Under the pieces are notes generated by a model. The model was not told the origin of the DNA. It worked only from the letters and a program-made list of their open reading frames with translations, and ran no database searches. From a virus (Duplodnaviria > Caudoviricetes), in the IMG/VR virus record IMGVR_UViG_3300049988_000245, positions 128,001 through 192,000 of that record: a DNA stretch of 64,000 bases. One strand, 5' to 3'. The position numbers and the translations under genes are program-made. This document shows, one piece after another, positions 1 to 64,000 of this stretch. Numbering within the stretch: the stretch's first letter is position 1; the number at the start of each line of letters is the position of its first letter.

Positions 1-344
1 GCCTTTACGCGATTCGCCATCGCAGCCTTGTTGCCAAGGTTGGGATCGGTCTTCATCTTATCAGCGAGCTTGGCCGCCTGACCCATCATCTGCGAGGAGA
101 TGGGCTTGGAGGGCGTCTGCGTACCGGTCTGGCCGGGCTTGGCCGTGCTCGTGATGCCGGGGGCTCCGTTGGTGGAGTTCGGCTGTGTTTGACCGCCAGC
201 AGGCGTCGGAGGAACCGGAGCGACCGTATCCTCGTCAACCTCTTTGCGATCGAAGAGACGGCCAACGATGCTGGCCGAACCCTTCTTCTTCGGGGCGGAA
301 TCGCCCGCACACGCCTTGTCTGCGTGGCGGGACGTTATTTTCCC
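1..344 (-). CDS. Open frame running off the left edge; probable -1 frameshift extension of the 335-1252 protein (partial)
   Basis: No stop from 344 to 1 in this frame; codon usage looks coding (AAG/GCC/ACC/GGT); no ATG/GTG/TTG for about 80 codons; entered by slippage at GGGAAAA (344-338). Confidence 0.6.
304..344 (-). promoter_or_regulatory. Putative -1 programmed ribosomal frameshift signal (G_GGA_AAA, 6-nt spacer, GC-rich hairpin)
   Basis: Minus strand: CCG GGA AAA TAA CGT CCCGC-CACGC-AGACAAG-GCGTG-T-GCGGG. Confidence 0.65.
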
Positions 345-1252
345 GGCGCAGACTCCCGAACGATCTCGACAACATCGGAGAAGTCGATGCCAAAGTGGCG
401 AGCGATGGTCTTCGCGGCCGGGACCGGCTTGGCACCCTCGCGGATCGCACGACGGAACATCTTCAGGATACGAGCGTCGGACTCGGAGACTTCGTCCTTC
501 TTGGCGAACGGATTCTCGTCCTTGTCGCAATCCTTGTCCTCATCCTCACAATCGTCCTTCTTCTCGGACTTGTCGGCATCCTTGGGAGCGAACGGGTTCA
601 CACCCTTCTTGCCCTTGACGAACTCGCCTTCCTTGATGGCCTTGCCACGCGGAGCGGCGGATTCCTTCTTAGCGCGGCCAGCGGCGGTTGACGCGTCGGC
701 GCCGAAGGCGTCGTCCAGACCAGCGTCCGCATCAACCACACCCGCCTCAGGCGCCACAGGGGCGCCCATCTCGGGAGCGATGGCCGGAGACGCCGCGTCC
801 ATGCCGCCCATGTCGGGAGCCGGAGCCGCAGCAGCCGGGTCACCCATGGCGGACATATCGTTGCCGGGGGTCTCGCCGTTCATGATGCCTTCGAACTTGC
901 CGACCTCGGAAGAGATCGCGTCCTTGGCCTGGGAGACCGCCATAACGGTGGCGTTGATCTTCTCGGAAACGATCGACTGGAACTGCTCGGCCATCTGCGG
1001 ACCGAAGGCCGCCTTCAGGGGCTCCATGATCGGCATGATCTCATCGCCGTTCACCTTGGCAAGGTCTTCGGCAATCTTCTGGAGCTTGTCCACGATGGAC
1101 TTCGCGGCGAGGACAACCTCAGCCTTCTCAAGCTCGGACTCGATGAGGAAGGCTAGACCAGTCTTCGACTGAGCTTCCTTCAGGTTCTTAAGCTGCGCCT
1201 GAAGAGCATTCTTTCGACGCATCATCTCAGCCAGTTTGGTCTTCTTGCTCAT
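335..1252 (-). CDS. Acidic helical/low-complexity protein, putative prohead scaffold or core-like protein
   Basis: 305 aa; coiled-coil N-half, Ala/Pro/Asp linker, several I/L-x-E motifs of the type cut by T4 gp21-family proteases; function inferred. Confidence 0.5.
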   Translation of the reverse strand: MSKKTKLAEMMRRKNALQAQLKNLKEAQSKTGLAFLIESELEKAEVVLAAKSIVDKLQKIAEDLAKVNGDEIMPIMEPLKAAFGPQMAEQFQSIVSEKINATVMAVSQAKDAISSEVGKFEGIMNGETPGNDMSAMGDPAAAAPAPDMGGMDAASPAIAPEMGAPVAPEAGVVDADAGLDDAFGADASTAAGRAKKESAAPRGKAIKEGEFVKGKKGVNPFAPKDADKSEKKDDCEDEDKDCDKDENPFAKKDEVSESDARILKMFRRAIREGAKPVPAAKTIARHFGIDFSDVVEIVRESAPGK

Positions 1253-1266
1253 AATAACTCCTTGAA

Positions 1267-1533
1267 TTATTTGCGTTTACGGATGCGCTTTGGCGCGATT
1301 TCTTTAAGCAGCAGGTGGACTGCTTCACTGATCAGGACTGCTTTGGCGTAGTCGGGGTTGCGCATCGAATCGGCTTCCCCCAAAGTGGCCAAGAACACTT
1401 TTCGCTTAGACTCGTAGAGATTCCGAACATCTACCAGATGTTCAAACGTACCGAACTCCACTCGAACGCCGAATCGACTTTCAAGCAGAGTATTAATCGG
1501 TTCGATTTTCTTGAGGATGGCCCTCTCGTTCAT
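1267..1533 (-). CDS. Hypothetical protein
   Basis: 88-aa ORF with upstream TAAATA (1563-1568), collinear with neighbours. Confidence 0.6.
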   Translation of the reverse strand: MNERAILKKIEPINTLLESRFGVRVEFGTFEHLVDVRNLYESKRKVFLATLGEADSMRNPDYAKAVLISEAVHLLLKEIAPKRIRKRK

Positions 1534-1596
1534 AAGCTTCCCCGGATCATGCGATACAATGGTATTTATTAAACCGCGAGAAGCCTGGGGACGGGC

Positions 1597-1962
1597 TCAA
1601 ATATTGTACTTATCTTGGTCAGGATCGGTCATCTTAAGGAGTAGGCAGAAATTCGCCCACTCGTTCATCAGGGTTGGATTCTGAAGAATCGTCTCCTGCA
1701 TAGTTTTGTAGAAATTTGCGTACGGCTCGATGTCCATGATTCGATCTTGCAGACCACGAATGATCTGGTTGTTATCCTGGGTGATCGTCTGCACAATCCC
1801 TTCTAGAGAGACGATGTGATTGCAGAGCCGGTTGATTTTCTCTGCGTCGGAAAGCTCAACCTGCGCGATTTGCTCGTCTAACGAGCGTAGATCGCGCATC
1901 TGAATCTTTCCATCGGGGAGTCTCTTGAAGTAGTAACTCCCCTGCATTGGGTTGTCGGGCAT
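1597..1962 (-). CDS. Hypothetical coiled-coil protein
   Basis: 121-aa ORF coupled to the upstream gene at 1962. Confidence 0.6.
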   Translation of the reverse strand: MPDNPMQGSYYFKRLPDGKIQMRDLRSLDEQIAQVELSDAEKINRLCNHIVSLEGIVQTITQDNNQIIRGLQDRIMDIEPYANFYKTMQETILQNPTLMNEWANFCLLLKMTDPDQDKYNI

Positions 1963-2594
1963 CAGCGGCGGATACCCGCGAGACGCAGGATTTCTTCGTG
2001 TGCAGATGTCGCCTCGCCCTGGGCACGGTCGAAACGATCCTCGGCCACGAGAGCCCGGCGGGTCTCGCCCTTGGCGTGCAGATTCTGCGAGCGGGCCTTG
2101 TAGGAGACCGCATCGTTGCGAGCACGGGCGAAGTTTTCTTCCAGCACCATCAGGTCGCGGATCGGCTTGTCATTGATCGCCACGCCCTCGTTGAGACGAC
2201 GGACCAGACCGAGTGCCGCCTCGTACAGGTACAGCCCACGGGCGATGACAACCTCACCATCCTCAGAGCACACATCGTAGGTCTTCACCTGACCTTCGTT
2301 GACGACGATCTCCCACGCACCAATGCGGGCACCGCGCGGGGTTGGCTCCGTGATCAGGGCCTCTTCCACCTCAGCGTCACGCGGCTGGACCGACTCGTTT
2401 ACCACCGGGGCGGCGCCGTTCATGGCCAAGAGAATCTTCTTCATCGCCTCGATGCCAGGATCACCCATCAGGGCCGGGGACGGCTGCTGACCAGATTCCA
2501 TCAGATCATCGGCCTCCGCCGCCGCTATGGACTTCCCGTTCAGGGCGTTCATGATTTTCGCCATATCGTCGATGGCTTTACGATCAACACTCAT
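1962..2594 (-). CDS. Hypothetical protein
   Basis: Start moved to MSVDRK (ATG 2594, GGAGG upstream); coding-like codon usage. Confidence 0.65.
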   Translation of the reverse strand: MSVDRKAIDDMAKIMNALNGKSIAAAEADDLMESGQQPSPALMGDPGIEAMKKILLAMNGAAPVVNESVQPRDAEVEEALITEPTPRGARIGAWEIVVNEGQVKTYDVCSEDGEVVIARGLYLYEAALGLVRRLNEGVAINDKPIRDLMVLEENFARARNDAVSYKARSQNLHAKGETRRALVAEDRFDRAQGEATSAHEEILRLAGIRR

Positions 2595-2595
2595 T

Positions 2596-2823
2596 TCAAA
2601 ACCTCCAAAGATCGGCACAATCGTTTACAGTATAGAATTCACCCTCATCGTCTTGGTCGCGGTTGAGGAGTCCACGGGAAACCATCTGACGCGCAACTTC
2701 ACCGTCGCGCTCCTCCAGTTCCTCAAAACGAATACGCTTCGATTCGGTGGCCCGGTTAATCAAGGTCTGTTCTTCCTCGTTCACCGGGAGCCGCATTCCG
2801 CTGGAAATTTCATAAAAACGCAT
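2596..2823 (-). CDS. Hypothetical protein
   Basis: 75-aa ORF; AAGG SD and TAAATA (2847-2852) upstream. Confidence 0.6.
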   Translation of the reverse strand: MRFYEISSGMRLPVNEEEQTLINRATESKRIRFEELEERDGEVARQMVSRGLLNRDQDDEGEFYTVNDCADLWRF

Positions 2824-2845
2824 CGTAGTACCTTAGCTGAAATGA

Positions 2846-3316
2846 TTATTTAGAATCAGCCGCTTCTAAGGTGTCGATGTGAGCCATCATGAATTCGTAG
2901 AGGACAGCATTAAGCTCAACGTCCCGCTCACAGTAGGGAACCATCTCAGGATGAAAATTGTCGAAACCCTTATCGTACTTGATTTTCGGAAATTCGAAAA
3001 TTTCACCCCAGGTTTCTAGCCGATGATTAGGCATTTGCTTGAAGAGCTTACGGCTCAGTTCCACGGTATCGATGATCTTGGATTCGTCCAACTTGATCAA
3101 TCCATCGGTAAGATTCTCGATGACTTTTGCGTCGTACGATTTGAAGTTGTGTCCAATAATAATATCAGCTTCCGCTAGACGCATAAGCCCTTCTGGAACT
3201 TCGTCGTCCCCAACGTATGATTTGTACTCGCCGGTCTCCATATCTTTGATTCCAACAACGTAAATCTTGGTCGGTTTAAGTCCATTTGTCTCAAGATCGC
3301 CGACGAGTATACTCAT
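2846..3316 (-). CDS. Stand-alone DnaQ/PolA-type 3'-5' exonuclease
   Basis: ExoI DLETNGL, ExoII GHNFKSYD, ExoIII YCERD; start moved to MSILV. Confidence 0.8.
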   Translation of the reverse strand: MSILVGDLETNGLKPTKIYVVGIKDMETGEYKSYVGDDEVPEGLMRLAEADIIIGHNFKSYDAKVIENLTDGLIKLDESKIIDTVELSRKLFKQMPNHRLETWGEIFEFPKIKYDKGFDNFHPEMVPYCERDVELNAVLYEFMMAHIDTLEAADSK

Positions 3317-3386
3317 TTTAAACCTAAAAAAATATGATTCTATAATGGAACTCTGCCAAATAGAATAAGTCAAAGCTATATAAAAA

Positions 3387-3953
3387 TTATGGTAGACCAG
3401 CGGGTCTTAAGCTGCCTGCACGAAAATCAAAACGAACTTCGATTCTAGTCACATTATTGCGAGCGTTGTACTGAAACGCCGAAAAAACCCAGATCGTGGA
3501 TGACACCGGGGTGGGACTGACAATTCTCTGCCGGGTAGGGGATTTTTCACCCGCAATAACCAATGTATTTCTTCTGCTGTCATAGTAGAAGAGCGAGATT
3601 TCACCATTAGTTGCTGCGCTAGGCGGCCTAAAAAACTCACCATCCGCGAATACGGTATACAAAGATACAGGCGTGTCAAATACAAGGTAGTAAAGAGGGG
3701 CGACCGTGTTTTGGTCGATAGGGTAACTTGGACGTTGAATATTCAGATAGTAAAGAGAATCATCTACTTTCTGAATCTGGTATGGAATGTTTATATAGAA
3801 ATCAAAACCTTTGCCCGCAAATTCGGGATAGTTTAAGTCTGCCTCTCTCGGCTTTTCAGGAGCGTATCTTCCAAACCTTAGAGAAAAAAGTTCTTTTTTT
3901 ACGGCTTTGAATTTCACACAACCGTCAACGTTAACCAGACCTCCGATATCCAT
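3387..3953 (-). CDS. Hypothetical beta-rich protein (AT-rich gene)
   Basis: 188-aa ORF with upstream TAAATA (3978-3983). Confidence 0.55.
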   Translation of the reverse strand: MDIGGLVNVDGCVKFKAVKKELFSLRFGRYAPEKPREADLNYPEFAGKGFDFYINIPYQIQKVDDSLYYLNIQRPSYPIDQNTVAPLYYLVFDTPVSLYTVFADGEFFRPPSAATNGEISLFYYDSRRNTLVIAGEKSPTRQRIVSPTPVSSTIWVFSAFQYNARNNVTRIEVRFDFRAGSLRPAGLP

Positions 3954-4028
3954 AATTTATTCCCCATAATAAAAAAGTATTTATTTCTAGTTGCAATTCA
4001 TCTCCATGCCCATCTTGAACTGTCGCCC

Positions 4029-4056
4029 TTGCATTTCTCTCGATTGAGTGTATCTT
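4029..4056 (+). promoter_or_regulatory. Sigma70-type early promoter
   Basis: TTGCAT-N16-TATCTT ahead of the rightward operon. Confidence 0.55.
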
Positions 4057-4083
4057 ACGAGAATCAACTCATGGAGAACACCG

Positions 4084-4323
4084 ATGGCCAAGACGCTCAA
4101 GAGCTTCCTCGTTCAGCACAACGACCCGAACGCTGAGGCGATCGCCAAGCGTCTCCGCGTGTTCGCAAAGGAAGCCAAGGTTGCGTTTGCCGCCCAGGTG
4201 GTGACGGTGAATCAAGCGGAGAACCGCACTGGTCATCTGATCAGCCTGAATGCGTCCACCATGACCAGCGGGCGCAAGCTCAAGGACTTTGCGCGTAAGA
4301 TCGATTGGAAGTACCACTACTGA
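4084..4323 (+). CDS. Hypothetical protein
   Basis: GGAGA SD; start moved to MAKTLK. Confidence 0.6.
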   Translation: MAKTLKSFLVQHNDPNAEAIAKRLRVFAKEAKVAFAAQVVTVNQAENRTGHLISLNASTMTSGRKLKDFARKIDWKYHY

Positions 4324-4517
4324 TGGATCATCCGCTTTCCCATGTGAAGCTCTACTATGGGCTCAAGCTGGTTGATCAGTTTATGCGAGATGGAAATCCG
4401 TCTAAGGCGGTTGCTACGCTGACGATCATCCGGGATATGTACGGATTCGACCATGCCCAGGCGATCATCGCGTTCTGGGCTTTTCAGGAACCGATTTTGA
4501 AGAGGCCATTGCAGTGA
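4323..4517 (+). CDS. Hypothetical protein
   Basis: TGATG coupling at 4321-4325. Confidence 0.5.
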   Translation: MDHPLSHVKLYYGLKLVDQFMRDGNPSKAVATLTIIRDMYGFDHAQAIIAFWAFQEPILKRPLQ

Positions 4518-4984
4518 GAAATACACCCGAGAACAAGCGCACGATCGACGCGATCCTGTACCGGATACTCGCCGACCAAGTCCTCGAAGTGATGGAGTCG
4601 AACGACTTCGGCAAGGACCGCGATCTCTGCCTGGAGATTCTGAACCTTCACTCCGGACAGGAGTGGAAGAAGATGCAGAACTTCAAGGGCACGATCGTGC
4701 TGGAGACGTGGGGACCGAACGCGCCCGGAAACCCCGTGGGTGAGATTCCCAATTTCACCGCGTCCATGAAGGAAACTCTTGGGCTGTTCCGTAGCGGTAT
4801 CACGTCGCATTTGCGTCCGGTGATGCGGCAGTACCCGGACGAGCAGTGGTGCGTAACGTTCGACTTCGGCACGCCTATGCTGAACGCCCCCAGGGTGTAC
4901 GGGGAAGACCCGATCTCAACCCTGTTGATCTGCGGGCTTCTGTCGGCCGCATTCCTGCTCGATCCGAACAAGGCGGCGCTGTGA
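4514..4984 (+). CDS. Hypothetical protein
   Basis: 156 aa, GTGA overlap with the previous gene. Confidence 0.55.
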   Translation: MRNTPENKRTIDAILYRILADQVLEVMESNDFGKDRDLCLEILNLHSGQEWKKMQNFKGTIVLETWGPNAPGNPVGEIPNFTASMKETLGLFRSGITSHLRPVMRQYPDEQWCVTFDFGTPMLNAPRVYGEDPISTLLICGLLSAAFLLDPNKAAL

Positions 4985-5229
4985 GCGATTACGATGATCT
5001 GGAACGCCAATACCCGTTCCCGCACGTCGTCGAGATTCGCGACTTCTCTAACAAGCGTGAGGCCAAGCTCTGGTGCATCCAGCGCTTTGGAAAGAACATC
5101 CGCCTGCGTGATACGAATGACGTGATGTGGATGTCCACCACCACGATGTGGCAGAGCGCCTTGGGGGCGAGTACATACCGGTTTCGCAATCCCGATCACG
5201 CGTTCGAGTTCAAGATGAGGTGGGGATGA
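4981..5229 (+). CDS. FKxRW-family small protein (member 1)
   Basis: GTG start overlapping the previous stop; KLWCIQRFG ... YRFRNPDHAFEFKMRWG. Confidence 0.7.
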   Translation: MSDYDDLERQYPFPHVVEIRDFSNKREAKLWCIQRFGKNIRLRDTNDVMWMSTTTMWQSALGASTYRFRNPDHAFEFKMRWG

Positions 5230-5498
5230 CTCGCATCCATATCATTCAATTCCCACCAACGCATTCGTACTTCGGCAGGATGTATATTGTCGATCAGATA
5301 CTGCCTCACGTGACGCTTGAAACCAACCCTCACTCGTTGGTCGAATTTCTCGTGGACAGCCAGGATTTCAACACATGGTGCTATGACCGGCGAATTCCGA
5401 TCCATGGGAAGAAGTATGCTCATCTTCCAAATGAGTGTGAATATGTCGATCTGAGCGATGATCAGCGATTCGAATTCAAAATGCGTTGGGGTTACTGA
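5226..5498 (+). CDS. FKxRW-family small protein (member 2)
   Basis: ATGA overlap; TWCYDR ... DLSDDQRFEFKMRWGY. Confidence 0.7.
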   Translation: MTRIHIIQFPPTHSYFGRMYIVDQILPHVTLETNPHSLVEFLVDSQDFNTWCYDRRIPIHGKKYAHLPNECEYVDLSDDQRFEFKMRWGY

Positions 5499-5782
5499 TG
5501 CATCCCATTTTGTTAGCTGCGGTCCAGTTTTTTCGGTTCGACGATGGCGTAACGCCCGCGATTGTAGTGTTCGTGGGTGATCTCGCGGCGCGATGTCACA
5601 TGGAAGATGAATTCTTGAAACACTTGCCACCCCGGCATGACGCAGTGGAATTCTTTGATTGGTGTGATGAACGCGGACTGAAACCCATGCTGGAGCAAGA
5701 TGAGCCGGATGAAAACCTCTGGACGGTCAAAATTCCTGACCCGACGATTCGGTTCGAATTCCGTATGCGCTGGGGCAACTGA
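5498..5782 (+). CDS. FKxRW-family small protein (member 3)
   Basis: TGATG overlap; DWCDERG ... IPDPTIRFEFRMRWGN. Confidence 0.7.
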   Translation: MHPILLAAVQFFRFDDGVTPAIVVFVGDLAARCHMEDEFLKHLPPRHDAVEFFDWCDERGLKPMLEQDEPDENLWTVKIPDPTIRFEFRMRWGN

Positions 5783-6114
5783 TGGCAACGTTCTTCGACA
5801 TCGACGACCCGATCATCCGGAGGCTCAATTTCAAGCAAATTGGGGACGATTTCGCTGGTCTGTACCGGGTCGCACCGAGGTGGGACCCCCTGGTGGAGCA
5901 TACGATTAACCCTCAGGAGGATTATGCGCCTGACTTTCAGGAAATGATCGACTTTGTCCAGTCGGATGCTTTGCTCGGACAGATGTATGTGGAATACTAC
6001 GACCCGTTCAAGATGGCTGCTTCCAATGGTGGACGAATCGTCCGCTACCACAGCATCAATTTCTATTTTACCGACTCGGCTACGGCGTTCGCATTTAAGA
6101 TGAGGTTCGGCTGA
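5782..6114 (+). CDS. FKxRW-family small protein (member 4)
   Basis: TGATG overlap; ends FYFTDSATAFAFKMRFG. Confidence 0.7.
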   Translation: MATFFDIDDPIIRRLNFKQIGDDFAGLYRVAPRWDPLVEHTINPQEDYAPDFQEMIDFVQSDALLGQMYVEYYDPFKMAASNGGRIVRYHSINFYFTDSATAFAFKMRFG

Positions 6115-6338
6115 TGGCCAAGCAGGCGGTATATTCGAGTTCCGAGTGGAAACAACCGGCGCGTATGCCCCATGGGGTAAGGATAAAAGTGGATTCTCAT
6201 CCCTGGTCTGAGATCAAAGGGTGGCTTAGAGACCGCAGTCATATTGGGGTGTTCCGGTTCGACGAAGGTGCGTTTCACAACGTATTCTGGTTTTCGAACG
6301 AGAACACGGCGTTCGAGTTCAAGGTACGATTTGGATGA
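6114..6338 (+). CDS. FKxRW-family small protein (member 5)
   Basis: TGATG overlap; KGWLRDR ... WFSNENTAFEFKVRFG. Confidence 0.7.
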   Translation: MAKQAVYSSSEWKQPARMPHGVRIKVDSHPWSEIKGWLRDRSHIGVFRFDEGAFHNVFWFSNENTAFEFKVRFG

Positions 6339-6955
6339 AAATTTTCTTCAAACCGGAAGATCGCTCGTACTTGTATTATGCGAACGCCCGTGGTCGCGAC
6401 ATCTGCGCGAAGCTAAACTTCATGGGGCGGCTGGTCCTGCGTGCGGAGGGATGGCGGGTCGAGCCGAACAGCATCTTCCATCCTGATGGTTCTTATCGAT
6501 TTTTCGAGAACGGTTTTCTTGGAAATGGTGCCGGAGAGGGCGTACCGTTCATCGACGATCTGCGGATGGCCAAGCGTCAGGCGAGGGAGATGTTCCGAAG
6601 GATCGAGCGGCGGACCTACCGGAACGCTTTCCGCATGTGCCGGTCAGATATCTTCCGTGAGCGGATGTCTGGCCTTACAAGTGAGAAGAAGGTCCGCCGC
6701 TGGAGTCAGAACGGAGAACTTCGACACGCTCCGAAGGCGCTGCGGTATCCGATGTTCATTGGGGATGACTTCGATTCCCTCCCCGAGGGGATGGAGGAGT
6801 GGCTGAACACGCGCGACTGCACTCTTCCTACGTTGGAAGGGACCTGCTTCACCACCAAGCGGATGACCCGCTCGATTACCCACCGGGTGCATGACGTGAT
6901 GATCGACTTTCCCGATCGAGAGACGGCGTTCGAGTTCAAAATGAGGTGGCTTTGA
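6335..6955 (+). CDS. FKxRW-family protein with long N-terminal extension (member 6)
   Basis: ATGA overlap; EEWLNTR ... DFPDRETAFEFKMRWL. Confidence 0.7.
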   Translation: MKIFFKPEDRSYLYYANARGRDICAKLNFMGRLVLRAEGWRVEPNSIFHPDGSYRFFENGFLGNGAGEGVPFIDDLRMAKRQAREMFRRIERRTYRNAFRMCRSDIFRERMSGLTSEKKVRRWSQNGELRHAPKALRYPMFIGDDFDSLPEGMEEWLNTRDCTLPTLEGTCFTTKRMTRSITHRVHDVMIDFPDRETAFEFKMRWL

Positions 6956-7041
6956 TGTTGCGCAAGCTGTTCGGACGCAATGACGGCATGGGGATTACCA
7001 TCTGTCTGAAGGCGATTGATGCGATCAGGATTTCCGTATGA
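6955..7041 (+). CDS. 28-aa bridging mini-ORF (MLRKLFGRNDGMGITICLKAIDAIRISV)
   Basis: Starts in the TGATG of member 6 and stops in the ATGA of member 7. Confidence 0.45.
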   Translation: MLRKLFGRNDGMGITICLKAIDAIRISV

Positions 7042-7406
7042 AAATATCTGCGCTTGCTGTAATCGCTTGTGTCGTAACCGGTTCTCTCGTGCTCGGAGTG
7101 TACTGGCTTGCCTTGGCATACCAAAATCGAGTCAACAAAATAAAATATCTGGAGTATACTAGGGAATTAAGAAACGCGATAAAGAATCCACATTATAGGA
7201 TTGTATGGGACTTTAGAAATAAAACATCAATTAATCAATGTATAAATTGGAACGTTAACGAACAAAAAATTGACCTTAGCCAAGAAGTTATCAGTTGGCT
7301 TGATGAAAACTGTCCAGAAGTACGGGTTATGCAGGACGATTACGATCTCCTAATAATTTTTACGAACGAAGAGGACAAATTCCATTTTAAGATGAGATGG
7401 ATGTGA
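7038..7406 (+). CDS. FKxRW-family protein with N-terminal membrane anchor (member 7, AT-rich gene)
   Basis: Hydrophobic N-terminus; SWLDENCP ... IFTNEEDKFHFKMRWM. Confidence 0.7.
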   Translation: MKISALAVIACVVTGSLVLGVYWLALAYQNRVNKIKYLEYTRELRNAIKNPHYRIVWDFRNKTSINQCINWNVNEQKIDLSQEVISWLDENCPEVRVMQDDYDLLIIFTNEEDKFHFKMRWM

Positions 7407-7762
7407 TGGACCTGCAATTCTGGATCGGATTCTGGATAATATGGGGGAGTTGGATTCCGGCGATCTTTGCAATCCTCTCCGACTTGGATGGGGATCGGGT
7501 ACGACGTGAGCGCAAGGCGATTCTGCGCGGGCCATCCTTGTGCATCGAAGGAAAGCCCTTGATACAGGAGTTTCCGGAGATTCAGAAGCTGGAGCGCTCT
7601 GCCAGACCCGTCAGATCGGGTGGGGCGCTGTACGCCGAGGTGTGCGAATGGTGCGATAAATTCCTCAAGAGCCCTCCCCGGTACTATCGGGACAATCGGC
7701 GCCCCTACGCGGTGTTCCGTTATCCGGACGACGCGTTCCAGTTCAAGCTGCGGTGGCTATGA
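7406..7762 (+). CDS. FKxRW-family protein with N-terminal membrane anchor (member 8)
   Basis: FWIGFWIIWGSWIPAIFAIL; EWCDKF ... FRYPDDAFQFKLRWL. Confidence 0.7.
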   Translation: MDLQFWIGFWIIWGSWIPAIFAILSDLDGDRVRRERKAILRGPSLCIEGKPLIQEFPEIQKLERSARPVRSGGALYAEVCEWCDKFLKSPPRYYRDNRRPYAVFRYPDDAFQFKLRWL

Positions 7763-8154
7763 TGCTAGTGGGGATTCTGACAGGAGTGATCCTCTCGGTT
7801 GGATTTATCGGCGGGGCTATCGGTCTGAAGAAGTATCGCGCAAGGATGCAGGAGTTCGATCGAAGAATCCGGGAGTATGATCTCCTCCTGCTCCGAGCGA
7901 AGCCGAATTTCATCTTTTCCCTGGGCAATATTTCAGACACGCGCGGTACCCATATATCTTCGCCAGCTTCCCAATACGAATGGATTCGCTATGACCTGCG
8001 GCATGGTCTGTTCGAGGTTCATCCTGACGTGATCAAGTGGTGCGACGAACTTGCACCCGGATATGTGGTGGAGAATGACGAGCAATCTGGTGAGATGATC
8101 CTCGCCTTTGCCAACGAGAACGACAGGTTTCATTTTAAGATGAGGTGGTTGTGA
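7759..8154 (+). CDS. FKxRW-family protein with N-terminal membrane anchor (member 9)
   Basis: LVGILTGVILSVGFIGGAIGL; KWCDELAP ... FANENDRFHFKMRWL. Confidence 0.7.
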   Translation: MMLVGILTGVILSVGFIGGAIGLKKYRARMQEFDRRIREYDLLLLRAKPNFIFSLGNISDTRGTHISSPASQYEWIRYDLRHGLFEVHPDVIKWCDELAPGYVVENDEQSGEMILAFANENDRFHFKMRWL

Positions 8155-8348
8155 TGCCAATATTCTTCGTACCCCCGCAGCATCGCACATGCCCGGATTG
8201 TGATGTCCTTGTTCCGATAGCTATTTCGGTTGCAGTCGTAGTTTTTACGATAGTCTTTCTCTGTGCCGCTGTATTCCTGATCGGATTCGTAGAAAGGCGA
8301 ATTTGTAAGAAGCCAATCAGTAATCGGATCATAGAGAAACCAAAATGA
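8154..8348 (+). CDS. Small membrane protein with CxxC
   Basis: TGATG overlap; CPDC followed by a long hydrophobic stretch. Confidence 0.5.
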   Translation: MPIFFVPPQHRTCPDCDVLVPIAISVAVVVFTIVFLCAAVFLIGFVERRICKKPISNRIIEKPK

Positions 8349-8349
8349 T

Positions 8350-9042
8350 ACTGAGAGGCCGAGCTACGCTCAGCCTGCTGTGTGCTTGCTTGTTCACTGA
8401 CGTTCACTTCGCTTCACCACAGCGAAATATCTTAAAGATCATTCATCCTTGATCTCGAAAGATCATCGCTTTATTCTCCCCCTCCACTTGAGACATAATG
8501 GTTTCAAGAAACAATTATCACTCAAGTGGAAGAGAAGATGGTTCGGTTGTCTCGATGAGTCAATCGTTCAACAAGCCACGTAGCTGATTCTACTCAGCGC
8601 AGGCGGTTACCCGGTACCTGCTTTGCAGCCCAATCTCGGCATGATTCCTTCTGAAACTGATGTAGGGAGGGTCCACGCATGTGCTCATCGAGCCCTTTCA
8701 TGCCTGGGTCTTGCCATCCAGCGAATCTGTTTTATCTGCCTAACGGTCGTTGCTTTTGCAACACTCACACCACCAGACTGTTGAAGCATCGGTGGTGCGC
8801 AGGAACGGGCCAAAGGTCGTCGAAGGCACACGTTTCCTGTCATTTTAGGTGCGTTTTGCGAAAATCCCTTGGGATTCGCCGAGCCGCCGTTTTCGTCGCC
8901 CGAGGGGCGCATCGATCCGTCTCGTGGGCCGTCTTTGCCGAGGGTCCGGTCTACAGGTCGATGACCCTCAGTTCCCGGATGCCAGTTTGTGGGCGGAGCA
9001 ACCCGATGACGCAGGCTCCTAGACGTATGCTTGGTTCAAGAT
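8350..9042 (-). ncRNA. Candidate large structured non-coding RNA (class unknown)
   Basis: No convincing ORF; TAAATA promoter at 9053-9048; many helices (8474-8536, 8599-8621, 8749-8762, 8858-8879, 8940-8969). Confidence 0.55.
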
Positions 9043-9073
9043 GGTTATATTTATCGTTCATCGTTTTCAATAT

Positions 9074-9090
9074 ATTTCGTTGAACCAAAA
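9074..9090. promoter_or_regulatory. Palindromic operator-like site
   Basis: ATTTCGT-TGA-ACCAAAA between the ncRNA promoter and the HAD gene. Confidence 0.5.
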
Positions 9091-9114
9091 ATGAATTTCT
9101 GCTATTGCCCCATC

Positions 9115-9609
9115 ATGTGTGATCTCCTTTCGCTCCCCAAGCTCGACCATCCTCTGCTCGATCCTCACGCGATCATCGCCTGGGATATGGACGGGACGCT
9201 CATCGACGGTCCGAACGCGAAGTTTTTTCGCGCGTACATTCTCGCTCATCCCGAGAAGCAACATCACATTGTCACGTTCCGGACCGGACCGGCTCTGCGA
9301 ATCACTGAGGTGGAGATGTGGAAGGACGAGTGCGTGTACGAGTTGTTCCACCTCGGCGTCCCCCATGGGACGATCAAGCAGACTCACTCGATGCCCGACC
9401 ACCTCTATCACGCCTGGGCGCAGCGGAAGAGCTTCATCCAAGAGACCGAGGTCGCCGCGTTCCTTGACTGGAAGGGGAAGACCGCCGCAGAGATAGGCGC
9501 CACCGTGATGATCGATGATATGCCCGGAATGGTGAAGAAGGGCTGCGCCAAGTACGGAGTGACGTTCATCGACGCCCATAGTAAACAGTTCGGCTACGAG
9601 GGCGAATGA
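9115..9609 (+). CDS. HAD-superfamily hydrolase/phosphatase
   Basis: Motif I WDMDGTL and motif IV MIDD; start could be 9091 or 9115. Confidence 0.75.
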   Translation: MCDLLSLPKLDHPLLDPHAIIAWDMDGTLIDGPNAKFFRAYILAHPEKQHHIVTFRTGPALRITEVEMWKDECVYELFHLGVPHGTIKQTHSMPDHLYHAWAQRKSFIQETEVAAFLDWKGKTAAEIGATVMIDDMPGMVKKGCAKYGVTFIDAHSKQFGYEGE

Positions 9610-9836
9610 TGTGGTCGCAGGACGAGGACGAAACTGAGGTTTGGCGCCGGACCGATGGGGCTACGGTGAAACGTATGTCAGGCGCGACGCTGAATCCATA
9701 TTCGGTCCATGACCGGACCGGATGCGCGATGCAAAACTTCTATCCCGGACGCAAACCGGTTCGTAGGATGTTCAAGTCGCCTGAGTTCGCCATGCTCGCG
9801 GCGGACAAGCACTGGCCACTGAAGGTGGACGCATGA
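9606..9836 (+). CDS. Hypothetical protein
   Basis: ATGA overlaps at both ends. Confidence 0.55.
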   Translation: MMWSQDEDETEVWRRTDGATVKRMSGATLNPYSVHDRTGCAMQNFYPGRKPVRRMFKSPEFAMLAADKHWPLKVDA

Positions 9837-10351
9837 GGTTGCTCCGGTACGTCGTCGAGCATCACCGGGCCAAGGGTCTCTGCCCGTATCAGATCGGCTT
9901 CAGGTCGTGGATCACCGACGAGGAGCGGGACGAGATGATTGCCTGGGCTCAGGCGAACTTGTCGGCGAACGCTGATTGGCACCCGCGCGCACATACGTGG
10001 CACTTCCCCACAGAGGAAGAGCTAAACGCGTTCATCGCGCATCGTCGGATGGACACCTGGGAAACGCGGATTCCACAGTGCATATGGGATGATGCCCCGT
10101 TCGAAGTGGCTGGATGGGTGACGGTGGACTCCCGAAAGCACCAGCGCCTCGATTTCGAAGAGAATTCTATCGACTGGTTCTGGTGCCGGGTGGACAAATG
10201 GGTCGTCGAGAATTGTCAGAAGCAGGTCATCAATTCGTCGCTCTCTCCGGGTCAGAATCGGGGGCGCGGTGCGCTTCTATCCAACTATGAGTCGCATTTT
10301 GGATTCGAGAGCGCCGAGGAAGCCACGTTGTTTCGAATTCGCTGGAACTAG
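9833..10351 (+). CDS. FKxRW-family protein, probably a tandem double domain (member 10)
   Basis: IAWAQAN ... HFPTEEELNAF, then KWVVENC ... FGFESAEEATLFRIRWN. Confidence 0.65.
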   Translation: MRLLRYVVEHHRAKGLCPYQIGFRSWITDEERDEMIAWAQANLSANADWHPRAHTWHFPTEEELNAFIAHRRMDTWETRIPQCIWDDAPFEVAGWVTVDSRKHQRLDFEENSIDWFWCRVDKWVVENCQKQVINSSLSPGQNRGRGALLSNYESHFGFESAEEATLFRIRWN

Positions 10352-10677
10352 CGCCTCTTTAGGGTGACCCGGTAGGCGCCGCCACCATTGAGGATTTCGA
10401 TCGAGCGAACCCCGTTGGCCCGCTCCATCCAGTGGGGAAACTCCCGGCAGATTGCCCCGGACTTTCCCGTGACGACGACGAAGCTCGCCACCCCGGCCTT
10501 GCGCTTCTCTTCGACCATCCCGAGTGTTCGGGTGTGAGCGGACGCGATCGTGTCCCCGTGGAGGTCGATCGATTCTAGGGGTAAGTATGGCTCCAGCCGT
10601 GGGTCACGGCGAATCTCGCCCTGGCCCAGCGGGGTTATAGAGCGTTTCACATATTCCCAGAGTGAATCTTTCTTCAT
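10348..10677 (-). CDS. Small Smr (MutS2 C-terminal-like) domain protein
   Basis: IDLHG ... VVTGKSG ... GGGAYRV Smr signature. Confidence 0.8.
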   Translation of the reverse strand: MKKDSLWEYVKRSITPLGQGEIRRDPRLEPYLPLESIDLHGDTIASAHTRTLGMVEEKRKAGVASFVVVTGKSGAICREFPHWMERANGVRSIEILNGGGAYRVTLKRR

Positions 10678-10902
10678 GGCTCGATTCGGCTAAAAAATTA
10701 ATCCACTTTACCGAATCTGCTTGCGCGGTCGCAATATCAAATTAGGTTTCTCACCGTACGGCTATGGCGTGAGAGCACGCATGCAGCAATGCATTCATTC
10801 GGCCGTGCAGATTCGAGACCCAAGCTAACCCTGAACGTCTCGTTTCGACCCTCGGTGCCGGTCTTTGTCTGGGTGCCCTTGGATGGGACCGGCACCGTTG
10901 GC

Positions 10903-11148
10903 TCAATACCAACGCAGCTTGAACTCCATCGCCGCGTCTGGATCGGTAAACGCGAATCCCGTCTTCTTCGATCCATACCAGCGACGCGCGAAATCCGTCT
11001 CGAATCGCGATCCGGGCGGGTCCATCGGCCCGAAGCGATCGACCACCCACCCTAGGATGGAAATATATTCGGCGAAGGCTTCCTCTTCGGCCCAAATGAA
11101 CCCGTAGGGATACCCGTGGAGGTTCTGGTGCTCTTTGAATCTTACCAT
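10903..11148 (-). CDS. FKxRW-family small protein (member 11)
   Basis: TAATG overlap; GWVVDRFG ... FAFTDPDAAMEFKLRWY. Confidence 0.7.
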   Translation of the reverse strand: MVRFKEHQNLHGYPYGFIWAEEEAFAEYISILGWVVDRFGPMDPPGSRFETDFARRWYGSKKTGFAFTDPDAAMEFKLRWY

Positions 11149-11426
11149 TAGCACCACCGCATCTTGAAACCGAAAGCATCCTCTGAGTTGGCGAAGTAGA
11201 TGTTATAGGCTAAAGGCCGATAGCGGGTGAAATCCATGCCGTCGTACTGGTTTCTACACCACCACAGGATTTCATCCAGAAAATCTTCCGGATTTCCTAA
11301 GCCTTTATCGGTGAACGCCGTCGTCTTGAGGCGAAACCGGTATGGATAGGCAGTGCCTTCGGCTGTAGCCTCCTCCCACACGCGTATCCCTTCCCACTCC
11401 GGCTTCATCTGACTGATCCGTCGCAT
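11148..11426 (-). CDS. FKxRW-family small protein (member 12)
   Basis: TGATG overlap; WWCRNQ ... YFANSEDAFGFKMRWC. Confidence 0.7.
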   Translation of the reverse strand: MRRISQMKPEWEGIRVWEEATAEGTAYPYRFRLKTTAFTDKGLGNPEDFLDEILWWCRNQYDGMDFTRYRPLAYNIYFANSEDAFGFKMRWC

Positions 11427-11662
11427 CAGGTCCACCGCAGTCGAAATTCCATGATGTCGTCCGGTTGTGTGAGGACGATCGCATAGGGGTAGTAGGCCCA
11501 GCGCTTCGGTACGTCGGTAACCTGCTGGATTTCTTCCGCCTCACCGAATCGCGATATGCACCAGATCACCACGGCGTTGTAACGGACCATATCGGCGGCC
11601 TTGCCGACGAAGTGAACGGTGCCTTCGACTGAATGGTCTATGTGAAATCGAAGATCGTCCAT
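11426..11662 (-). CDS. FKxRW-family small protein (member 13)
   Basis: TGATG overlap; IWCISRFG ... LTQPDDIMEFRLRWT. Confidence 0.7.
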   Translation of the reverse strand: MDDLRFHIDHSVEGTVHFVGKAADMVRYNAVVIWCISRFGEAEEIQQVTDVPKRWAYYPYAIVLTQPDDIMEFRLRWT

Positions 11663-11934
11663 CACCCCTGAGCCCATTTGGCTTGGCCATTTTCGTACAT
11701 GGTAAACCTCTTGCCCCGTAGGAGATCGGTCGTCAGAGCGAACCGACCGTTGACGAGCCGTTCCGTGCCTCCCGAGCAGGCGTAGAGAAGCCCGTCGTTG
11801 GGATTGCGCAGATAGGTGGGGCCGCCGCAGACCATGTCGCGCGCATCCATAGAATGAAATAGCTCCGTCTCTTCGTCCTCGTGCCAGCCCTTGGCCTTGA
11901 GCGCATCGACCTGAGCGAAACGACCATACTCCAT
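11662..11934 (-). CDS. Hypothetical protein heading the leftward array
   Basis: AGGAG SD; start moved to MEYGRF. Confidence 0.55.
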   Translation of the reverse strand: MEYGRFAQVDALKAKGWHEDEETELFHSMDARDMVCGGPTYLRNPNDGLLYACSGGTERLVNGRFALTTDLLRGKRFTMYENGQAKWAQG

Positions 11935-11949
11935 CGGGGATGCTCCTAA

Positions 11950-11966
11950 AATTGGTTCGACGAAAA
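11950..11966. promoter_or_regulatory. Palindromic operator-like site
   Basis: AATTGGT-TCG-ACGAAAA in a divergent intergenic region. Confidence 0.5.
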
Positions 11967-12087
11967 TTATTGCGCGCATGGTTAATGCCCGCTATGGTCC
12001 CTTCATCGAACAGGGGATGTGCCTGACCCTAGTCGAGTGATTAAAATTTTTCCAGGCATTCTTGATTTTTCCAAGGTTACTATTTTC

Positions 12088-12447
12088 ATGTCCGACTCCG
12101 TTGCTGCAACCGAAGCCCGTCGTCCGCGCGCCCCCAAGGGTGGTCGCGTCAAGGAGCGCGCCCGCCGCGTCATCGACACCGCCAGCCTCGCCGACTACCT
12201 CGCCGGTCTCGATCTCGGTGTGAACCCGTCCATCCATGTGAACGGCCACGCCTTCCAGATGGCCCTTGTCACGGTCGATTTCGGCCAGCCCCTCAAGTCG
12301 ATCAAGCTCACCCAGGAGCAGAACGCCGAGTTCACCGATCGCCTTCGCAAGCTCGGTCGCGAAGTCCTCGGCCGTGGCGAGAACGCCGCCGTGCGCGTCT
12401 CCCACGACCTCACCGCTGGTCTGGTTTACTACGTCAGCGCGGTCTAA
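12088..12447 (+). CDS. Hypothetical protein with strongly biased codon usage
   Basis: Start moved to MSDSV; followed by a terminator-like hairpin and T tract. Confidence 0.65.
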   Translation: MSDSVAATEARRPRAPKGGRVKERARRVIDTASLADYLAGLDLGVNPSIHVNGHAFQMALVTVDFGQPLKSIKLTQEQNAEFTDRLRKLGREVLGRGENAAVRVSHDLTAGLVYYVSAV

Positions 12448-12552
12448 CTCGAATCCCCGTGCTCCGAGGGGTTATTCGGGCGGACTCCTCTTTTGTTCCC
12501 ACTTGGGTAACCAACTTGGGCGTCACCTTCGCGGGTGTCGCCCTTTTTCGTG

Positions 12553-13284
12553 TCAGTCGTCGTCCTGGGGAATCGACCGGGGAGGTACCGGGACCCCATA
12601 GTAGGGATCGACCTCCTGCCGATCATACGGGGACGGCTCCCGGCGGGTCTCCGCTCGCACGTATGGGGGCGGAACCCGGCGCGGCTCTTCCAGGCTGAAC
12701 GTCGGGGGCTCTCGGCGCGGCTCCGCTTGAACGGTCCGTCTGGGAACCTCGCCGACCGGCTTAGGCTCGTACAGGGACAGAATTTCGTCCGGACGCTTCA
12801 ACGGCATCGCGCGGACCGTCTCGACCACCCTGGGGTAGCCTAGAGACTCCGCCACGCCTGATCGGCTCGCCACAGACGCCCGACCCATCTCGATCCCGTG
12901 GCAAGCGGTAAAATAGATGGCCGTGAAGTTCGCTGACTTGCGAATCGTCTCCGGTGGATCGGGATTGAACGGCGCGATCATCAGGGCGACCACCTTGCCC
13001 GGACGCTCTGCGATCAGCGTGGGATGGCGCTTCGAGCAGTACACGTAGGATTTTTCCTTCGCCGCTGCCTGCCGTCCTGCGTGGCTGGCCTTGTACATAT
13101 CGATGGAAACCTGTCGAAGCGTCCCATCGGGAATCTCCCGGACCACGCTGTTCTGGGTGATCTGGAACTCGTCGCACCCGTCCTTGTGGCACAGCGCGCG
13201 TACCAGATCGGGGCGCGGTCCTCCCGGCTCCGCATAGGCGTATGAAACTAGCAACACGGATGCTATGGCAGCGACGGCGCGCAT
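12553..13284 (-). CDS. Secreted/periplasmic protein with Cys-containing domain and Pro/Arg-rich tail
   Basis: Signal-peptide-like MRAVAAIASVLLVSYAYA; CHKDGC, YCS, ACHG. Confidence 0.65.
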   Translation of the reverse strand: MRAVAAIASVLLVSYAYAEPGGPRPDLVRALCHKDGCDEFQITQNSVVREIPDGTLRQVSIDMYKASHAGRQAAAKEKSYVYCSKRHPTLIAERPGKVVALMIAPFNPDPPETIRKSANFTAIYFTACHGIEMGRASVASRSGVAESLGYPRVVETVRAMPLKRPDEILSLYEPKPVGEVPRRTVQAEPRREPPTFSLEEPRRVPPPYVRAETRREPSPYDRQEVDPYYGVPVPPRSIPQDDD

Positions 13285-13365
13285 AAAGTTCCCCCTTGGA
13301 ATGACACCCATCCATAGGCAAAAACTTTGCCGAGATCGAGGCGAATCCCGGACACAACGCGACAA

Positions 13366-13371
13366 TAAATA
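13366..13371 (+). promoter_or_regulatory. T4-like late promoter core, 5 nt before ATG
   Basis: TAAATA-CCGTC-ATG(13377). Confidence 0.6.
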
Positions 13372-13376
13372 CCGTC

Positions 13377-14057
13377 ATGCGTTACCAAGAATTTGCCCGA
13401 CCCATTGTGAATGAGATCGAAACGAACGCCCAGATGGGCGATGACGCGTTTATTGATCATCTCCATAAAGATGACTTCAGCGGTCGTCAGTTGGACCTGT
13501 TCAGGGAAATCCCGTCGCTGGAGCCAGACATTCCACCGAACTATAAGTTCGTGGGTCGGCTCGGTGAATTCTTCGTCGCCAAACGGAACAAAGAACGCGG
13601 GAATCCCTACACCAGCTACGTATTCTTCAATCGAGATTCAGCACTCGGATATGTCTCGCTCGCCGCGTATGACCGGTCGGCCTCGCAGTATCCCGCCCAT
13701 GCCCCGGAGGCGCCCGAACTGTCCGGCATCGGACTTCGCATCCATGGGGTGCAAGTACAGCCGAAGTTCCGAGGTCAGGGCCTGGGTTTGAAAATGTACA
13801 AGTGGCTGTTGGAGAACGTCTGCGACTACTTGATGGCCGATGACGTACAGACTCCCGATGGCGTCGCGCTGTGGAAACGCCTCCAGGCGCAATCGAACAT
13901 CTTCACCGTCGAGGTCTGGGACGGTGAGAAGTTCGAATCTCGCTTCCGAAAGCGTGGGCGGGATTTTAATTACGTGTACGACAAATGCCACCTCATCCCA
14001 TGGGTAACGATCCCGTCGAAATACGAAATGGTTATCGAACATCCTGACAACAACTAA
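13377..14057 (+). CDS. GNAT-like acetyltransferase with capsid-targeting-like N-terminus
   Basis: IHGVQVQPKFRGQGLGLKMY acetyl-CoA motif A; QTPDGVALWKRL; N-terminus MRYQEF...VNE. Confidence 0.7.
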   Translation: MRYQEFARPIVNEIETNAQMGDDAFIDHLHKDDFSGRQLDLFREIPSLEPDIPPNYKFVGRLGEFFVAKRNKERGNPYTSYVFFNRDSALGYVSLAAYDRSASQYPAHAPEAPELSGIGLRIHGVQVQPKFRGQGLGLKMYKWLLENVCDYLMADDVQTPDGVALWKRLQAQSNIFTVEVWDGEKFESRFRKRGRDFNYVYDKCHLIPWVTIPSKYEMVIEHPDNN

Positions 14058-14095
14058 GCTGGATTCCCTCGTAGGATTCGTGTACCCCGCAGGGC

Positions 14096-14335
14096 ATGCG
14101 ACACCTCCCTATAATCGGCTCCGTTCTCGTTGGCCTCTCGATCGTCCCCGCGCTCTACCTGGGCCTGCTTTACAGCCGTGGGCAGACCTTTCCGGGGATG
14201 CCTCGCTGGATGGTCCCGGTGAGTCCCACGGGGGTCGTGAGGCTCCCTGATCCGGTCGAATTGGTTGAGCCCATTCAGGTGGCCGTACTGGCGCCCCCGA
14301 AGTCTATTCAGGCACGTGCGGGTAAGCTAAAGTAG
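14096..14335 (+). CDS. Small membrane protein
   Basis: Hydrophobic N-terminal helix. Confidence 0.5.
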   Translation: MRHLPIIGSVLVGLSIVPALYLGLLYSRGQTFPGMPRWMVPVSPTGVVRLPDPVELVEPIQVAVLAPPKSIQARAGKLK

Positions 14336-14359
14336 CCGCTGATCTCTCATGGATATCTC

Positions 14360-14638
14360 ATGGCCGTCGAATCGTGGACGCTGATCTTCTCCCTCCTGTT
14401 CCTCCAGCAGGAGAGCGGTACCCCAGCGAAAATCGAGCACATGCCACCGATCCTGGGAATCGAGTCGGAGAAACTGTGCACGGCGGCCAAGGACGCGATG
14501 ATCGACGCGTATGAGGGCGAGGCGACCGAGCCGATGGCCGACTACGAGCCTCCGAAGGATCAGCCGGACAAGGCTCAGCCGTTGGATGAGCAGTTCCACT
14601 TGATGCGCCCGATCGGGGTCTGCATCAAAGTGAGGTGA
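14360..14638 (+). CDS. Small secreted-type protein with two Cys
   Basis: WTLIFSLLF N-terminus; EKLC ... GVCIKVR. Confidence 0.5.
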   Translation: MAVESWTLIFSLLFLQQESGTPAKIEHMPPILGIESEKLCTAAKDAMIDAYEGEATEPMADYEPPKDQPDKAQPLDEQFHLMRPIGVCIKVR

Positions 14639-15029
14639 TACGCTCCTCGTAATGGAGCTTGCGGTGGCAGTTTGCGCAGAGAACAATGCATTTGGCGATC
14701 TCCCGCATGACACGTTTTCGCGCGGCTCGTGCGATCAGCGTGGCGACTCCGCCATCTTCCTTGTCGCCATTGGGATGGTGAAAATCGAGACAACCGGGGT
14801 GATTTTCTGGACAGCGCTCACATACAAGCGTTGACTTGTATTCGTGAAACCAAATCTTAGTTGTCTTCCTCTGAATAACTCTTTTCTTGAGATAAAAATC
14901 CTTATTTTCGAGGTAATGTTCTCGACGATAGGATTTTTGACAAACTTTACACTTTGATTGATGTCCGTTCCCACGCTTATTAAAGCAGGAAAACTCTTTC
15001 TGTTCTTTACAGTCACTGCATGTTCTCAT
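14625..15029 (-). CDS. HNH endonuclease (homing-type), AT-rich
   Basis: CSDC..CKVC zinc finger, CERC..LDFHH..KCIVLCANCHR; TAAATA 4 nt before ATG. Confidence 0.8.
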   Translation of the reverse strand: MRTCSDCKEQKEFSCFNKRGNGHQSKCKVCQKSYRREHYLENKDFYLKKRVIQRKTTKIWFHEYKSTLVCERCPENHPGCLDFHHPNGDKEDGGVATLIARAARKRVMREIAKCIVLCANCHRKLHYEERITSL

Positions 15030-15061
15030 CCATTATTTATGTTGAGAACAGAACAGATATT

Positions 15062-15139
15062 TGGCGCGTCGTAACGGAGTCGAACCGATATTGCCCTGAG
15101 TGAAGGTCAGGTTTCCTAAGCCAATTAGAAGAACGACGC
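15062..15139 (-). tRNA. tRNA-Glu(UUC) with non-canonical C33
   Basis: Cloverleaf: acceptor GCGTCGT/ACGACGC, G73, encoded CCA; anticodon arm CCTGA-CCTTCAC-TCAGG; one T-stem mismatch. Confidence 0.85.
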
Positions 15140-15169
15140 ATTTCACCCGTCACGGTGAAAACTGGTAAA

Positions 15170-15245
15170 TGGCGCCCCCAGCCGAAGTCGAATCGGCGTC
15201 CCTGCACTGAGAATGCAGTATCCTGGGCCACTAGACGATGGGGGC
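15170..15245 (-). tRNA. tRNA-Glu(CUC)
   Basis: Acceptor GCCCCCA/TGGGGGC, anticodon arm CTGCA-TTCTCAG-TGCAG, TTCGA loop, CCA. Confidence 0.9.
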
Positions 15246-15247
15246 AT

Positions 15248-15322
15248 TGGCGCACACGACGAGGATCGAACTCGCGACAACCGCATCGACAGTGCGGTAC
15301 TCTACCACTGAGCTACGTGTGC
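15248..15322 (-). tRNA. tRNA-Asp(GUC)
   Basis: Acceptor GCACACG/CGTGTGC, anticodon arm CCGCA-CTGTCGA-TGCGG, CCA. Confidence 0.9.
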
Positions 15323-15364
15323 ATCTCGATCCCGTGGGATCAAGAAACTGGTAACCGGTAAGGC

Positions 15365-15400
15365 CAAAGAAAAAGGCCCAACCGGGGTGCGGTGGGCCTT
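15365..15400 (-). terminator. Rho-independent terminator
   Basis: AAGGCCCA...TGGGCCTT hairpin followed by TTTTCTTT on the minus strand. Confidence 0.65.
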
Positions 15401-15464
15401 GGATCAGATCGCTCAGAAGCGCTCAGATGGTCAGGTCACCGCGTTAGCGATGACCCACGAACGG

Positions 15465-15527
15465 TCACCGCTGGAAGGTATCTTCCTCGCGTTCATCAAG
15501 ACGGATGCTGGTGAAGTTCGTGTTCAT
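15465..15527 (-). CDS. 20-aa peptide MNTNFTSIRLDEREEDTFQR (or 5' part of an sRNA)
   Basis: TAAATA-GAATC-ATG leaderless layout and its own terminator downstream. Confidence 0.45.
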   Translation of the reverse strand: MNTNFTSIRLDEREEDTFQR

Positions 15528-15806
15528 GATTCTATTTATGTCAGAGTGCTGAATCGGAGTCAACCAATTTCGTCAAACTTTTTTCACGAGGGGTGTTTGC
15601 CCTCGTAAAGGGCCACCGATCGTAGTGCGACGAGGACGGCCAGATTGACGAACATGACGAGAAGAGATGCCCCGCTGGGGTGCATCATGACGGCAGTGAG
15701 TGAGAACGAGATAAAAATGAGCCAAACCGAGACCCGGTTGGTGATAAGGAATCTCCCCATGGGAGCGCTCCGAGGTTGTCCCGCACCATCTAACGCGGGA
15801 CAATAT

Positions 15807-16199
15807 TTAGCTTGCGAGCACGGCAGCGCGGCGCGCGATAGCGAGGAACGTTCCGTTCTGGCAGGCCGAGGCAAGAAGCCCTTCGACGAACCTTTCTTGG
15901 CGGATCATCGCGGTGATGACCTTCCGGATTTCCTCCTCCGTGGCCACACTGAAGTCGGATTGGACCCGGTCGGCGTCCGCAGTATGAATCCATTCGGGCC
16001 ACGCAAATCCCTTCAGCATCAAGGGGTAGCAGGCATCGAGGAACGCAGACATATCCTTGCCGTGGTCGAACCACGGCATCGTCATGGTGTTCTCGGCGAC
16101 CGTCTCCCCGCCTGCCCACTTCCCGGAGTCAAACGTGCCTGCCTCCAGCGCGGGGATGAAAGCCGCAAGGGCTGCAAAATGCTCTTTCATGGTGCTCAC
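15807..16199 (-). CDS. DUF6508-like protein
   Basis: W..G...MP.F, F.W..W and IRQERFVEG pattern, recognised from memory. Confidence 0.55.
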   Translation of the reverse strand: MSTMKEHFAALAAFIPALEAGTFDSGKWAGGETVAENTMTMPWFDHGKDMSAFLDACYPLMLKGFAWPEWIHTADADRVQSDFSVATEEEIRKVITAMIRQERFVEGLLASACQNGTFLAIARRAAVLAS

Positions 16200-17137
16200 C
16201 TTAGACGGAGGGAATCACGCTTGGCCGTGACCCGATCGATGATTTTCTTGTCGATCGGGAATGTTCCGACCTCCGCCAGGATCGCGGTAGCCAGATAGTC
16301 GTCCGCGTAGACGATACCGGAGAACGGCTTCGCAGTGGGGCGCTTCGATCCGCGTGAACCGACACCCATCAACTGATCGTACAGGTTCCGCCACGCGCCA
16401 CCATCGATCACGACCCCACCGGGCTTCGTCGCGAGCTTCACGCTCAGGTTTCCGCTAACTCGGCTGAGGACGTTCGCAAGCTCGGGCGACGGCGCCGGTA
16501 GGGCCACACGGGCGGAACGCTCCTTCTTGTCCTTGCCCGCCCGCATGATCCGGGTGAGAACCCCTGTAGGACGGTTCCACAATAGGTGGATGAATATCTT
16601 CCAGTGCGTTTTCACGAATTTCGGGGACGCCGCATAGAAGGCCGCCGCCATCACTCCACCGAGTACACCCGCGAAGAAAACTAGAAACGACACCTTTCCG
16701 ACGTCGAGCCCGTCGAAGCGAAGGTGGGTAAATGAGCCTGATCGGGCGACCATCATGATGTAGACACCAACGATCCAGCAGAGACCAAACAGCGTGTACC
16801 ATGCGATCAGGCCGCTGACACGCTTTGCTTCCTTGACCGCGTTGATAGCAACGAACCCATCCGAATCGGGCTCGACCTGCCAGAGGTTCGATTCTTTGCA
16901 GATACTGTCCCACCACACATTAGGGAGGATTACCAACGGCGCCACGCCGCTCGCCGTGAGCCTGCTCTGAAGGCGTGCCGCCGCTTGTTCGTAATCCTTC
17001 GCGCTGAGTGTCCAGTCTTCGCTGGCCCTTTGCGGCGCCTCGACCGCGAACCCGCCGACGTACTTCACCGTGGTTGGTGTCGGACCCTGATCGATGGCGG
17101 AGCCGGTGACCTTCGAGAGGTAGGAAAAGTTCGACAT
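16196..17137 (-). CDS. Membrane protein with two central TM helices
   Basis: Start moved to MSNFSY (TAATG overlap with member 14). Confidence 0.6.
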   Translation of the reverse strand: MSNFSYLSKVTGSAIDQGPTPTTVKYVGGFAVEAPQRASEDWTLSAKDYEQAAARLQSRLTASGVAPLVILPNVWWDSICKESNLWQVEPDSDGFVAINAVKEAKRVSGLIAWYTLFGLCWIVGVYIMMVARSGSFTHLRFDGLDVGKVSFLVFFAGVLGGVMAAAFYAASPKFVKTHWKIFIHLLWNRPTGVLTRIMRAGKDKKERSARVALPAPSPELANVLSRVSGNLSVKLATKPGGVVIDGGAWRNLYDQLMGVGSRGSKRPTAKPFSGIVYADDYLATAILAEVGTFPIDKKIIDRVTAKRDSLRLR

Positions 17138-17391
17138 TAAATCCATCTCATCTTGAACGCGAAGGCGTCGTGCGTGGCGTAGAAATCCATAAAGATGCGA
17201 TGTTGATCGATCCCACCGAGAAGCGGACCCGCGACCACTCCGAAATGGCACTGATAGGCAATGTCATTTTCGTACATCCACTCTCGAACGGCATGGCTCG
17301 GACCCGTGAAATACCATCTTCGGTTAAGTGAACCTAACCGTGGCCGAAGCTCCATCTCGTGCTCCAGCCAAGGTAGGGCGACCGAATACAT
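17137..17391 (-). CDS. FKxRW-family small protein (member 14)
   Basis: Start moved to MYSVAL; EWMYEND ... DFYATHDAFAFKMRWI. Confidence 0.7.
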   Translation of the reverse strand: MYSVALPWLEHEMELRPRLGSLNRRWYFTGPSHAVREWMYENDIAYQCHFGVVAGPLLGGIDQHRIFMDFYATHDAFAFKMRWI

Positions 17392-17393
17392 GG

Positions 17394-17651
17394 TTATCCC
17401 CAGCGCATTTTGAACGCGAATGCCTGATCGGCGGACATGGAAAGCGCAACCATGCCGGTGACTGATCGGTAGCAGTACCATCCCGGCGCGTTTTCGTCCA
17501 ACCAAATAAGCACGTTCGTCCGTAGGCTGAGTGGTAAGCTCCCCCATTCCTCTGCTGGTCCATATGCGATACCGACGACCTGCGGATGACTCAGATCATC
17601 AATAAAGGTGCGCATGAGGCCCGTGTGAGGGGGAACGGATTGGAATCTCAT
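17394..17651 (-). CDS. FKxRW-family small protein (member 15)
   Basis: GGAG SD; IWLDENAP ... MSADQAFAFKMRWG. Confidence 0.7.
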   Translation of the reverse strand: MRFQSVPPHTGLMRTFIDDLSHPQVVGIAYGPAEEWGSLPLSLRTNVLIWLDENAPGWYCYRSVTGMVALSMSADQAFAFKMRWG

Positions 17652-17789
17652 AGCTCCGTTCTAACAGATTTCAGTAAATTTGGTCGATCAGGATTGTGGA
17701 TTGGTTAACAGCGCATAGATTAACTCCCGAGCAATCCGGTGCAGGATTCGACATAAATACATAGCACACTCCCGCACTGGAGACCTATC

Positions 17790-18155
17790 ATGAAGCCTAT
17801 TTCGAACCAGAACTTCGGCAATCTTGCCGGTAAGATCAAGATGACCTACCACAACGGTACCGCCGTTGTTGACGGTTACATTGTCAAGCAGATCGGCACT
17901 GGCCGTTTCGTTTGCGCGCCCCTGGCGAACTCGACCACGCAGAGCACGGTCGTTCTCGCATCCACCACCCCGGCTGCGACCACCCTGACCCCCGGCTACG
18001 GCACGATCAAGGGCTCGACCTTCGGTTCGAATGCTGTTGAGTACGTCTCGGTCATCCGTGGCGCGACCTGCGTGACAACTGGTGGCGTCAGCTACTCGTG
18101 GAATATCGGTGGTGCTTCCAAGCCGGGCAACCTCGGCCTCTCGTCCATCATCTAA
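17790..18155 (+). CDS. Small Thr/Gly-rich late protein, probable virion component
   Basis: TAAATA at 17754-17759, GGAG SD, biased codons, GYIVKQIGTGRF; structural role inferred. Confidence 0.55.
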   Translation: MKPISNQNFGNLAGKIKMTYHNGTAVVDGYIVKQIGTGRFVCAPLANSTTQSTVVLASTTPAATTLTPGYGTIKGSTFGSNAVEYVSVIRGATCVTTGGVSYSWNIGGASKPGNLGLSSII

Positions 18156-18188
18156 GAAGGCAGAGGGGGCTTCGGCCCCCGATTCCCC

Positions 18189-18590
18189 ATGCGTTTCTTC
18201 ATCGACCTGATTGAATCTGCTGGCGCGATCACCTGGGAAACCCCCAAGGGTCGGCACAACGATGTGCCCGTATGGATCGACATCCAGGCGCTCGACCACT
18301 CATGGGCTCAGGATGAGCTTCACGTGGGCCAGGGCGGCGAAGGTGGAATGAAGCGTCGGTACGACGGGTTCGGCCGGTGGATCGCCTCAGCGACCGTTCC
18401 TGTGCAAATGCCAGAGGTTGCTCTGAGCCACCGCAATGAGGTGGCTTTCACCAATGGGCGTCACCGGTTTTCATGGCTGCGCGATCATGGTGCCGAGGCC
18501 ATGCCGGTGCTTGTGGACAAGTCCCAGGCCGGGGAATTCGCCCGCCGTTTCGGCACCTCAGTAAGAATCACAAAATACCACCCAGAGTAA
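18189..18590 (+). CDS. ParB/Srx-like domain protein
   Basis: MPEV...FTNGRHRFSWLRDHG..MPV (ParB-like GRHR motif). Confidence 0.55.
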   Translation: MRFFIDLIESAGAITWETPKGRHNDVPVWIDIQALDHSWAQDELHVGQGGEGGMKRRYDGFGRWIASATVPVQMPEVALSHRNEVAFTNGRHRFSWLRDHGAEAMPVLVDKSQAGEFARRFGTSVRITKYHPE

Positions 18591-18591
18591 G

Positions 18592-18619
18592 TTGACATCC
18601 TCACGGATTGCTGTACATT
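18592..18619 (+). promoter_or_regulatory. Sigma70-type early promoter
   Basis: TTGACA-N16-TACATT. Confidence 0.65.
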
Positions 18620-18671
18620 ACGGACATCGGCAAGGGAAACCAACCAGTCCACAGCATCAGGAGAGATTCAA

Positions 18672-18917
18672 ATGGGTGAAGCCAAGCGTCGCGCTCTGTA
18701 CCGTGCCAACCTCGCCGCCCTGGCGCGGATCGACCGCGAGGCTGAGGAAGCTCTCTACCAAAAGCGTCTCGCCGCTTCCCGTAAGGGCGTGGCCACCCGT
18801 GCGGCTAACAAGGAAGCTGCCGCCAAGCGCTCCGAGGCGGCCAAGCGCGCCGCCCAGACCCGCCGCCTCAATCGCGAGACCGCCCTCGACAATGCTGGCT
18901 GGAACCCGCGCCTCTAA
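18672..18917 (+). CDS. Basic Ala/Arg/Lys-rich helical protein (MGEAKRR...)
   Basis: AGGAG SD directly after an early promoter. Confidence 0.6.
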   Translation: MGEAKRRALYRANLAALARIDREAEEALYQKRLAASRKGVATRAANKEAAAKRSEAAKRAAQTRRLNRETALDNAGWNPRL

Positions 18918-18990
18918 GCAACCCCGGCCTATTGATTAGCGTTCACGCTCCGTGCTTAGTCGCGGGGCGTGAATCCGTTTGGGGTAACTG

Positions 18991-19254
18991 ATGCTTATAG
19001 AACACCGCGATACGGCTATGCGGCTGAAAGAACACCTCAAGACCCAGCGGGCCATCGACCCTACCGTGGGCGTGGGGTCGGCATTCCGGCCCGGCCTGAC
19101 CGAGGGTAGCGTCGTCGTGCCCGCGTTGTACGTGTATCTGAGCGAGGTCGATATGAAGCGCATCTCGCTGCCCCTGAACGAGTTCGAGGGGATGCCGGTG
19201 ATCTACCGGGTCGGGGAAGCTCGAATCTCGGGGACCAAGGCCGGGCAGTGGTGA
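18991..19254 (+). CDS. Hypothetical protein
   Basis: 87 aa; GVGS..., EFEGMPVIYRV.G. Confidence 0.5.
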   Translation: MLIEHRDTAMRLKEHLKTQRAIDPTVGVGSAFRPGLTEGSVVVPALYVYLSEVDMKRISLPLNEFEGMPVIYRVGEARISGTKAGQW

Positions 19255-19514
19255 TCGAACGCTCCGGTCTGGGATTTGCCCTAAGCCCGGATGGGCTGGA
19301 CGTGTTCCGTGAGATCAAATCCATGCAAGGGTCTGTATATGGGTTCGATTTCGTCGCCATCGGCGATTGGTTGATCGATAACGATTATCATCTCTATCTG
19401 CTCTATAGAGAGAAAGTGATGAAGAAAGGAGTTACGTATGATTCTAATTGCATAGGTGGTTTCTTTATGGAATCTGAGGAGCATCACGTGGCGTTCCGGA
19501 TGCGTTGGTTCTGA
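19251..19514 (+). CDS. FKxRW-family small protein (member 16)
   Basis: GTGA overlap; DWLIDND ... FMESEEHHVAFRMRWF. Confidence 0.65.
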   Translation: MIERSGLGFALSPDGLDVFREIKSMQGSVYGFDFVAIGDWLIDNDYHLYLLYREKVMKKGVTYDSNCIGGFFMESEEHHVAFRMRWF

Positions 19515-19801
19515 TGCCGCTGATTCGGATATCCGACACGATGACGTTCCGAGAGACCGACACTTTGGTGATCAAAGAATGCGAGGACGGCTGGTGGGGC
19601 TATGCTTTCATCCGGCCGTATCCGGATAACATGCTCCCTCCAGGGGATCACAGTTTCGAAACAGTCTACTCCGACGCCCTAGCATGGTGTCAGGAGCGAT
19701 TCGGAATTCCAATCAAACGCTGGAAGCCCGCAATCAGCGATCTATTCATCCTGCTCCACCGCGAGTCAGACGCGTTCGAATTTAATCTTCGCTGGTGTTA
19801 A
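19514..19801 (+). CDS. FKxRW-family small protein (member 17)
   Basis: TGATG overlap; AWCQERFG ... LHRESDAFEFNLRWC. Confidence 0.7.
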   Translation: MPLIRISDTMTFRETDTLVIKECEDGWWGYAFIRPYPDNMLPPGDHSFETVYSDALAWCQERFGIPIKRWKPAISDLFILLHRESDAFEFNLRWC

Positions 19802-19813
19802 CCAAACGACCAG

Positions 19814-19830
19814 GATCGGTTTGACGAATC
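19814..19830. promoter_or_regulatory. Operator-like site overlapping a TTGACG -35 box
   Basis: GATCGGT-TTG-ACGAATC, upstream of the HD gene. Confidence 0.4.
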
Positions 19831-19855
19831 GCATGATTCGGGTTATCTTAGCCGT

Positions 19856-20368
19856 ATGAATTATTACGACATCGCATACAAGTTCGCGGAGGAAGGTCAC
19901 GCGAATCAGACTGATAAGGCCGGTCTCCCGTATTTCGGGCATGTTCTCCGGGTTGTCGAGGGCGTCCGTCGCCATCTGGCGCGGCTTCCCCCTGGACTGC
20001 TCACCCAAGACCAGATCACCGCGATCCTCTGCGCCGCCGTGCTCCACGATGTGGTTGAGGACGAGGAGATCACCGGCAAGACCTACGCGATGTTGGAGGC
20101 CCTGGGCCTTCCCGATGAAGTCCTAGTCATGGTTCGCCGCCTTGACAAGCGATTCAAGATCGGTACCTACGTGAACAACATCGAGTTGATCGCCATGGAG
20201 GGGAACATTGGCGTCATCATGATCAAAAAGTCCGACACCGAGGACAACAACGATCCCGAGCGGATCGCTTCTCTGCCGGAGTCGGAGCGGTCAATCACCA
20301 ACCGATACAATCGGACGGGATCAATCCTGAACGCAGCGTTCGAAGAGTACGTTAGGGATCGCACCTAA
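19856..20368 (+). CDS. HD-domain hydrolase, RelA/SpoT (p)ppGpp-hydrolase-like
   Basis: GHANQTDKAGLPYFGH ... VLHDVVED ... IKKSDTEDN. Confidence 0.75.
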   Translation: MNYYDIAYKFAEEGHANQTDKAGLPYFGHVLRVVEGVRRHLARLPPGLLTQDQITAILCAAVLHDVVEDEEITGKTYAMLEALGLPDEVLVMVRRLDKRFKIGTYVNNIELIAMEGNIGVIMIKKSDTEDNNDPERIASLPESERSITNRYNRTGSILNAAFEEYVRDRT

Positions 20369-20390
20369 CGGATCATATATGATCCGTTAG
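20365..20390. repeat. Perfect 26-bp palindrome
   Basis: CTAACGGATCATATATGATCCGTTAG equals its reverse complement. Confidence 0.9.
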
Positions 20391-20578
20391 ACCAGATTAC
20401 GTTTCATGTATGAGACGTTACGAGATGCGCGGAAGCTCTTGGGTCCAGACCCGTAAATGAGCGCCACTGCCCGTTGGGCGAAGAGGGCCGTCGATCCGGC
20501 ACCGCGCATAGGATCGTCTGTCGCTGGGAACGGCGGATGATGGGGGGAGGGGCCGTGCTGGGAACACGGCCCTAACCT

Positions 20579-20788
20579 TCAATCCGATGGAGGTTTGTCG
20601 TCCGGTTTTGCCGCGACCGACCCGATGATGAAGCCGACCATCATCGCCTGTTGCTCCGCCTCGGTCTTGGGAAGCATCCCGAGCTTGTCGAGGAGCAGGC
20701 AGGCCCCGAGAAGAACTATAAACGTCACGCCGAACTGAAATACGAGCGCCATCAAGGCGAAGAGAACGTTCAGCAGAACCTCGTTCAT
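20579..20788 (-). CDS. Small membrane protein
   Basis: Two hydrophobic segments; ATGA overlap with topoisomerase stop. Confidence 0.55.
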   Translation of the reverse strand: MNEVLLNVLFALMALVFQFGVTFIVLLGACLLLDKLGMLPKTEAEQQAMMVGFIIGSVAAKPDDKPPSD

Positions 20789-22134
20789 TTTAACTTCACC
20801 AGTTCGTCGAGTTCGGACAAGTAGACGGCCTTCAATTTTGCCGGGTCTTCCAGGGTGGCCTTATAGTCGAAAATGCTTGTGCTCAGCGCAGCAATTTTCG
20901 TTTCCACCTCCGCTTCGAATTCCTTGGTCCAGCGGTACGTCGCAAGGTTTAGCACGCGATCCATCTGGCTGTCGATGACGAAAAGCTTCGCTTTCTTAAC
21001 CACCTTGGAGACTTCTTCCGCCATGGCTGCGCGATCCGTAAACGTCCCAAGCTTCTTAGTGAATCCGGCCTGGAACAGTGCCCGCAGCACCAGCCAGTAG
21101 TTTCGCTCGTGATCGGTATCCGCGAGTAGCTTTTCAAACCGCTTCGTATACCAACTCAGACGCCATTCGACGAAGTCTCGAACCACCGAGGCGGCGTCCG
21201 AGTACGTGCGGATGGAAATGCCGTTCCAATCGATCACCACGATGCGTTCGGTGGTCTTCTCCCGAAGTTTGAAGTAGTCGATGGCCGTGTCTGGCTTCCA
21301 ATTCTTGATTGAGCCGCGTTTGAACTTTACCGAAATATCAATCGAATCAGTTGAACGATCGGTGAATGAGACAATCGTATCGAGTTCTTCCATCTGAATC
21401 AGGCGCTTGCGGAAATTCTCCAGGGAGAGGTCCGGGGGAAGCTCAATGATCCGCACGGTGGACGAATCTTCGATCACCGCCTTGCCAGAAAACTCGTACT
21501 GATTCAGGCCAGTACCCTTCACGGTGATGTTGTAGCGGTCGTACGAGGGCTCCAACCCCTTCAGGGTCTCCTTCTCGTTCAATGCGTCCTTCGTGGCCTG
21601 TACGAGGCCCTTCAGGGCGCGCGGAAGGATTTCCGTGGACCATCCCACGGCAATCCCGGAGATGCCGTTGAGCAGCACCAGGGGAACCAGTGGGAGGAAG
21701 TGGATCGGCTCCTTGTTCGAGCCATCGTAATTGTCCTTCAGGGGAACCAGATCGAGATCGCGGTAGAGAAGCATCTCGGCGGTCTTCGCCCTCCGAACCT
21801 CGGTGTAACGGGGTGCGCCGATGCCCTCGACAGGAGCAACGCGGTTGCCGAACTGGCCCAGGCCCTCGATCAGCGGGGCGTTGTTCTTATAGGGTGCGGC
21901 CAGCAGGCCGATCATGTTGTTCGCTGAGGTCTCACCGTGCACGTACAGGCGCTCGTACCCCATCAGGCCGGAGAGCGCGAACGTCTTGAGCTTGTCCGGG
22001 CGATTGCGTAGCAGCCACAGGGCAATCCGCTGACCGTGCTTGAGCCCGTCTTGAACAGCGGGAATCGCGCGGGTCGCGCAGACGTAAATGGAATACTCGC
22101 GAGAGGAGTTGATCAGATATTGGCTGGCCGTCAT
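20785..22134 (-). CDS. Type IIA DNA topoisomerase, A subunit (GyrA/ParC-like, T4 gp52-type)
   Basis: RAIPAVQDGLK, YVHGETS, GQFG, catalytic APRYT, PLVLLNGISGIAVGWST; 449 aa. Confidence 0.92.
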   Translation of the reverse strand: MTASQYLINSSREYSIYVCATRAIPAVQDGLKHGQRIALWLLRNRPDKLKTFALSGLMGYERLYVHGETSANNMIGLLAAPYKNNAPLIEGLGQFGNRVAPVEGIGAPRYTEVRRAKTAEMLLYRDLDLVPLKDNYDGSNKEPIHFLPLVPLVLLNGISGIAVGWSTEILPRALKGLVQATKDALNEKETLKGLEPSYDRYNITVKGTGLNQYEFSGKAVIEDSSTVRIIELPPDLSLENFRKRLIQMEELDTIVSFTDRSTDSIDISVKFKRGSIKNWKPDTAIDYFKLREKTTERIVVIDWNGISIRTYSDAASVVRDFVEWRLSWYTKRFEKLLADTDHERNYWLVLRALFQAGFTKKLGTFTDRAAMAEEVSKVVKKAKLFVIDSQMDRVLNLATYRWTKEFEAEVETKIAALSTSIFDYKATLEDPAKLKAVYLSELDELVKLK

Positions 22135-22184
22135 AATGCTCTTTACAAAATTAGACTAATATATATTCCAAAATCGCCGAATGA

Positions 22185-22547
22185 CTACCGATAAGTCAAC
22201 TTGAAAAAGATTGCGTCTTCGCTGCGCGTGAAATGGTAATTCATTCCATTGTCCGAGAACACCAGCATGATGCCAAACATGTTCTCGGCAAAATCCTGCA
22301 ATTCTCCGAACGGAACCGCTTTCGCATAAGACAGAACGACCGAACTCGGAGCAACCTCACGGGCGATCTGCGCGAAGGCAATGCGCGATTCCATATAGGC
22401 TTTCTGTTGCTGGTACTCGGCCTCGACGAATCGTGTCGAGTAGTGGTCCGTATCGACCATCTTCACTTGGAAGTCGCTGCTGCGTCGAATCTCGCCTGGA
22501 TTCAAGCTGGCAACGAATAGCCGCGCCTCATTCATGATGAGGGGCAT
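22185..22547 (-). CDS. Divergent FKxRW-like protein
   Basis: Start moved to MPLIMN (AAGGA SD); ends YHFTRSEDAIFFKLTYR. Confidence 0.55.
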   Translation of the reverse strand: MPLIMNEARLFVASLNPGEIRRSSDFQVKMVDTDHYSTRFVEAEYQQQKAYMESRIAFAQIAREVAPSSVVLSYAKAVPFGELQDFAENMFGIMLVFSDNGMNYHFTRSEDAIFFKLTYR

Positions 22548-22563
22548 ATCCTTGCTATATCTA

Positions 22564-23088
22564 CTACTTCCGGTAGGGGTGGAATCGTTTAAGATCGGGA
22601 CTATCGAGGACAAATTTAGCCATCACTGCTTCTTTTATGTCCGAAAAGTACAGGATGGTACCTATGGAGTAACTATAAAAACGCGCGGCACGGCCCGATC
22701 GCCATGTTCCGTTCTGGTTACGGAATTCGCGAAGACTGTCCTCGTTCAGATTTGCCCCCGAGAGCACAACCTTATGTGGGGTGATACGTTCGAGTGCGAT
22801 CAGATGAGATTGCATCATGTCCATCATCTGCTGCTCCGTCTCAACCTTCCCGAAGGTGGTCTCGTACAGTTCATGGACTTTGCGGGAGAGCACAACCCGA
22901 CCCTCCTGGGCACCGAACACCGAAATGATCAGGGACGATGCCGCAATGATCAGATCGGTGCGTTCCAGGGAGAGTAGGTGGTCAGGTCTCACGTAAAGCG
23001 CGTTGAACACGGCCCGTTGTGCCTCCCTATGGCATTCCTCTGGGTAGTACGCGGTATAGCACCGCGTACACCCGCAATACAGAGGCAT
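22564..23088 (-). CDS. Divergent FKxRW-like protein with N-terminal Cys cluster
   Basis: CGCTRC...C; C-terminal YFSDIKEAVMAKF. Confidence 0.5.
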   Translation of the reverse strand: MPLYCGCTRCYTAYYPEECHREAQRAVFNALYVRPDHLLSLERTDLIIAASSLIISVFGAQEGRVVLSRKVHELYETTFGKVETEQQMMDMMQSHLIALERITPHKVVLSGANLNEDSLREFRNQNGTWRSGRAARFYSYSIGTILYFSDIKEAVMAKFVLDSPDLKRFHPYRK

Positions 23089-23100
23089 GGCCTAGGATGG

Positions 23101-23769
23101 TTAAAACGCCATCCGGGCGAATGCAGCTTCACCGGGATCGGAGAAATAGTAGGTCGCCGAGAGCGCGTCGATTGCCTCTTGCTTCCCAAAGTAGGCGCCG
23201 CTACTCAAGAATTTTTCCAGCTTGATCCGGGCTTCGCGATCAACCGAACCACCAACGATGCCCGAGGCGCCGTATTGCTGAAAGAACTTGATCCACTCTT
23301 CCGCTTTGATGATCCTGGGAGACTCGAACCGATGCAAGTAACGAGTCTCAAGAACCTCCTCGTACGCATCCAGCGCGGCGGTCTTGGTAAAGAACAGGTC
23401 GTGGTTGGTCTGAGACCAATGGTTGAACGCACCGAAGCTCAGAACGAGCGGGCGAGCGGTCTGCTCATCGATCCAGCGGTTGATCCACGGGATAAGGGAT
23501 TCGGATTCGAGGGCAATCACGGGATTCTCAATACCGGTCGCGTTAATGTAGTTGAAAATAGACAGTTCGTTCTCAAACAGGGTCGCATCAGTCACCGGAG
23601 GGACGATAATCTCATCCCCTGCGTCTTCGTTCTGTTTTGCCAGCCATGCGAGGTATTCCTCGTCCGTCTCCGTCTCGGGTTCTGGTTTCGGCTCAAACTC
23701 GTATGGCGCCCAGGCGGGATTCAACTTATTTTGTTTGAGCGTCCACTCTTGAATTTCTTGTTCTGTCAT
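23101..23769 (-). CDS. Divergent FKxRW-like protein with acidic N-terminus
   Basis: Start moved to MTEQ (TGATG overlap); ends YYFSDPGEAAFARMAF. Confidence 0.55.
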   Translation of the reverse strand: MTEQEIQEWTLKQNKLNPAWAPYEFEPKPEPETETDEEYLAWLAKQNEDAGDEIIVPPVTDATLFENELSIFNYINATGIENPVIALESESLIPWINRWIDEQTARPLVLSFGAFNHWSQTNHDLFFTKTAALDAYEEVLETRYLHRFESPRIIKAEEWIKFFQQYGASGIVGGSVDREARIKLEKFLSSGAYFGKQEAIDALSATYYFSDPGEAAFARMAF

Positions 23770-23990
23770 CAGTCGCCTATAGCCCAAAATGTCTTCAACA
23801 ACGTTGCTGAGTTAACGTCGTACATTACAATATTAGCCTGCCATGAAACCACGTCTTTTTCATCATAAATCTCCCAGCATGACATGGCGGCCACCGAATC
23901 CTCCGGGAGGTTTTCCTTGCACCACGCGCGGAGTGCTTCAGGGTCCTTGATCCGGATGGTGAAGTCGAACGCGTCGGATTCGGTGGCCAT
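23769..23990 (-). CDS. Divergent FKxRW-like small protein
   Basis: RAWCKENLP ... MYDVNSATLLKTFW. Confidence 0.55.
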   Translation of the reverse strand: MATESDAFDFTIRIKDPEALRAWCKENLPEDSVAAMSCWEIYDEKDVVSWQANIVMYDVNSATLLKTFWAIGD

Positions 23991-23994
23991 CGTA

Positions 23995-24228
23995 TTAACC
24001 CTGGGTGATTTCGCTGATCGTCATCGTCTTGGGATCATACCACACGCGGGCGCGATTCGCCCGGTATTCCATCGTGGTGATCATCCCGTCCTCGATAAAA
24101 CTCACGTCGTCCACACCGGGGATGGCGGCGAGCACTTCGATGATCAGGCGCTTGCGGGTTTCGCTTGGCTCGCCGATCGTGCTCACCCCACCGATATCGC
24201 GGCCAATGAATGCGGCTTTCTCAGGCAT
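23995..24228 (-). CDS. Peptidase inhibitor I78 / potato-inhibitor-I-like small protein
   Basis: G.MITTMEYRANRARVWYD...ISEITQG matches the TMDY-R-x-x-R-x-x-x-x-D...G pattern. Confidence 0.6.
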   Translation of the reverse strand: MPEKAAFIGRDIGGVSTIGEPSETRKRLIIEVLAAIPGVDDVSFIEDGMITTMEYRANRARVWYDPKTMTISEITQG

Positions 24229-24231
24229 TTC

Positions 24232-26115
24232 TCACATTCCAATAAATTGCTTGCGATCGTCCGACCGCTTGTCGTTGAACAGAAGGTCCAGCGACTCCTT
24301 CAGCATACCATCGTCAATGATCGGTTGCACCTTCGGCGTGGCCAGGGCGTAGCGCCAATCGTCCCGCTTCAGCGCGGCCAACCCCTTCGCGCGAGTGATG
24401 TCCCAGCCCTTATGCGCATCACCATCGAAGGTGTCGTAATTGTCGTTGAACCAGTATTTGCGCGTCTTTCCCTTGACTGCGATGATCAACGGGGTATCGA
24501 AGATGTAGATGAACGGCTCCTGCTTGGGATCGAACAGATCAGGCCAAAGAGTGTAGAAGAAATTCACTAGAAGGGCTGCAATATTCTTGCCATCCTCGTC
24601 CGCGTCCGTGGCGAAGTAGACCTTGCCGTACCGCAGGGTGTGACGGTTGACCCGCTGGCCCGGCACGAGACCGATCGACTGCATGATCTTGCGGAGCGCT
24701 TCGTTCTCCCAGACCGTCTTGTGTGACTTTCCGAACACGTTCAGAACCTTTCCCCGCAGGGGTAGGCCGCCGTGGATATCGGCGTCTCGGGCCTCGACCA
24801 TGCCGGAGATCGCGCTCTTGCCCTCACCGAGGAAGAGTACGCACTTCTGCCGGTTAATCCCGGAGGCGTCCTCAAGGTCTTCCACCTTGGTGCGGGAACT
24901 CTTCTTGGCGAGCTTGGCCGCGTCGGCGTTGTCCTTCTTCTGGGTCCGCTCGGCGCAGCGCGTATAGACCTCTTCGATCCAGTCGGCGTTGTTCTTGATG
25001 ACCTTCTTGAAAAACTCTGGCTCGGCCAGGGCGCGTTCGACGGTCTTGGCGGATTCCTCATTGATCAACCGGGTCTTGTTCTGGGAATCGAACTTCGGCG
25101 CGTTCATCTCGGTGATGTTGAACACGAGCAGGCCATCGGCGATGTCCGAGCGATTTGGCGTCAGGCGGCGCTTCTTCGACACCGGGGCGAGCGCGTCGAT
25201 CAGGCCGGAGAAGAACTTGCGCTTAAATGCGTCCACGTGGGTTCCGCCGTTGAACGTCGGAATCGCATTCACCAGGGTGTGGCTCATCTCGGAACCATCC
25301 TGGGTGAAGTTCGGCACCAGCCAGAATTGCGAGATAAAGCCGGGTTCACGTACCGTGAAGGCGATCGGCTTGGTGTCCGGGAACACCGTGCGCTCCACCG
25401 TCCCGGCGGTCTCCACCCGCTTACCGTTGTAGTAGACGCGAAGCTGGGGGTAGCACAGAGCCACGTCGAACACGCGGGCACGCACGAACGGCTCGGGCAG
25501 GTCCATCCGGGGGAACACCTTGGAGGACAGCTTGAACTCCACGCGGGTCCCCGTGGGGGCGTTCTTCTTCGCGGGGAGAATCATCGCGTCTTCGATCACC
25601 AGCTTGTCTCCACCGTCGCTGAACCGTTGGGTGAAGCTCTTCTTGTCCCTGGTAATGTCGAGTTGGAAGTACTCCGAGCACATGTTGACGATCGACGCGC
25701 CGATGCCGTTCATACCACGTGAGTTGCCACGATCCTCAAAGTTGCGGCCCGCCTTGGTCTCTGACAGGAGAACTGTTGCCGCATACTGCTGCTCTTCTTC
25801 GTCGAAGTTGATCGGGATTCCCCGGCCGTTGTCGGTGATCGAGAAGATCATGTTCTTCAGGTCGTACGTAATATCGACCCGATCGCCGTGCCCGTGCGTG
25901 ACAATCTCGTCGAGCGCATTGTCGAGCACTTCGCGGAATGCCGTGAACACCGCTGGAATCCACGTATGCGTCTGGATTACCGGCTTTCCGCCCTCGTAAC
26001 CAAGCACCGTTTGGGTGTGTTCGTCACGTGAGCCGAAATACATCTCGTTGTTGTTGCGGGCATGCTGGAAGTCGTTAAGCTTCTTCCATTCCTTTTTTAC
26101 GACCATTTGAATCAC
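24232..26115 (-). CDS. Type IIA DNA topoisomerase, B subunit (GyrB/ParE-like, T4 gp39+60-type)
   Basis: EVLDNALDE, DNGRGIP, GMNGIGA GHKL motifs; GEGKSA, PLRGKVLN, DADEDG TOPRIM. Confidence 0.93.
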   Translation of the reverse strand: MIQMVVKKEWKKLNDFQHARNNNEMYFGSRDEHTQTVLGYEGGKPVIQTHTWIPAVFTAFREVLDNALDEIVTHGHGDRVDITYDLKNMIFSITDNGRGIPINFDEEEQQYAATVLLSETKAGRNFEDRGNSRGMNGIGASIVNMCSEYFQLDITRDKKSFTQRFSDGGDKLVIEDAMILPAKKNAPTGTRVEFKLSSKVFPRMDLPEPFVRARVFDVALCYPQLRVYYNGKRVETAGTVERTVFPDTKPIAFTVREPGFISQFWLVPNFTQDGSEMSHTLVNAIPTFNGGTHVDAFKRKFFSGLIDALAPVSKKRRLTPNRSDIADGLLVFNITEMNAPKFDSQNKTRLINEESAKTVERALAEPEFFKKVIKNNADWIEEVYTRCAERTQKKDNADAAKLAKKSSRTKVEDLEDASGINRQKCVLFLGEGKSAISGMVEARDADIHGGLPLRGKVLNVFGKSHKTVWENEALRKIMQSIGLVPGQRVNRHTLRYGKVYFATDADEDGKNIAALLVNFFYTLWPDLFDPKQEPFIYIFDTPLIIAVKGKTRKYWFNDNYDTFDGDAHKGWDITRAKGLAALKRDDWRYALATPKVQPIIDDGMLKESLDLLFNDKRSDDRKQFIGM

Positions 26116-26162
26116 TTCACCTAAAACGCTAAATATAAAACCATTTATTTTGGAGTACTAAA

Positions 26163-26708
26163 ATGCTCAGCACACTCTATAGCGTCACGATCGCTGGCGT
26201 CAACAATGCTGCACCGGCCGATGGATTCATCGATTACACGACGATTGAGCAGTACATGGCTCAGGGTTCGATTCCGACCACGTATGCGCAGACCACCGCT
26301 AAGGAACGCGCGAATATTCGCTTCAAGTTCCTTCAACAGCAGATTCAGAACGAAGCCAACGTCTACCTGACTAACTTCGTTGCCGCTGGCGGTTCGTCCA
26401 CCGCTGCCCCGTCGAGCTTTACCTTCACGGCCGAGGTCGAGCGTGGTGATTCCGTTCTGTTCACCCGCGACGAGACCAACAACAATGCCGAGATGACCGG
26501 CATGGACGCGCTGACTCGCTGGATCGCTCGTGCGCTGATCGAGTCCCGCACGACCATCTCGGACGTGTACGACCCCACCAAGGAGACCACACCGGGTAAC
26601 TCCACTCCGGCGGCTCGTTTTGGTGTTCGCGAGACCTCAATCACCGTTGGCAAGCTGTATTCTAATTTGACCACAGCCACTGCGGCGATTACGGTTACCA
26701 AGCTTTAA
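26163..26708 (+). CDS. Thr/Ala-rich late protein, possible virion component
   Basis: TAAATA at 26130-26135, GGAG SD, biased codons. Confidence 0.55.
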   Translation: MLSTLYSVTIAGVNNAAPADGFIDYTTIEQYMAQGSIPTTYAQTTAKERANIRFKFLQQQIQNEANVYLTNFVAAGGSSTAAPSSFTFTAEVERGDSVLFTRDETNNNAEMTGMDALTRWIARALIESRTTISDVYDPTKETTPGNSTPAARFGVRETSITVGKLYSNLTTATAAITVTKL

Positions 26709-26739
26709 TTTTCACGAATTATTTTAGAGGTATTTTTTG

Positions 26740-27603
26740 ATGCAAGATTTGGATCACAAGCATCTTATCGTAACGGCAACTCTTCGTAACCCGCCCCGGA
26801 CTGCTGAAGCCGTAGACGACTGGATGCGTCGTGTCGTTGATGCTGTCAACATGAAGATTCTTTTCGGGCCGCATGTGATTCGATGCGACACTCCCGGAAA
26901 TGAGGGTGTTACAGGAATCGTCTGTATCGAAACCAGTCATGCCTCAATTCATGTTTGGGATACTTTGGAAGTTCCGTTTCTCAAGTTCGATATCTATTCG
27001 TGCATGCGCTTCGATCCAACCGTGGTCACCGACCTAATCAAAGAGTTCGATCCCTATTACATCCGATCGATGATGCTCGATCGAAACGAAGAGATCAAGA
27101 TCGTAGCAACACACGACGAACAGGTGGCAAGCATTATCGAGATGATGCCGGACGACCTGAGACAGGCATATCTAGAATCGCAGCGCGTTTCTCGTGTTGA
27201 AAATACGGACATTCAGAAGAAAGCCCGGACCGCTTATAATCGATTGGCCTCTAAGTTTTCACTTAAGGCAATTCTTCGTCAGCGGAAGTACGTTGCCGAG
27301 CATCGGTCTACGATCAATTGCATCCGGGCTCGTGCAAAGTTGAAAAATCTTGCCTTCGATCTTGATATCGGATGGTATAATTCGGCACTCGAAGAAGCTC
27401 AGAAGCGATGGCCAAAGCTTATCACGCATGCATCGGAGGATGTTTTCTGGCGAGCCGAAGTTGATCGAATCGATTCCAAGCAGGGGTACACAAAGGACAA
27501 CTGTCGCATTATTCCGGGAGCCCTCAACAAGGCAAAGTGGAATTGGACGCAAGCTGAACTTGGCCTCCTGATTAGTCTTTTGAACGAGGAATTTTCGCGG
27601 TGA
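26740..27603 (+). CDS. speD: S-adenosylmethionine decarboxylase fused to a C-terminal HNH-like (His-Me finger) domain
   Basis: HKHLIV, GVTGIVCIETSHASIHVW, FDIYSC; C-terminal VDRIDSKQGYTKDNCRIIPGALNKAK. Confidence 0.75.
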   Translation: MQDLDHKHLIVTATLRNPPRTAEAVDDWMRRVVDAVNMKILFGPHVIRCDTPGNEGVTGIVCIETSHASIHVWDTLEVPFLKFDIYSCMRFDPTVVTDLIKEFDPYYIRSMMLDRNEEIKIVATHDEQVASIIEMMPDDLRQAYLESQRVSRVENTDIQKKARTAYNRLASKFSLKAILRQRKYVAEHRSTINCIRARAKLKNLAFDLDIGWYNSALEEAQKRWPKLITHASEDVFWRAEVDRIDSKQGYTKDNCRIIPGALNKAKWNWTQAELGLLISLLNEEFSR

Positions 27604-28961
27604 AACTGATCGGAGCCGTACTTACGCTCCTTGTCGCCCTGATGATCGAGATCGTTGCCGGATACTTCTCCGTCATCGGTCTCGCCGCGTTGTTTGCCGC
27701 TGCGTTCTGGCCTGTCGTCATCATGGGCGGTACGCTGGAGGCGGGCAAGCTCGTGGCCGCCACGTGGCTCAAGGCGAATCTAAAGAACCCGAACGTCGCG
27801 GCCATCCATAAGGGGTTCCTGCTCGTGGCGATTCTCGCGCTCATGGCGATCACATCGCTTGGAATCTACGGATATCTGGCCAAGGCCCATTTGGAGCAGG
27901 AGGCCAACCTTCCGGCGATCGAGCTTCAAATCAAGCAGTCCGAGACACGCATCGCCCAGGCGGATGCCGAACGTCTGCGCCAGGAAGCCCGCCTGGGTCA
28001 GTTGGACCAGAGCGTGTCCGTTCTGCTGTCCAACGCGACCAACGCCAAGGACGCCCGTTCTGCGAACCTCGCGCGTGATGCACAGCGCCGCGACCGCGCG
28101 GACATCCAGAAGCAGATCACCGCGCTCAATCGGGAGGTGAACACCCTGAACGAGGCCCTGGTGCCGCTGCGTCTGAAGGTGTCGGACGTGTCGGCCAAGC
28201 TCGGTCCGGTTAAGTACGTGGCCTCGTTGTTCGGCTGGAAAGACCCGAACTCGGCCGTCCAATTGGTGATCCTCCTGATCATGATCGCGTTCGATCCGCT
28301 CGCCGTCGTCATGGTGCTGTCCGGTACCCTGTCGCTGTCCGAAGCGGTCCGCGAGATGTCGGAGAAGCGAGAGAAGCGCCGCCGCGAGAAGGCCACCAAA
28401 GTAACGGAACTTCCTAAGGGTGAAACCCTGGGGGACCTCGACTTCTTCACGAAAAGACCTGCGATCTCGGTGCCGATCCCGGAGTCGTATTTCAAGCTGG
28501 GCGAGGAAGAACCTCTGGTGACCAGCGTGGATGAGATTCTGGCCCGCCAGAAGCGCGATAAGAAGGCCAAGGAAGACAGCGCCGCCGCCGCCCTACTCCG
28601 TCAGGATGGAGTTGCCTCGAACCTCTCACCGGTCTCCCCTGAGCCCGCAAAGGGCGTTCCTGTGTTTATGTTTGACCCCAACGAGCAGGCGTCGTCCGAG
28701 CCCGCGCCGTCGCCGGTCATCACCCAGACGGTCGAGGTGGAACAGCTACAGCGTGTCCACGAGGACAATGCCCGTCTTACCCGTGCGCTCGACGAGCAGA
28801 ACGCCACATTCGAGGCACTTCAGGCGGAAATTGCCCGTCTTAAGGCGCTGCCAGTCGAGAAAGAAAAATTGACCGATGAACCTAAAACCGAGATGATCGA
28901 ACCTGTGACATCGGCCGGTTTCAACGATTTTATCGACTCACGTATTCAGCCGAGTAAATAA
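27600..28961 (+). CDS. Membrane-anchored coiled-coil protein
   Basis: Three N-terminal TM helices, long coiled coil, further TM segment, acidic tail. Confidence 0.7.
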   Translation: MKLIGAVLTLLVALMIEIVAGYFSVIGLAALFAAAFWPVVIMGGTLEAGKLVAATWLKANLKNPNVAAIHKGFLLVAILALMAITSLGIYGYLAKAHLEQEANLPAIELQIKQSETRIAQADAERLRQEARLGQLDQSVSVLLSNATNAKDARSANLARDAQRRDRADIQKQITALNREVNTLNEALVPLRLKVSDVSAKLGPVKYVASLFGWKDPNSAVQLVILLIMIAFDPLAVVMVLSGTLSLSEAVREMSEKREKRRREKATKVTELPKGETLGDLDFFTKRPAISVPIPESYFKLGEEEPLVTSVDEILARQKRDKKAKEDSAAAALLRQDGVASNLSPVSPEPAKGVPVFMFDPNEQASSEPAPSPVITQTVEVEQLQRVHEDNARLTRALDEQNATFEALQAEIARLKALPVEKEKLTDEPKTEMIEPVTSAGFNDFIDSRIQPSK

Positions 28962-28986
28962 TAGACGGCTTTAAGAGGACCCTATT

Positions 28987-30294
28987 GTGTCTGAACTCGA
29001 TTCAAACCTGTTTTGCTCATTCTGCACTAAGCCATCCACCGAGGTGAAGAAGCTTATCGCTGGTGATGCCGTCTATATTTGCGACGAATGCATTGATCTT
29101 TGCCACGGAATTCTTCATGAGGCTCCGGTGGAGAAGCGTGAATCTGGGTCCAAGTCGGTTGGATCATCCAAAAAGGTCGAGGAGGAAGAGGAAGAGGAAG
29201 TTCCGACGCCGCGTTCGATCAAGGCTCATCTGGATCAGTACATCATCGGTCAGGACGTGGCAAAGACCGCCGTCGCCGTCGCGGTGTACAACCACTATAA
29301 GCGGCTGGCCAACCCGATCGTCGATGAGGTGGAGTTGGAGAAGTCCAACATCCTACTCCTCGGACCGACCGGCTGCGGTAAGACGCTGATTGCGCAGTCC
29401 ATCGCCCGCCTGCTCGACGTGCCGTTCGCGATTGCCGACTGCACCGCACTGACCGAAGCCGGATACGTCGGCGACGACGTGGAATCGGTCATCACCAAGC
29501 TGCTCCAGAACGCCGATTACGACGTGGAGAAGGCTCAGCGGGGCATCGTCTATTTGGACGAGATCGACAAGAAGGCCCGCCGGGGCGAGACCGCATCGGG
29601 ATCGCGCGACGTGTCCGGTGAGGGCGTGCAGCAATCCTTGCTGAAGCTCCTCGAAGGTTCCGACATCATGGTGCCTGCGGCGGGTGGGCGGAAGTCCGCC
29701 ACCGGAGAGATGTACAAGGTCAACACCAAGAACATCCTCTTCATCTGCGGCGGCGCATTCGTGGGGATCGACAAGATCATCGAACAGGAACTCAACAAGG
29801 GTTCGGGTCAAATTGGATTCGGTGCCAAGTCGGTTGGCAAGAGCAAGATCGAGGTTTCCGCGCTGTTCAAGATGGTTGAGCCTGAGCATGTGGCCAAGTA
29901 TGGACTCATCCCTGAGCTTGTTGGGCGTCTACCGATTCTCGCGCCTCTCCATGAACTCACCGAGGATCAGCTTGTTCACGTGCTGACCGAGCCCCGCAAC
30001 GCGGTGACGAAGCAGTTCGAGAAGCTGTTCAAGCTCGACGGGGTCGAACTCACCTTCACCACGGACGCACTCCAGGCGGTGGCGAATCTCGCGCGCAAGC
30101 GTAAGACGGGTGCCCGTGGCCTGCGCGGGGTTATCGAACAGTATCTGATCTCGCTCCAATTTGATCTTCCGGACCTTGCCAAGGACGGTGTAACCGGTGT
30201 GATCATCGACGAGAAGGTGATCCGATCTGGCGGCACCCCCGAGTTGATCCGTGCGGTTATCGAGACCCCCGCAACCCCCGCCACAGGAGAGTAA
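28987..30294 (+). CDS. clpX: ATP-dependent Clp protease ATPase ClpX
   Basis: CSFC..CDECIDLC zinc domain, GPTGCGKT, GYVG, YLDEIDK, RDVSGEGVQQ, IGF loop, GARGLR. Confidence 0.95.
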   Translation: MSELDSNLFCSFCTKPSTEVKKLIAGDAVYICDECIDLCHGILHEAPVEKRESGSKSVGSSKKVEEEEEEEVPTPRSIKAHLDQYIIGQDVAKTAVAVAVYNHYKRLANPIVDEVELEKSNILLLGPTGCGKTLIAQSIARLLDVPFAIADCTALTEAGYVGDDVESVITKLLQNADYDVEKAQRGIVYLDEIDKKARRGETASGSRDVSGEGVQQSLLKLLEGSDIMVPAAGGRKSATGEMYKVNTKNILFICGGAFVGIDKIIEQELNKGSGQIGFGAKSVGKSKIEVSALFKMVEPEHVAKYGLIPELVGRLPILAPLHELTEDQLVHVLTEPRNAVTKQFEKLFKLDGVELTFTTDALQAVANLARKRKTGARGLRGVIEQYLISLQFDLPDLAKDGVTGVIIDEKVIRSGGTPELIRAVIETPATPATGE

Positions 30295-30343
30295 GTTGGC
30301 TTTTACCTATCTGGTCGAGCGGCGCGTACAGCCGCTCGAATCG

Positions 30344-30577
30344 ATGAACCAAGGTGATGCCCATGAGGTGTCGTTCGAGATTCATCGGGATGACCTGTAC
30401 ACACCCGACGCTCCGGTCCTCTCCGGTGTGGTGGACTGGCAGGATGGGGTGAATTTCTACTATCAGCAGTTCATCGATCCGGGCGAATTCACCGAGATCA
30501 TGGCGTGCGCATTCGAGGCGGTCAAAGAAGCCCGAATTATGATTGGCGAAAGATGGTGCCAGTCCGAACCAAAGTAA
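30344..30577 (+). CDS. Hypothetical protein (start uncertain)
   Basis: In-frame part of ORF 30251-30577. Confidence 0.4.
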   Translation: MNQGDAHEVSFEIHRDDLYTPDAPVLSGVVDWQDGVNFYYQQFIDPGEFTEIMACAFEAVKEARIMIGERWCQSEPK

Positions 30578-30653
30578 TATTGCGAGATTCTCACAATAAT
30601 ACTAAGATAAAATCGTCAACATTCTTTTGAATTTACTGGAGTTTCATTTTTAA

Positions 30654-30890
30654 ATGTCTGATAAGCACCGTAACGGCCCGTTCGAAAACAAGCGTGGCCT
30701 CTGCGTCGAAGTCCGTAACAACTCGATCGAAGGCGCCATCCGTCTGCTCGGCCGCAAGGTCAAGCAGGAGGGCCTGATTCGTGAAGTCCGCCGCCGTCAG
30801 TACTACGAGAAGCCCTCTGTGATTCGTTGCCGCCGCGACGCGGAAGCAATCATTCGTCGCAAGAAGGCCGATTCGCGCCGCGATCAGTGA
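30654..30890 (+). CDS. rpsU: 30S ribosomal protein bS21
   Basis: VEVRNNSIEGAIRLLGRKVKQEGLIREVRRRQYYEKPS. Confidence 0.9.
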   Translation: MSDKHRNGPFENKRGLCVEVRNNSIEGAIRLLGRKVKQEGLIREVRRRQYYEKPSVIRCRRDAEAIIRRKKADSRRDQ

Positions 30891-30904
30891 CGCCCGGTCC
30901 ACTT

Positions 30905-31231
30905 ATGGACGCAAAGATCGCCCGCCGTCTCTGGCGGGCGGTTGTGTTTATGGAGGGGAACGTCGCGTACCTCGTCCAGCAGGGTGATTACGCCCGCGTT
31001 CCGCTCCCACCCTACTCCACCGACCTCGACGAGTCCCACCGCGTAGTCCGGTATATGCAGTCGAAGGGTTTCTACGCCCGGATTCGTCATGATCCGGAGA
31101 CGGGTGAGTACCGTGCGTGCTTTACCCTACAGGATGATCGTGTGTACGTGTGGAGCAAGGCCCGGATCATGCCTATGGCGATCTGTCTGGCCGCGCTCGC
31201 GGCTTTCGACGGGTCGAACGTCACTAAATAG
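30905..31231 (+). CDS. Phage ABA-sandwich-like small protein
   Basis: PPYSTDLDESHRVV ... PMAICLAALAA pattern. Confidence 0.55.
   Translation: MDAKIARRLWRAVVFMEGNVAYLVQQGDYARVPLPPYSTDLDESHRVVRYMQSKGFYARIRHDPETGEYRACFTLQDDRVYVWSKARIMPMAICLAALAAFDGSNVTK
31225..31230 (+). promoter_or_regulatory. T4-like late promoter core, 5 nt before ATG
   Basis: TAAATA-GACCC-ATG(31236). Confidence 0.6.
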
Positions 31232-31235
31232 ACCC

Positions 31236-31838
31236 ATGCGATATCACGAATTTTCCTCCCCCGAGATCGACGAAGCCTTCATCGACCTGGGCCGGAACGA
31301 CCCCGCCACGCTGATCAAGGGTCAGTCTCTCGACCCCAATGAGGAAGAGAACTTCCATCGTGTTGATTCTCGGACGTTCTTCCGGGTGATTTCCCGGCTG
31401 CGGCAGAACGATTTCAAGCGCCTCAACGCGAATCTCCCTTCGAAGGGTCTGCACACGCTGAGCGTCTATCCGCTCAATGACTACGCGGGGATGGATTGCT
31501 TCATCGGAAAGAACAACTCCTCGGGATTCGCTCTGCATGATGGCGAACTCGTCTCGGTGTTCTCGACCCAGCGTAGCTCGGGTGACGCGATTGTGTCCTC
31601 AGCGGTCAAGAACGGCGCCAAGCGCCTCGACTGCTTCGCGATTCGTCAGAACGGTAAGATCACCGGGCCGCTCTATCGGCTGTATTCCCGCCACGGCTTT
31701 GTGGTGGACAGTGAGAACAACTCGGGCACTCCGGGGGAGCCCTACGCGACCGTTGCGGGCGTCTCGGATTTCGTCAACGACGCCGGGGAGGTTGAACCTC
31801 ATAACCCCGCCGTCGTCGTGTTCATGAAGCGCCGCTAA
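31236..31838 (+). CDS. GNAT-like domain protein with capsid-targeting-like N-terminus
   Basis: MRYHEF...IDE; GELVSVFS...GAKRLDCF...LYRLYSRHGF resembles degenerate GNAT domains; inferred. Confidence 0.55.
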   Translation: MRYHEFSSPEIDEAFIDLGRNDPATLIKGQSLDPNEEENFHRVDSRTFFRVISRLRQNDFKRLNANLPSKGLHTLSVYPLNDYAGMDCFIGKNNSSGFALHDGELVSVFSTQRSSGDAIVSSAVKNGAKRLDCFAIRQNGKITGPLYRLYSRHGFVVDSENNSGTPGEPYATVAGVSDFVNDAGEVEPHNPAVVVFMKRR

Positions 31839-32563
31839 TTCGATTTGATCATCGCGGTGGCCTCGTTCAAGGCGAGTTGCAGGCGGGCGAACCCCCTGTG
31901 GTTCTTCGTCAGATTGGCGTTCAGATAGAGCCGCTTGTGGACCTCGAACATCATCGCCGACAGGCCCGAATAACCCCGCATCCCCGTGGGGACCATCGTG
32001 CCCTCGTACGGGGTGTTCACATTGACCGAGTAGCCGTGGCGCTCGAACACCGCTCGGGCCTCATCGACCATCCAGCCCTGTGTATGATCGGGGTCAGTAC
32101 CCAGGCAGATGTCCGGTCGGTCCGAGTGAAGTCCACTAGAACCGGCCTGCTCGTCCGAATAGCTGTGCATATCGATCAGAAGCACTTCCGAGATCGGAAG
32201 GGTCATCGAGATGGATTGTGACAGCCACTTATGATGAGCCCGATAGTGTAGCAGGGCGATGTTTTTCGCGGCTGAATTCGGATCGCGCAGAGTTCGACCG
32301 TTGTGGGTCTTCTCATAGAATACACCCTGGCCACGTTCTGTCAGGGGATCGTCCTCGAATCGCTCGACATCACAGAACACCCGCGAATACGGGAAAATGA
32401 TCTGCTCGTCTGCCTCGGTCAGGAGTTCGTCGGTGAACCAGTCGGTCACCACGCGCATCTCTGCGCGGGCTCGATCCATTTCGTCCCGAGAGAACATCCT
32501 ACGCATATCGGGCGGGCATTCTGTCGAGCAATGCGGGATGTGGGTGATCACGTAGGTTGGCAT
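31835..32563 (-). CDS. N-formylglutamate amidohydrolase family protein
   Basis: HIPH, TDWFTDEL, SRVFCDVER, IDMHSY, DICLGTD, NTPYEG, MFEV. Confidence 0.85.
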   Translation of the reverse strand: MPTYVITHIPHCSTECPPDMRRMFSRDEMDRARAEMRVVTDWFTDELLTEADEQIIFPYSRVFCDVERFEDDPLTERGQGVFYEKTHNGRTLRDPNSAAKNIALLHYRAHHKWLSQSISMTLPISEVLLIDMHSYSDEQAGSSGLHSDRPDICLGTDPDHTQGWMVDEARAVFERHGYSVNVNTPYEGTMVPTGMRGYSGLSAMMFEVHKRLYLNANLTKNHRGFARLQLALNEATAMIKSN

Positions 32564-32759
32564 GCTTCACCAGATACATGGATTCGAGAGAAAATCAACA
32601 TCGTTTTATTGCATCGGTGAGGCGTTAACCATTATCCTATGGGGACGGAAAATTTTGATTCCCCTAAAATGGATTCCGTGTAATCTTGAACCAGTGGCAC
32701 GGTAAACGTATCTCACCGACGCTGCGGTGTTTTGGCCTCGCATTTTAAAGGATATCACC

Positions 32760-33614
32760 ATGCGCATTCGGCGCACCAGTCTGACGATCGCCCTTTTGGC
32801 GAGCACCGCACTCTCCCTTGGCGCCTGCGATAACACGCCGGAGCAGCCGAAGACCGAGACGGTCAATCAGGAGGAAATCCTCTTCAAGAACGTCGATGAG
32901 TGCAAGGCCGGTGGTCAGTTCGACGCCGACCAGTGCGAGGCCCTGGCGAAGAACGCGCAGGAAGAGCACGCCAAGACTGCCCCGAAGTTCAATTCCCGCG
33001 AAGCCTGCGAGGCTGAGTACGGCGCGGGCAAGTGCGGCGGTGTCCAGAACCAGCAGGGCGGCTCCAGCGGCTCCCAGATGTCCTACACGCCGATCCTGGC
33101 GGGCTTCCTGATCGGTGCGGCCGGTGCGATGGCTGCGGCGCACGTGGTCAACGGGATGAACCGCAACAACACCCCGGCGTATCAGCCGCGCCCGCGCCCG
33201 GTGTACGAGACCACCCTGAGGGATCGCCGCCCCGGACAGACTAGCTACGCGTCCGGTGGCACCACCGTGGGCACGATGATGCAGAACGGCCGGGTGCAGA
33301 CCCAAGTGACCCGACCGGCCCCGCCGTCGAGCGGTGGAGGCTTCTGGAACAACCGCCAGACCCCCACGAGCCCGAGTAGCGGCAGCGGGGTCAATTCGAA
33401 CGCCCGTACGCCCGTGAGCCCTACCGGTCCTCGCATCCAGCAGACTGCCCCGGCGGCTCCGGCGGTGGCTCCGAAGCCAAGCTGGAGTGCACCCAAGGTG
33501 ACGCCGACCTCGCCGACCATGTCCGCACCGACTTCGCGTCCCTTCGGTGGGTCATCTCGCCCCAGCAGCAGCGGGTTCAGTGGTGGTCGAGGCGGTGGAG
33601 GCGGGTTCAGTTAA
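32760..33614 (+). CDS. DUF1190/YgiB-like lipoprotein with Pro/Ser/Gly-rich tail
   Basis: Lipobox LSLGAC; FKNVDEC...APKFNSREACEAEYG.G.C; directly upstream of the Gsp synthase gene. Confidence 0.75.
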   Translation: MRIRRTSLTIALLASTALSLGACDNTPEQPKTETVNQEEILFKNVDECKAGGQFDADQCEALAKNAQEEHAKTAPKFNSREACEAEYGAGKCGGVQNQQGGSSGSQMSYTPILAGFLIGAAGAMAAAHVVNGMNRNNTPAYQPRPRPVYETTLRDRRPGQTSYASGGTTVGTMMQNGRVQTQVTRPAPPSSGGGFWNNRQTPTSPSSGSGVNSNARTPVSPTGPRIQQTAPAAPAVAPKPSWSAPKVTPTSPTMSAPTSRPFGGSSRPSSSGFSGGRGGGGGFS

Positions 33615-33667
33615 CCAATTCTGAGACGGGTCCTTTTATCACGCCTATATTCTGGTAAGGTCGATCT

Positions 33668-34861
33668 ATGTTTCGCAGATCAAACATCACTCCGCGCCTC
33701 GACTGGCAGTCTCACTTGGAAATCGCAGGTGTGAGCTACCACACCAACGAGGATGGGTCGGCCTATTGGGACGAGACTGTCTGCTATCGGTTCGAAAAGA
33801 CCGAGGCCGAGACGATCCGCGATGCCACGCGTGAGCTTCAGCGAGTCGCCATGCTGGCAGTCGATCATGTGATCCGGAATCCCGCGCTGATTACCGAGCG
33901 GTTCGGCCTCCCGCAGGCGTACGTCCCCTACCTTCAGCGGTCCTGGCTGCGTCGTGATCCGAACATCGTGGCTCGGCTCGATCTCGCCTATGATCCGGAC
34001 ACCCGCGCGGTGAAGCTGATCGAGTACAACGCCGACGCCACCGGGCTAGTCTTGGAGATGAACGCCCAGGCGGAATGGAAGCGCGCGTTCATGCCGAACG
34101 CGAAGCAGTTGAACTCGCTCGACGCCAAATTGACCGCTCGCTACCAGAATCTCCATTCCGGTCTGACCGACCGGACGTTGCATTTCGTCTCCCTCGGCGG
34201 CAAGCCGGACGAGGAGAATCCCGATCGGGGCTGGTCGGAGGAGGAGTTCAACACCTGCCTCTACATGATGAAGAAGGCGGCGGATGCGGGTTTCGAGACC
34301 CACTGGATGCACATCGAAGACGTGCAGCACAATCGGATCGAGGGGTTTATCGACCTCGACTACAACCCGATCAAGAATCTGGTGAAGCTCTACCCGTGGG
34401 ACTGGACCATCGCGGACGATCCCGAGGCGACCATGACGGAGGACCGTACCCGCGTGATCGAGCCCGTGTGGACCACGATCCTGTCGAACAAGGCGATCCT
34501 GCCGATCCTGTGGGAGCTTTTCCCGGATCACCCGAACCTGCTGCCGACGTTCTTCGGCGACACCTCCGATCTCACCCTGAACGAGTCGGGTAACTATTTC
34601 GTCAAGCCGATCACCTCACGGTGGGGCTCGAACATCCGCTACGTCCGGGATCACGAAGTGATCGAGGCCACCGAGGGCCGGTATGCGGACAAACCCTTGA
34701 TCTATCAGGCGGCGGGCGTGGTCCCGCAGTTCGATGGACAACACGTCGTCATCGGCTCGTTCGTCGTTGGCGACCAGCCCGCCGGAATCATCCTGCGGGA
34801 ATCCGAGAGCGCCATCGTCCGGGGTGAGTCCCGCGTGGTGCCCCATTATGTGATGGAGTAG
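33668..34861 (+). CDS. Glutathionylspermidine synthase family protein (YgiC/YjfC-like ATP-grasp)
   Basis: YWDET, ARLDLAY, KLIEYNAD, KLYPWDW, IEPVWTTILSNKAIL, GIILRE. Confidence 0.88.
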   Translation: MFRRSNITPRLDWQSHLEIAGVSYHTNEDGSAYWDETVCYRFEKTEAETIRDATRELQRVAMLAVDHVIRNPALITERFGLPQAYVPYLQRSWLRRDPNIVARLDLAYDPDTRAVKLIEYNADATGLVLEMNAQAEWKRAFMPNAKQLNSLDAKLTARYQNLHSGLTDRTLHFVSLGGKPDEENPDRGWSEEEFNTCLYMMKKAADAGFETHWMHIEDVQHNRIEGFIDLDYNPIKNLVKLYPWDWTIADDPEATMTEDRTRVIEPVWTTILSNKAILPILWELFPDHPNLLPTFFGDTSDLTLNESGNYFVKPITSRWGSNIRYVRDHEVIEATEGRYADKPLIYQAAGVVPQFDGQHVVIGSFVVGDQPAGIILRESESAIVRGESRVVPHYVME

Positions 34862-34863
34862 GC

Positions 34864-35538
34864 ATGGGTACACGTGGCGCAGTAGGTTTTCGCGTGGATG
34901 GCGTCGATCGCGTCGTCTACAATCATTCGGACAGCTATCCGGAAGGTCTCGGCCACTCGACGCTGGAATTCGTCGTCGAGCAGAACGTCAATCATCGGGG
35001 CAACCTCGTCCCCGCCCTGGCCGAGCAGGCGCGCAAGATGATTCCGGTCGAGGAAGATGCGGTCCCGACCCCGGAGCAGATCAAGGAACTCGAACGGTTC
35101 ACGGACCGTACGGTCAACGGCGGCAAGGTCGATTTCTACTCCGTCCTACGCAAGACCCAAGGGCATCTCGACCTGATGCTGGAGGCCCGGTATTATGCGG
35201 GGAACGAAGGCTTCCTGCTCGACGGACTGTTCTGTGAGCACGCCTACATCATCAATCTCGATTCCGGCATGCTCGAATACTACAGCGGCTTCGTCACGAT
35301 GGAACACGCCGACAAGGCGGACAAGTTAGGCCGCTACTGGCACGCGGACGTGCTCCAGAAGCAACGGGAGGAGGCGGGCGGTAAGCCGGTCGAGTACGGT
35401 CCGGTGGCCCTGTGCGCGGAATTCCCCCTCGGCGACATCAACAAGGTTGAGGACGTGGAAGTGTACGTCAAACGAATGTCGGCCGCCTACAAAGCGCTTC
35501 GGGTGATGCTGAAAGAAGATGACGACGACGACGAATAA
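34864..35538 (+). CDS. Hypothetical phage protein
   Basis: MGTRG...YNHSDSYPEGLG, FCEHAYIINLD; acidic tail. Confidence 0.7.
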   Translation: MGTRGAVGFRVDGVDRVVYNHSDSYPEGLGHSTLEFVVEQNVNHRGNLVPALAEQARKMIPVEEDAVPTPEQIKELERFTDRTVNGGKVDFYSVLRKTQGHLDLMLEARYYAGNEGFLLDGLFCEHAYIINLDSGMLEYYSGFVTMEHADKADKLGRYWHADVLQKQREEAGGKPVEYGPVALCAEFPLGDINKVEDVEVYVKRMSAAYKALRVMLKEDDDDDE

Positions 35539-35540
35539 AG

Positions 35541-35572
35541 GAAAGGGCGGCGCCGAAAGCGCCGCCCTTTTT
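35541..35572. terminator. Bidirectional terminator between convergent operons
   Basis: AAAGGGCGGCGC-CGAAA-GCGCCGCCCTTTTT. Confidence 0.75.
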
Positions 35573-35849
35573 ACATCCACCGAAGTTTGAACTCGAATGC
35601 CAGGGCCGTCTCGACCTCAAGCTGACGGTACCACGCTTTGCGCATCATACCCCACTTCAGATTGAGGCCCCGCCCCTCACACCAGAGAATGGGTTCGCAA
35701 TTATGGGCAATATCCATTGTCTCGCATTCAACATAGATGAGCGCGCGATTCTGACCCCTCTTGTAGATGTTCACAAGAAAGCTCCCATAATCGGGTTTCT
35801 TGTAGAGCTTGCCCTTGCCGCGCAGGCCCGCGCTTGGAAAATCCCACAT
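35571..35849 (-). CDS. FKxRW-family small protein (member 18)
   Basis: Start moved to MWDF (TAATG overlap); LWCEGRG ... VETALAFEFKLRWM. Confidence 0.7.
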   Translation of the reverse strand: MWDFPSAGLRGKGKLYKKPDYGSFLVNIYKRGQNRALIYVECETMDIAHNCEPILWCEGRGLNLKWGMMRKAWYRQLEVETALAFEFKLRWM

Positions 35850-36154
35850 TATCCGAATCTCATCTTGAAGCCGAACGCGGTGTTCTCGTCGGTGAACGTG
35901 AAGACGATGGTCGTGTGTCTGCATTCGAGCGTGAATTCGCCGACCGCCTCATCCCCTCGCATCCAATAGCCGATCGGCCCGCGCCCGAAGGCATGGAACT
36001 CCATGATCGGGTCATCGTACTGAATCCTTGTGGATTGCTGTTTCCCGAACATCCAGGGGATGGATTGCCCCGTGGTGGGTCGGGGCCACGATATCGCAAC
36101 GGGGTATGCGAGAATCGCGACAGTTTCCTTGATGTCGATTCGCTTCGCTGCCAT
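35849..36154 (-). CDS. FKxRW-family small protein (member 19)
   Basis: Ends FTFTDENTAFGFKMRFG. Confidence 0.7.
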   Translation of the reverse strand: MAAKRIDIKETVAILAYPVAISWPRPTTGQSIPWMFGKQQSTRIQYDDPIMEFHAFGRGPIGYWMRGDEAVGEFTLECRHTTIVFTFTDENTAFGFKMRFG

Positions 36155-36157
36155 CGG

Positions 36158-36742
36158 TCAAGTCCATGTCATACGAAATTCGAACGCAAAGTTGGGGTCC
36201 TTGAATCGCAGTGCACCTTTCCAGCGGACCACACCGTCGCCGTAACGGGCGATCGCCCAGGCATGGGCGGTTTCGCGGTTCTTCGTCAGCCGCACAGCAA
36301 CGGGAAAGTCCCGTGGGACGGATTCAAAGAACGCTTCGATTTCGGCGATCTCCTGCCGGAACGCCTCGTACGATCCGGTTAGGCCGACGCAGCGATAGCG
36401 CCAACCATCGGGGCTCCCCTGGGCGTGGTACCGGACTTCCCAGAGTGGACGCTGAACGGTCAACAAACTGTTCTCTCGGGCGACCTTGAACCGCCTCTCC
36501 TGAATCTGTCGCTTCGCCATCGTTTTCTTGCGCGATCCGCTCCGCGTCGGAGAGATGCCGAATTTTCCGATCGGGGCAAGATGACGATGCAGGAAGGCCA
36601 TCTCGGCGATCGTTGGAGCGGCCTGGACCGGCTCCCAGAAATGCTTCGACGATTCCGGGCAGGCGAAGCCTTGCGGACCCGGCCCGGTGCCGCGCCTGCG
36701 CTTGAGATCGTTCTTCGTTCGTGGAGTTCGAGAGGTCAGCAT
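36158..36742 (-). CDS. FKxRW-family protein with basic N-terminal extension (member 20)
   Basis: AWAIARYG ... LRFKDPNFAFEFRMTWT. Confidence 0.65.
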   Translation of the reverse strand: MLTSRTPRTKNDLKRRRGTGPGPQGFACPESSKHFWEPVQAAPTIAEMAFLHRHLAPIGKFGISPTRSGSRKKTMAKRQIQERRFKVARENSLLTVQRPLWEVRYHAQGSPDGWRYRCVGLTGSYEAFRQEIAEIEAFFESVPRDFPVAVRLTKNRETAHAWAIARYGDGVVRWKGALRFKDPNFAFEFRMTWT

Positions 36743-36765
36743 GAATCCAGTGTAGACTGATTTTG

Positions 36766-36782
36766 ATTTCGTACAACGAATT
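36766..36782. promoter_or_regulatory. Palindromic operator-like site
   Basis: ATTTCGT-ACA-ACGAATT between divergent operons, upstream of hsp20. Confidence 0.55.
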
Positions 36783-36808
36783 TATTGCGCGATGATTAAC
36801 GAGTGTTT

Positions 36809-36816
36809 TATAAATA
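36809..36816 (+). promoter_or_regulatory. Full T4-type late promoter TATAAATA
   Basis: Exact match to the T4 late consensus upstream of hsp20. Confidence 0.65.
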
Positions 36817-36845
36817 CTTTCGAGCAGTCCACAAAGGATGCTTGC

Positions 36846-36905
36846 CTGACGCCCTCGGGGTCAGAAATTTACAATTCTCGCTTTCATTAGGAGATACATA
36901 TTATG
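36846..36905 (+). promoter_or_regulatory. ROSE-like RNA thermometer in the hsp20 5' UTR
   Basis: TCTC-G-CT/AGGAGA hairpin (36876-36894) with UCGCU and a bulged G opposite the SD; upstream helix CTGAC/GTCAG. Confidence 0.65.
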
Positions 36906-37460
36906 TCTAATAATCGCACCCTCACACCTGAGCAGTTGATTCGTCATTTCATCGGCTATGACCGAGTTGCTGCCAACTCCTCCGCATTTCCCCCGCATAA
37001 CATCGAGAAGCTGACCGAGGACGCCTACCGTCTGACACTGGCGGTTGCCGGTTTCGATCGCAGCGAGATCGAGATGTACGAGCACAAGGGGACGCTCACG
37101 ATCTCCGGCCGTAAGAAGCCCACGTCCCAAGAATCACGTTCCGTTCGTGGTGACCTCGATGTGGATGCGCTCAACGAATGGGCTGATTCCAAAGGCAAGG
37201 TCAACGTCGATCCGCGTGAGCGCGCCGCCGCGTCGCAAGCCGCCCTCAAGGCGCGATTCGGGATTGACGAGGCCCCGCCGACGCCGAGCCCCGTGTTCCT
37301 CCACCAGGGTATCGCCCTGCGCGATTGGGACCGCCAATTCAATCTCGGCGAGTTCATTGAGGTGCGTGGCGCCTCCATGGCAAACGGTCTGTTGATGATC
37401 GATCTGGAGCGCCGTGTTCCTGAAGCACACAAGCCCAAGCTGATCGACATCCGCGCGTAA
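36903..37460 (+). CDS. Small heat-shock protein (Hsp20/IbpA-like) with internal insertion
   Basis: FPPHNIEK, YRLTLAVAGF, LHQGIALRDWDRQF, ASMANGLLMIDLER.VPEAHKPK.I.I. Confidence 0.92.
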   Translation: MSNNRTLTPEQLIRHFIGYDRVAANSSAFPPHNIEKLTEDAYRLTLAVAGFDRSEIEMYEHKGTLTISGRKKPTSQESRSVRGDLDVDALNEWADSKGKVNVDPRERAAASQAALKARFGIDEAPPTPSPVFLHQGIALRDWDRQFNLGEFIEVRGASMANGLLMIDLERRVPEAHKPKLIDIRA

Positions 37461-37523
37461 TTATTGCATTCGCACCCGGTGGGTCGTTAGGCTCACCGGG
37501 TACCGCAACATTACGAGGCGCGC

Positions 37524-37817
37524 ATGTCAACGGCGACCGACACTCTGACGAAGACCCAACTCAAGGTCCCTTCGATGTGGAAAGTGCTACTCCACAACGA
37601 CGATTACACCCCGATGGATTTCGTGATCGAGATTCTGATTCAGGTGTTCCACAAGGGCGCGGAAGAGGCCCACACGCTGACGATGGCGGTCCACAATCAG
37701 GGCAAGGCGAACGTCGGCCTGTACACGAAAGAGATCGCCGAGACCAAGGTGCTTCAGGTCGAGCGGATTGCGCGGGAAGCTGGTCATCCGCTAAAGGTTA
37801 CAGCAGAAGAAGCATAA
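37524..37817 (+). CDS. clpS: Clp protease adaptor ClpS
   Basis: WKVLLHNDDYTPMDFVIEIL...VHNQGKA.VGLY..EIAETKV...GHPL. Confidence 0.93.
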   Translation: MSTATDTLTKTQLKVPSMWKVLLHNDDYTPMDFVIEILIQVFHKGAEEAHTLTMAVHNQGKANVGLYTKEIAETKVLQVERIAREAGHPLKVTAEEA

Positions 37818-37881
37818 CCAAACAAAAACACCCGCCTGAATAAATAAGCTTGTCTTAAACTTTCAGGTGGTAAACAAAAGA

Positions 37882-38178
37882 ATGTCGCGCCCTAAGCCGT
37901 CCATTCTGCTCGATTACACAGACCCGAAGACGTACAAAGCTGAGCAGGTTCTCAAGGCTGAGGCGATCTACGCGGTGTTCTATGATGGGCAGCCGATCAA
38001 TCTACGTTCTCTGAACGTACTTCTCGATTATCCGGGTCCAAAGTACAAGAAGGTTTCCTTCTCGAATCCTGGGCATGCATTCAACTTGTCGGAGAAGCTT
38101 AATAAGCTCTTCAAGACTAACAAGTTCGAAGTGTTTATGCTCTCAGAAGGCAAGAAGATTACCGAAACGGACGAATGA
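37882..38178 (+). CDS. Hypothetical protein of a type common in large phages
   Basis: MSRPKP...PGPKYKKVSFSNPGHAFNL; TAAATA at 37842-37847. Confidence 0.7.
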   Translation: MSRPKPSILLDYTDPKTYKAEQVLKAEAIYAVFYDGQPINLRSLNVLLDYPGPKYKKVSFSNPGHAFNLSEKLNKLFKTNKFEVFMLSEGKKITETDE

Positions 38179-38573
38179 ATCCCGTTCACACCGCCATCGT
38201 CCGGCGTGTGCGCGAAACCATAACGCTGGAGGGCAAAAAGAAAAAGCTCTCCAGCGCTCTTGCTCTGCTGACTGACGAGCAGGTAGCTCGAATGATGTTC
38301 TCCAACTTCCGGGGGAAGGGGAATGAGACCCGAGGGATGCGCCTAACCAGTGGCGGCCTCAAAATGATGCTGTCATGCTTCCAGCACGTTGAGGTGATTC
38401 TCCCTAAGGCCAGAAAACTTCAAGCGGGCGAACTCGTCTATTTGGATCGTCGTGCGAAGCTCCCTTACTACTGCACCGACGAAAAACTTGTCGTCTTCGA
38501 GACAGAGTTGGGGATGAAGATTAAGCTCTACGGGGGCGATATCAACGCGATCATCGCCGTGGAATCCTACTAG
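38175..38573 (+). CDS. Hypothetical protein
   Basis: ATGA overlap with the previous gene. Confidence 0.6.
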   Translation: MNPVHTAIVRRVRETITLEGKKKKLSSALALLTDEQVARMMFSNFRGKGNETRGMRLTSGGLKMMLSCFQHVEVILPKARKLQAGELVYLDRRAKLPYYCTDEKLVVFETELGMKIKLYGGDINAIIAVESY

Positions 38574-38596
38574 GATTAACCATAAGCGAATCTCCC

Positions 38597-38615
38597 AATT
38601 TCGTTCGACGAAATT
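38597..38615. promoter_or_regulatory. Palindromic operator-like site (perfect 8-bp arms)
   Basis: AATTTCGT-TCG-ACGAAATT just before a TTGACC -35 box. Confidence 0.65.
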
Positions 38616-38716
38616 CGCTTGACCGGCTTCGGAATGCTGGTAGAAATGACCTCGTTGATAGCGGATTTCGATGCGGGGCGCATCGGACGGGCCTTCATTC
38701 TAGAGGAAGCATTTAA

Positions 38717-40222
38717 ATGAGCAAGAGCAGCAAGAAGATCGAGAGCACCCAGCTTAAGCCGTCCGAAATCTCTGCCGCAATTCGCGCCGCAATGAAGACC
38801 GATCGGTCTGCATTCATCTGGGGTCCCCCCGGAATTTCGAAGTCCCAGGTCTCCTCGCAGATCGCCACCGACATGGGCATCGCCTTCGTCGATTTCCGCC
38901 TCTCCCAGCTTGACCCGACCGATCTGCGCGGCATCCCCTACCCGACCAAGGTCGGCGGTCGCGAGGGCGTTCGGTGGTCCATCCCCTACGCTCTGCCGGT
39001 GGACATGGACCTGACGTTCACCGTCCGCATCGACGACGCCGACGAGACCCGCGTCGAGGTGTCCAACCCCAAGGGCTCCAACGGCATCCACTACGTCACC
39101 AACCCGCGCATCCGCGTCACCTCGCTCACCGATGGTGTCACCGCCCAGGTGATCCAGCAGTACGAGACCGACGAGGACGGCGAGGTCGTGTACTACGATG
39201 ACGAGGGCACCCTCGTGAAGGCTCTCACCGGTACCCCGGTGGTCGATTTCCTGGCGGCCCAGAAGCTCGGCAAGCACCCGGCCAACGTCGCCCCGGTCAA
39301 GGTGAACAACCTCGACAGCGTCGTGATCCTTCTCACCGATGATGCCACGGGCAAGCCCACCACGGGTCGCGTCCGTATCGTCGGCACCGGAAAGGCCCGC
39401 GCGGTCCTCGCCCTGGAGGAGTTCAACTCGGCTCCCCCGTCCGTGCAGGCGTCGGCCTACCAGTTCGTGCTCGATCGTCGCCTCGGCGAGTACATCGTGC
39501 CGAAGGGTGTGAAGATCATCGCCATGGGTAACCGTGACACCGACAAGGGCGTCACCTACAAGATGCCCACCCCGATCGCCAACCGCTTCATCCACTTGGA
39601 GATGCGTCCGGACTTCGAGGACTGGCAGATTTGGGCGCTCAAGCACGAGGTGCACCCGGACGTGGTCGGCTACCTCTCGGCGTTCAAGCAGCAACTCTTC
39701 GACTTCGATCCCGGCACGGCGGCCCGTGGCTTCGCCACTCCGCGTTCCTGGCACTATGTGTCGGACCTCCTGCAACAGAACGGCGATCTCCCCGAGATGG
39801 TCGGCGTCGGTCTGGTGACCGGCTCGGTCGGCGATGGACCCGGCCTCCAGTTCTGGGAGTTCCGCAAGATCGCCCGTGACCTGCCCGAGGCGGACAAAAT
39901 CCTCTCCGGCCAACTCAAGAAGATGCCCCGTCAGGTCGAGATTTCGCTCGCCTACGCTCTGACCACGACCCTGTGCTACGAGTTGAAGGAGCGTTACTCG
40001 AAGTTCGAGCGCAAGCAGGGCTGGCAGAACGGCGAGGATTACAAGAAGTGGATGTCGGAGGCTGACAACTTCATCGAGTTCCTGATGGAGAACTTCCAGC
40101 CCGAGATCAGCATCATGGCGACCCGCGCTGCGGTGCAGGTTCACAAGCTGCCGTTCCACATGAGCAAGATGAAGAACTTCCTCAAGTTCGCCGAGAAGTA
40201 CCGCAGCCTCGTGATGTCCTAA
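38717..40222 (+). CDS. MoxR-type AAA+ ATPase with a large insertion
   Basis: WGPPGISKS, RLSQLDPTDLRG, LEEFNSA, GNR..DKG, NRF.HL, TPRSW. Confidence 0.85.
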   Translation: MSKSSKKIESTQLKPSEISAAIRAAMKTDRSAFIWGPPGISKSQVSSQIATDMGIAFVDFRLSQLDPTDLRGIPYPTKVGGREGVRWSIPYALPVDMDLTFTVRIDDADETRVEVSNPKGSNGIHYVTNPRIRVTSLTDGVTAQVIQQYETDEDGEVVYYDDEGTLVKALTGTPVVDFLAAQKLGKHPANVAPVKVNNLDSVVILLTDDATGKPTTGRVRIVGTGKARAVLALEEFNSAPPSVQASAYQFVLDRRLGEYIVPKGVKIIAMGNRDTDKGVTYKMPTPIANRFIHLEMRPDFEDWQIWALKHEVHPDVVGYLSAFKQQLFDFDPGTAARGFATPRSWHYVSDLLQQNGDLPEMVGVGLVTGSVGDGPGLQFWEFRKIARDLPEADKILSGQLKKMPRQVEISLAYALTTTLCYELKERYSKFERKQGWQNGEDYKKWMSEADNFIEFLMENFQPEISIMATRAAVQVHKLPFHMSKMKNFLKFAEKYRSLVMS

Positions 40223-40243
40223 TCCGGGCATCTGATGCGAAGA

Positions 40244-40271
40244 ATGGCCGGGGAGAAATCCCCGGCCATTA
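40244..40271 (+). terminator. Terminator-like hairpin
   Basis: ATGGCCGGGGA-GAAA-TCCCCGGCCAT. Confidence 0.6.
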
Positions 40272-40312
40272 TCTTTTGTGAAAGAACAAGTCCTAATTAA
40301 CCAATTGGCCGA

Positions 40313-40329
40313 TTTTCGTTTGACGAATT
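40313..40329. promoter_or_regulatory. Operator-like site overlapping a TTGACG -35 box
   Basis: TTTTCGT-TTG-ACGAATT. Confidence 0.55.
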
Positions 40330-40373
40330 TGCCGGTTGTGGTCTAATCGGGCATCAGCAACCACGAGGATATT

Positions 40374-41738
40374 ATGGCGGACATCAACGACCCCATTTAC
40401 CAGCTAATCGTCGCCGCGCGCGTCCAGCTACTTTTCGATAAGCCGTTCTTCGGCAACGTCGCCGCGCGCCTGATCCTCGTGGATGCCACGGACTGGTGCG
40501 GCACCGCCGCCACCGATGGCCGCCACCTCTACTACAATCGCGAGTTCATCAAGTCGCTCCAGAAGGACGAGTTGATGTTCCTCGTGGCGCACGAAATCCT
40601 GCACTGCATCTACGACCACCTTGGTCGGCGCGGCGGACGTGATCCGAAGCTGCTCAACATGGCGCAGGACTACGTGATCAATTACACGCTGATCGAGGAC
40701 CGCTGCGGAAAGATGCCCGACATGGGCCTTTACGATAAGCGCTTCCCCGACACGATGCTGTCCGAGGAGGTCTACGAAATCCTCAAGAAAGAGTCCGTGA
40801 CCATCCGGATGCCGCTCGACGAGCATCTGGACCTGCTCGGCGAGGACCCGAAGGACGATAAGGACGACGGCGGCGGCTCCGGCGACCAGAACGGCAAGGG
40901 CCAGAAGTACGTCGATGTCACCGTGATGGGCAAGAACGGCCCGCCCAAGCTGACCGAGGAGGACATCGCCAAGATCAGGTCGGAGATCAAGGCGTCGGTG
41001 ATCCAGGCCGCCCAGGCGGCCGGTGCGGGCAACGTGCCCCGTGGCGTCGCCCGGATGATCGAAGACCTGATCAACCCGAAGCTCGACTGGCGCACCCTGC
41101 TGGACGCGCACATTCGTTCGTCGGTGAAGGACGACTACACGCTCCAGCGGATGTCTCGCAAGACTTCGGCGCTCCGCTATGCGGCGAGCGAGGAGCAGAA
41201 CGCCCGTGCCATGGGCACGGCGGACGACGAGCATTTCGAGGGCGAGATGTCCGTCATGTCCGGCCTGGAGGATGACGACGACGCATCGTTCTCCGTGCCG
41301 ATGCTGCCGACCCAGGACTACATGAACACCGTGGACATCATGGTGGCCATCGATACGTCGGGCTCGATGACCGAGACGATGCTGCGTGACTTCCTGTCCG
41401 AGACCAAGGGGATCATGCAGACGTTCCGCGACTTCCGCGTCCGCGTCTGCACGTTCGACACCCAGCTTTACAACTACATGGAGTTCACGGGCGAGAATAT
41501 TGACTCGATCGATGACTACCCGATGGCAGGCGGCGGCGGCACCATGTTCGAGGCCGTGTGGGAGTACATGAAGCGCGAGGGTATCGAGCCCCACCGCCTC
41601 GTTCTGTTCACGGACGGTTATCCGAACTCCACCTGGGGCGACGAGGGCTACGTGGACACGCTGTTCGTGATCCACGGGAACAACCAGATCAAGGCCCCCT
41701 GGGGGATCACCTGCTACTACGAGGCCAACGAGGGCTGA
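40374..41738 (+). CDS. Zinc metallopeptidase-VWA protein (DUF2201-like), partner of MoxR
   Basis: TAATDG, AHEILH (HExxH), NMAQDYVIN; VAIDTSGSM MIDAS, GGGT, FTDG. Confidence 0.85.
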   Translation: MADINDPIYQLIVAARVQLLFDKPFFGNVAARLILVDATDWCGTAATDGRHLYYNREFIKSLQKDELMFLVAHEILHCIYDHLGRRGGRDPKLLNMAQDYVINYTLIEDRCGKMPDMGLYDKRFPDTMLSEEVYEILKKESVTIRMPLDEHLDLLGEDPKDDKDDGGGSGDQNGKGQKYVDVTVMGKNGPPKLTEEDIAKIRSEIKASVIQAAQAAGAGNVPRGVARMIEDLINPKLDWRTLLDAHIRSSVKDDYTLQRMSRKTSALRYAASEEQNARAMGTADDEHFEGEMSVMSGLEDDDDASFSVPMLPTQDYMNTVDIMVAIDTSGSMTETMLRDFLSETKGIMQTFRDFRVRVCTFDTQLYNYMEFTGENIDSIDDYPMAGGGGTMFEAVWEYMKREGIEPHRLVLFTDGYPNSTWGDEGYVDTLFVIHGNNQIKAPWGITCYYEANEG

Positions 41739-41760
41739 TCCGCTCCACGGCTAATCGATC

Positions 41761-41786
41761 AAGGGGGCTTGTGAGCCCCCTTTTTT
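41761..41786 (+). terminator. Rho-independent terminator
   Basis: AAGGGGGCT-TGTG-AGCCCCCTTTTTT. Confidence 0.75.
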
Positions 41787-41803
41787 GCGAGGAGAATCCG
41801 ATC

Positions 41804-42037
41804 ATGGCTTGCCCAAACATGCTCGACGAGGTTGTTCCGCTCGAAGTGATCGCCCAGGTGGCGGCGCGGTTAGACGTGCATCGGGTTACAGTTGGGCAAC
41901 TGTCGGCTATCCGCGCCCCAGAGGTGATCGCGTGGCTCAAGTCGGATGAGGCCGAGGGATCGCACCTGTCCGGTGCGGGGGAATGGTTATTCACCGACCT
42001 CGGTACGGCGATGGCGTTCAAATTGAGGTTCGGCTGA
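41804..42037 (+). CDS. FKxRW-family small protein (member 21)
   Basis: GAGGAG SD; AWLKSD ... LFTDLGTAMAFKLRFG. Confidence 0.7.
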   Translation: MACPNMLDEVVPLEVIAQVAARLDVHRVTVGQLSAIRAPEVIAWLKSDEAEGSHLSGAGEWLFTDLGTAMAFKLRFG

Positions 42038-42267
42038 TGTCCTGCGACCGCGCATGGTACCCGCCCACCCACAATGCGGTTGCGGGCTGGCCCATGGTCG
42101 AGATCACCGTGACCGAAGAGTCCTGGCCGGATATTGTCGATTGGATCGCCGGGGATGAGGCGCATGGGGAGTTCATCGACGGAATCGCGGTGTACTTCGA
42201 CCAAACCACGGCCCTTCGGTTCTCCGATCCGGACACGGCGTTCGCGTTCAAGATGAGGTTCGGGTGA
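42037..42267 (+). CDS. FKxRW-family small protein (member 22)
   Basis: TGATG overlap; DWIAGD ... RFSDPDTAFAFKMRFG. Confidence 0.7.
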   Translation: MSCDRAWYPPTHNAVAGWPMVEITVTEESWPDIVDWIAGDEAHGEFIDGIAVYFDQTTALRFSDPDTAFAFKMRFG

Positions 42268-42518
42268 TGGCCCTACTCCTCGCAGGCGCCCACGCGGCTC
42301 TGGAGCACAAGGTAATGGTCCCGCATGGGCGGTGGACCAAGATGCCGAACCCGATGAACCGCCGGATAGTCTCCCACGTGAGCCCGTTCGAAGGCCCATT
42401 CTTGGAATGGCTGAATGACCGGCCCGGTTCCTGGGACATGGAATCGCGGATCGATGGTTTGGAATTCGGGTTCTCAAATCGCGACACCGCGATGGAATTC
42501 AAAATGAGATTTGGTTGA
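42267..42518 (+). CDS. FKxRW-family small protein (member 23)
   Basis: TGATG overlap; EWLNDRPG ... GFSNRDTAMEFKMRFG. Confidence 0.7.
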   Translation: MALLLAGAHAALEHKVMVPHGRWTKMPNPMNRRIVSHVSPFEGPFLEWLNDRPGSWDMESRIDGLEFGFSNRDTAMEFKMRFG

Positions 42519-42802
42519 TGGACCGGAACGACCCTGCGGCGCACAAATTCATTGTCGGTCGGATCGAGCGCGAGGATATGCGATCGATCCTGTTCATCCT
42601 GCCCCATCACGAAAGCCGATTCCTGCTGGTGTTCGACTACACCGTCCAGGCGGATGGGAAGGGCTCTGCGTACGCACAGGAGATGTGGCACTGGATGGTC
42701 GAGCGCGGAATGGATTTGCAGCGCGATCAGCAGGCGTACTACGATTTTATGGCCTACGTGGATGCTGATCTGGCGATGGAATTCAAAGTCAGGTGGATGT
42801 AA
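42518..42802 (+). CDS. FKxRW-family small protein (member 24)
   Basis: TGATG overlap; HWMVERG ... YVDADLAMEFKVRWM. Confidence 0.7.
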   Translation: MDRNDPAAHKFIVGRIEREDMRSILFILPHHESRFLLVFDYTVQADGKGSAYAQEMWHWMVERGMDLQRDQQAYYDFMAYVDADLAMEFKVRWM

Positions 42803-43092
42803 TGGCCAGCCAAGTAAAGATCGCCAACCTTCAAGACGAGCGCGTTGTCCAGGCGCAGATCGACGAAGCTATTGAGAAGGGATGGACGCGCGTCCATATC
42901 GGCCAACCCGTACATTGGCCGGAGGTGCATCGCTTTCTCGATGCCGCTCAGGGTAGCTACCTGACGGTGTCTCGAATCAACGAGACACCGGAAGTGTCCA
43001 CCGATCGGCAGTGGACGCAGTGGAAATATCGGCAGAACTATTGGTTCTCCGACCCCAACACGGCATTCGATTTTAAGCTCAGATACGGTTAG
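42802..43092 (+). CDS. FKxRW-family small protein (member 25)
   Basis: TAATG overlap; ends WFSDPNTAFDFKLRYG. Confidence 0.7.
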   Translation: MASQVKIANLQDERVVQAQIDEAIEKGWTRVHIGQPVHWPEVHRFLDAAQGSYLTVSRINETPEVSTDRQWTQWKYRQNYWFSDPNTAFDFKLRYG

Positions 43093-43292
43093 ATCGCGTG
43101 CTCGCGGCGATTCGCCGGGACGCAGCGGAAGCGCTTTACATCATAGTTTGGGTACGCGGCCATGTACGAGGCAATTGCCGGTTGGGCCTGTGCAATACAC
43201 GCGTTCGGCGTCATCTCATGGGCATCGAGATTCACCGTTTCGTCTCGGCAATCACCAGAAAGAATTGAGCATATTGTAATCAAAATAAGCAA
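43089..43292 (-). CDS. Small secreted Cys-rich protein
   Basis: ILITICSILSGDC...ACIAQAQ...RFRC; start uncertain. Confidence 0.55.
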   Translation of the reverse strand: MLILITICSILSGDCRDETVNLDAHEMTPNACIAQAQPAIASYMAAYPNYDVKRFRCVPANRREHAI

Positions 43293-43360
43293 TTTATGAA
43301 CCCCTTAAAGCATATGTCGATGTGGTTGATCTTATTAAACCACATCGATAGGGCAATATT

Positions 43361-43792
43361 TTATTCGATCGGGAAGTCTGGCCAGATGATATTCTCAGGG
43401 TCAGATTGCTTGGTGACGTCCCTTAGAGATTGCCGGTACACCGTTAGGTTTACCCGGTGGCCATCCGAGATTGGGTAGTCTGGCATCATAAGATAGTCAG
43501 ACGCGTTCAGGAGATTGTCTCGCTTTTGTCGAACGGGGGTCCACATCTCGACCAACTGAGCTTCAGAGCTTTGAGGAGACTCGATCGTTCCAAGAACTCC
43601 TCGGAAGGAGAATGCGTTCTTGGTATTTGAATCAACCAGGGTGCGGGTTTTCACATTAACCGCCTTCGAATGAAACTCGACCCATCCATCGAAGGAAAGG
43701 TTGTCTTCGTCTTTCGCCAATACAAGCGCATCACCGAAGTATCCGGCTCGAACTATTTGTCCGGTCTTCTTCAAAAAGATAATATCAAACAT
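43361..43792 (-). CDS. Tail fibre assembly chaperone
   Basis: VRQKRDNLLNASDYLMMPDYP...YRQSLRDVT..PENIIWP, directly after the fibre gene. Confidence 0.8.
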   Translation of the reverse strand: MFDIIFLKKTGQIVRAGYFGDALVLAKDEDNLSFDGWVEFHSKAVNVKTRTLVDSNTKNAFSFRGVLGTIESPQSSEAQLVEMWTPVRQKRDNLLNASDYLMMPDYPISDGHRVNLTVYRQSLRDVTKQSDPENIIWPDFPIE

Positions 43793-43793
43793 T

Positions 43794-45443
43794 TTATGCG
43801 AACCTTATAACCTGTGCAGAACTATCACCAAACGCGTAGGTGAAGCTATCATAACCGCCAACACTAACCGTGCCGGTCATACGAACGGTAATCTTTCGAC
43901 TTGCAGGTGTTGTTCCGAAAAAAACAAGAGACCGGGTCGATGCTAACGTTGAGGAGCCACCGTTTGCACCAGACTGGTCATTTATTGCCAAGCCGACGAC
44001 TTGACCGTCAACAATTAGCTCTGTTTTTGCGGATGCTCGACGTGTTTCCCCACGAAGGCCGTTGAACGCCACTCCGCCGATCTGATAACCGTTTACGATG
44101 TACGTAGTCGAACCTGTCAGATCAAAATCCCACTGCGCAATTACCTGTGTGTTCTCAATTGGGGGACTATATTGATTTGATGGATTCTGAACCGTAAGGG
44201 AAACACCCCCTCCCTGGAATCTGGCCTCGACCTGAGAAGAGACCGCCGACCCACCTCCGCTGCCTGCTGGACCCTGTGGACCCATGGGGCCTGTATCACC
44301 CTTCGGACCCTGGGGGCCTTGTGGACCCTGGGGGCCTTGAGCCCCAGCAGAACCATCGCTACCGCCGCCTCCGCCGCTCCCGGTGACGTTGATCGTGATA
44401 TCATTTGAGCCATCGAAGAACGCCGCACCTGATACGGCCCCGGCGATACTAATGACGCGTCCCGGACGAAGCTTTGACGCCTCATCCGCTAAAGTTGCAT
44501 GTCCGGAGCTATCTGCATAATCCGCCCTTGGGGTGTGACCGGCTTCTACTGCATAATCCGCTCTTAGGGCATGGCCCGCCTCTGCGGCGTAGTCAGCCTT
44601 CTTGGCGTTGTCGGCATTCGAGTAATCGTTATTGCGCGCACCAACGACGCGACCTTTCGCATCGACCTGAACAACATTGTATGTTCCGGGCGTGACACCC
44701 GTAGAGGTCAATACTGCGCCGATCAGTGTTTCGGAGGTTCCGTTGATCATACCAGAGCCAGTGACATCGCCACTGAGGCTCAATTGCCGGGGGGTCTGGA
44801 ATCCTGTCGCCGTGGTGGCATTGCCGTTCACGTCGGTATCGATTCCTCCTTCTTTAAACCCGGCCAGGAGAACGATATTCGAACTTCCGTCGATCGTTGC
44901 GCTTCCCTTTAGCTGATTACCAAGTGTCAACTGACGAGCGGTTGTCCACTTGTCAGAAGATGCAGCTTTGTTAACGGTCAGGATGAATCCGACATCGGAC
45001 GAGCCGTCCATCACCACGGAACCCGAAGCATCTCCCAGAACGTTGAGACGACGCGGGGTGAGCCACTTCTTCGAATTGTCCGAGATTCCCTTGAGATTCG
45101 CCGTGATCACGTTCGCTTCAAACGACCCGGCGTTGTCGCGCTTGACCACGGTGTTCGGGATGTTCAGCGAGGTTGCATCGCCATCGAACGGCTTCCAGAT
45201 ACCCGCATAGTACTTCATGCGATTCTGAGATTTATCGAACCAAATCTGACCGTAAAGAGGGTTTTTGGGAGACTTCGGGCTAGAGAAGTTCTCCAGCATG
45301 TGGATGAGGTCTTCTCCGATATCGGTGCCGTAGTTGATCGATCCACGACCGACGAGAGCAATCGACAGGGTGTCCTTATCAATGGTACGATCATAGACTT
45401 CAGCAAGGATCGACCCATCGCTGAGTCTCATAGTATACGACAT
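43794..45443 (-). CDS. Tail fibre protein with internal repeats and a collagen-like segment
   Basis: N-terminal LVGRG..YG..HMLENF..P.NPL.GQIWFD; four T-x-R...G...GS...DGS repeats; ADYA repeats; GPQ triplets. Confidence 0.8.
   Translation of the reverse strand: MSYTMRLSDGSILAEVYDRTIDKDTLSIALVGRGSINYGTDIGEDLIHMLENFSSPKSPKNPLYGQIWFDKSQNRMKYYAGIWKPFDGDATSLNIPNTVVKRDNAGSFEANVITANLKGISDNSKKWLTPRRLNVLGDASGSVVMDGSSDVGFILTVNKAASSDKWTTARQLTLGNQLKGSATIDGSSNIVLLAGFKEGGIDTDVNGNATTATGFQTPRQLSLSGDVTGSGMINGTSETLIGAVLTSTGVTPGTYNVVQVDAKGRVVGARNNDYSNADNAKKADYAAEAGHALRADYAVEAGHTPRADYADSSGHATLADEASKLRPGRVISIAGAVSGAAFFDGSNDITINVTGSGGGGGSDGSAGAQGPQGPQGPQGPKGDTGPMGPQGPAGSGGGSAVSSQVEARFQGGGVSLTVQNPSNQYSPPIENTQVIAQWDFDLTGSTTYIVNGYQIGGVAFNGLRGETRRASAKTELIVDGQVVGLAINDQSGANGGSSTLASTRSLVFFGTTPASRKITVRMTGTVSVGGYDSFTYAFGDSSAQVIRFA
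44305..44339. repeat. 18-nt tandem repeat encoding GPQGPQ
   Basis: GGACCCTGGGGGCCTTG twice with 18-nt period. Confidence 0.85.
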
Positions 45444-45571
45444 TAATATTCCGCTCCTAAAACGGGTACTTTATAACCTGATTCTATATTTATCTCGACT
45501 TAAACACATACTTAAATTATTACGAATATCAACGAGTCGGTATTTTTCTCAGATTATAGGGAGGTCGGTAT

Positions 45572-45877
45572 ATGCTGCCGGACAAGATTCATTTCACCGG
45601 CCTGGAGCTTGACCCAGAATCCGTGCTGACCCCGCGCAAGATGTTCAGCGGCACCTATCCGTCCTCATGGGTGCGCCATCAGTTCTCCCTGCCCAACGAT
45701 TCGTACGGCCATCTGCGCAAGATCGACCGTTGGATTGAATCGAACCTCGAAGGCCGCTGGGGCGCATACTCGGTCTACGCGTTCGGCAGCGTCACGTTCG
45801 TGATCGCGTTCGAGAAGGTCACCGACGCGGTGATGTTTCGTCTCCAGGGCGGTGAGCAGTCGTGGAAAGAGGGGTGA
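45572..45877 (+). CDS. Divergent FKxRW-like protein
   Basis: DRWIESNLEGRW ... IAFEKVTDAVMFRL. Confidence 0.6.
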   Translation: MLPDKIHFTGLELDPESVLTPRKMFSGTYPSSWVRHQFSLPNDSYGHLRKIDRWIESNLEGRWGAYSVYAFGSVTFVIAFEKVTDAVMFRLQGGEQSWKEG

Positions 45878-45892
45878 TTGGTAGAACGAATT
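45876..45892. promoter_or_regulatory. Palindromic operator-like site upstream of clpP
   Basis: GATTGGT-AGA-ACGAATT. Confidence 0.5.
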
Positions 45893-45964
45893 TTATCGAC
45901 GGCCACGTTCGGCCGTCCTATGATCCGTCCATTACCTATCTGATTCATTTTTAAGGAATTCTTC

Positions 45965-46561
45965 ATGGCCCTCGTTCCTATGGTGCTTGAACAGGACGGT
46001 CGTTCGGAGCGCTCTTTCGATCTTTTCAGCAGGATGCTGCGAGACCGGATCATCTTCGTGACCGGCGAAGTCGAAGACAACATGGCGAATCTCATCGCCG
46101 CCCAGATTCTCTTCCTTGAGAGCGTCGATCCGGACAAGGATATCTCCCTGTACATCAACTCGCCGGGTGGCTCGGTCACAGCGGGTATGGCGATCTTCGA
46201 TGCGATGAATTTCGTGAAGTGCGACATCGCAACGATCGTCATGGGTCAGGCGTGCTCGATGGGCGCGTTCCTGCTCTCCGCCGGGACCAAGGGGAAGCGC
46301 GTTGCCTTGGCGAACTCCCGCATCATGATTCACCAGCCGTCCTCCGGCATGGGCCGGTCCACCGTGACGGACATGGAGATTCAGCTTGCGGAAGTCCTCA
46401 AGATGAAGCGCTCCCTCACCCAGCATCTCGCCGACCATTGCGGGAAGACGTACAAGGAAATGTACGACCTCTGCGAGCGCGACCACTTCATGGATGCGGA
46501 AGAGACCATGGCTCTGGGTCTGGTCGATCGGGTCGTGAAGAATCGTTCGGAAATCGTCTGA
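45965..46561 (+). CDS. clpP: ATP-dependent Clp protease proteolytic subunit
   Basis: [26 protein letters not shown] (Ser), MIHQP (His), ERD (Asp). Confidence 0.95.
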
Positions 46562-46776
46562 TGCGCCCGAATAACCTTCTCGCATGGTTCTACATGATCC
46601 TGATGGGACAGATGTTCGCGGTGGTTTTGCGGGCGTTCATGATCCTCATCGTGGCTACGATTATTGCGATCGGTTTTATGTCCTCCTGCTCGCGTGTGCC
46701 CAATTGTGACCCAGGATTCGTCTATAGTCGCGGTCTCTGCGTCGTTGGATACGAACCTTCATCCAAGAAGAACTGA
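46561..46776 (+). CDS. Small membrane protein with Cys tail
   Basis: TGATG overlap; hydrophobic segment and CSRVPNCDPG..GLC. Confidence 0.5.
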   Translation: MRPNNLLAWFYMILMGQMFAVVLRAFMILIVATIIAIGFMSSCSRVPNCDPGFVYSRGLCVVGYEPSSKKN

Positions 46777-46777
46777 C

Positions 46778-47188
46778 ATGATCGAACCATTGCCCCCGGT
46801 GCCGCTCGACCCTCACTCGGACAGAGATGAGATCGAGCGGCTGGAATTTCACATCGAACGACTCGAAAGCATCCTGCGGGAGAACGGCCTCGGTGATCTG
46901 ATCCCCGAGCAACCCCCGACGATCGCAGAGGCCCGTCAGGCGTTCATGGCGGCCGATCTTCCGTGGCTCTCTCCGGAGGCTCAGGAGGCGTTCCAGGGCG
47001 TTCCAGAGAACCACGGCACCCGAAACCCCGGCATCATTTCCTCGCCCCTGCTGGAGGCTGCACGGCGCCGTCTGGAGGAATTGCCGCCGGACTTCCTCGG
47101 CCGGTTCGCCAATATGGAGTTGCTTCCCCTGGACGTGCCGGAGATCATCGGTCCGACCAAGGACGAGGACGGGGACACCGGGTGCTGA
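46778..47188 (+). CDS. Hypothetical protein
   Basis: Start moved to MIEPLPP. Confidence 0.5.
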   Translation: MIEPLPPVPLDPHSDRDEIERLEFHIERLESILRENGLGDLIPEQPPTIAEARQAFMAADLPWLSPEAQEAFQGVPENHGTRNPGIISSPLLEAARRRLEELPPDFLGRFANMELLPLDVPEIIGPTKDEDGDTGC

Positions 47189-47589
47189 TCTGGGCGCTGG
47201 CCGTCCTGTTCACCCTGGTGCTGATCCAGCACAAGCATCTGGTGATCGATTGGATATGGCAACCGAAGTTCGAATGGTCGAACAAGCACGAGTACGGGCA
47301 CCTCGGTGGGGTTTGCCACGCGGGTAAGAACGCGCTCGGGACCGGGCTGTGCCTGTTTGCGGGAATGCCGGGGGTGACGATTGGATTCGCGTTGTGGCTG
47401 ACATTCTTGGACTTTGTGATTCACTATCACATCGACTGGTCCAAGATGAATCTGAATCGTTACTGGAATCTGGATGCTTCGAAGCCGCAATTCTGGTGGC
47501 TGACTGGATTTGACCAGCATCTCCACCAGATGACCTACTTGGGTCTAGTATGGTACGCGTTGATCGTGGGGTTCGGTAGGATCGGGTAA
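47182..47589 (+). CDS. DUF3307-like membrane protein
   Basis: HLVIDWIWQ, GGVCHAG, HYHIDWSK, FWWLTGFDQHLHQ. Confidence 0.7.
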   Translation: MLIWALAVLFTLVLIQHKHLVIDWIWQPKFEWSNKHEYGHLGGVCHAGKNALGTGLCLFAGMPGVTIGFALWLTFLDFVIHYHIDWSKMNLNRYWNLDASKPQFWWLTGFDQHLHQMTYLGLVWYALIVGFGRIG

Positions 47590-47999
47590 TGGCACAGACA
47601 CCGTCTGGGATTTTTCAGCTTGAACTGAATACGTTCGAGACCAAGATGTTTGATCTTGGTAGGATGTTCTCGGAAAATGTTGGTCAGGTTAAGATCGACT
47701 TCTTTAAAAAGAAGATCACCGTCAACGTAATGGATGACGCCGAGGGGGCGGTTTTTAAGTTCCTCTCGAAGATTGCCGAAGATAAGGAGCGCGTCCTTCG
47801 GATCAAATACGGTGATCCAGTCGGATACACACTGGACTTTACCGGCACCGAAGTGGACTCCCACACATTCGATATGGGTGATGCGTACGAGGTCAAGAAC
47901 GCGCTTCTTGCCATCTCGACGCTCGCTGGCATGACCTATAACCAGACGCCGATGCACCACAAGATCGTGTTCTCGTACAAGGACAAGATTGCCAAATGA
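47589..47999 (+). CDS. Hypothetical beta-rich protein
   Basis: TAATG overlap; 136 aa. Confidence 0.55.
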   Translation: MAQTPSGIFQLELNTFETKMFDLGRMFSENVGQVKIDFFKKKITVNVMDDAEGAVFKFLSKIAEDKERVLRIKYGDPVGYTLDFTGTEVDSHTFDMGDAYEVKNALLAISTLAGMTYNQTPMHHKIVFSYKDKIAK

Positions 48000-48457
48000 G
48001 CACGGATTTCACCGCCATCGCCAAGGTGATGATCCCGAAAATTCGTCGGACCATGCCGTCGATCATCGCCTCAGAAATCATTGGGGTGTCTCCGATGACC
48101 GGACCGACCGCGAGCATCTACGCGCTGCGCGCCCGATACAGCGCGTTCACGGACGGCTGCTCCGGGATCGATTGCGGTTTCGGTCCGGACATGTCGCCCA
48201 CTTATGGGGTCATCTACGCAACCTGTGTGGACTTCCCGATGAACCATCCACTGCGGAATGATCCGCAAGCCGTGGTGACCTGGGCGCTTCAGAATTGCCG
48301 GAAGTCGTTCACCTACTCGACCGTGGTGATCGGTACGACAATGAATCCTCCGGAGACGGACGAGCGAATCATGAAGATTCGACCTGCCAACCGAGTATGG
48401 CGCTGGACATTCGCAGACGAGGATGATGCTTTCGGGTTCAAGGTTCGTTGGATGTAA
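47996..48457 (+). CDS. Fusion of a gp23-like major capsid fragment and an FKxRW domain (member 26)
   Basis: IPKIRRTMPSIIASEIIGVSPMTGPTASIYALRARY; TWALQNC ... TFADEDDAFGFKVRWM. Confidence 0.7.
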   Translation: MSTDFTAIAKVMIPKIRRTMPSIIASEIIGVSPMTGPTASIYALRARYSAFTDGCSGIDCGFGPDMSPTYGVIYATCVDFPMNHPLRNDPQAVVTWALQNCRKSFTYSTVVIGTTMNPPETDERIMKIRPANRVWRWTFADEDDAFGFKVRWM

Positions 48458-48458
48458 G

Positions 48459-48719
48459 ATGAAATCGCGCGATTATAGTGTAGTCATAGAGGGAGATTAC
48501 GGAAACAACCATCGGTATGGATTCGACCTATACTTCAGCACCAATTGGGGCTACCCAATGTACGCGTGGTGTGAAGAACAGTTTGGCCCGCCTTATGACT
48601 CGACTACCAATCCCGATGGCGTATGGTCGCGCTTTCATCAGAGCGGTTGTATTCACTATGTACAGGTTCGATTTGAGCAAGTCGAATACGCCATCGCGTT
48701 CAAAATGCGTTTTCTTTGA
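48459..48719 (+). CDS. FKxRW-family small protein (member 27)
   Basis: AWCEEQFG ... VRFEQVEYAIAFKMRFL. Confidence 0.7.
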   Translation: MKSRDYSVVIEGDYGNNHRYGFDLYFSTNWGYPMYAWCEEQFGPPYDSTTNPDGVWSRFHQSGCIHYVQVRFEQVEYAIAFKMRFL

Positions 48720-48793
48720 ACCATTTTGGTTAGACTAATGCGACTGAATCCAGGGGCTTGCCAAAACAACACGGGTGCTCAATAAATACCCGT

Positions 48794-49120
48794 ATGGTAG
48801 TCACGACCTTCCAGGCAGGACTCAAGGACCCCCAGCCCTACGTGGTGCGGATGAATCTGTACCGGGCGGGATATGACGACGTGCGAGGCACCCTGCTTGC
48901 GCGCTACGTCGAGTTTTGGTGTCAGAAGAACTGCATCGGCGAATGGCACATCGACCAGACCGCCCACCTGTTGACGGTTTCGTTCTCAGCCACGGTCGAT
49001 ACCGTACTGTTCATGATCTCCGAGGAATACACCTACTTCGTGCCATCGGCGACCACTCGCCCACACGCGGCGTTCGAGGGTCTTCCGGCGTTCACATTGG
49101 GATACACGATTGTGCTTTAG
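48794..49120 (+). CDS. Divergent FKxRW-like protein, leaderless late layout
   Basis: TAAATA(48783-48788)-CCCGT-ATG; EFWCQKNCIGEW ... VSFSATVDTVLF. Confidence 0.6.
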   Translation: MVVTTFQAGLKDPQPYVVRMNLYRAGYDDVRGTLLARYVEFWCQKNCIGEWHIDQTAHLLTVSFSATVDTVLFMISEEYTYFVPSATTRPHAAFEGLPAFTLGYTIVL

Positions 49121-49791
49121 GGATTCGCGATCACTCCGATGGTCATCGCATGCACAAGGGCCATCGCCTCGGTGTGCGAGGCCGCCTCGTACGTGGTCGC
49201 CCAGGACGAGCCGTCATCGATCGCCCCATGCGGGTTCAGGGCCGGGCGAAACACCTTTCCGATCTTACGGTTGCCGCCATCCGTGATCATGTAGGTCCAC
49301 TTCGGCAGCACGGCGCGGAACAGCGCGACCGCCGCGTCCATGCTGGTCGTGTACTGCCACGCGAGCGGTGCCTTCACGGAGAAGGCATCATGAATCCGAT
49401 CGTCGAGTTGTCGGGACGGCTCCGGCGCGGTCGCCAGATCGGCCAACAGTTGATCGACCCCATAGAACGGACGGTCCACCATGACGAAGCCAGAGAGATG
49501 CGTCAGCGCGATGCCGATCTCGTCCTTGAAATTGATCGCGGCGGCCAAGAACTCGGCCAGCGCCAAGGTTTCGTCGCCGCCGGGAACCTCGACCAAGTCC
49601 ACGGGCAGGCCATTTGGCGCGGTGGAGCCGATGATGAACTTCTGGCTCCAGCCGCCCTCGGTGTCGCTATCGCTTTCGTATCGGACGCGTACCTGATCGT
49701 CCGGGACGCCGACTGCGGCGAGTCGTAGAAGCCGCTCGACCTTATCCCTGTCCAGCGGGCGCATCAGGGAAACTGGCTCGTGCGTGCTCAT
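49117..49791 (-). CDS. Hypothetical protein with ABA-sandwich-like C-terminus
   Basis: YTTSMDAAVALFRAVLP.W...AMALVHAM. Confidence 0.55.
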   Translation of the reverse strand: MSTHEPVSLMRPLDRDKVERLLRLAAVGVPDDQVRVRYESDSDTEGGWSQKFIIGSTAPNGLPVDLVEVPGGDETLALAEFLAAAINFKDEIGIALTHLSGFVMVDRPFYGVDQLLADLATAPEPSRQLDDRIHDAFSVKAPLAWQYTTSMDAAVALFRAVLPKWTYMITDGGNRKIGKVFRPALNPHGAIDDGSSWATTYEAASHTEAMALVHAMTIGVIANP

Positions 49792-49800
49792 GTCCGCTCC

Positions 49801-50001
49801 TTATTGACGTCGGCGCTCTTCCACCGACATGTTGCACCAGTGGGTCCAGCCGATGGTCCACTCGGATTCCTTCGTCGCGTCTGTTAGGACGACGACGTAC
49901 CCGGACTTCGCATCCCCTCGGACATTCGCCACGTGGGTGCGGTTCTCCCGATTGGGATCGTACGGGCGATTGTTCGCGTTCGGATCGAAGATGTCAGCCA
50001 T
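49801..50001 (-). CDS. Hypothetical protein
   Basis: Start moved to MADIF. Confidence 0.45.
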   Translation of the reverse strand: MADIFDPNANNRPYDPNRENRTHVANVRGDAKSGYVVVLTDATKESEWTIGWTHWCNMSVEERRRQ

Positions 50002-50018
50002 TGGCGGTTCAGTCCAGT

Positions 50019-50639
50019 TCAAACAAACGTCATGGTAAACGGGTCGAACGTCTTTCGGGGCGTCAGCGGGGTCTTCGAGATTTCAACGAAGATACTACGC
50101 AGCGTCATGAGGGTTTCTCCCAGGAGGTTCTGCCCCCGCCAGTTCGCCTTGTTCTCGATTTTCGGGTCCGACCAATCCAGGCCGACGCCCCAGATTCGAT
50201 CATAGCTTGCGCCCTCGACGAGGAGACGATGCTCCGTATTCATGAGCGTCGCCAAGGCAGAGGCGTTCTGGGAGAACTTGTAATAATTCCCCGTTAAAAC
50301 CGCTGGGAGACATTCGGCCTCCCACTTGGCTTGATCGAACGGCATCACGTCGCGCCCGGCCGCTTTCTGCGCACGAGGGACGTCCTGAAACTTGCCCCGC
50401 TTTCCGCCCTCGAAATACGCGGTGTTCCCCTCGGGCGGTTGGATCGTCAGGATGCGTTTGAGTGTGTCCACGTCGCCGAACAGATGCGCTTTACGCGCCA
50501 TCATGTACTGCTCGGCGCAGTTGAACTCCATCTCGGGCATATCCGGGGTGAGGCGTCCTGTGAACAGGGTCGCGGACCATTGCGAGAATACTCCGCCGAG
50601 GAAATAGACGGCGTCCTCGGTGATACGTTGGCTGGTCAT
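50019..50639 (-). CDS. NADAR (YbiA/DUF1768) family protein
   Basis: FSQWS, AEQYMMARKA.LFGD, KFSQN, LVEGASYDRIWGVG, GQNLLGETLM. Confidence 0.92.
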   Translation of the reverse strand: MTSQRITEDAVYFLGGVFSQWSATLFTGRLTPDMPEMEFNCAEQYMMARKAHLFGDVDTLKRILTIQPPEGNTAYFEGGKRGKFQDVPRAQKAAGRDVMPFDQAKWEAECLPAVLTGNYYKFSQNASALATLMNTEHRLLVEGASYDRIWGVGLDWSDPKIENKANWRGQNLLGETLMTLRSIFVEISKTPLTPRKTFDPFTMTFV

Positions 50640-50648
50640 GTGAGCGTC

Positions 50649-50924
50649 CTATGAGCCGCGCGCCGCGACGAGCGCCTTGAAGGCGGTCTCGCGCTGATCG
50701 AGCAGCAGGCTGGTGGCGACTTCCGCTCCGCGCAGCTTGCGCCGGGTCGCGAAGAACGTTTCCACGTAGGGCTGGTAGGCTTCGGGATTGTCCGGCGCGA
50801 CGTTGCGCAGTTCGTGGAGCGCCTTATTGTGAGCGTCCCGAATCGTCTCCACCTTGCGCCACTGCTTCTGGTACGCCTTGTTGGCGTCGTCGTAGGCTTT
50901 CTGCTCAGTCTCGTACACGTTCAT
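50649..50924 (-). CDS. Hypothetical helical protein
   Basis: Start moved to MNVYET. Confidence 0.5.
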   Translation of the reverse strand: MNVYETEQKAYDDANKAYQKQWRKVETIRDAHNKALHELRNVAPDNPEAYQPYVETFFATRRKLRGAEVATSLLLDQRETAFKALVAARGS

Positions 50925-51160
50925 GATTCGGGGCTTTCGTCGGAGGGGACTTCCCATCCGGCGAGCCCGTACAGGATAGTCAGGTGCTCGGGGCTCAGGT
51001 CTTCCGCGACGAACTCCAACGGTCCATCGCTGTCCTTCTTCAGCTTGATCTTGTTGGTCTTGCACAGGGGTAGAATGGTCCCTGGCGACAGGATCACGTG
51101 AGACCCGTCCTGGCGAGCCAGACGGTCCTCAGCGGCGTCCTGAACGATGTAGAGGGTCAT
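50921..51160 (-). CDS. Hypothetical protein
   Basis: ATGA overlaps. Confidence 0.5.
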   Translation of the reverse strand: MTLYIVQDAAEDRLARQDGSHVILSPGTILPLCKTNKIKLKKDSDGPLEFVAEDLSPEHLTILYGLAGWEVPSDESPES

Positions 51161-51321
51161 TCGGATTCTCGTTTCTTCTTGTGGGCCTCCGCCTGCTCGT
51201 ACAGGTCTCCGAACAGCACGCCCATCACGATCATGCAGACGGATAGGAACATGCCCTTGAACGACTGGTCGTAAGCCAGGATCGCGAGGGCAAGAATCTG
51301 AACCATTCGGGTGTCGAGCAT
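51157..51321 (-). CDS. Small membrane protein
   Basis: Start moved to MLDTRM; hydrophobic. Confidence 0.45.
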   Translation of the reverse strand: MLDTRMVQILALAILAYDQSFKGMFLSVCMIVMGVLFGDLYEQAEAHKKKRESE

Positions 51322-51331
51322 GGGATTCCCC

Positions 51332-52051
51332 TCAGAGGGTGCCTTCGACGGCAACCAGACGATCGAGGCCGACTGCGACCTCCAGCACGCGAACATCCTC
51401 GACCGGAAAGTCCGTGCGCGTCGAGATCGAGCACATCTCTTTCCACTTCTCCGTCGATCCCGGATGCGTGTAAGGGACCTCGACATCGTTGGTGATCTCG
51501 GAATAGGCGGGGAGCCGATCGCTCGGGATGATTCGCGTCTCACGAACACCCGTGATCTTGCGAATCGCCTCAGCGATCACCGGCTCGACTGCCGCACGGT
51601 AGTCGGCCTTCGAGTTGGCCTTGTACGCGCACTGGAATTCGAGTTGGTAGAATTCGTTGTAGCGCAGATTCGAGGCGGTCGCACCATCCATGGCTTCGAC
51701 CCGGAAGCTCTTACCCGCCTGCCACACGCACACGGGATACCGGACGAGGCCGCGATCGAGCAACGCCTTCAGGTAGAGGTAGGAGGATGCGGTGGTCTCC
51801 GCCCGCAACGCTGCCTGATCCTCGCCCAGCTTGGCGTTGAGCAGGAAGATGTCCGAGTCGTCATAGGCGGACGAGATGTACTGGCGCGGCGTCAGGAGCG
51901 GACCCTCGACCCGGTGGAACGACCAAGCGGAGTTCAGCCCGGTCAGGGCGCTGGAGAGCGCCCCGACTATCCGGGTGATTGCCTGCTCGCGAATCATGAT
52001 CTCGCGTTCGGTCCAGAAGGGCAGGCCGCCCTTGCCGTAGAGTGCGTCCAC
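51332..52051 (-). CDS. Truncated class II aminoacyl-tRNA synthetase catalytic core (GlyRS/ProRS/ThrRS-like)
   Basis: ALRAETT, GKSFR.E (motif 2), RYNEFYQLEFQ, EVAVGLDRL (motif 3); 239 aa, no anticodon-binding domain. Confidence 0.75.
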   Translation of the reverse strand: MDALYGKGGLPFWTEREIMIREQAITRIVGALSSALTGLNSAWSFHRVEGPLLTPRQYISSAYDDSDIFLLNAKLGEDQAALRAETTASSYLYLKALLDRGLVRYPVCVWQAGKSFRVEAMDGATASNLRYNEFYQLEFQCAYKANSKADYRAAVEPVIAEAIRKITGVRETRIIPSDRLPAYSEITNDVEVPYTHPGSTEKWKEMCSISTRTDFPVEDVRVLEVAVGLDRLVAVEGTL

Positions 52052-52066
52052 TGTCGGGTTCCTCGA

Positions 52067-52083
52067 AATTGGTACGACGAATT
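52067..52083. promoter_or_regulatory. Palindromic operator-like site upstream of the aaRS-like gene
   Basis: AATTGGT-ACG-ACGAATT. Confidence 0.5.
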
Positions 52084-52095
52084 TGTAGCACCAAT

Positions 52096-52443
52096 TCAGG
52101 CGACGATGCTACCCGCCCGCGTGGCCATATCCGCATAGACGGAGATCGGGTGCTTGGCCTGGAAGTGGATGTCCCGCTCCACCGGTAGTCCCACGGCGCC
52201 GTGAATCGATTCGAGTTCCGAGAGAAGAACCGAACCAAGCTCCGGGCACCCCAGGCCGAGATCGCACAGACCGAATAGGATGTCCGGTTCCTGCTCGTCC
52301 ATCTCGGTGATCAGCCACGTGGCAGCGCCGTCCGGGGTAAAGAACTTCACCACGGGCTTGTGATCGTCCTCGCCCCCGGACTTCTCGGAGGCTCGGCCGT
52401 TCGCGAGCAGGGCTGCACGAATCTCTTCGGTGATCAGGATCAT
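52096..52443 (-). CDS. DUF2958-like protein
   Basis: LLANG..PVVKFFTPDGAATWL..FGLCDLGLG.PELG..VERD. Confidence 0.75.
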   Translation of the reverse strand: MILITEEIRAALLANGRASEKSGGEDDHKPVVKFFTPDGAATWLITEMDEQEPDILFGLCDLGLGCPELGSVLLSELESIHGAVGLPVERDIHFQAKHPISVYADMATRAGSIVA

Positions 52444-53246
52444 CGGAATTTTCTCCCCATCATCATGAGCGGGTGGTGGAAGTGGGGGTTACCACGACGG
52501 TGCATGTCCATGGCCATCATGAGTGCCATCTCGGGGTTGTTGCGAAACGCCCAGGGATTCTGGCGCATTAGTTTGCGCGTTTCGCGCTGATGCTCGGTCT
52601 CCGTGACGATGTTGGAGCCGGGCGGCACCGGAATGGCACCGGATTTCAGACTGACGTAGCCGATGAACCGGAACGTGCGGGGCTTGAACTCCTTCACCCG
52701 AACCTTGGTCTTGAACGGCCGGTTGATCGGGACGATCTTGTCTTCCGCCTTGATCCACTGCTGTATATTCCACGTGTACGCGCCGCTCCGACACGTTGCA
52801 CGGATGTACATCTTCGGCTCGACATGCGTGATCGTGTACCGCTCTTGAGGAATGTGATCGGAAACGAAAAAGCAGTCCCCAACCTTCGGAAGCTTCGGCT
52901 CGATCGGCTCCAGCAGGGTGCGGTCGTACAGCAGCGACACGGGGAGTTTCACCTCGACGCCCGTGATGATGGCCTCGAACAGCACCTGTGGGCGGTTATT
53001 GAGGAGTTTCCCGGACGACCTGACATCCAAGTAGCGGCCCGCGACGACCAGCGACTTCTTGCCCATCTGCTCGACGATCGCCTCGACGAGATCACCACGC
53101 GTCGCGCCGCGACCGTAGTACGCCTTGATTTCGGGTGCGCAGATTTCCGCGAACCGCTGCATGTTGACGATCCGATACACCGTACCGGGCACGCCCTCGT
53201 GGGGCGCCATGAGGGCGGCCTTCTCCGCCTTTTTGAGCCTTGCCAT
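52440..53246 (-). CDS. Hypothetical protein
   Basis: 268 aa; ATGA overlap; Met-rich C-terminus. Confidence 0.6.
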   Translation of the reverse strand: MARLKKAEKAALMAPHEGVPGTVYRIVNMQRFAEICAPEIKAYYGRGATRGDLVEAIVEQMGKKSLVVAGRYLDVRSSGKLLNNRPQVLFEAIITGVEVKLPVSLLYDRTLLEPIEPKLPKVGDCFFVSDHIPQERYTITHVEPKMYIRATCRSGAYTWNIQQWIKAEDKIVPINRPFKTKVRVKEFKPRTFRFIGYVSLKSGAIPVPPGSNIVTETEHQRETRKLMRQNPWAFRNNPEMALMMAMDMHRRGNPHFHHPLMMMGRKFR

Positions 53247-53269
53247 GAGAATCGCCCCCGCTCGGTGTG

Positions 53270-53761
53270 TTAGATGAGAAGGCCCGCCAGGGTGTGGAAA
53301 TTCTTGGCGACCCGCTTCTGCTGATCGACCATGTCCTTGCCCACCGAGACTCGCGTCTGTTCGTGCGCGTAGTCACGGGCCATCTGCCAGAGCAGATCGA
53401 GCTTCGGATGATCGGCCAGACGAAGCTCCTCGGCCAACGCCGCCTTGAGCCGAGCGTTGCCGTCATCGATCAGGCGATTGTTCTCCTCGTGCTCAGCCGC
53501 CACCTCGGCGCGCTCCGAATTGTACGCGGAGAGCACCAGCGGCAGAGCCAGAGCTTCGTCCGGGGTCAGTTCAACCGCCGGTTTGAGAAGAAGCTCCGGC
53601 ACGACCGGGTCAGTTGCCCTCAGGATGACCGGGGCGAATTCGCCCCGGCGAACGCGGTCTTCGACCGTCAGGTGTGCCGGAATCGTTTCGATTTCGAAAT
53701 CATCCGAACCCCATCCGGCTACGATGGAAAGACCTATCATGCTCAATCCGATACCGTGCAT
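53270..53761 (-). CDS. Hypothetical protein, paralog of 53772-54146
   Basis: LADHPKLDLLWQMA. Confidence 0.55.
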   Translation of the reverse strand: MHGIGLSMIGLSIVAGWGSDDFEIETIPAHLTVEDRVRRGEFAPVILRATDPVVPELLLKPAVELTPDEALALPLVLSAYNSERAEVAAEHEENNRLIDDGNARLKAALAEELRLADHPKLDLLWQMARDYAHEQTRVSVGKDMVDQQKRVAKNFHTLAGLLI

Positions 53762-53771
53762 CGCAGTTTCC

Positions 53772-54146
53772 TCACTTCACGAGTTCGACAAGATCGTCGT
53801 AGTAGCTGGCGATTTCTTCCTTGCCCGCGCTGTGGCCGAGACTGTATGCCTTGCTGTAGAGAAGGTCGGCCTTCGGGTGTCCGGTCATCCCGTGGTACTC
53901 GTGGAGCGCATCCACGAAGGCGTTCTCGCAGGCACTGGCCTGGGTCTGGTAGACGGTCTTGGCCTCCTCGTACGCAGCCTTGTCCGCCGCATACTGCGCG
54001 CGAACCTCCGGGATGCTGGCGATCTCGGCGTCGGAAAGCTCCTTAGCGGACTTGCGGAGGATGGCGGGCTCCTTGACCCGGAACGGGTAGGGAGCGGTCG
54101 GCTTGAACTCGTCGTTGCGGATGCGGGTGGTGATGTCGTCGCTCAT
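53772..54146 (-). CDS. Hypothetical protein
   Basis: MTGHPKADLLYSKAYSLGHS; GGAG SD; early promoter upstream. Confidence 0.65.
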   Translation of the reverse strand: MSDDITTRIRNDEFKPTAPYPFRVKEPAILRKSAKELSDAEIASIPEVRAQYAADKAAYEEAKTVYQTQASACENAFVDALHEYHGMTGHPKADLLYSKAYSLGHSAGKEEIASYYDDLVELVK

Positions 54147-54172
54147 GTCCGTGCTCCCTTGCTGATTCATCG

Positions 54173-54200
54173 AATATACACTGATTCGAGAGGCCGTCAA
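54173..54200 (-). promoter_or_regulatory. Sigma70-type early promoter
   Basis: TTGACG-N16-TATATT. Confidence 0.65.
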
Positions 54201-54204
54201 CTCG

Positions 54205-54221
54205 ATTTCGTTACACGAAAA
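54205..54221. promoter_or_regulatory. Palindromic operator-like site
   Basis: ATTTCGT-TAC-ACGAAAA, next to the -35 box, between divergent operons. Confidence 0.6.
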
Positions 54222-54282
54222 TAGTTAATTTCCATTCATCCTGCTAGTCTGACTACATTCATTAAAGTGATTGTAGATTCAG

Positions 54283-55509
54283 ATGTTTTATCCGTTTCCT
54301 GCCAGCTTAGGGCTGGGTGAAGTCCGTCAGGCCATCAAGGTTGCCAACGAACGTCTTGGTCGAGTCTGCTTTATCGAGGCAGACCGTGGGGATCACGTGA
54401 TCTTCAACTATGTTCTGTCGTTCAACGATACCTTCCCCCAGCCGGACACGGAAGACGAGGCAGTGAATCGCGAGTATGCGATCCTGCGTGAATGCCGTGG
54501 TCTTGTGTTCGACAAGACCTATGGGGTGGTTCTTTCGCGTCGCTATCACAAGTTTTTCAACATCAATGAGAAGAGCTTCACCCAATCCCATCTGATCGAC
54601 TGGACCCAGCCGCATGTGATCTTGGAAAAACTCGACGGCTCGATGATCGCCCCCTACCCGCACTCGGGCCGTCCCGGTGGGATCGCCTGGGGGACCAAGA
54701 TGGGAGCCACCGACGTATCGCTGCCGGTCGAAGAGTTCGTCGAGAAGAATCCGCAGTACCGGACGCTGTTCTTCGAATTGTACGAGCGTGGGTTCACCCC
54801 GCTGTTCGAATGGTGCTCGCGCAAGCAGAAGATCGTCATCGACTATAAGACGGATCGCCTCGTGTTGACCGGGGTCCGTTCGATCTATTCGGGCGAGTAC
54901 GCCTCGCATGAGGCCCTGGTGGGGTTTGGCCTCACCTACGGGGTCGAGGTGGTGCGCGCGCTTCCCGGTTCGGTCGAGAACATCGAACAATTCATGGCCG
55001 AAGCTTATGCGGTCGAGGATGAAGAGGGATACATCATCCGGTTCGAGAACGGCCACATGCTGAAGATCAAGGGTCTTTGGTACTGCCAGATTCATCGGAC
55101 CAAGGACAATCTGACCCGCGAGAAAGACGTGTGGCGGATGATTTTGGACGACAATCTAGATGATGTGAAGCCGTTCATGGACCCGGACGATCGGGCTCGT
55201 GTGGATGCGTATGTTGAGGCGTTCGAATCCCGCATCGCCGAGCGCGGTGCCTTCCTCCAGCTTCACGTGGACGTCGCCAAGGCGGTCGGCAACGACAAGA
55301 AGGCATTCGCGAGTAGCCTGAAGGATATCCATCCGATGGATCGCGGGTTGCTGTTCTCCATCTGGGATGGTCATGATCCGAAGGATTGCGTCCGTGAACT
55401 CCTGAAGAAGAACTCTTACACCGGAACCAAAATTGAAAATGTACGTCGAATGATCAATGGTCTACGTTGGGATGATTACCGCGATCATAACGTGATTCTC
55501 GACGCTTAA
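54283..55509 (+). CDS. RNA ligase, T4 Rnl1-like
   Basis: ECRGLVF, KFFNINE, EKLDGS (adenylylated Lys), LFEW, EEGY, LKIKG. Confidence 0.88.
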   Translation: MFYPFPASLGLGEVRQAIKVANERLGRVCFIEADRGDHVIFNYVLSFNDTFPQPDTEDEAVNREYAILRECRGLVFDKTYGVVLSRRYHKFFNINEKSFTQSHLIDWTQPHVILEKLDGSMIAPYPHSGRPGGIAWGTKMGATDVSLPVEEFVEKNPQYRTLFFELYERGFTPLFEWCSRKQKIVIDYKTDRLVLTGVRSIYSGEYASHEALVGFGLTYGVEVVRALPGSVENIEQFMAEAYAVEDEEGYIIRFENGHMLKIKGLWYCQIHRTKDNLTREKDVWRMILDDNLDDVKPFMDPDDRARVDAYVEAFESRIAERGAFLQLHVDVAKAVGNDKKAFASSLKDIHPMDRGLLFSIWDGHDPKDCVRELLKKNSYTGTKIENVRRMINGLRWDDYRDHNVILDA

Positions 55510-55526
55510 TATTTTTGGAGTATTTG

Positions 55527-55658
55527 ATGATTCAAGATTTGAAGGTTCTCGCCCTTGGCGTTGTTGTGGGTTGCCTCGCTCTGGCGGCGTGTTTTGCCAC
55601 GTACACGATGACGACCCCGGATGGTGCCGAGCGCGCCGCCTACGTCGAGGTCCCGTGA
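55527..55658 (+). CDS. 43-aa membrane peptide
   Basis: GGAG SD; MIQDLKVLALGVVVGCLALAAC...; TGATG overlap with agmatinase. Confidence 0.5.
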   Translation: MIQDLKVLALGVVVGCLALAACFATYTMTTPDGAERAAYVEVP

Positions 55659-56557
55659 TGGAAAAGCCGTTCCAGGGCCTTTCGACGTTCCTGAAGTCGC
55701 CCGTCAACGACGCCTCGCGCAAGATCGGCGTTATGGGTTTGCCGTTTGACGGCGCCACCTCGTACCGGCCCGGTGCGCGGTTCGCACCGAACGCGATCCG
55801 TGAAGCCTCCATGATGCTCACCGATGGCGGCCACCCGACGCTGAAGGTCGATCCATGCCAGTTCGTCACCGATCTCGGCGACGTGCCGGTGTCGAACCTT
55901 AATGTCGCAAAGAGCCTAGAGCAGATCGAGGAAGCGATTCATGCGAGCCCGTTCTACCGGGACCCGTCGAAGCGTCTTATGTTCATGGGCGGAGACCACA
56001 CGGTAACCACGGGAATCCTGCGCGCCATTGCGCCGGATCACGAAGACCTGCAAGTTCTCCATCTCGACGCCCATTGCGACACCTGGGCGGACCATTTCGG
56101 TGATCCGCTCGGCCACGGCACCTGGGTGCGCAATGTGGTTGAGGAGAAGCTGGTTAAGCCGGAGAACATCCTTCAGGTCGGCATTCGCTCGCCCGTGGAC
56201 CCGGAGACCCGCAACTGGCTTGGCGAACGCCATGGCCGGGTCATCTCGGCGCGTTCAGCCCTCAAGATGGGCGCCGATGTGATCGTTCAGAACCAGATTC
56301 CGAGGGACAAGCCCCTCTACATTAGCCTGGACATCGACTGCCTCGACCCCGCCTACGCCCCCGGTACGGGAACCCCTGAGATCGCCGGGCTGACCCCGCA
56401 TTTCGTCCTCGATATGCTGGAGAGCTTGAAGCACCACAACATTGTCGGGATGGACCTTGTTGAGGTCAATCCGATGTTCGATCCCACCAAGATCACCGCG
56501 CTCGCGGGTGCCACGTTCATGTGGACCGTGGCCAGCATGATGGCGTGGCTTCCGTGA
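55658..56557 (+). CDS. speB: Agmatinase (ureohydrolase/arginase family)
   Basis: PFDGATSYRPGARFAP, GGDH, HLDAHCD, SLDIDCLDPAYAPGTGTP. Confidence 0.88.
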   Translation: MEKPFQGLSTFLKSPVNDASRKIGVMGLPFDGATSYRPGARFAPNAIREASMMLTDGGHPTLKVDPCQFVTDLGDVPVSNLNVAKSLEQIEEAIHASPFYRDPSKRLMFMGGDHTVTTGILRAIAPDHEDLQVLHLDAHCDTWADHFGDPLGHGTWVRNVVEEKLVKPENILQVGIRSPVDPETRNWLGERHGRVISARSALKMGADVIVQNQIPRDKPLYISLDIDCLDPAYAPGTGTPEIAGLTPHFVLDMLESLKHHNIVGMDLVEVNPMFDPTKITALAGATFMWTVASMMAWLP

Positions 56558-57258
56558 AGCTCGCCTACATCAGCGACCTTCATTTGGAAAATCGTCCCGG
56601 TGTGGCCATCCCCCTTCTAGAAGGGAAGTGGCATCGTCTCATCGAAATCGGCTTCCCCGCGCAGATTGAGGCAGACGTGATCGTGATTGCCGGGGACGTG
56701 CACAAGAACCCCGCGTTCCGCCGTGTTGTCTACAAGGGTATCTCAGACACCTATGGGGTGCCGGTGATCGCGGTCGATGGGAACCACGACGTGTATGGTC
56801 GGGACTTCCCGGCCAATCACGCCGGGGTGGCCACGGAGATCAAAGGGGTGCGGTTCGCCGTCACCACGTTGTGGACCCATTTGGGCGTGCTGGATCAGTC
56901 GATCGCTCACGAGTTCATGGATTTTCGGCAGATCAGCGCGCTCGACCCATTGACGTGGAATCAGACTCACGCGATGCAGTTGGAGTTTCTGCGCCAGTCC
57001 GGCGCCGATGTGTTCGTGACCCACCACACGCCGTCGAGCCGATCCTCCCATCCACGATTTGCGAGCAATCCGTTTAACGGTTTCTTTACCAACGATCTCG
57101 ATCTAAGCCAATTTGGTGGACTGAAATTGTGGGTCCATGGGCATGTGCACGATGAATGGGATTACATCGAGCAGGGAATCAGGGTAGTTTGTAATCCTCT
57201 GGGATACCCCATGGAGCTTCATCGACGTGGAGCACAGATCAAAATCATAGAGGTGTAA
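56554..57258 (+). CDS. Calcineurin-like metallophosphoesterase
   Basis: SDLHLE, IAGD, GNHD, THHTP, HGHVH. Confidence 0.88.
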   Translation: MKLAYISDLHLENRPGVAIPLLEGKWHRLIEIGFPAQIEADVIVIAGDVHKNPAFRRVVYKGISDTYGVPVIAVDGNHDVYGRDFPANHAGVATEIKGVRFAVTTLWTHLGVLDQSIAHEFMDFRQISALDPLTWNQTHAMQLEFLRQSGADVFVTHHTPSSRSSHPRFASNPFNGFFTNDLDLSQFGGLKLWVHGHVHDEWDYIEQGIRVVCNPLGYPMELHRRGAQIKIIEV

Positions 57259-57995
57259 TGCGTAGCTTGATGATCTTCTCCGGAGCGGGTATTTCGGCCG
57301 ACTCTGGCATTCGAACGTTTCGCGACTCTGATGGTCTCTGGGAGAACCATTCGATCGAGCAGGTTTGCACGGCATCGACGTGGAAGCGGAATCCAGAGAT
57401 GGTGCACGCGTTCTACAACGCCCGCCGCCTCGAACTGGTCGCCTGCGAGCCCAACCCGGCCCACCATATGGTGCGGCGGATTCAGCAGCGCTACCCGGAT
57501 GCGTCGATCATCACGCAGAACGTCGATGACTTGTTCGAGAAGGCCGGGTGCGAGAACGTCGTCCACGTCCACGGTCGGCTTACCGACATGAAGTGCGAAC
57601 ACTGCGCACGCAAGTTCGACATCGGCAACCGAGCCTGGGACTACCAGACGGAGTGCTGCCAGTGCGGGTGCCGCAAGGGTGTGCGTCCGGGCATCGTGAT
57701 GTTCGGCGACGACGCCCCGCTGTACTCGGTTATGTACCGGCGGATCGAGCAGGTGAAGCATACCACGGGGGTGCTCGTGGTGATCGGTACGTCCGGACAG
57801 GTGGTTCCGATCGGCGAGATGGCCGAAGACCTTCCCGGCATGACGATCCTCTCGAATCTTGAGACCGCCAAACAGCCGGATGCGCCCTACATCCCCTACA
57901 CGGCAGACTACCAGTTCAAGAAGGTTCTTCACGGTCGCGCCTCGGAGATGGCTCCGGCGATCGAGGAAGCCATTATCACGGCGATGGAGACCTGA
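57258..57995 (+). CDS. Sir2/CobB-family NAD-dependent deacylase
   Basis: GAGISADSGIRTFRD, ITQNVDDL, HVHG, CEHC..CQC, RPGIVMFG, IGTSG. Confidence 0.92.
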   Translation: MRSLMIFSGAGISADSGIRTFRDSDGLWENHSIEQVCTASTWKRNPEMVHAFYNARRLELVACEPNPAHHMVRRIQQRYPDASIITQNVDDLFEKAGCENVVHVHGRLTDMKCEHCARKFDIGNRAWDYQTECCQCGCRKGVRPGIVMFGDDAPLYSVMYRRIEQVKHTTGVLVVIGTSGQVVPIGEMAEDLPGMTILSNLETAKQPDAPYIPYTADYQFKKVLHGRASEMAPAIEEAIITAMET

Positions 57996-57998
57996 CAT

Positions 57999-58328
57999 AT
58001 GGCAGAAGGTTATCTCGGACAGTTTCCCGTCGATGTTCGGGAGACGATGTTCGCCGACTTCTCGAACGCCGATTGGGCGATGTACTTCATCGAGCGATAC
58101 GGCGGCATCGACGGGGCTAACCATAAGGATTGGGTCCTCGATCAGGTTTCGCGCATCCTCAAGGGGACGCCCGTGATCGTCGAGGAGGCCCGGTGGGAGG
58201 GCGGACTCAAGGAATTCCGTGTCCGCACGGGTGACCCGTCCCAGCGTTACCTCGCCTGGGTCGTTGAGATTAAGAATGGCGAGGACGGGCCGGACACGTA
58301 CGATTACGAGGAAGGGACACCCCCATGA
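57999..58328 (+). CDS. Hypothetical protein
   Basis: IERYGGIDG..HK.WVLDQ...Y.EG..P. Confidence 0.6.
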   Translation: MAEGYLGQFPVDVRETMFADFSNADWAMYFIERYGGIDGANHKDWVLDQVSRILKGTPVIVEEARWEGGLKEFRVRTGDPSQRYLAWVVEIKNGEDGPDTYDYEEGTPP

Positions 58329-58606
58329 TGCCACCTGTCACCAAGATACTCTGGGACACCGCCGTGGTGTTCTTCCGATTCGTCGGGGTCTTCATCGAAT
58401 GGCTGTTCGATTGGGGGTTCGAGCGCAAGGAATTCTATGTCCTGCGTGGGGACCAGCGTACCCTGGTGTGTTGGTGCACGGAGAACGGCCCGCCCCCGAG
58501 AATGCCAGAGCGGTTGAAGCCGCTCAAGATCGTCCTCCCCGGCTGGAGCGCGTTCACGCGGCTTCCCCACATCCGGGAGTACGCGGTCCGCTACAAGTGG
58601 CTGTGA
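58325..58606 (+). CDS. Hypothetical membrane-associated protein
   Basis: ATGA overlap. Confidence 0.5.
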   Translation: MMPPVTKILWDTAVVFFRFVGVFIEWLFDWGFERKEFYVLRGDQRTLVCWCTENGPPPRMPERLKPLKIVLPGWSAFTRLPHIREYAVRYKWL

Positions 58607-58763
58607 GGGAAACCCGCGCGAGCCGGACCCTACACGTCGCGGTCTGGTCCCTTGGTATGTTCCTGGCCGGTTGGGTCACGCACGATGCATTCGTCGCGGG
58701 AAAGCCGATCGGCCTCGACTTGCTGCTGTCGGGAATCATCTGGCTCGGCATCCTGGGCAACAC

Positions 58764-58976
58764 ATGATCTACATCCATCTGCTCCCCACGCGCCTTGCCC
58801 CGCTGGCCAACGATTTCCGCCGGGAAATCTCCGCTCATCATAAGGACATCGATCCATACGATGAATACGAATGGTTCAGCCTCGCCTTCGGATTCGCTCT
58901 CGCAAAAGGGATCAGCCCGGAGGATGCGGACGCGTTCGCGATCTACGCTCGACAGCACGATTTCTTTCTAATATAG
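58764..58976 (+). CDS. Hypothetical protein
   Basis: In-frame MIYIHLL part of ORF 58671-58976, ATGA overlap. Confidence 0.45.
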   Translation: MIYIHLLPTRLAPLANDFRREISAHHKDIDPYDEYEWFSLAFGFALAKGISPEDADAFAIYARQHDFFLI

Positions 58977-59031
58977 ACAATTTGTGTTGCATCGCGATAA
59001 CCTCTTGGCATTGCTACAGAGGTTATTTGTG

Positions 59032-59448
59032 ATGAACATTTTTGAGGTTCTGTTTAGTTCGCAGGGCCGTATGGGACGACTTGCGTTCCTTGGTTATTCC
59101 GTACTCAACATTCTGGTGATGATCGCTCTGGCCATCGCCTCAGCCGCGCTCTGGCAGGGCGGCGCAGGACCACACGCGATCCTGGGTATTCTGATCGCGC
59201 TCGCGGCGATCATCGCTATCATGTGGTCGGGAATCGCACTGACGATCAAGCGATTGCACGATATGAACTTCACCGGGCTACATGTGATTTGGATTCTTGG
59301 CCTGGAGTTTGCCTCCAAGGGGATGGGACCGGCGACGGATTCACCAGCCTTGGCGGCACTTCTGAGCGTGATCACGGCGGCGATCGGCGTCGGCATGCTG
59401 GTGGTGCCCGGATCACCCGGCGAGAACGCCTACGGCGCCCCGACCTGA
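59032..59448 (+). CDS. DUF805 membrane protein
   Basis: GRMGRLAF ... LTIKRLHDMNFTG ... PGSPGENAYG. Confidence 0.85.
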   Translation: MNIFEVLFSSQGRMGRLAFLGYSVLNILVMIALAIASAALWQGGAGPHAILGILIALAAIIAIMWSGIALTIKRLHDMNFTGLHVIWILGLEFASKGMGPATDSPALAALLSVITAAIGVGMLVVPGSPGENAYGAPT

Positions 59449-59453
59449 ACGAG

Positions 59454-59478
59454 AAAACCCGCCTTTCGGCGGGTTTTT
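59454..59478. terminator. Bidirectional terminator
   Basis: AAAACCCGCC-TTTC-GGCGGGTTTT. Confidence 0.75.
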
Positions 59479-59479
59479 G

Positions 59480-60373
59480 TCATTTGCTGTAACGGTCTCG
59501 GCTCTTGACGTTGTTGATCAACACCTTGGCCTTGATCTGCGGGCGCTCCTTCAGGTGAAGGTCGAGCAGCGCGTCTGGGTCGGCCTTGGCCAAGAATGCC
59601 ATGACTTCGCCCTTGCGCTTGTCCGCAACCGATCCGGGGATGGTCTGGCCGATATTCTTGAAATCGAAACCCGGAAGGATGGCGACCTTCTGCGCGGCAT
59701 GCTTGGTCGTGACCACGTTGTAGCAAACCTGTCCGACCACCTCGGTGAACAGACACGGGGCGGCGACCTTGGGGGCCAGCACGATATGACGGGCGGCGGT
59801 GGAAAGTTCACCGCGTGCGGTGAAGCCGTGGCCCTGATTGCCGCCCTTGGTCATCGAGACCTGTGGGAGAACCTTGGCAAGCTCCTGCGGAGTCGGCGGC
59901 TTGCCCTTGGCGATCTCCGGTGACACCTGCATGAGATTCTTCTTGAACACCGCGACAAGTTTGCCGTGCGTGTAGAAATCGTGGATCGAGCGGAAGAGCA
60001 CGTTCTGCTGCGGCGTGAACACGGGGTGGTCCGACGCGCCTGACCAGATGAACAGGCGACGATTGAATGCGATGTCGTACAGCATGTAGCGGAGCATCAT
60101 CTGGGGGTCATGACCGCCCTCGGTGTACGGATCATCCTCGGTGTATTCGAGGCGAATACCATCACCGACGATTCGGGGAAGTAGGGTCTCTACCGTATGG
60201 GTGATCATGGCGATCCAGTGCTTGTCCGCGCTGGGATCGTGCAGCGGGGCTGCTTCGTATGCCTCGGCGACGGCGACCGCGAACGCGGCGTGCTCGGGGA
60301 GGCTGTGGAGGGCGACGCCTTCTTCAAGAATGGCGGCACCTTCGAGGAGGTTGATTGCATGACGAATATCCAT
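59480..60373 (-). CDS. Leaderless late protein with a possible metal-binding H-D-x-x-x-H motif
   Basis: TAAATA-GGTGC-ATG; N-terminus MDIRHAINLLE..ILEE; EYTEDDPY, HPVFTPQQNVLFRSIHDFYTH. Confidence 0.6.
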   Translation of the reverse strand: MDIRHAINLLEGAAILEEGVALHSLPEHAAFAVAVAEAYEAAPLHDPSADKHWIAMITHTVETLLPRIVGDGIRLEYTEDDPYTEGGHDPQMMLRYMLYDIAFNRRLFIWSGASDHPVFTPQQNVLFRSIHDFYTHGKLVAVFKKNLMQVSPEIAKGKPPTPQELAKVLPQVSMTKGGNQGHGFTARGELSTAARHIVLAPKVAAPCLFTEVVGQVCYNVVTTKHAAQKVAILPGFDFKNIGQTIPGSVADKRKGEVMAFLAKADPDALLDLHLKERPQIKAKVLINNVKSRDRYSK

Positions 60374-60445
60374 GCACCTATTTAGAAAGTGAGAATATTC
60401 CCCGGTAGAGTTATGGTCGGTTATTGTTTAACCGAGACCGTTTTC

Positions 60446-60991
60446 ATGCAAACACTTATTGTGAATCTCTTCGGAGCACCTTGTGCGGGTAAGAGCACGA
60501 TCCGAGCCGACGTTTTTCGGTGCCTGAAGCAGAAGGGAATCAACTGCGAAGAGGTCTACGAGGTCGCCAAGAAGCTCTCATGGACCAAGCGAATGGGTGA
60601 GTTGGCCGTCCAGCCGTACATTTTCGGTAAGCAACTCAGAGATATGGAAATCCTCGACGGTAAGGTCGATGTAATTATTACGGATTCACCCCTTGTTCTG
60701 TGTGAGTTCTACAATCTTCTTTACTGTGGTGATCGATACCCGAAGGCATTCGGCACCCTCGTGATCGAGCAGTTCAAGGCTATGGGCGGGGTGAACTTTT
60801 ACATCAATCGCGTGGGCGAGTACCGCGCCGAAGGCCGGAATCAGACCGAGGCGGAGGCGAACGAGATCGGCGTTAAGCTTAAAAATCTGTTGGACGAAAA
60901 TTCCATTGACTTCGCCGTCCTAGATGGCGATACATTTGCTGGTCCCTACATCGCCGATCTGGTGATCTCCATTTTGTCCAATCGAGGTTAA
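60446..60991 (+). CDS. NadR/AAA_28-like P-loop kinase
   Basis: VNLFGAPCAGKST, EVAKKL.W, ITDSPL, YRAEGRNQTEAEA. Confidence 0.75.
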   Translation: MQTLIVNLFGAPCAGKSTIRADVFRCLKQKGINCEEVYEVAKKLSWTKRMGELAVQPYIFGKQLRDMEILDGKVDVIITDSPLVLCEFYNLLYCGDRYPKAFGTLVIEQFKAMGGVNFYINRVGEYRAEGRNQTEAEANEIGVKLKNLLDENSIDFAVLDGDTFAGPYIADLVISILSNRG

Positions 60992-60993
60992 CA

Positions 60994-61662
60994 ATGTTTG
61001 AGTTTCTTGCTGGTGTATTCGCCAGTCCATTCATCTGGGGTCCGGCTCTGATCCTCTTCTTCGCTCTGGAGGCGTATCTGGTCGAGACCGATAACGGCGG
61101 CAAGGCGACGATCGTCTTGATTCTCACGGCGATCTTCCTTCAGGCGTTCACGAACTTCCAGCCGTTTTCGCTGATCGCGCAGAACCCCCTCTGGGCGCTG
61201 ATCCTATTCGTCGGATACGTCCTCACGGGCATGCTGTACACCCGTTACAAGTGGGGCGCCTATGTTGGCCGCCAGCACGAGCGGATCACCGACTATATTG
61301 ACGAGGCCATTCGAAGGGATGTCGGTGCTTACGATGCCACCAATCCTCAGCACCGCGCCAAGATGGCGTCGTATCGAAAGGATGCGATCTCTCTCGCCAT
61401 CGGCTACGGGAAAACCCTGCCGATCCAGATTTCCGATAACAAGGCCCGAATCATGGCCTGGATGTCCTACTGGCCCGCTTCCCTCGCGTACACGCTGTTC
61501 GACGATCCGATCCGCCGTGCGTTTAATTACGCGTATCGGCGCATGTCCGGCGCGCTCCAGCGGGTCTCGGATCGCGCCCACACGGACTTCGAGCGCAAGT
61601 ACGGCGAGCCGAAGCAGCCGGTGGCGGTTCCGACTCCTCCGGGCGTTGATACGTCGATCTGA
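60994..61662 (+). CDS. Membrane protein
   Basis: Three N-terminal TM helices; WMSYWP. Confidence 0.65.
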   Translation: MFEFLAGVFASPFIWGPALILFFALEAYLVETDNGGKATIVLILTAIFLQAFTNFQPFSLIAQNPLWALILFVGYVLTGMLYTRYKWGAYVGRQHERITDYIDEAIRRDVGAYDATNPQHRAKMASYRKDAISLAIGYGKTLPIQISDNKARIMAWMSYWPASLAYTLFDDPIRRAFNYAYRRMSGALQRVSDRAHTDFERKYGEPKQPVAVPTPPGVDTSI

Positions 61663-61685
61663 ATCCTGAAAGTCATGTTAACTAC

Positions 61686-61708
61686 GGCGGGGTTTACCCC
61701 GCCGTTTT
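61686..61708 (+). terminator. Rho-independent terminator
   Basis: GGCGGGGT-TT-ACCCCGCC followed by GTTTT. Confidence 0.55.
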
Positions 61709-61711
61709 CGT

Positions 61712-61739
61712 TTGCACTTTTCTAGAATCGGTGTACATT
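61712..61739 (+). promoter_or_regulatory. Sigma70-type early promoter
   Basis: TTGCAC-N16-TACATT preceded by a TTTTCGT half-site. Confidence 0.55.
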
Positions 61740-61757
61740 TGGTCGAGGAGTTTTGCC

Positions 61758-62156
61758 ATGACCACGAAGTGCCATTTGATCTCGCTCACCGGACAGGGTG
61801 ACGTTCACACGATTCTGATCAACGACGTAGCCTGGGAGTATCTAAACAACGCCTATGACGGTCGGCCGATTCCCGACGAACTGATCATCGATTATATTGC
61901 ACGTGAGCGCGCTAATGTTTCCGCATGGGGCGGAGCGCCCGATACGGTTTCCGGAATGACCGCCGCTGCGAATCAGGCTCTCGCCTACAATGACGGTGGC
62001 TCCCCTGAGAACGATATCGCGATGGCCATGGGAGGAAGCGAGTTTGGCGGTGAGCGTTGGAACAACTATGGTGTCCGCGATCTCAAAAAAATGATGGCGT
62101 TCATCGCCAAGCATGATCTCGAACTCGATGGTGAATTCGAAGGTTCAATCTATTGA
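61758..62156 (+). CDS. Hypothetical acidic protein
   Basis: GAGGAG SD; start moved to MTTKC. Confidence 0.6.
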   Translation: MTTKCHLISLTGQGDVHTILINDVAWEYLNNAYDGRPIPDELIIDYIARERANVSAWGGAPDTVSGMTAAANQALAYNDGGSPENDIAMAMGGSEFGGERWNNYGVRDLKKMMAFIAKHDLELDGEFEGSIY

Positions 62157-62198
62157 CTAATTATCACTTAGATGCATATTTGGTCTCAGGAGAAAAAC

Positions 62199-62891
62199 AT
62201 GAACTTCACGGATTTCGCTGAGATTTATAGCCGTCTGCGTATCCGCTCGAACCGTGCGAATGATCTGTTCGTCGATGCGATTGAGTGTTCGGATATTGAA
62301 GAGCACGTCGAGGCGAACGACGACGAGGAGTTCGAGCTTCGGATGGACAAGACCCATGGTATCGCTTGGGTCGAACTTCACAATCCTCGGCGTGGTGTTA
62401 TTCTTCATGCCTCGGCGAACCTCACCGCTCGCACGGTGGACCTGCGCCATCAGAGCGTCGATACGATCGCGATCCTCGACATGTTCGAGAACGAGAACCT
62501 GAACGGTCTGGAGACCATGGCGCGCTACAACGAGAAATTCCCGCGCGAGAACCCCTTGGACGAGCACGAGGAGGAGCGCTCCTACGCGGCGAAGGCCGCC
62601 CGTATGATCGTTGCCGGGATCGGTGACACCCCGGCTATGACCCCGGAGCAGCAGACCCTCGTGGCGAACGAGATCATCGCGATCCTCAAGGACCCGGCTC
62701 CGTTCGGTTTCGCCGCCCGTGTGCAGCGAGTGCTCGCCTGGACGCTCGATCCCGCCACGCAGCCCGAGTGGAGCCTCTACGTGGCCGCCTGGGTGATCCG
62801 AAACGTCAACGACGTCGATTACATCGATGAGGCGCCGCTCCGGGACCTGTTCGATCGCTACCCCGCCCTGACCAGTATGAGCCCAACCTAA
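62199..62891 (+). CDS. Hypothetical acidic protein
   Basis: AGGAG SD; start moved to MNFTDF. Confidence 0.65.
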   Translation: MNFTDFAEIYSRLRIRSNRANDLFVDAIECSDIEEHVEANDDEEFELRMDKTHGIAWVELHNPRRGVILHASANLTARTVDLRHQSVDTIAILDMFENENLNGLETMARYNEKFPRENPLDEHEEERSYAAKAARMIVAGIGDTPAMTPEQQTLVANEIIAILKDPAPFGFAARVQRVLAWTLDPATQPEWSLYVAAWVIRNVNDVDYIDEAPLRDLFDRYPALTSMSPT

Positions 62892-63169
62892 TGGGACTGA
62901 CCGCATCCGAATCGTCCAAGCTGATCTGGCTCAGCTTGCTTTCGTTCGTCGTCATGCTTGGTGCGAAATTCGTCGTGCCGTCGAGCAACCAGCCGTTCTT
63001 GATTCTCGGAGCGATCGGCTTCATCGGCCTCATCTATCAGGCGGTACCGTCCGGACGGGGGTCGTTGGACTTCAAGGTCGGTCTGATTGTCGGCTGCAAC
63101 CTCACGCTCCTCGTGTATGAAATTTTCCACCAGATCACACCACTCTTAATCCGGGGGCGCTACCTATGA
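62891..63169 (+). CDS. Small multi-pass membrane protein
   Basis: TAATG overlap; three hydrophobic segments. Confidence 0.55.
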   Translation: MGLTASESSKLIWLSLLSFVVMLGAKFVVPSSNQPFLILGAIGFIGLIYQAVPSGRGSLDFKVGLIVGCNLTLLVYEIFHQITPLLIRGRYL

Positions 63170-63399
63170 AACACGTTCAGTTTCTCAGGAAGGCCCCTGT
63201 GGGTCAGCCGTTGGCGAAGCTGCATGGCTACGTCGAGCATCGGCTCCCGGACGCTGGCGTGCCCTCGGAGCGCATTCGGCGACTGAAGCAGGCCAAGCCC
63301 GGATTTATCTCAAGGCGTGAGGGGTGGGCTCGGTTCTACCGCTGGCAGGACTGGCATGGACGGCGGCTCAAACAGATGATGCGCTTCAATGGCGCGTAA
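63166..63399 (+). CDS. Basic hypothetical protein
   Basis: ATGA overlap. Confidence 0.45.
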   Translation: MKHVQFLRKAPVGQPLAKLHGYVEHRLPDAGVPSERIRRLKQAKPGFISRREGWARFYRWQDWHGRRLKQMMRFNGA

Positions 63400-63781
63400 G
63401 CCCTGGGAAAGCCGGTTTCAGAGCCCTGAGTACCGAGAGGCGCGGGCAAAGAATCGACACGACAACTGGTCGGATCGTAAAGAACGCTCACGTGCCTACA
63501 GCTTCCCGCAGTCATACGCGTATGTCGAGCCGATGGAGCACGCCGTACAGATTCCCCTCCGAGAGTTCTTTTCCGATCGAACAGCCACGAGTGAACAGAA
63601 GACCAACATGATCCATCAGATGCTGGCACGCATCAAGAAGATCAATTTCGGTCTGTATCGCTACGACGAAGGCGGGTTGATCGTTAATTTTCAAACCGAA
63701 TTGCAGGCCAGTGCCTTCCGGCTGATGAGCCCACTCCGAACGCAAATGATCCGCAGATGTAAAGTAAATAAGGACGAATGA
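63389..63781 (+). CDS. Hypothetical protein with weak FKxRW-like C-terminal pattern
   Basis: VNFQTELQASAFRLM. Confidence 0.5.
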   Translation: MARKPWESRFQSPEYREARAKNRHDNWSDRKERSRAYSFPQSYAYVEPMEHAVQIPLREFFSDRTATSEQKTNMIHQMLARIKKINFGLYRYDEGGLIVNFQTELQASAFRLMSPLRTQMIRRCKVNKDE

Positions 63782-64000
63782 GAGAAGAATACCACGAGGC
63801 TGAAGGCAGCTTCTACGCGGAATGCGCGAGGATTCTCGGCACCACGCACCATCACACCCCCTGGTCCGGGCGCGGCCCGAACCGGTGGAATAACCGACAT
63901 GCCGGAAATGGCCGATTCCGATTTGGCACCATCCGGATGTTTTCCCCCAATGCGATTCACGTGAGCCTGTACCATCCCAGGATGGTCAACCGGTTCGTGA
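63778..64000 (+). CDS. Hypothetical protein, truncated by the window edge
   Basis: ATGA overlap; MREEYHEAEG... open to the end of the window. Confidence 0.5.
   Translation, partial: MREEYHEAEGSFYAECARILGTTHHHTPWSGRGPNRWNNRHAGNGRFRFGTIRMFSPNAIHVSLYHPRMVNRFV

Follow-up and report, generated by a model that had tools for sequence, protein, structure and literature searches.

ROOL and GOLLD are large, pseudoknotted RNAs that are often encoded near tRNA genes and are found in prophages, and among the RNAs of bacteria and phages only the ribosomal RNAs, GOLLD and the group II introns are larger than ROOL (PMC5737381). The window, by which we mean the whole 64,000-nt stretch of phage DNA analysed here, contains at 8356–9035 on the minus strand what the comparison with related sequences supports as a gene that stands alone and encodes a non-coding RNA of about 680 nt with a compact fold. 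The predicted RNA fits the large ornate kind (ROOL, GOLLD, OLE), being longer than 500 nt, similar in length to ROOL (581 nt on average) and endowed with many covarying helices, many multistem junctions and several pseudoknots (PMC5737381; PMC12286853). The organization of the locus fits this kind as well, since the gene stands alone, is carried by phages or prophages as well as elsewhere and often has tRNA genes within a few kilobases. It differs from ROOL and GOLLD, which occur mostly in Firmicutes and related groups, in belonging to Alphaproteobacteria and their jumbo phages, in the two to four diverged, evenly spaced copies per megaphage, in the integrase and resolvase genes that adjoin its bacterial copies, and in matching neither covariance model (GOLLD, RF01998; ROOL, RF03087), at cutoffs up to E = 10 for the window region and up to E = 1 or 0.1 for bacterial loci and distant copies. 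The likeness to these two RNAs probably says little about the biochemistry of the new one.

Rfam searches of the window region, at gathering score and at E up to 10, gave no match to any family. This agrees with the first-pass annotation, which had seen no RNase P, tmRNA or group I core in the region; 6S, SRP and group II models, and those of introns, HEARO and other mobile RNAs, were equally without a match, and no description of this RNA was found in the literature. The central proposal of that annotation, a new large structured minus-strand non-coding RNA, is borne out by a region that is conserved and covarying, reads in the minus sense and lies outside every Rfam family.

The gap that holds the RNA gene (8349–9090, about 740 nt) is flanked by plus-strand genes that end at 8348 and start at 9091. 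Its only long open reading frames, 8679–9083 (+), 8135–8407 (−) and 8685–8912 (−), were rejected because of their junk-like translations, their loss in relatives and their lack of codon periodicity; with these set aside, the gap is indeed the longest gene-free stretch in the window, as had been claimed, the runner-up measuring 377 nt. Either strand of the region scores better in folding than shuffled sequence does, with z = −5.8 for minus and −3.4 for plus. The gap is homologous in 11 related metagenomic contigs, with DNA identities of 62–95% versus 50–88% for the flanking protein, and the relative with 95% identity shows 2 differences in 8691–9090 versus about 40 in the stretch 9092–9420 of the neighboring HAD-like gene. 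Diversity by codon phase is flat in the RNA (0.34, 0.36 and 0.37, versus 0.34, 0.27 and 0.50 in the HAD-like gene), and no conserved coding frame was found among the homologs, in each of which the longest stop-free frames are different ones. Judged from these alignments, purifying selection is stronger on the RNA region than on the neighboring protein gene, and the RNA gene is evidently not protein-coding.

Evidence for a functional RNA comes from covariation, which the first-pass annotation had named as a check. Compensatory changes were found in 49 of 109 predicted pairs (10/23, 17/33, 15/34 and 7/19 by block), far above the column-shuffled controls, which gave means of 0.7–1.7 and a maximum of 6, and in plain MAFFT alignments 77% of the changed cells are still paired. 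An alignment of 23 sequences over a 160-nt core shows covariation at 25 of its 32 pairs and pairing in 97.7% of the cells, with a covariation score of 0.53 versus 0.15 for shuffled alignments and 0.02–0.07 with slid partners. Most of the helices that had been picked out by eye carry compensatory changes in relatives, namely GGAGC/GCTCC, GCGAA..TTCGC (8858–8879), ACCACC/GGTGGT, GTTGC/GCAAC (8748–8763), GCAGG/CCTGC (8599–8621) and the long hairpin at 8475–8538. The helix GAGGGTC/GACCCTC (8940–8969) is not general and lies within an insertion of the window, L002 and L004 only, the conserved helix at this site being UCCGG/CCGGA (8979–8975 with 8949–8945). Three long-range or pseudoknot pairings (PK1, PK2 and PK3) covary as well. 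The helices are thus maintained by compensatory changes, and a single fold results in which at least three long-range or pseudoknot contacts connect the middle part with the two ends (Table 1).

Table 1. Predicted features of the RNA locus, given as positions in the window; elements of the RNA are listed from 5′ to 3′
Feature	Position	Strand	Remarks
HAD-like (DxDxT) gene, divergent neighbor of the RNA promoter	9091..9609	+	retained next to the RNA in the close clade
−35-like hexamer TTGAAA, A/T-rich stretch upstream	9065..9070	−	aligns with TTGAC(A/G/T/C) in 10/12 close homologs and in the megaphage copies
ATAAATA, T4-late-type box	9048..9054	−	contains the TAAATA of the first-pass annotation; inside the promoter spacer
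−10-like element (TATAAC / TAACCA), 15–17 nt past the −35	9042..9049	−	aligns with CTAACA, CTATCA, CTATAC of relatives
Predicted RNA gene, about 680 nt	8356..9035	−	DNA conservation begins and ends here in 12 homologs; covariation; no coding signal
5′ domain	8930..9028	−	begins with conserved AUACG; closed by P1
P1, CGUCU with AGACG	9025–9021 with 8934–8930	−	5/5 pairs compensated in 21 sequences (27 cells)
Hairpin P2 and pseudoknot PK1 region	8991..9019	−	P2 covaries; PK1 changes in step
P2, GGAGC with GCUCC	9019–9015 with 8999–8995	−	covaries
PK1, loop GGGU with GCCC	9004–9001 with 8994–8991	−	21 sequences
P3, UCCGG with CCGGA	8945..8979	−	covaries: CCGG to CCCG/CGGG, CGGG/CCCG
Junction region, four elements	8851..8924	−	compensatory changes; hairpin sequences vary between relatives, stems kept
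Junction pairing GAG with CUC	8923–8921 with 8883–8881	−	
Junction hairpin CGCCC/GGGCG	8909–8897	−	
Junction pairing GCG with CGC	8887–8885 with 8853–8851	−	
Junction hairpin	8879–8858	−	
Hairpin P11, CGCACCAC.. with ..GUGGUGUG	8766..8799	−	7 stem pairs compensated
Hairpin P12, UGUUGC with GCAACG	8748..8763	−	every pair covaries
Joining strand GUUAGGC	8738..8744	−	GUUA forms PK2; GGC pairs with GCC 8640–8638
PK2, GUUA with tetraloop bases UAAC	within 8738..8744, with 8609–8606	−	17 compensatory cells, 0 contradicting, 21 sequences
Stem-loop domain	8659..8718	−	helices 1–4 of the core model
Most conserved core, CCGAGA and three-way junction	8574..8640	−	helices 5–8: 100% and 98% of cells pair
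GUUGAA, PK3 partner of the P11 loop	8567..8572	−	long-range, about 210 nt apart
Long hairpin P20, base UCUUCUCU with GGGGGAGA	8475..8538	−	U/C changes opposite invariant G
Conserved tail 3′ of P20 (AAUAAAG..GAUCU)	8459..8474	−	distant copies: AAAG..AUCUAGG
Variable 3′ region, lower G+C	8377..8458	−	G+C 0.43; aligns poorly
3′ terminal G+C-rich hairpin, AGGCUGAGC with GCUCGGCCU	8356..8376	−	3–4 pairs covary; no U tract after it

The 21 sequences aligned at PK1 show the variants GGGU/ACCC, GUGC/GCGC, GCGG/CCGC, CGGU/ACCG and UGGC/GCCA. P3 encloses a lineage-specific insert, which holds the GAGGGTC/GACCCTC helix and is absent from L003, L005, L007, L008 and L099. The helix that the joining strand forms with 8640–8638 (GGC/GCC) has 3 covarying pairs, while the stem-loop domain is built from GAUG/CAUC (8718–8715 with 8662–8659) and GCAUG/CAUGC (8703–8699 with 8681–8677) and contains the internal conserved motifs GGCAAG, UGAAAG and GCACA. 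The three-way junction of the core consists of GGCUGC/GUGGCU, the hairpin GCAGGU..GCCUGC (8621–8599) and the hairpin GCUGA/UCAGC (8598–8583); the loop of the former hairpin is of GNRA type and varies between GUAA, GCAA, GAAA and GUGA, and invariant G·U pairs are found within the core. PK3 is formed by 6 bp between GUUGAA and the UUCAAC of the P11 loop (8785–8780), with coordinated changes in nearly every lineage (CUCCAAC/GUUGGA, CUUCAU/AUGAAG, CCAUGACC/GGUCAUGG, CCGCAU/AUGCGG and CUCGAC/GUCGAG). The upper part of P20 is variable in length and sequence, its stem being replaced yet kept in relatives.

Several observations bear on the sense strand. The invariant G·U pairs of the core exist in the minus sense, the U/C variation in P20 opposite an invariant G yields G·U pairs on the minus strand only, and the terminal hairpin contains an internal pair that reads U·G in 8 of 11 sequences and C·G in 2. 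The folding energy of the alignment is lower in the minus sense in every block. Because of the G·U pairs and a conserved minus-strand promoter, we assign the RNA to the minus strand.

This promoter, conserved in all lineages, is of the host sigma-70 type and comprises an A/T-rich stretch, TTGAC, a spacer of 17–18 nt (N17–18) and CTAT/CTAA/TAAC, with the −10-like elements standing 8–13 nt ahead of the conserved AUACG. The first-pass annotation had instead placed the RNA under a late promoter on account of its TAAATA box. The box is present, and the 7-mer ATAAATA is over-represented in the window (11 found versus 1.7 expected), but at the RNA locus it occurs only in the window phage and its closest relative L002, so that at most it would add late expression in the window phage to what the family-wide promoter provides. 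The operator-like palindrome that had been reported at 9074 is a weak 5-bp inverted repeat overlapping the −35 element and was judged not meaningful. The 5′ end of the RNA is expected at about 9035 (±7 nt), downstream of the −10 element. As no U tract comes after the terminal hairpin, the 3′ end can only be inferred to lie at the foot of this hairpin; a terminator scan called no terminator-like site.

Sequencing runs were also inspected for the RNA. The runs X16 and X15, one a phyllosphere metatranscriptome and the other presumed to be RNA, each yielded one contig of a relative's RNA, which at 151 nt carries no strand or end information and could stem from DNA carry-over. Run X4 covers the RNA and its flanking genes alike and thus behaves like DNA, and the raw-read RNA run X21 contained 0 reads of the RNA, which has no bearing on expression.

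With the covariance model, diverged copies were found in three phages of 560–608 kb, two in G001, three in G008 and four in G007, and giant phages overall have one to four copies each. The cultivable Agrobacterium phage Atu_ph07 probably carries two diverged copies, at 383.1–383.7 kb and from 490.1 kb to base 68 of MF403008.1, in unannotated gaps that the paper on this phage does not mention. Full-length copies are also present in Microvirga and Caenispirillum, adjoining integrase and resolvase genes, and partial model matches were obtained in Methylobacterium and in one Caulobacteraceae MAG, so that four alphaproteobacterial genomes have the RNA on integrative islands. The initial suggestion of a large phage RNA hence holds as far as phages do carry it, but the RNA is not restricted to them, its full-length bacterial copies residing on integrative elements of alphaproteobacterial chromosomes. 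Simpler searches recovered little of this distribution: no match to the region was obtained by blastn in 50,697 phage records, and neither peptide-pattern scans of IMG/VR with two flanking proteins nor an exact 24-mer from the long hairpin in IMG/VR found anything. A 17-nt hairpin pattern had 86 matches in IMG/VR, of which nhmmer supported, weakly and partially, only L085 and L086, both confirmed by the covariance model. The pattern of 51 invariant columns found one metagenome locus (L097) and 0 in viral or genome collections, and a looser pattern returned more than 120 matches in genome_contigs, mostly chance matches in G+C-rich genomes, 4 of which survived the covariance model. Phage Phosso had no match by model, pattern or BLAST, and homologs of the HAD-like gene on L098 and L101 stand without the RNA, one contig being too short and the other of different context.

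The core model gave no match in the RaK2-like phages GAP32, XbC2 and BF, and one pattern match in BF was rejected since it lies inside a CDS. One 909-nt gap of GAP32 contains GACCGUU, CCGAG and a C-run/G-run hairpin followed by GAUGAAAA, the same order as in the RNA. We regard this order as a lead to distant homology, not as evidence of it.

Taken as a whole, a stand-alone non-coding RNA gene that is transcribed by the host polymerase and acts in trans in the manner of ROOL or GOLLD is our best explanation, and we rate its chances as about even. Host RNA polymerase would transcribe the RNA from the conserved sigma-70-type promoter, a promoter type that would have the RNA made from early in infection, and the ATAAATA box in the spacer may prolong expression in the window phage. 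That the RNA acts in trans by virtue of its three-dimensional structure, forming an RNA particle or ribonucleoprotein akin to ROOL and GOLLD, we consider slightly less likely than not; the diverged paralogs within one genome would then supply variant particles. In the 561-kb and the 578-kb phage the HAD-like gene likewise adjoins one of the copies, its homolog in Phosso is annotated as polynucleotide kinase, an Smr gene also adjoins the RNA, and an RNA ligase and tRNA genes are found elsewhere in the window. tRNA genes occur within about 6 kb of the RNA in the window, some 6 kb away from one G007 copy (L232), close to one copy in G001 and next to the Caulobacteraceae island (L147). This RNA-repair and tRNA neighborhood hints at a possible role in an RNA- or translation-related conflict with the host.

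The main rival to a trans-acting RNA, and one that we consider unlikely, takes up the replication origin that the first-pass annotation had named as an alternative: the RNA would be the pre-primer of such an origin. Each copy would mark an origin, and the 3′ part of the transcript would stay hybridised to its template in the lower-G+C 3′ region, the R-loop priming the leading strand as with ColE1 RNA II or the T4 oriF/oriG transcripts; megaphages would possess several such origins and small excised integrative elements one, as a Rep-independent replicon. ColE1 RNA II is a pre-primer of about 550 nt that has a host-polymerase promoter and needs its fold for action, T4-type genomes have several origins, of which oriF and oriG are R-loop origins, and a resolvase neighborhood is typical of plasmids. 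The new RNA shares with these systems the host-type promoter, conserved across all its lineages, the long predicted transcript and the resolvase neighbors of its bacterial copies. Resolvase genes lie beside the RNA in bacteria and in L097, as they often do at plasmid origins, and integrase genes do so too. In five relatives the RNA marks the point from which gene blocks run leftward and rightward, and an RNase H-fold gene (with a faint or weak PF13482 match in three) comes after it. The structured part is succeeded by a poorly conserved stretch of lower G+C (0.43 versus 0.55–0.57 in the core), which is very A/T-rich in the Atu_ph07 copies.

The spacing of the megaphage copies also speaks for an origin. 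Provided that the maps are circular and every copy was detected, as the test presumes, the G007 copies at 97, 218, 389 and 539 kb of 578 kb are more evenly spaced than by chance (p = 0.004), as are those of G001 at 205 and 475 kb of 561 kb (p = 0.036), and with the 3 copies of G008 (p = 0.10) the three complete or near-complete megaphages give a Fisher's combined p of 0.0012. Such even spacing is not predicted by a trans-acting particle. The two copies found in Atu_ph07 are, however, not evenly spaced, and in G007, where such switches abound, the cumulative GC skew and the gene-strand switches match the positions of just 2 of the 4 copies. The RNA is moreover far more elaborate than ColE1 RNA II or the oriF/oriG transcripts, pseudoknotted and closed by a conserved G+C-rich hairpin, and we know of no primer RNA with 680 nt of conserved structure and three covarying pseudoknots. 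In the window, the converging gene starts 8 nt past the terminal hairpin, too close for an unwinding element to fit in beyond the transcript. That a pseudoknotted, host-made pre-primer represents a new kind of origin, firing several evenly spaced origins in half-megabase phages and serving as a protein-free replicon for islands, is a quite unlikely proposition.

Rather improbable is a mobile or recombinase-linked RNA, which could be selfish and resemble a ribozyme or could serve the neighboring serine or tyrosine recombinases as guide or scaffold, and whose spread within and between genomes would be self-driven. It would account for the several diverged copies per megaphage genome and for the surroundings of the bacterial copies. 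In Microvirga, the RNA begins within about 16 nt past an integrase-like gene, with a resolvase gene facing it, homologous resolvases flank the 3′ side of the RNA in L097, Caenispirillum and Microvirga, and Caenispirillum has two copies about 21 kb apart, each within one arm of an inverted repeat that is at least 1.86 kb long and 100% identical. Such recurrent recombinase neighbors in bacteria are not predicted by a trans-acting particle. Yet no recombinase adjoins any phage copy, the phage copies appear by eye to be free of target duplications and terminal repeats, and none of the mobile-RNA models matched. Since copies within one genome are only 61–65% identical, they are ancient paralogs rather than products of recent transposition. 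Large ribozymes, group II introns among them, likewise combine their size with a compact fold and tertiary loop-strand pairings, and introns occur in multiple copies per genome, but the new RNA differs from group I and II introns in having its own promoter directly upstream, no flanking exons, neighbors on the other strand and no reverse-transcriptase or homing-endonuclease ORF.

We regard as highly improbable that the RNA is a cis-acting leader, that is, a giant riboswitch or attenuator for downstream minus-strand genes. Such genes do start 60–640 nt past the RNA in L007–L010, L099 and L100, but the downstream genes vary between lineages, and the closing hairpin parts the RNA from the sequence that follows. 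The genes that come next are encoded on the opposite strand and run towards the RNA in the window, L002, L003 and L005; for this reason the RNA is not a leader in the window phage. A tandem paralog family adjoins the RNA region. Although this family makes gene decay plausible and shuffled sequence folds less well than either strand, the reading of the region as a decayed gene or as a site that acts at the DNA level (packaging, protein-binding array), with incidental structure, can be dismissed as most improbable, given compensatory changes far above every control, the G·U asymmetry, conservation across phages with different flanking genes and in bacteria, and the absence of codon periodicity and of a conserved frame.

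RNAs of such size and complexity are very rare in bacteria and phages, and the earlier large ornate RNAs proved to be ribozymes or unprecedented RNA-only assemblies. The RNA described here would be another such class, about 680 nt long, with three or more covarying tertiary pairings and outside the catalogued families. Its loci are unannotated gaps in public records, and the two in Atu_ph07, as probable copies in a phage that can be cultivated, would open the question to experiment. The RNA appears common to uncultured jumbo phages of leaf and silage, to megaphages of 560–608 kb and to mobile islands of Alphaproteobacteria from soil and leaves, and the even spacing of its diverged copies may link it to how half-megabase phage genomes start their replication.

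The plus-strand genes of the window stop at 8348 and restart at 9091, and the ORFs within the intervening gap (8349–9090) have junk-like translations, are unconserved and lack codon periodicity. Once these ORFs are set aside, the gap is indeed the longest gene-free stretch of the window, as the first-pass annotation had stated. A protein-coding gene, one of the findings that this annotation had named as speaking against its proposal of a non-coding RNA, is ruled out, since codon periodicity is absent and the search for a frame conserved across the homologs returned none. A cis-acting leader is likewise ruled out in the window phage and three relatives, in which the next genes converge on the RNA. 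Compared with shuffled sequence, both strands of the region fold better, the minus strand (z = -5.8) more so than the plus strand (z = -3.4). The region had been proposed to be a new RNA distinct from RNase P, tmRNA and group I RNAs, and the comparison with Rfam 15 gave no match, neither at gathering scores nor at E values up to 10. Neither the window RNA nor its distant copies or bacterial loci belong to an Rfam family.

The HAD-like protein encoded divergently next to the RNA (9091–9609, plus strand) has 19 relatives in a large protein collection, whose contigs were retrieved. Every contig reaching far enough contains a gene-free gap of 700–1,400 nt near the HAD-like homolog, and these gaps are homologous to that of the window (62–95% DNA identity across 450–790 nt); the flanking HAD-like protein has drifted down to 50% identity among the same relatives. 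One additional homologous locus was obtained by a pattern scan of metagenomes. A 95%-identical relative found in a sequencing run differs at 2 positions within 8691–9090 but at about 40 within the following 330 bases, which belong to the HAD gene. No other sequence of the neighbourhood is thus as constrained as the non-coding stretch.

The surroundings of the RNA hold several further features. A 170-codon antisense ORF (9067–9579, minus strand) shadows the HAD-like gene, in relatives as well, and was rejected as a gene because it is a composition artefact; in the related locus L242, crude ORF calling chose it over the HAD-like gene. The plus-strand genes left of the RNA (5782–8154) form a tandem paralog family with a C-terminal ..FKMRW.. 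motif, homologs of which occur upstream of the RNA in three related contigs too (L003, L005 and L099). In the related contig L007, the RNA 3′ end is separated from the next gene on the minus strand by another gene-free stretch (3145–3780, about 640 nt). According to precomputed Pfam labels, a PIN/MazE-type toxin-antitoxin pair and a regulator of the LuxR type (Autoind_bind and GerE) are encoded within a few kb of the RNA in two further contigs (L009, 10238–10851; L010, 9051–9803).

Covariation among the collected homologs, which the first-pass annotation had put forward as a check, bears out the highly structured RNA it described. RNAalifold analysis of four overlapping MAFFT blocks (11–12 sequences) revealed compensatory double changes in 49 of 109 predicted pairs, versus a mean of 0.7–1.7 and a maximum of 6 in a column-shuffle control of three of these blocks. 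In the unfitted MAFFT blocks, standard pairs occupy 95.6% of the cells, and pairing survives in 77% of those that changed. We further built a covariance model of a 160-nt core (8722–8566), to which 23 sequences were aligned. Here, 97.7% of cells pair, 25 of 32 pairs show both-sided changes, and 155 of 171 changed cells (91%) still pair, although this alignment leans towards structure because it was fitted to the model. The core covariation score is 0.53, compared with 0.15 for shuffles and 0.02–0.07 for slid partners. Three tertiary pairings (PK1–PK3), assessed over 21 sequences, also change in step. The RNA is one compact, multi-domain fold.

The assignment to the minus strand holds on several grounds. 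At several paired positions of the core, G·U is fixed or common; one is U·G in 23 of 23 sequences and another is G·U in 21 of 23. The base of the long hairpin shows U/C variation opposite a fixed G and the terminal hairpin contains an internal U·G, which would be A·C mismatches if read on the plus strand. The alignment folding energy favours the minus sense in every block. Moreover, the minus-strand upstream region of all lineages presents an A/T-rich stretch, TTGAC, a 17–18-nt spacer and an element of the CTAACA/CTATCA/CTATAC type, which ends 8–13 nt upstream of AUACG, where sequence conservation starts. This arrangement resembles the sigma-70 consensus reported for rhizobia, CTTGAC-N17-CTATAT. 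The late promoter proposed earlier to drive the RNA is only partly borne out: its box is present and the 7-mer is enriched in the window (11 versus 1.7 expected), but at this locus the box is confined to the window and the nearest relative, and it is the sigma-70-like element that is conserved. Several ATAAATA sites precede a start codon by 4–6 nt (13365–13371 before the ATG at 13377; 15040–15034 before the gene start at 15029), and the sites across the window fit late promoters of the T4 type that drive leaderless or near-leaderless genes. We infer that the host polymerase transcribes the RNA from early in infection. As the hairpin at the 3′ boundary lacks a U tract, the 3′ end is placed by inference. 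The data show a stand-alone unit in the minus sense, with selection acting both on its sequence and on one three-dimensional fold.

Features of the RNA, its copies and further loci (window coordinates unless an accession or genome is named)
Feature	Position	Strand	Remarks
PK1	9004–9001 with 8994–8991	-	H-type pseudoknot at 5′ end; changes in step
PK2	8744–8741 with 8609–8606	-	joining strand and tetraloop of most conserved hairpin; 17 compensatory cells, 0 against
PK3	8785–8780 with 8572–8567	-	6 bp; hairpin loop and strand 210 nt downstream; changes in step
5′ domain closing helix	9025–9021 with 8934–8930	-	5 bp; covariation in 5/5 pairs
-35-like TTGAAA	9070–9065	-	window counterpart of conserved TTGAC
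-10-like TATAAC/TAACCA	9049–9042	-	window counterpart of CTAACA/CTATCA/CTATAC
Late-type box ATAAATA	9054–9048	-	inside promoter spacer
3′ boundary hairpin	8376–8356	-	covarying, G+C-rich
ATAAATA sites	1563, 3978, 9048, 13365, 15034, 15533, 17753, 36810, 37840, 45487, 48782		7-mer count in window
Atu_ph07 probable copy 1	MF403008.1 382156–384352		2.2-kb unannotated gap
Atu_ph07 probable copy 2	MF403008.1 489783–490380 joined to 1–243		unannotated gap of ~840 nt across record start
Caenispirillum salinarum (G005), two copies	678197–678324 (L237), 699499–699626 (L239)		100% identical inverted repeats, ~21 kb apart
GAP32 gap	L298 46383–47291 (NC_019401.1 261382–262290)		909 nt, unannotated

None of the sequencing runs demonstrates a transcript. 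A phyllosphere metatranscriptome yielded one 151-nt contig of a relative's RNA, and a second run, presumed to be RNA, yielded another such contig. In a run that behaves like DNA, coverage is equal over the RNA and its flanks, and a raw-read RNA run contains 0 reads of the stretch and is no test of transcription. The runs containing the stretch originate from leaf and silage metagenomes.

The window represents bases 128,001–192,000 of a 265.9-kb IMG/VR phage record with an estimated completeness of 57%. For the large subunit of its topoisomerase II, identity amounts to 57% with Sinorhizobium phage Phosso, 51% with Agrobacterium phage Atu_ph07 and about 44% with RaK2/GAP32-like phages, which places the window phage among the jumbo phages of the wider Atu_ph07 and RaK2 lineage. 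The core model matches diverged, full-length copies well outside the close clade: two in a 561-kb phage (G001), four with a mutual identity of only 61–65% in phage G007, which is complete at 578 kb and has terminal repeats, and three, one of them matching only partly, in phage G008, which measures 608 kb and has a topoisomerase sharing 73% identity with that of the window. One G001 copy and one G007 copy have kept the divergent HAD-like neighbour and an Smr gene beside them; these are the syntenic copies, and the remaining ones are old paralogs. The putative copies in the two gaps of Atu_ph07 share about 76% identity over some 270 nt, the same TTTATAAAAAAC-containing stretch upstream and very A/T-rich DNA downstream. 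Judged by their shared signature hairpin, the only part that the core model detects, and by the conserved motif order, they are probable homologs of the RNA. No copy was found in Phosso, and the core model finds no match in GAP32, XbC2 and BF. The GAP32 gap contains only three short motifs in the order of the window RNA; its start is promoter-like, and GAUGAAAA follows a C-run/G-run hairpin.

A pattern scan, followed by the core model, identified the RNA in four bacterial genomes. It is full-length in Microvirga sp. 2MCAF38, flanked by a resolvase gene and an integrase-like gene, and matches were obtained in Methylobacterium variabile and in a tRNA-integrase island of a Caulobacteraceae MAG. 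In Caenispirillum salinarum, the inverted repeats are at least 1.86 kb long and could constitute an invertible or composite mobile element; in the copy examined (L143), a resolvase gene follows the RNA and a SIR2-like gene is nearby. Homologous resolvases lie at the RNA 3′ side in three non-phage loci, including the metagenome locus L097. The RNA is thus spread widely yet patchily across phages and mobile islands.

Taking the megaphage maps as circles, we calculated the chance of random points being at least as evenly spread as the copies. The p values, which rest on detected copies and thus leave room for further ones, were 0.004 for G007, 0.036 for G001 and 0.10 for G008 (combined 0.0012). 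The two Atu_ph07 copies are unevenly placed, and neither GC skew nor gene-strand switches set the RNA copies apart in G007.

Concerning function, the best reading, to which we give close to an even chance, is a trans-acting folded particle or RNP of the kind of the large ornate phage RNAs ROOL and GOLLD, which the RNA resembles in its size, its knotted fold, its carriers and the tRNA or RNA-repair genes around it. Its main rival, an origin pre-primer RNA, appears rather improbable. It would account better for several observations: the copies are evenly spaced, the promoter is of host type, the RNA sits where gene blocks diverge in several relatives, resolvase genes lie close by and the 3′ region is lower in G+C. 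It is strained by the closing hairpin and by how much tertiary structure is conserved. A recombinase-linked or selfish RNA, the third reading, is quite unlikely. Neither Rfam nor the searched literature yielded a prior description of the family. We conclude that the family is genuine and new, and that its members are large RNA genes with pseudoknots.

Follow-up and report, generated by a model that had tools for sequence, protein, structure and literature searches.

A free-standing protein module homologous to the Gol region of T4 gp23 in an uncultured phage, and its possible role as a portable docking peptide

The exclusion system of the e14 prophage brings together the Gol peptide found in gp23 (T4's main capsid protein), EF-Tu and the Lit protease, which cleaves EF-Tu between Gly59 and Ile60. 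According to a review on this system (PMC3014915), Gol is a 29-residue region that binds domains II/III of EF-Tu and activates Lit, 13 residues of its 20-residue core matter for activity, and the free or nascent peptide binds the GDP form of EF-Tu and so licenses the protease. The same review states that no part of gp23 is better conserved than the Gol segment among T4-like phages, whose hosts differ widely, and reports its authors' proposal that EF-Tu is bound by all such gp23 segments. A second role has been assigned to this end of the protein, as proteins fused to the N-terminus of gp23 are strongly directed to GroEL (Snyder and Tarkowski 2005, cited through PMC3012670). Structurally, residues 66-105 of gp23* are disordered and inward-pointing in the unexpanded T4 head, where they probably contact the scaffolding core, and form the N-arm and N-fist after head expansion; they also hold the length-determining mutations A94V and G97S and the portal-anchoring Met98 (PMC9546572). 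Several defence systems sense capsid proteins, and Avs7 uses EF-Tu as a structural cofactor. The reason for the conservation of Gol, and the benefit that the phage draws from EF-Tu or GroEL binding, have been an open question since about 2000. A preliminary description of the gene presented here drew on Gol binding to EF-Tu, on Lit activation and on capsid proteins as triggers of several defences; the cited review supports the first two, and the wider literature agrees with the third. The GroEL targeting and the scaffold and portal contacts of the gp23 region were absent from that description.

The window analysed is a stretch of 64,000 nucleotides, bases 128001-192000 of a 265,895-bp IMG/VR virus contig (IMGVR_UViG_3300049988_000245) which CheckV estimates to be 57% complete and which comes from a giant, leaf-associated T4-like phage. 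Within it lies the gene P0001 (Table 1), for which the previously quoted open reading frame and 153-aa translation were confirmed. P0001 is set in an accessory island beside ClpP and small genes of a family that ends in a DAFxFKMRW motif (FK family hereafter), with no structural module around it. Its ATG overlaps the upstream stop, and the N-terminus is kept in the orthologue P0002; given this overlap and the 1-nt gap to the following gene, the 136-aa gene, P0001 and the 86-aa gene look translationally coupled. Pfam and PHROG searches gave no match for the 136-aa gene before P0001 or for the genes that follow it. The 86-aa FK gene also exists in L017, though uncalled there, and homologues of the 120-aa gene were found in L017 (95% identity), L018 (84%) and G006 (50%). 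The T4-type late promoter TATAAATA was not found upstream of the P0001 operon, whereas such sites precede gp32-like and fibre-like genes elsewhere in the contig, which weakly favours a non-late expression of the operon. A scan for sigma-70-type promoters performed no better than on shuffled sequences, Cpn60 and Cpn10 were not found on the 57%-complete contig, and no RNA dataset carrying the stretch was listed among public runs.

Table 1. Positions of P0001, of its parts and of the adjacent genes in the 64,000-nt window
Feature	Position	Strand	Basis
P0001, whole gene: Gol/N-arm capsid module, linker and FK-family domain (153 aa)	47996..48457	+	ORF list, translation, same-architecture orthologues
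Capsid module, residues 4-52, homologous to T4 gp23 ~89-135	48005..48151	+	Pfam, PHROG, PDB alignment
Gol-equivalent core, ~residues 11-39	48026-48112	+	T4 gp23 alignment
Linker, residues 53-86, with Cys pair C55/C60	48152..48253	+	Orthologue alignment, low pLDDT
FK-family domain, residues 87-153, ending DAFGFKVRWM; predicted beta-alpha-beta-beta-alpha	48254..48454	+	hhalign, AF2
Upstream 136-aa gene, no family assigned, ATGA overlap with P0001	47589..47999	+	ORF list, synteny
Downstream 86-aa FK-family paralogue, start 1 nt past the P0001 stop	48459..48719	+	ORF list, motif scan
120-aa gene, internal FK-like motif, conserved flank of the variable island	48758..49120	+	Homologues in L017, L018, G006

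Sequence comparison places the N-terminal third of P0001 in the gp23 family, as had been proposed from an alignment by eye. Residues 8-50 match positions 4-46 of the 376-position Pfam Gp23 model (PF07068; E = 3.5e-12; 46.9 bits, the curated cut-off being 24.4), residues 2-50 match PHROG 138 'major head protein' (E = 2.3e-12), and residues 6-52 align with T4 gp23 89-135 in a phmmer search of the PDB (6uzc and 5vf3; E = 1e-5, 19 of 47 identical). The T4 string given in the preliminary description is letter-for-letter the one in the PDB alignment, and at these positions the similarity between P0001 and gp23 is far beyond chance. The Gol region, which we take to be approximately gp23 residues 94-122, is presumably equivalent to P0001 residues 11-39. 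The homologous segment includes RR, P, IA, GV-PM, P and ALRA-Y, and is the stretch described as the most conserved of the capsid family in the review (PMC3014915). The T4 peptide, however, is embedded in a capsid protein of 521 aa, where it serves by accident as a trigger during synthesis, whereas P0001 has a gene of its own, under selection, and joins the segment to another domain in a product of 153 aa.

The remainder of the capsid fold is missing, as had also been claimed. Outside residues 8-50 there is no further Gp23 profile match, and a profile built from residues 53-153 of P0001 together with six proteins of like architecture, when compared with a profile of 67 capsid proteins, gave a patch of only 10 columns, RWTFADEDDA on the P0001 side and RWTFEAAQDA in capsid proteins, which is colinear with the capsid protein and not significant (E = 0.12). 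The complete HK97 capsid fold (E-loop return strand, spine helix, P and A domains, ~390-520 aa) is absent from the 153 residues. P0001 has the first ~45 Pfam positions in common with gp23/gp24 capsid and vertex proteins (PF07068; PA5oct gp329, 121Q gp603) but, lacking the spine helix, the A-domain and the P-domain, cannot form the HK97 fold. Megablast of the region against 50,697 cultured phages gave no match, and tblastn of P0001 against the same records found true capsid genes only, at one place per record with one record excepted. The phage's own full-length capsid gene was not found on the 57%-complete contig, and the capsid protein of G006, the closest complete relative found, was used as a proxy for the cognate one. 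The P0001 module is 54% identical to this proxy, i.e., ~46% of positions differ, including a Q-to-S change in GVQPM that occurs in 27% of small module proteins and in 0 of 68 capsid proteins. The capsid proteins closest to the module are of the compact, 390-415-aa jumbo-phage type (54-62% identical). The contig carries a cassette of shrunken capsid-derived proteins, and its 301-aa mini-capsid protein with a Tat leader has only YxLRxRYS in common with P0001.

The C-terminal part of P0001 belongs to the FK family, in agreement with the preliminary description. A profile of 57 FK paralogues, built without P0001, matched the profile of residues 53-153 over 52 columns (hhalign probability 97.5%, E = 5.7e-12), and the HMM of the paralogues found P0001 by hmmsearch (E = 1.1e-6). 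The C-terminal 67 residues match the profile and, like those of the other members, close with the family motif at the extreme C-terminus, directly before the stop. The FK and capsid profiles do not match each other, and the linker has no family match in Pfam or PHROG. A regular-expression scan counted ~75 contig ORFs with the C-terminal DAFxFKMRW motif, in an expansion which is uncatalogued; the family makes up several percent of the phage's DNA. Among the members tested, P0001 alone has a variable part in which a piece of a core phage protein can be recognised. The suggestion that the FK family delivers variable payloads was accordingly not borne out: all 24 of the other in-window members lack a Pfam or PHROG match in the variable part, the tested N-terminal parts of FK proteins (out of 58 FK ORFs under a stricter motif) match no larger ORF of the contig, and the unit that moves is the capsid module, which in other phages sits on many unrelated scaffolds. 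P0001 gives the first functional handle on this family.

For structure prediction we used an AF2 model from a 64-row alignment (mean pLDDT 76), a first model from 4 sequences (pLDDT 45) having been set aside. The module is predicted as a helix (residues 5-27), a loop (28-37) and a second helix (38-51), and residues 51-71 of the linker region as disordered (pLDDT <50); the Cys pair of the linker is kept in the three closest proteins and not in P0004. The FK domain is modelled with pLDDT >90, with a helix at 90-100 (VVTWALQN), strands at 105-112 and 132-139 and a helix at 142-152. A Foldseek search of the PDB and a wide VIA-align search returned only generic small alpha/beta matches (ferredoxin-like, KH or ACT; Z ~5, up to 5.5), and an Atlas structure search with the P0001 model stayed at TM <0.5. 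When the module was co-folded with E. coli EF-Tu on a 78-row alignment, the outcome was 'no answer' with a score of 0.00, which counts neither way.

P0001 is not an isolated case. We ran a 50-position module profile against 1.84 billion representatives; 2390 proteins matched with E values of up to 1e-3, and 568 with values of up to 1e-10. After removal of full-length capsid proteins and of fragments with capsid-matching flanks, ~90 of the best 150 matches were small non-capsid proteins with unrelated flanks, in at least five architectures: the module followed by an FK-type domain (the P0001 type); an FK-type domain, the module and a charged tail; an 'AAYLLTWTE' domain followed by the module; a short leader and the module, ending in an acidic tail; and a Tat-like RRxFL leader followed by the module. 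Complete small module genes lie inside contigs in the case of P0001, P0002, P0003, P0007, P0012, P0008 and P0019, and the module genes that were looked up are located in T4-like phage contigs with gp25, gp5-like, gp32 or gp59 genes nearby. One contig has two module genes in tandem. The ESM Atlas contains several clusters of 72-204 small viral 'Gp23 domain' proteins, and the complete 524-kb phage G002 encodes a normal 407-aa capsid protein together with a 164-aa protein that starts with a diverged half-module. Scanning IMG/VR with the module profile gave capsid genes only among the best 80 loci. Since the 50,697 cultured records yielded true capsid genes only, the class is so far limited to uncultured phages, and we found no paper describing it. 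P0001 is an FK-scaffolded variant of this undescribed, widespread class of free-standing capsid-peptide proteins, and the capsid module is, judging from these architectures, a mobile unit sitting on many unrelated scaffolds.

The association of the module with the FK domain recurs beyond the window. An HMM built from FK paralogues only matches 19 of 146 short module proteins from other, unrelated metagenomes, where the FK domain follows the module in 13 cases and precedes it in the other 6; this recurrence in both orders is a Rosetta-stone sign and suggests that the FK domain and the partner of the module are functionally coupled. The module itself is constrained in the same way with and without the capsid fold. 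R14, R15, M17, P18, A22, G27, V28, P30, M31, G33, P34, R42 and Y45 of the profile are invariant in both small and capsid proteins, and the per-column entropies of the two groups correlate (Spearman 0.73). Clusters of small proteins that retain the segment with these residues number in the hundreds. Because the rest of the fold is absent from the small proteins, the constraint must come from a partner in trans. In a tree of the 46 kept module columns, which is poorly resolved, P0001 falls within an 18-member, all-small clade of mixed architectures (SH-like support 83), and the small-versus-capsid label changes 25 times on the tree against ~60-70 times in shuffles. This clade, the 54% identity to the proxy capsid protein and the mere YxLRxRYS shared with the mini-capsid protein of the contig argue that the module was inherited or shuffled among mini-proteins and not freshly copied from a capsid gene.

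A word-indexed search found same-architecture orthologues with 75% (P0002), 60% (P0003) and 43% (P0004) identity, and the best conserved block of their alignment is the capsid module. P0003 is filed under a Verrucomicrobiaceae MAG. P0002 and P0003 share the gene block of P0001 (136-aa gene, P0001, 86-aa FK gene, 120-aa gene and a reversed 224-aa gene), with homologues of the 136-aa gene directly upstream (74 and 64% identity, respectively). Nei-Gojobori dN/dS of P0001 is 0.22 versus P0002 and 0.39 versus P0003, and 0.18 for the module alone in the closest pair (P0001 and P0002). The stretch is present in leaf and silage metagenomes from several studies; P0001 of a silage strain has three synonymous and three non-synonymous differences (T3M, E142D, G147A), with one synonymous change only in the module core. 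Syntenic orthologues and dN/dS of 0.22-0.39 mark P0001 as a selected gene and not a relic or debris. It is also an accessory, dispensable one, since it is absent from G006 (608 kb, topoisomerase 73% identical), which keeps the flanking ClpP, membrane-protein and 120-aa genes; between them, the 136-aa gene, P0001 and its 86-aa FK neighbour are replaced there by another gene, of 116 aa.

The reading that we tentatively prefer, while holding it to be far from secured, is that the P0001 module may be a portable peptide that docks on an ultra-conserved host protein, the partner of the nascent capsid protein, namely EF-Tu and/or GroEL. The module comprises what would be the end of the N-arm and the first P-domain/E-loop strand (the Gol region), i.e., the most conserved 45 residues of the capsid protein without the rest of the fold, and in trans it would engage the same host partner as the nascent capsid protein does, most likely the GDP form of EF-Tu and/or the GroEL chaperonin. 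In P0001 the peptide would either tether the FK domain to this partner or compete with the nascent capsid protein, and the transcription unit would probably be a non-late one. We infer which partner it is, when the protein is made and what binding brings about (the FK domain is delivered, or the capsid protein's use of EF-Tu or of the chaperonin is modulated), while the homology, the architecture, the selection, the movement of the module between scaffolds and its recurrent pairing with FK-type domains are observed. Docking is favoured by the significant homology of the module, the selection on the gene, the many small module proteins of several architectures, the invariant residues that these share with capsid proteins, the pairing of FK domain and module and the missing late promoter. 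An analogy points the same way: the gp23 N-terminus sends fusion proteins to GroEL, and P0001 resembles a natural fusion of this kind, with an N-terminal gp23 segment ahead of an unrelated protein. The published fusions are laboratory constructs that include the propeptide, while P0001 is natural, begins near the mature N-arm and is without the propeptide helix. A host ligand would also suit a peptide that is near-invariant across cyanobacterial, enteric and leaf-bacterial phages, even when free of the fold, better than a fast-evolving phage scaffold would. The partner of these mini-proteins is very likely that of the nascent capsid protein, which makes the Gol question directly testable; should it be EF-Tu or a capsid sensor, the class would represent a new kind of host-takeover or anti-defence tool. 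Against docking we counted the prediction of the free module as a helix-loop-helix, which may or may not bear on EF-Tu binding, and the lack of the gene in G006.

An unlikely alternative to docking on EF-Tu or GroEL, though the likeliest of the rivals, is that P0001 is directed to the prohead. The module would then copy the part of the capsid protein that touches the scaffolding core, the portal or neighbouring subunits, and P0001 would become part of the growing head or control its formation: it might be an accessory protein that is packaged and perhaps injected, or it might modulate assembly or compete in it. A scaffold or portal partner would provide a new route for targeting proteins to heads. 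The inward-facing position of T4 gp23* 66-105 with A94V, G97S and Met98 (PMC9546572) is in line with this, and so is the cassette of shrunken capsid-derived proteins on the same contig. A further indication comes from relatives of P0001: the LLENTR helix of the propeptide is present in at least nine module proteins as well. It lies downstream of the module in these small proteins and 23 residues upstream of it, in the cleaved propeptide, in capsid proteins. Four of the cases, where shuffles would give 0.07, are in proteins classed as small; a further five had been filtered out owing to that same capsid match. Together with the T4 N-terminal region facing the scaffolding core, the LLENTR helix points to an assembly partner and against docking on a host protein. 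P0001 itself, however, has neither the propeptide helix nor an LxE-type prohead-protease site near the module, and its place in an accessory island, outside any structural module and without an upstream TATAAATA site, is not what a head protein would lead one to expect. In addition, a near-invariant peptide across very different phages would fit poorly with the fast evolution of scaffolds, and a dominant-negative capsid fragment would damage the phage itself.

Counter-defence by mimicry appears more doubtful still. The free module would here be a non-activating competitor for a sensor that reads the capsid peptide, alone or bound to EF-Tu (Lit-type, Avs7), and would blunt abortive infection once the genuine capsid protein is present. 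The capsid-sensing systems and the EF-Tu cofactor of Avs7 mentioned above make such a sensor conceivable, and Gol is the one linear peptide of a capsid protein that a defence system is known to read (PMC3014915); the other known capsid sensors, on the contrary, read a folded shape and not a 45-residue peptide. The location in a variable accessory island, the absence from G006, the ~46% divergence from the proxy capsid protein and the Q-to-S change in GVQPM would all suit an antagonist. Nevertheless, the decoy put forward in the preliminary description needs an extra assumption, because a free Gol-like peptide is expected to activate a Lit-type system and not to block it, as free Gol does in E. 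coli (PMC3014915); binding would have to occur without licensing cleavage. In its most explicit form, in which free Gol modules practise pattern mimicry by occupying EF-Tu or an EF-Tu-dependent sensor (a Lit-type protease or an Avs7-type STAND protein) without activating it, before capsid synthesis, and the FK domain acts as handle or effector, we consider the proposal less probable again. If mimicry were true, the most conserved peptide of T4-like capsids would be both a target of host sensing and the template for a family of phage antagonists.

The weakest explanation is a neutral mosaic: an old illegitimate recombination would have linked part of a capsid gene with an FK gene, perhaps through the RWTF-D--DA microhomology, and the N-terminal piece, functionless, would be carried along by selection on the FK domain. 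It can draw on the common mosaicism of phage accessory regions, on the colinearity of the RWTFADEDDA patch with RWTFEAAQDA and on the dispensability of the gene in G006. It is disfavoured, however, and would seem very improbable, as conservation among the orthologues is highest in the module (dN/dS 0.18), as many unrelated scaffolds retain this module with the invariant residues of capsid proteins, as the P0001 module clusters with small proteins instead of capsid proteins (the 18-member clade), and as the microhomology is not significant (E = 0.12).

Returning to docking on EF-Tu or GroEL, four relatives (P0019, P0096, P0142 and P0149) have convincing predicted export leaders of the Tat type, which would be odd for a cytoplasmic EF-Tu/GroEL ligand. 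The Tat-like leaders fit none of the readings well.

The Gp23 module, the segment of about 45 residues otherwise found in T4-type capsid proteins, is accompanied by an LLENTR-type helix in several of the small metagenomic proteins (P0006, P0011, P0026, P0027, P0049, P0054, P0097 and P0153), where the helix comes downstream of the module. The corresponding helix of the capsid propeptide stands around 23 residues upstream of the module, so that the order in the small proteins is permuted. This permutation suggests that helix and module form a single structural or functional unit. Module genes also occur as tandem arrays, represented by two neighbouring small genes (83 and 119 aa; L108:1862-2474) which each carry the module. 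In the complete 524-kb phage G002, a 164-aa protein (L106:1492-1986) bears a diverged half-module (KVMLPMIRKVVPNLIAQSIVNVQPM) at its N-terminus, with a helical domain behind it; this phage, which has terminal repeats, also encodes a normal capsid protein of 407 aa (L103:1297-2520).

A Tat-type twin-arginine leader (SRRxFLxG and a hydrophobic stretch) directly precedes the module in P0019, P0096, P0121, P0142 and P0149, as well as at L109:75-335. The genes of this type belong to T4-like phages and have gp32 and gp59 in their vicinity, and their products parallel the Tat-leader mini-capsid cassette of the contig studied here (L003:1045-3104), which a homing-endonuclease-like gene adjoins (see table).

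Concerning the FK domain of P0001, the 153-aa module-bearing protein, ten residues (RWTFADEDDA, window 48395-48424) resemble the capsid sequence RWTFEAAQDA, although the match is not significant (E = 0.12). The patch is colinear with the capsid proteins, in which it comprises the E-loop return strand and the start of the spine helix (e.g., L019:3845-5029 and L113:619-1836), and it could represent recombination microhomology. Short contigs in sequencing runs X3 and X8 match window 48391-48529; they begin to match at 48391, are preceded by unrelated sequence and present 10-19 differences. These contigs look like other FK-family loci having the conserved C-terminal motif DNA in common rather than variants of the P0001 gene.

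P0001 is established approximately 1.4 kb downstream of the ClpP gene on the same strand. The 120-aa gene downstream of it (window 48758-49120; L116:1447-1761) harbors an internal FK-like motif (D-x-VLF-x-IS-x-EY) and then a C-terminal extension. Since this gene is kept in G006, the closest complete relative, which lacks P0001, it is the boundary of a variable accessory island. Downstream of P0002, a P0001 orthologue, lies an intact 86-aa FK gene (L017:1439-1699), uncalled in the source annotation.

The T4-type late promoter box (TATAAATA) was detected nine times in the contig against about three expected, and at six of the nine an ORF of 185-1000 aa begins roughly 20-175 nt downstream. Those ORFs that can be named look gp32-like, fibre-like and small heat-shock-like.

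Positions of further genes and late promoter boxes
Feature	Location	Strand or evidence	Remark
GIY-YIG homing-endonuclease-like gene	L003:103-741	-	adjoins mini-capsid cassette
Late promoter boxes with ORF	G000:C1 5097, 45386, 49672, 64413, 164809 (window 36809), 210633		
ClpP gene	window 45965-46561	Pfam E = 1.6e-73	
ClpX gene	window 28987-30294	zinc finger and AAA domain
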